Virus genome (UHGV): UHGV-1639218
Length of the DNA: 22,738 bases
Strand: one strand, 5' to 3'
Origin: a virus
In this document: positions 1-22,738 of the stretch, piece after piece
Layout: every line of letters begins with the position of its first letter
Position numbering within the stretch: the first letter of the stretch is position 1
Program-made: the position numbers and the translations under genes
Notes under the pieces: model-generated
What the model was told of the DNA's origin: nothing
What the model saw: the letters and a program-made list of their open reading frames with translations, nothing else
The model's database searches: none

Positions 1-6890: not shown

Positions 6891-7091
6891 TCATTTCTCG
6901 TTATTTGTCATGCTGGCCGGGCGCAGATGCGTTGCATCTGTTGCCAGCCTTCTCCTGCAGGCTTCAATAACCCACGCTGAAAAGTTACCGGACCCTTTAT
7001 GCTCAAGGGCGATGTTGATCTGTTCAATTATGTGATTGGGGAAACGGATATTGCGGGTTGTGGTTCTGCGGGTCCGGTTTTTCGATGACAT
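6891..7091 (-). CDS. Ribbon-helix-helix-type small DNA-binding protein (YlcI/DUF3950-like)
   Basis: Minus-strand ATG at 7091 with SD AAGGA 8 nt upstream (track ORF extends to 7151). Translation MSSKNRTRRTTTRNIRFPNHIIEQINIALEHKGSGNFSAWVIEACRRRL has a beta-strand/helix/helix RHH pattern. Sits between lysis genes and terminase, as ylcI does in DLP12. Confidence 0.5.
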   Translation of the reverse strand: MSSKNRTRRTTTRNIRFPNHIIEQINIALEHKGSGNFSAWVIEACRRRLATDATHLRPASMTNNEK

Positions 7092-7132
7092 ATTTATTTC
7101 CTTTACTGATTGCCATATGACGGGGATTTTAC

Positions 7133-7498
7133 ATGGCTGAGCTTCGTACACTCCAGAGCAGAATCAAAACACTGAATACCCGACGGGTGAATATTCTGAA
7201 GGGTGAACAGCGTCGTGTCAGTGGCAGTGCACGTGTTTCCCTCAAGCGTCATATCTGGCTCAGGGACGCCGGGCAGTGCCGTCTCTGTGGTCGTGTGGTT
7301 GGCCTCTGTGACAGTGAACTCGATCACCGAATTGCACTTCAGTTCGGTGGTGGTAATGAGGAGACGAATCTCTGGACGCTCTGTACCGAATGCCATCGAC
7401 AAAAGTCTGCTCGTGAAGCGGCGGGTGGTATGCCGGACCCGACGCTGCCGGAGGTGTCCGGAGGTAGTGGCAGAGCGGACGACATCATCGGACTGTAA
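7133..7498 (+). CDS. HNH endonuclease (cos/terminase-associated, HK97 gp74-like)
   Basis: 121-aa ORF with an HNH motif (CRLCGR....ELDHRIALQFGG.....NLWTLCTECHRQKS). Located immediately upstream of the cos-like region and TerS, as in HK97-like cos phages. Confidence 0.8.
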   Translation: MAELRTLQSRIKTLNTRRVNILKGEQRRVSGSARVSLKRHIWLRDAGQCRLCGRVVGLCDSELDHRIALQFGGGNEETNLWTLCTECHRQKSAREAAGGMPDPTLPEVSGGSGRADDIIGL

Positions 7499-7587
7499 CC
7501 CGACCGGGGGGGGTATCATTCGGCGTAAAAAACGATCGCTCCGGACACCGCGCCCCCTCTCACGCAGAGAAAAAATTCCCGTTTCAG

Positions 7588-7715
7588 GCCAGTTAACATG
7601 TTAACTGGCTGTCCGGGCATTTTTGCGGTTTTTATCTTTATTATTCAGTTTGTTGTGCGAAAAAAAATGTTAACTGGCTTTTTCAGAAAATGTTAACCAG
7701 GCAGCAGTTAACATT
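7588..7715. repeat. Cluster of GTTAAC-containing repeats, including a perfect 22-bp palindrome, upstream of TerS (candidate cosB-like terminase binding sites)
   Basis: Perfect palindrome GCCAGTTAACATGTTAACTGGC (7588-7609). Further copies of AATGTTAAC(T/C)(G/A)G at 7667-7678 and 7690-7700, and inverted at 7705-7715. Confidence 0.5.
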
Positions 7716-7788
7716 TGCGGCATGAGACGCCGGGAAAAATGGGCTGAACCATACCCGGCTGAGTGCGTTCTGGACCCGGGAGGAGGCT

Positions 7789-8352
7789 GTGCTGACAACG
7801 CAAAAACGAAAATTTGCGCTGGCGCTCATGTCCGGGAAAAACAAAACAGCGTCAGCCATTGCCGCCGGTTATTCGGCGAAGACCGCCAGGGTTAAAGGCT
7901 CGCAGCTGGCAAAAGATCCGGAGGTGCTCGCGTTTATAGCCCGTAAACAGTGCGAAACGGTGGAGGTGGATGAGGTTCCTGTTTACCGGCAGAAAAAATC
8001 AGAGCAGGAGGATAAACCCCGTCGTCGTGAGGCGGCTGCAATACCACAGCCGGACGAAAACAATCCGGAGATGCCACCGCCCGCGGTGATGTCTCATGGT
8101 ATTGAATATATGGAGGATGGTCTTCCCGATCCGGTGAAAGCTATGGGGCAGATCCTGGTGGAAAACCTCAGCATTGATCCGAAACTGGCACTGGATGCGG
8201 CCTGGCGTCTGGCGCAGTTCACGCACCATAAAAAAGGGGATACCGGTAAAAAATCGGCAAAAGGTGATGCCGCGAAAAAAGCGGCTAACCGTTTTGCGGT
8301 GCCACCGCCACCCCGACTGGTGGTGAATAACGATAATGAGGGCAACGGATGA
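7789..8352 (+). CDS. Terminase small subunit
   Basis: GTG start with GGAGGAGG upstream. N-terminal HTH-like segment (KRKFALALMSGKNKTASAIAAGYSAKTARVKGSQLAKDPEV) typical of phage TerS. Stop overlaps the TerL start. Confidence 0.8.
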   Translation: MLTTQKRKFALALMSGKNKTASAIAAGYSAKTARVKGSQLAKDPEVLAFIARKQCETVEVDEVPVYRQKKSEQEDKPRRREAAAIPQPDENNPEMPPPAVMSHGIEYMEDGLPDPVKAMGQILVENLSIDPKLALDAAWRLAQFTHHKKGDTGKKSAKGDAAKKAANRFAVPPPPRLVVNNDNEGNG

Positions 8353-10010
8353 TACCTGTATGGAGCACAGCCTGCCCGGACTGGGCAGAGCGCCTGAAAA
8401 AGGGGCTGTCGATTATTCCGGCTCCGATTTATCCGGACCAGGCCGCACATGCCCTGGCGATTTTTAAACAACTGCGGATTGTGGATGCACCGGGTAGCCC
8501 GACGTTCGGGGAGTCCTGTGCACAGTGGGTGTTTGACCTGGTGGCGGCTCTGTTTGGCTCCTACGATGCGCAGACCGGTGTCCGCCATATCAAGGAAGTG
8601 TTCATTCTGATACCCAAAAAAAACAGCAAGTCCACACTGGCCGCCGGGATCATGATGACGGCGCTGTTACTGAACTGGCGGCAGGCGGCGGGTTACACGA
8701 TTCTGGCCCCGACTGTGGAGGTGGCAGCCAACGCCTTCAATCCTGCCAGGGATATGGTACGACGGGACGATGATCTGGATGACCTCTGTCAGGTGCAGAC
8801 ACATATCCGGACCATCACCCACCGGGTGACGGACACCACCCTGAAGGTGGTGGCAGCCGATCCGAATACGGTGTCCGGTATCAAGTCCGTGGGGACGCTG
8901 ATTGATGAGTTGTGGCTGTTTGGCAAGCAGTACAAGGCGGAGGACATGTTACGTGAAGCCATAGGCGGCCTTGCCTCCCGCCCGGAAGGGTTTGTGGTGT
9001 ATACGACCACCCAGTCGAATGAACCGCCAGCCGGGGTGTTCAGACAGAAACTGCAGTACGCCCGGGATGTGCGCGACGGCAAAATTAATGATCCGCACTT
9101 TCTGCCGGTGATATTTGAACACCCTCCTGAAATGGTGGAAAGCGGGGCTCACCTGCTGATGGAAAACCTCGCCATGGTCAATCCGAATCTCGGCTATTCA
9201 GTGGATGAGGCCTTTCTGTACCGGGAGTACCGTAAAGCCCGGGAAGCCGGTGAAGAGACATTCCGGGGGTTCATGTCAAAACACGCCAATGTGGAAATTG
9301 GTCTTGCCCTGCGCTCTGACCGCTGGGCGGGGGCTGATTTCTGGGAAGAGCAGGGCCGTTGTATCAGCCTGGACGATATCCTGCGTCGTGCTGATGTGGT
9401 GACGGTGGGGATTGACGGCGGAGGGCTGGATGATCTGCTGGGGATGTATGTGATTGGGCGTGACCGGGAGACCCGCGAATGGCTGGGCTGGGGCCATGCC
9501 TGGGCGCATGAAACCGCGGTGGTCCGACGGAAGAGCGAGGCGTCCCGGTTTCAGGATCTTGTTGCCTGTGGAGATATGACCATTGTCCGGCGTGTCGGGG
9601 ATGACACGGCGGAAGTGGCGGAATATGTGCGTCGCATTCATGAGGCTGAGTTACTGGACCATATCGGTATTGACCCGTCAGGGGTGGGACAGATTCTGGA
9701 TTCACTGGCGGAAGCCGGGATCCCCGACGGAATTGTGGTGGGGATAAGCCAGGGCTGGAAACTGGGCGGGGCCATTAAAACCACCGAGCGCAAACTGGCT
9801 GAAGGGGTGCTGGTGCATGGTGACCAGCCCCTGATGGCCTGGTGTGTCGGCAATGCCCGGGTGGAGCCTAAAGGTAACGCCATTCTTATCACCAAACAGG
9901 CCAGTGGACGGGGAAAAATTGACCCGCTGATGGCGCTGTTCAATGCGGTCTCCCTGATGTCCCTTAACCCGGAACCGAAAAAGAAAGAATATGCGGTTTT
10001 TTTCATATAA
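8349..10010 (+). CDS. Terminase large subunit
   Basis: 553-aa ORF overlapping the TerS stop (ATGA). P-loop-like segment (VFILIPKKNSKST) and overall length typical of HK97-type TerL. Confidence 0.85.
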   Translation: MIPVWSTACPDWAERLKKGLSIIPAPIYPDQAAHALAIFKQLRIVDAPGSPTFGESCAQWVFDLVAALFGSYDAQTGVRHIKEVFILIPKKNSKSTLAAGIMMTALLLNWRQAAGYTILAPTVEVAANAFNPARDMVRRDDDLDDLCQVQTHIRTITHRVTDTTLKVVAADPNTVSGIKSVGTLIDELWLFGKQYKAEDMLREAIGGLASRPEGFVVYTTTQSNEPPAGVFRQKLQYARDVRDGKINDPHFLPVIFEHPPEMVESGAHLLMENLAMVNPNLGYSVDEAFLYREYRKAREAGEETFRGFMSKHANVEIGLALRSDRWAGADFWEEQGRCISLDDILRRADVVTVGIDGGGLDDLLGMYVIGRDRETREWLGWGHAWAHETAVVRRKSEASRFQDLVACGDMTIVRRVGDDTAEVAEYVRRIHEAELLDHIGIDPSGVGQILDSLAEAGIPDGIVVGISQGWKLGGAIKTTERKLAEGVLVHGDQPLMAWCVGNARVEPKGNAILITKQASGRGKIDPLMALFNAVSLMSLNPEPKKKEYAVFFI

Positions 10011-10035
10011 CCCTGTTCACACTGTAACCATCACG

Positions 10036-10057
10036 AACCGCTCCGGCGGTTTTTTTA
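10036..10057 (+). terminator. Hairpin plus U-tract between TerL and the capsid gene
   Basis: AACCGC (10036-10041) pairs with GCGGTT (10046-10051), followed by a T-run, then RBS AGGAGG and a GTG start. Confidence 0.5.
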
Positions 10058-10073
10058 TTTTCAGGAGGCTGAT

Positions 10074-12011
10074 GTGACTCTTAAACGGGCCTGTTCCCTG
10101 CTGACGGTGAAATCCTTCAGTGAGGATGAACGGGTGATCACCGGGATTGCGTCAACGCCTTCTCCGGATCGGGATGGTGACATCCTGGAGCCGGAGGGCG
10201 CGGAGTTTGGCAGTGCGATCCCGTTTCTCTGGCAGCATGACCATTCCCGCCCGGTGGGGCAGTGTACGGTGCGCCGGGTCAGCGAAGGGCTGGAAATCAC
10301 GGCAACACTGGTGAAGCCCGTACCGGATATGCCGTCGCAACTGGCTGCCCGGCTGGATGAGGTCTGGGCGGCCATTAAGACCGGGCTGGTCAGGGGGCTG
10401 TCCGTGGGCTTCCGTCCCCATGAATACACCTTTCTGGACGGAGGCGGACTGCATTTTCTGCGCTGGGAACTGATGGAGGTGTCTGCCGTCACCGTGCCCG
10501 CGAATGCGGAATGCACCATCCGGACCATTAAATCTTACGACCGCCCGTTTTCTGCCGCGTCCGGCAACCGGAAACCGGTGGTGAAAATCGCATCTTCTGC
10601 CGGCGCTGCGGCACAGTCAACAACCGTTTTTCATAAGGAAAAGACCATAATGAATATTGGCGAACAGATTAAAAGTTTTGAAAACAAGCGTGCAGCGCTG
10701 GCAGCCTCCCTTGAGGAGGTCATGACCAAAGCCGCAGAGGAAGGGCGCACGCTGGATGTGGAGGAGGAAGAGCATTACGACAACACCGCAGCGGAAATCC
10801 GTCAGGTGGATGCGCACCTGAAGCGCCTGCGTGAACTGGAAGCCGGTAAGGCCGCCACGGCGCAGCCGGTGAAACAGGCCGGTAACGGGAATGTGGCCGC
10901 GGTGGCTTCTGCGCCGGTGATCCGTGTGGAGCAGAAACTGGATAAGGGGATTGGCTTCGCCCGCTTTGCCAAATCGCTGGCTGCGGCTAAAGGCGTCCGA
11001 TCTGAAGCCCTGGAAGTGGCCCGTCGTCAGTATCCGGATGACAGTCGTCTGCATCATGTCCTGAAATCGGCAGTGGGCGCGGGGACCACCACGGATCCGC
11101 AGTGGGCAGGCAGCCTGTCTGAATATCAGGAATACGCACAGGACTTTATTGATTACCTGCGTCCGCAGACCATTATCGGGCGATTTGGTCAGGGCGGGAT
11201 CCCTGCACTTCGTCAGGTGCCATTCAATATCCGTGTGCACGCCCAGGTGTCCGGCGGTGCTGCCGGCTGGGTGGGTGAGGGTAAGGCAAAACCCCTGACG
11301 AAGTTTGATTTTGAATCCATCACCTTCAGTCATGCGAAGGTGTCGGCCATTGCGGTACTGACGGAAGAATTGATCCGTTTTTCCAGTCCGGCTGCTGATG
11401 CACTGGTCCGTAATGCGCTGGCGGAAGCGGTGGTGGCGCGTCTGGATACAGACTTTGTGGACCCGAAAAAAGCCGCAGTGGCAGATGTCTCCCCGGCGTC
11501 CATCACCCATGATGTGAAGGGCACGGCATCAACCGGTAACCCGGATGCGGATGCAGAGGCTGCGTTTGGACAGTTTGTGGCAGCAAACCTGCAGCCCACC
11601 GGTGCGGTCTGGCTGATGTCCAGCACCAATGCCCTGGCACTGTCCATGCGTAAAAATGCGCTGGGTCAGAAGGAATACCCGGACATGACCCTGCTGGGTG
11701 GCTCCTTCCAGGGGCTGCCGGTGATTGTCTCCCAGTACGTGGGTGACCAGCTGGTGCTGGTGAATGCCCCGGATATTTATCTGGCGGATGACGGCGGCGT
11801 GGCAGTGGATATGTCCCGCGAGGCATCACTGGAAATGCAGTCTGAGCCGACCGGCGACAGTACCACGCCGTCCCCGGTGGAGCTGGTTTCCATGTTCCAG
11901 ACAGGCAGCGTGGCCATCCGTGCGGAGCGCTGGATCAACTGGCGTCGTCGCCGTACCGCGGCGGTGGCGGTGATCACCGGAGTGAACTACGGCAGTGCGT
12001 CCGGCGGCTGA
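10074..12011 (+). CDS. HK97-type prohead protease fused in frame to the major capsid protein (645 aa); internal start at 10650 would give the capsid protein alone (453 aa)
   Basis: N-terminal about 190 aa carry HK97 prohead-protease motifs (WQHDHSRPVG, GLSVGF, HFLRWELMEVSAVTVPAN). From ATG 10650 (preceded by AAGGAAAA) a scaffold-like coiled-coil segment and an HK97-fold capsid domain follow. Single uninterrupted ORF in the track. Confidence 0.75.
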   Translation: MTLKRACSLLTVKSFSEDERVITGIASTPSPDRDGDILEPEGAEFGSAIPFLWQHDHSRPVGQCTVRRVSEGLEITATLVKPVPDMPSQLAARLDEVWAAIKTGLVRGLSVGFRPHEYTFLDGGGLHFLRWELMEVSAVTVPANAECTIRTIKSYDRPFSAASGNRKPVVKIASSAGAAAQSTTVFHKEKTIMNIGEQIKSFENKRAALAASLEEVMTKAAEEGRTLDVEEEEHYDNTAAEIRQVDAHLKRLRELEAGKAATAQPVKQAGNGNVAAVASAPVIRVEQKLDKGIGFARFAKSLAAAKGVRSEALEVARRQYPDDSRLHHVLKSAVGAGTTTDPQWAGSLSEYQEYAQDFIDYLRPQTIIGRFGQGGIPALRQVPFNIRVHAQVSGGAAGWVGEGKAKPLTKFDFESITFSHAKVSAIAVLTEELIRFSSPAADALVRNALAEAVVARLDTDFVDPKKAAVADVSPASITHDVKGTASTGNPDADAEAAFGQFVAANLQPTGAVWLMSSTNALALSMRKNALGQKEYPDMTLLGGSFQGLPVIVSQYVGDQLVLVNAPDIYLADDGGVAVDMSREASLEMQSEPTGDSTTPSPVELVSMFQTGSVAIRAERWINWRRRRTAAVAVITGVNYGSASGG

Positions 12012-12222
12012 GTCTGATAAGGAGGACGGGAGGCGTGCGCCTCCCGTAACAGGTTATGGCAAAGATCCGATATCTGCAGGGCACGCATGATGCCCGGGCC
12101 GGGGATATCCGTGATGTGGCACAGCCGTGTGCGGAGGTGCTGGTTCGCCTGGGAAAGGCGGAGTACATCACGGTGCGACGTCCGGCAGGTCAGAAAAAGA
12201 AACGTGATGCGGAGCATGGCGA

Positions 12223-13587
12223 ATGTGGAACCTTTTACGGCGAACCCGAAAAAACCAGAAATCAGGACGTGACGTAAGAGAGGCGGGCTGGACCAGCCTG
12301 TTTCAGGCGGTGGCTGAGCCCTTTTCCGGCGCCTGGCAGCAGGGCGTGAAAGCCGATCCTGAAGCCGTCCTCTCCTTTCATGCGGTGTTTGCATGTATTT
12401 CGCTGATATCCCAGGATATCGCCAAAATGCGGCTGCGTCTTATGCAGACGGATGCGCATGGGATACGCAGGGAAACGCGCCGGGGGGATATTGCCCGCCT
12501 CTGTCGTCGTCCCAACGCCCAGCAGAACCGCATCCAGTTTTTTGAACTGTGGCTGAACGCCAAACTGCGTCACGGCAATACGGTGGTGCTGAAAATCCGT
12601 AATGCCCGGGGGCAGATCAAAGAACTGCGTATTCTGGACTGGAGCCGGGTTGAACCTCTGGTGGCGGATGACGGCGAGGTGTTCTACCGCATCACGCCGG
12701 ACCGGAACTGCGGGATCACGGAGGCGGTGACGGTGCCTGCCCGGGAAGTGATCCACGACCGGTTTAACTGTTTTTTTCATCCGCTTATAGGATTGCCGCC
12801 GGTGTATGCCGCCGGGCTGGCGGCCACGCAGGGGCATCATATTCAGGAAAATTCGACGTCTTTTTTCAGAAATGGCGGCAGGCCGTCCGGGGTGATTGAG
12901 ATCCCCGGCAGTATTACGGAAGAAAATGCGAAAAAACTGAAGAGCAACTGGGACAGCGGGTATACAGGCGAAAATGCGGGGAAAACGGCCATTCTGAGCA
13001 ACGGGGCAAAATACAACCCCACGACGTTTTCACCTGTGGATGCGCAGACGGTGGAACAACTGAAGATGACCGCTGAAATTGTCTGTTCGGTGTTCCGTGT
13101 CCCGGCCTACAAGATTGGCGTGGGACAACCGCCTTCCAGTGACAACGTGGAGGCGCTGGAGCAGCAGTATTATTCCCAGTGTCTGCAGACGCTGATTGAG
13201 TCCATTGAACTGTTACTGGATGAGGCGCTGGAAACGGGGGAAAACGAGAGTACAGAATTTGATGTCACCACGCTGCTGAGAATGGACAGTGAGCGGCGCA
13301 TGAAAACGCTGGGGGATGCGGTGAAAAATACGCTTCTCACGCCCAATGAGGCCCGTAAACGGGAGAACCTGCCGCCCCTGGCCGGCGGTGATGCACTGTA
13401 TCTTCAGCAGCAGAACTACAGTCTGGAGGCGCTGTCCCGTCGTGATGCCCGTGAGGATCCGTTCTCGTCTGCCGGGAAAACAGTTTCATCACAGCTGCCT
13501 GACGGCGCATCTGACGGTAATAAGGCAATCAGTGAAACAGAGCGTGATGCGGTGAAAGCGATGTTCAGGGGGATACTGAGAAAATGA
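12223..13587 (+). CDS. Portal protein (HK97 family)
   Basis: 454-aa ORF with portal-like N-terminus (SG..V......AVFACISLISQDIAK) and a conserved central block (FFRNGGRPSGVIEIPGSITEENAKKLKSNWDSGYTGENAGKTAILSNGAKY). Stop overlaps the next gene (ATGA). Confidence 0.7.
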   Translation: MWNLLRRTRKNQKSGRDVREAGWTSLFQAVAEPFSGAWQQGVKADPEAVLSFHAVFACISLISQDIAKMRLRLMQTDAHGIRRETRRGDIARLCRRPNAQQNRIQFFELWLNAKLRHGNTVVLKIRNARGQIKELRILDWSRVEPLVADDGEVFYRITPDRNCGITEAVTVPAREVIHDRFNCFFHPLIGLPPVYAAGLAATQGHHIQENSTSFFRNGGRPSGVIEIPGSITEENAKKLKSNWDSGYTGENAGKTAILSNGAKYNPTTFSPVDAQTVEQLKMTAEIVCSVFRVPAYKIGVGQPPSSDNVEALEQQYYSQCLQTLIESIELLLDEALETGENESTEFDVTTLLRMDSERRMKTLGDAVKNTLLTPNEARKRENLPPLAGGDALYLQQQNYSLEALSRRDAREDPFSSAGKTVSSQLPDGASDGNKAISETERDAVKAMFRGILRK

Positions 13588-14483
13588 CGGAACGGGAACT
13601 GTCCATTATTCGTGCACTGGGAGAAGAATTCTCCACAGTGCTGGCGGATTTACAGCGCACATTTGAGGGGAAGATGGCCTCGCAGGCACAAGCGTTTGAA
13701 GAGAAACTGACTTCCCTGTCGGCGGTATTACAGAAGCATGTGACGGTGGATGAGGTGCGTCCGGTTCTGCAGGCGATGGTGGATGACGCTGTGGGGGCCA
13801 TTCCGGTACCGCGTGATGGTCGTGATTATGATCCGGATGTACTGCAGCAGGCGGTGAATGATGCGGTCGCAAATATTCCGCAGCCGGCGGACGGTAAAAG
13901 TCTCACCCCGGATGATGTGCGTCCGATGCTTGAACAGATGGTGAAGGAGGCTGTAAGCCATATCCCTGTTCCGCGTGATGGTCGTGACTACGATCCGGAT
14001 GTTCTGCAGAAGGCGGTTCTGGATGCGGTGAGTGCCCTGCCGGCTCCGCAGGACGGGCGTGATGCCACGGCTCTGGAAATACTCCCCGCCATTGACGATC
14101 AAAAATCCTTTCCCCGGGGCACGTATGCCACACACCAGGGCGGACTCTGGCGGGCGTATGAAAAAACGCACGGGATGCGGGGATGGGAATGCCTGGTTGA
14201 CGGGGTGGCGGATATTGACGTCAGCATGACGGGTGAGCGGTTGTTCTCTGTGGTGGTCCGGCAGAGCAGTGGCCAGCGTACGGAAAAAACATTTTCCCTG
14301 CCGGTGATGCTCTACCGCGGTGTGTTCAGAGCCGGTGAAACCTACCACCCCGGTGATACGGTGACGTGGGGGGGCTCGCTGTGGCACTGCAACAGTATGA
14401 CCGAAGATAAACCCGGAGAAGCTCATTCATCAGCCTGGACCCTGGCTGCAAAACGTGGGCGGGATGCAGGAGGCGGAAAATGA
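13584..14483 (+). CDS. Hypothetical head-module protein with tandem 54-aa repeats
   Basis: 299-aa ORF coupled to portal. Contains two 162-bp tandem repeats (13755-13916 and 13917-about 14078) encoding VRP.L..MV..AV..IPVPRDGRDYDPDVLQ.AV.DAV...P.P.DG. Lies between portal and head-tail connector. Confidence 0.4.
   Translation: MTERELSIIRALGEEFSTVLADLQRTFEGKMASQAQAFEEKLTSLSAVLQKHVTVDEVRPVLQAMVDDAVGAIPVPRDGRDYDPDVLQQAVNDAVANIPQPADGKSLTPDDVRPMLEQMVKEAVSHIPVPRDGRDYDPDVLQKAVLDAVSALPAPQDGRDATALEILPAIDDQKSFPRGTYATHQGGLWRAYEKTHGMRGWECLVDGVADIDVSMTGERLFSVVVRQSSGQRTEKTFSLPVMLYRGVFRAGETYHPGDTVTWGGSLWHCNSMTEDKPGEAHSSAWTLAAKRGRDAGGGK
13755..14078 (+). repeat. In-frame tandem repeat, 2 x 162 bp
   Basis: Unit starting GTGCGTCCG at 13755 and again at 13917; period 162 bp (54 codons). 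Confidence 0.8.
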
Positions 14484-14806
14484 CGGCATTACTGACACTG
14501 GAAGAGATCAAGGCACATCTGCGTGTCGACCATGACGCGGATGATGACATGCTGATGGACAAGGTTTGTCAGGCTACCGCCGTGCTGCTGGCCTACATTC
14601 AGGGCAGCCGGGATAAAGTGATCCGTGAGGACGGTGAACTGATCCCGGGCGAGGCATTAACCCGGATGAAGGGGGCTGCCATGCGACTGACCGGGATGCT
14701 GTACCGGAATCCGGATCTTGCGGAGCGGGAAGAACTGATTCAGGGGGAGCTGCCGTTTTCTGTTTCCGTGCTGATTTACGATTTGCGTTGTCCGACGGTG
14801 TTATGA
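14480..14806 (+). CDS. Head-tail connector protein (gp6-like)
   Basis: 108-aa ORF with N-terminus LTLEEIKAHLRVDHDADDDMLMDKV characteristic of gp6-like head-tail connector proteins. Position after the head genes. Confidence 0.65.
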   Translation: MTALLTLEEIKAHLRVDHDADDDMLMDKVCQATAVLLAYIQGSRDKVIREDGELIPGEALTRMKGAAMRLTGMLYRNPDLAEREELIQGELPFSVSVLIYDLRCPTVL

Positions 14807-14815
14807 GGAGGGGGA

Positions 14816-15166
14816 ATGGCAATATCTGCAGGTCGTCTGACACAGATGATAAGTGTTCTGAATCCGGTGTTAACCCGTAACGCTGCCGGAGAAATGACGG
14901 AAGAATGGGTGTCATGCGGGAAAATTCATGCGGATATCCGTGGCAGGAGCAGCCGGGAGCGGATGCAGTCCGGTGCGGAAATGGCGCAGGCGGAAATCCG
15001 CATCTGGGTGCGCGGTCAGTCCGGCCGGGAAATCACGGCAGCGTCACGACTTCATGTGCTGAGTGGTCCATGGCGTGACCGGATCCTGAACGTTGTCGGG
15101 CTGCCCGTGCCGGATGCGACTGGTGGGCGTCTGGAAATTCTCTGTCGGCTGGGAGGGGAAAAATGA
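14816..15166 (+). CDS. Head closure / head-tail adaptor protein
   Basis: 116-aa ORF starting M..SAGRL.Q.I, typical of the head-tail adaptor family. RBS GAGGAGGGGG upstream. Confidence 0.65.
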   Translation: MAISAGRLTQMISVLNPVLTRNAAGEMTEEWVSCGKIHADIRGRSSRERMQSGAEMAQAEIRIWVRGQSGREITAASRLHVLSGPWRDRILNVVGLPVPDATGGRLEILCRLGGEK

Positions 15167-15609
15167 TCGAAACCCTGCTGGATTTTTCGGGGCTGGAGGA
15201 CATCAGCCGCGATTTGCAGCTTCTGAGTGGTGCAGAAAATAACCGGGTGCTGCGTGAGGCAACCCGTGCGGGTGCGAATGTGCTGAAAGAAGAAGTGGTG
15301 TCACGGGCACCGGTACGCAGGGGAAAACTGCGCCGCAATGTGGTGGTCCTTTCCCGGCGCTCCCGCGATGGCGGGATGGAATCCGGTGTGCATATCCGGG
15401 GTGTTAATCCGGACACCGGTAACAGCGATAACACCATGAAGGCGGATAACCCGCGCAACGCTTTCTACTGGCGGTTTGTGGAAATGGGGACCGTGAATAT
15501 GCCACCGCACCCGTTTGTGCGTCCGGCGTTTGATGTGCGCAGTGAACAGGCAGCGCAGGTGGCGATTGCTCGGATGAACCGGGCCATTGATGAGGTACTG
15601 AGACGATGA
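15163..15609 (+). CDS. HK97 gp10-family neck/tail component
   Basis: 148-aa ORF with C-terminal motif FVEMGTVNMPPHPFVRPAFD resembling the HK97 gp10 family. Translationally coupled (ATGA overlap). Confidence 0.55.
   Translation: MIETLLDFSGLEDISRDLQLLSGAENNRVLREATRAGANVLKEEVVSRAPVRRGKLRRNVVVLSRRSRDGGMESGVHIRGVNPDTGNSDNTMKADNPRNAFYWRFVEMGTVNMPPHPFVRPAFDVRSEQAAQVAIARMNRAIDEVLRR

Positions 15610-22738: not shown

Follow-up and report, generated by a model that had tools for sequence, protein, structure and literature searches.

A predicted cos region with an array of likely small terminase sites in a Stx-type (Pankowvirus-like) prophage

Organization of the locus

The window, i.e. the whole 22,738-nt stretch of the virus genome UHGV-1639218 that was analyzed, carries at 7499-7788 a gap of 290 bp between the reading frame of an HNH endonuclease and the gene of the small terminase subunit (TerS). 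Downstream are located the large terminase subunit (TerL), a protease-capsid fusion and the portal (Table 1), and upstream Q, a NanS-like esterase, a holin, a lysozyme and Rz. Both flanking genes are as originally predicted, the HNH and TerS assignments being sustained by PF01844 and PF03592. An HNH gene adjoins the cos region on its upstream side likewise in HK97, Bcep176 and Salmonella phage FSL SP-016. Regarding TerL, BLASTP against HK97 gp2 gives an E-value of 2e-11 with 23% identity over 461 alignment columns, and the protein is 48-59% identical to TerLs of Burkholderia, Pseudomonas, Acinetobacter and Xanthomonas phages, its relatives including Bcep176, Xp10 and fLi-Aba03, a near-identical sibling of the cos-mapped fEg-Aba01. 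Over the HNH-to-TerS segment (7100-8400), Stx-converting siphophages and prophages of the genus Pankowvirus, among them BP-4795, 1717, 2851, YYZ-2008 and the Stx2a_WGPS series, share 90-97% identity with the window.

Table 1. Genes and sequence elements in and around 7499-7788 (positions are those of the window).
Feature	Positions	Strand	Description
HNH endonuclease	7133-7498	+	121 aa; packaging-machine accessory nuclease; PF01844 E 6e-8; phrog_589 E 1e-43
Upstream conserved element CCGGGGGGGGTATCAT	7504-7519	+	G8 run at 7506-7513
Predicted 10-nt 3' cohesive end CGCGCCCCCT (cosN)	7549-7558	+	By homology to mapped termini
Left-end block CTCACGCAGAG-AAAAAA-TTCCC	7559-7582	+	Predicted first DNA of the packaged chromosome
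Perfect 22-bp palindrome GCCAGTTAACATGTTAACTGGC	7588-7609		Two GTTAAC hexamers inside
AT-rich spacer	7610-7665	+	67% A+T vs 46% window-wide
T5 tracts	7620-7624, 7629-7633		In AT-rich spacer
A8 run	7660-7667		Begins in AT-rich spacer, runs into third motif copy
Third motif copy AATGTTAACTGG	7666-7677	+	Orientation of the palindrome right arm; as AATGTTAACTGGC, 7666-7678
Fourth motif copy AATGTTAACCAG	7689-7700		
Fifth motif copy CAGTTAACATT	7705-7715		Opposite orientation
Inverted pair of copies 4 and 5, AATGTTAAC-CAGGCAGCA-GTTAACATTT	7689-7716		9-nt spacer; found by repeat search
TerS Shine-Dalgarno sequence GGAGGAGG	7779-7786	+	2 nt upstream of GTG 7789
Small terminase TerS	7789-8352	+	187 aa; GTG start; PF03592 E 1e-8, residues 2-57
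Large terminase TerL	8349-10010	+	553 aa; HK97 gp2 class; PF03354, PF20441
Protease-capsid fusion	10074-12011		
Portal	12223-13587		

The spacer had been singled out for a run of eight G, a perfect 22-bp palindrome and four more copies of a GTTAAC-containing motif. The G8 run and the palindrome are present, an inverted-repeat search returning 11+11 nt with 100% complementarity and no spacer. Beyond the palindrome, three further copies are counted instead of four; those given as 7690-7700 and 7705-7715 are present, whereas the one placed at 7667-7678 is off by one base and actually occupies 7666-7677. The motif is clustered far beyond chance. Indeed, TGTTAACYRG has four matches window-wide, all within 7589-7700, for an expectation of 0.07, and none of 100 shuffles reaches four, while GTTAAC occurs nine times in 22.7 kb for 3.2 expected, five of these inside 121 bp (at 7592, 7600, 7669, 7692 and 7707). 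Runs of seven G give three overlapping matches in the window against about seven expected; the G-run is thus statistically ordinary by itself and draws its significance only from its conserved position in relatives. An Rfam scan of 7300-8000 gave zero matches, and a promoter and terminator scan returned no terminator and just two weak promoter-like matches on the minus strand, one of which is the motif itself. The IHF consensus WATCAANNNNTTR has no match in 7499-7788 with up to one mismatch allowed, and a small ORF at 7722-7895 (57 aa), located in the inserted DNA described below, has no PHROG match.

The predicted cut site

The location of the cut can be predicted by homology to relatives whose genome ends have been mapped. 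For the induced Stx1 phage Lys8385Vzw (MT225100), 3' cohesive ends with the cos sequence CGCCCCCCCT have been reported, as determined by PhageTerm (PMC7946995). The record of this phage ends with ...GGACACCGCCCCCCCT and starts with CTCACGCAGAG... (in longer form, CTCACGCAGAGAAAAAATTCCCGTTTCAGGGCAGTTAACATGTTAACTGGC), and it aligns base for base with the window at the junction between 7558 and 7559. Its overhang differs by one base from CGCGCCCCCT, it carries the same motif array as the window, and few substitutions are found in the alignment across the region. In the GenBank record of Bcep176, the identical 10 bp CGCACGTTCC are present at both ends, in columns homologous to 7549-7558 and in the context ...GGGGAGGGGG, 33 nt, CGCACGTTCC, then CTCACGCGCAGAAAATTTTCCC...GTTAATGGCTTTAAC, with the breaks on either side of the repeat; four other Burkholderia phage records start or end at most 6 nt from this break. 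The Xp10 record ends with ...GGACAGTCT and starts with CCCATTCGCAGAAAAATT, while the HK97 record ends with ...G9-ATCAAATC...ATGACCGCCGCCAAA. In a 20-sequence alignment, the breaks of Bcep176, Xp10 and HK97 project onto the window columns 7548 to 7549 and 7558 to 7559. Furthermore, the overhang CGCCCCCCAT of Acinetobacter phage fEg-Aba01 has been confirmed by annealing on gel (PMC7354433), and both this phage and Lys8385Vzw share the cos core of the window.

As the termini of these relatives align to 7549-7558, the cohesive end of the window is predicted to be CGCGCCCCCT, with nicks between 7558 and 7559 on the top strand and between 7548 and 7549 on the bottom strand. The uncertainty is about 2-4 nt: the starts of three metagenome contigs (L263, L270 and L297) coincide with the predicted cut to within a few bases and, since L263 starts 4 nt upstream of the predicted nick, the exact position is uncertain by a few bases. 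The segment 7499-7788 is therefore predicted, by homology to mapped termini, to be a cos region cut at or near 7549-7558 to give 10-nt 3' ends. While it had been held that the nick sites could not be read from the sequence, homology places them between the G-run and the palindrome and at neither of the two. The G-run was considered as the nick site and rejected, since the mapped ends lie 35-45 nt downstream.

The original prediction of cos termini in this spacer, with no headful signature, holds for Lys8385Vzw, the ends of which align to 7549-7558. Headful packaging, with the repeats serving as a pac site, might have been suspected from TerS, a member of the same family as those of the pac phages SPP1 and SF6. 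We consider it hardly conceivable in view of the defined 3' cohesive ends that PhageTerm assigns to Lys8385Vzw (PMC7946995), the HK97-class TerL with its adjacent HNH endonuclease, the 10-bp terminal repeat of Bcep176 and the fEg-Aba01 ends, which anneal on gel (PMC7354433).

Other genome records were less useful. Those of phi330, phiBt-TXDOH and vB_PR5 have arbitrary breaks inside or just before TerS and are uninformative on cos, and the record of CF53a has a snap-back artefact at its end. For phiE125, a candidate cos, GCGGGCGAAG, can be compared with GCGGGCGATG beside the G-run of locus L152; it conflicts with the Bcep176 terminal repeat and was dropped. In the literature searched on Pankowvirus, phi330 and SfIV, no cos mapping was found for the group of the window.

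A conserved core layout

From Enterobacterales to Burkholderiales and Pseudomonas, the HNH-TerS spacer follows one layout. It opens with the G-run, followed by GT(A), a spacer of about 35 nt and GAC(A)C, which precedes the overhang; next come CTCACGCxCAG, an A/T tract and (T)CCC, then the Shine-Dalgarno sequence of TerS and finally GT(T/A)AA, the start codon and TTAAC. A G-run is found at the matching position in Enterobacterales, Burkholderiales, Pseudomonas, Xp10 and HK97, and in 116 of 118 distinct sequences its end lies 40-45 nt from the left-end anchor. In the window, 35 nt separate the end of the run from the predicted bottom-strand nick and 45 nt from the top-strand nick; in HK97, the run (G9) lies about 32-35 nt upstream of the bottom-strand nick, the same distance as in the window. 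The G-run thus appears to be a fixed-distance element on the last-packaged side, where it might have a function in packaging. No published mention of it was found in the literature searched, the HK97 papers giving only the TerS site at +15 to +29.

On the other side of the cut, the left-end block is near-invariant in the 20-sequence family alignment and has a conservation of 0.97 in E. coli copies. Its A/T tract is about as distant from the cut as the HK97 TerS site, and it has been shown that HK97 TerS reads a single 15-bp site with an A-tract at +15 to +29 (PMC11331095). Because HK97 thus relies on one site near the cut, the A-tract block at 7563-7582 could, in place of the array, be the primary recognition site. 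Close E. coli copies do not help to set the array apart from its surroundings, since conservation is uniformly high (0.92-0.98 per column everywhere, array included, in 38 distinct copies; 0.93-0.975 for the array and the DNA around it). Within the array, the inverted pair of copies 4 and 5 is the most conserved part (0.975); every variant type retains it, with a core altered in both arms.

Motifs at the start of the small terminase gene

In Salmonella phage FSL SP-016, as in about 80 further relatives, the HNH and TerS genes are separated by a mere 106 bp or so, which hold a single motif pair. In these short-type relatives, the ATG of TerS lies inside GTAAAC-ATG-TTAAC, the homologue of the center of the window palindrome; more generally, GT(A/T)AAC-ATG-TTAAC spans the TerS start codon and, in most relatives, the motif pair overlaps the ribosome-binding site and the start. 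ATG 7598 of the window aligns with the TerS ATG of FSL SP-016 and about 80 other loci. At the palindrome, the Shine-Dalgarno sequence of the relatives (GGAGGG) has been lost and the reading frame from ATG 7598 stops short. The TerS start of the window, GTG 7789 with its own GGAGGAGG, is located about 190 bp beyond the ancestral position, and the intervening DNA holds the three extra copies.

The association of the motif with the TerS start is family-wide. At least two GTTAA/TTAAC pentamers are present between -70 and +14 of the start in 76 of 82 distinct relatives vs 1 of 82 control stretches. The motif is not simply produced by the codons M-L-T: at the TerS start, Leu is encoded by the rare TTA in 93 of 97 cases, and in 32 of 33 among loci with at least 58% G+C, and this constraint is relaxed where the motifs lie upstream of the gene (CTG in the window, TTG in L291). 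Upstream motif repeats are also found in L296 and L297, where the TerS starts differ. In several relatives, the motifs are direct repeats that make hairpins impossible, for instance GTTACAC twice in L237 and GTTAAAGG two to three times in L291.

These direct repeats bear on the possibility that the GTTAAC repeats act as RNA rather than as packaging signals. In a late transcript running from the lysis genes via cos into TerS, copy 1 could pair with copies 2, 3 or 4 and copy 5 with copy 4, and such alternative hairpins would tune TerS translation. The ancestral motif pair brackets the Shine-Dalgarno sequence and the start codon of TerS, the palindrome arms change in a compensatory fashion between variants, and RNA from 7560-7800 folds with hairpins exactly at the repeats (z = -1.96). 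However, this z-score is modest, as 6 of 200 shuffles fold equally well, and Rfam has no match. Moreover, the L237 and L291 motifs are unable to pair, the ancestral GTAAACATGTTAAC has no loop and just 5-6 AU-rich pairs, and copy 3 repeats copy 2 in direct orientation, together with its flanks. Finally, 70-200 nt separate the array of the window from the actual Shine-Dalgarno sequence downstream, and hence direct occlusion of the latter is impossible. We regard an RNA function as quite improbable.

Covariation of the array with the small terminase

The N-terminal 56 residues of TerS constitute a helix-turn-helix domain of the SF6/SPP1 G1P type (PF03592). In the AlphaFold model, residues 1-50 have a pLDDT of 91-96, and Foldseek matches 4zc3 and 2cmp with target TM-scores of 0.81-0.84 and rmsd of 1.6-2.5 Å, the N-terminal domain superimposing on the DNA-binding domain of the SF6 small terminase (4zc3) with a target TM-score of 0.84 and an rmsd of 1.6 Å. 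Against HK97 gp1, TerS gave no similarity.

Three long-type variants keep the five-site architecture with all the copies altered together with the TerS helix-turn-helix. The window has the palindrome and copy cores CCAGTTAACA and TGTTAACTGG and the sequence AKTARVKG in the TerS helix-turn-helix; in L216, the cores are GGTGGTTAACA and TGTTAACCACC and the TerS sequence GKTARVKG; in L217 and L303, they are TATAAACA for the palindrome and TGTTTATA and TGTTTAC for the copies, with EKSARCKG in TerS. TARVKG is thus paired with TGTTAAC, and SARCKG with TGTTTAT or TGTTTAC, and the flank of copy 3 covaries with the palindrome arms in L216, L217 and L303. The case of L303 is particularly informative. Its HNH protein is 98% identical to that of the window and the DNA from the cos core to the A-tract is near-identical (two substitutions), whereas beyond the A-tract it carries a type-2 array and a type-2 TerS N-terminus. 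L303 is a natural recombinant, and the array therefore travels with TerS and not with the HNH gene or the cut site. In addition, in L304, which has the same TerS helix-turn-helix as the window, 47 of 48 positions of the motif cores are identical vs 107 of 140 in the surrounding array and leader DNA (Fisher p 2e-4). The covariation between helix-turn-helix and motif is seen in three or four lineages only, and hitch-hiking through physical linkage could account for part of it.

As the copies covary with the TerS N-terminus and not with the HNH protein, and are conserved where the spacers diverge, binding by TerS is likely, and the GTTAAC array is likely to be a set of cosB-like TerS sites. This had been proposed from the arrangement of the repeats upstream of the small terminase gene, and the proposal fits the motif pairs across the family, the TTA constraint, the covariation with the helix-turn-helix, the recombinant and the conservation of the cores.

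Two other readings of the repeats have to be weighed against this evidence. They may bind another protein, be it a nucleoid protein of the host, one of the other two packaging proteins (HNH endonuclease and TerL) or a regulator of the phage, and constitute an architectural or regulatory element of cos. The AT-rich tract DNA around the sites is typical of nucleoid-protein targets, and the lambda cos employs the host IHF. Yet the array type tracks the TerS N-terminus and not the HNH protein, as L303 illustrates with its other array, a host protein would not need GTTAAC in some and GTTTAT/GTTTAC cores in others within E. coli, the IHF consensus is absent at up to one mismatch, and the motif goes with TerS genes of the Terminase_2 type all the way from E. 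coli to Burkholderia and Pseudomonas. Another protein as the ligand seems unlikely to us. Alternatively, the extra copies might be a functionless duplication relic of the ~190-bp insertion, only the core cos from the G-run to the A-tract (7504-7582) being of importance. Salmonella and other short-type relatives indeed make do with 106 bp between the genes and one motif pair, and the high conservation in close E. coli copies, being uniform, is uninformative in this respect. Nevertheless, the five-site architecture is kept in three variant types despite their different cores, the L304 cores are 98% identical vs 76% for spacers and leader (p 2e-4), and 1278 of 5426 complete E. coli genomes contain the region. 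We hold a mere relic to be very improbable.

Comparison with known packaging systems

The closest parallel is the HK97 cos with its HNH (gp74)-assisted terminase (Kala et al. 2014; PMC9410871; PMC11331095), in which the HNH gene likewise lies directly upstream of cos and the terminase genes and the TerL is homologous (E 2e-11). Both systems have a 10-nt 3' overhang with the core ...GAC/CGCnnnnnnn/ (slashes marking the cuts; the window ends being deduced by homology to relatives) and an A/T tract 10-30 bp downstream of the cut. In contrast, the TerS of HK97 is unrelated in sequence, that of the window belonging to the Terminase_2/SF6 family with an external helix-turn-helix. Furthermore, HK97 TerS uses one 15-bp site at +15 to +29, unlike the multi-site GTTAAC array at +30 to +158 of the window, and GTTAAC repeats are absent from the first 100 bp of HK97. 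The original description of the region as an HK97-style cos is thus apt for the HNH-assisted machinery and the 10-nt 3' overhang, but not for TerS, which is of the SPP1/SF6 G1P type and not of the HK97 gp1 type.

With lambda, the likeness is one of layout. The lambda cos comprises cosQ, cosN and cosB, the latter with the Nu1 sites R3, R2 and R1 and the IHF site I1, and packaging specificity classes have been described for lambda, 21 and N15 (PMC4669245). Here too, an upstream element is followed by a predicted nick site, an oriented array of likely TerS sites, including an inverted arrangement, and the small terminase gene, with five oriented motif copies at +30 to +158 between the predicted nick and the TerS gene. 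In lambda likewise, array and TerS DNA-binding domain vary jointly as a specificity module. However, the lambda ends are 12-nt 5' overhangs, made by a gpA-type TerL without an HNH, as opposed to the 3' overhangs (in the relative), HK97-class TerL and HNH found here; its Nu1 is a winged-helix protein of another family than the window TerS; and its IHF site is essential, whereas none was found in the window. The resemblance is one of architecture, not of descent.

The third comparison is with the pac site of SPP1 and SF6 (pacL-pacC-pacR, bound by G1P; PMC6316719), the TerS of which has the same DNA-binding fold as the one described here. It has been shown that SPP1 gp1 binds pac DNA overlapping its own ribosome-binding site and 5' coding region (PMC6316719). 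Recognition DNA over the RBS and 5' end of TerS is also what the short-type relatives would have, while in the window the sites are shifted upstream of the gene. SPP1 is a headful packager making one imprecise cut per concatemer, unlike the group of the window, which has precise cohesive ends (in relatives) and an HNH partner.

Proposed packaging mechanism

Taken as a whole, we consider it probable that 7499-7788 is the cos site of a lambdoid, Stx-type (Pankowvirus-like) prophage, with the array bound by TerS. The packaging machine would consist of an HK97-class TerL, the HNH endonuclease and an SPP1/SF6-type TerS, and it would cut concatemers at CGCGCCCCCT (7549-7558) to leave 10-nt 3' overhangs. 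TerS oligomers may grip the GTTAAC-type sites through their N-terminal helix-turn-helix domains, the sites beginning 30 bp to the right of the predicted cut with the palindrome, followed by one single site and one inverted pair, with AT-rich DNA in between. Since no IHF site is present, the AT-rich spacer with its T-tracts possibly assists TerS binding, and it may act by intrinsic DNA bending. Once bound, TerS would anchor TerL and the HNH endonuclease over the cut site, and packaging would run rightwards into TerS, TerL and the head genes. Regarding the G-run, which lies 35 nt left of the predicted cut on what would be the last-packaged end, it may be read by TerL or HNH, or else serve in a cosQ-like termination. 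In this E. coli lineage, about 190 bp separate the ancestral motif position from TerS, and they hold three more sites, a new Shine-Dalgarno sequence and the GTG start.

Perspectives

The cohesive end of this phage group has already been published, and the cos site, which is well supported, is of a familiar type, with some details that are new. In the passages of the Lys8385Vzw (PMC7946995) and fEg-Aba01 (PMC7354433) papers located by keyword, only the overhang is given, with no G-run, A-tract block, array or displaced TerS start. More broadly, the literature searched yielded nothing on how the sub-sites are laid out, on the shared G-run, on the displacement of the TerS start or on a cassette of co-varying array and TerS.

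We tentatively propose, as a possibility, that the array makes up, together with the helix-turn-helix of TerS, a cassette that sets packaging specificity and can be exchanged and, separately, that the G-run is a general recognition or termination element of HNH-assisted terminases. If so, the cassette would recombine at a fixed boundary just past the A-tract (~7582), and the same cut site, HNH and TerL would be combined with different recognition types, namely TGTTAAC-TGG, TGTTAAC-CACC and TGTTTAT/TGTTTAC. Where several Stx-type prophages reside in one host (up to 7 copies per genome), the recognition type would then decide which of them can package or hijack the DNA of the others. As for the G-run, located 32-35 nt from the bottom-strand nick, it would be a so far undescribed element that the window has in common with HK97, Xp10 and Burkholderia phages.

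The predicted cut site gives the natural genome orientation for these phages and, together with the likely array, would make it possible to predict which defective prophages can still be packaged in trans. Cut site and array also allow cross-packaging between co-resident prophages to be tested directly, a matter of relevance to the spread of toxin genes. In addition, the locus offers a natural comparison for the HK97 model, with the same TerL/HNH chemistry and the G-run associated with a different type of small terminase. The module is widespread, as about one in four complete E. coli genomes has it, with Shiga toxin prophages among the carriers; the 290-bp region, found in 1278 of 5426 such genomes, often occurs in several copies, with a maximum of 7 in one genome. 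As a minor observation, the 100% match in E. coli strain cM8a is limited to the 290-bp query, the prophage differing elsewhere.

Sequence exchange and length variation in the cos region

L303, a homologous locus of strain STEC1588 (NZ_CP129263.1, 397-680), is a natural recombinant. Compared with the window, it is almost identical from HNH through the A-tract and, beyond, carries the type-2 motif array together with the type-2 TerS N-terminus, a sequence switch that marks a recombination boundary at ~7582 of the window. A second E. coli TerS lineage, found in two IMG/VR loci (L237/L238) and having a TerS that starts with MALTTKKK (45-49% identical), possesses the same cut-site core as elsewhere and, downstream of it, two direct AAAAGTTACAC repeats which are 16 bp apart, lie about 40-70 nt upstream of TerS and replace the GTTAAC pair.

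Regarding the G-run (7506-7513 in the window), its length ranges from 7 to 11 in otherwise near-identical copies (homologues L003-L122 and L303-L305), and this variation could reflect either real slippage or homopolymer sequencing errors. If slippage is real, the spacing between the G-run and the cut is not strictly fixed. In the PPompW prophage (L300, LC567818.1, 746-2204), the IS110-family element ISEc20 abuts the cos G-run at a position homologous to ~7510 of the window. The gene order of this locus is Q, tRNAs, ISEc20, GGGGGATCAT..., cos and TerS, and the lysis genes and HNH are hence absent there. Since G-runs flank the element on both sides, there is a hint that ISEc20 targets such runs.

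Gene content of the prophage copy

Features of the window outside the cos region
Feature	Position	Remarks
Q antiterminator	159-692	
NanS-like SASA esterase	1463-3424	downstream of Q
Portal ORF	from 12223	454 aa; aligns to PHROG portal profile
ORF after portal	13584-14483	299 aa; 4-nt overlap with portal ORF
Tail gene	20709-21050	precedes porin gene
OmpC-like porin gene	21253-22389	PF00267, E 3e-142

Neither stx nor tRNA genes are present between Q and the NanS-like esterase; as far as the window extends, this prophage copy thus belongs to the non-toxigenic members of the Stx-phage family. The portal ORF covers only positions 1-451 of the PHROG profile, whose length is 859, and its homologue in E. 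coli strain cM8a is annotated by PGAP as a frameshifted portal. A pseudogene, a programmed frameshift or a fused reference could account for this.

In the related prophage of cM8a, the genes are ordered gpM-like, ompC and gpL, an arrangement as in the window, and by this order the porin gene is a moron within the tail operon. As OmpC is the receptor of phi330, a related phage (PMC12502783), a role of the prophage-borne porin in superinfection exclusion is suggested.
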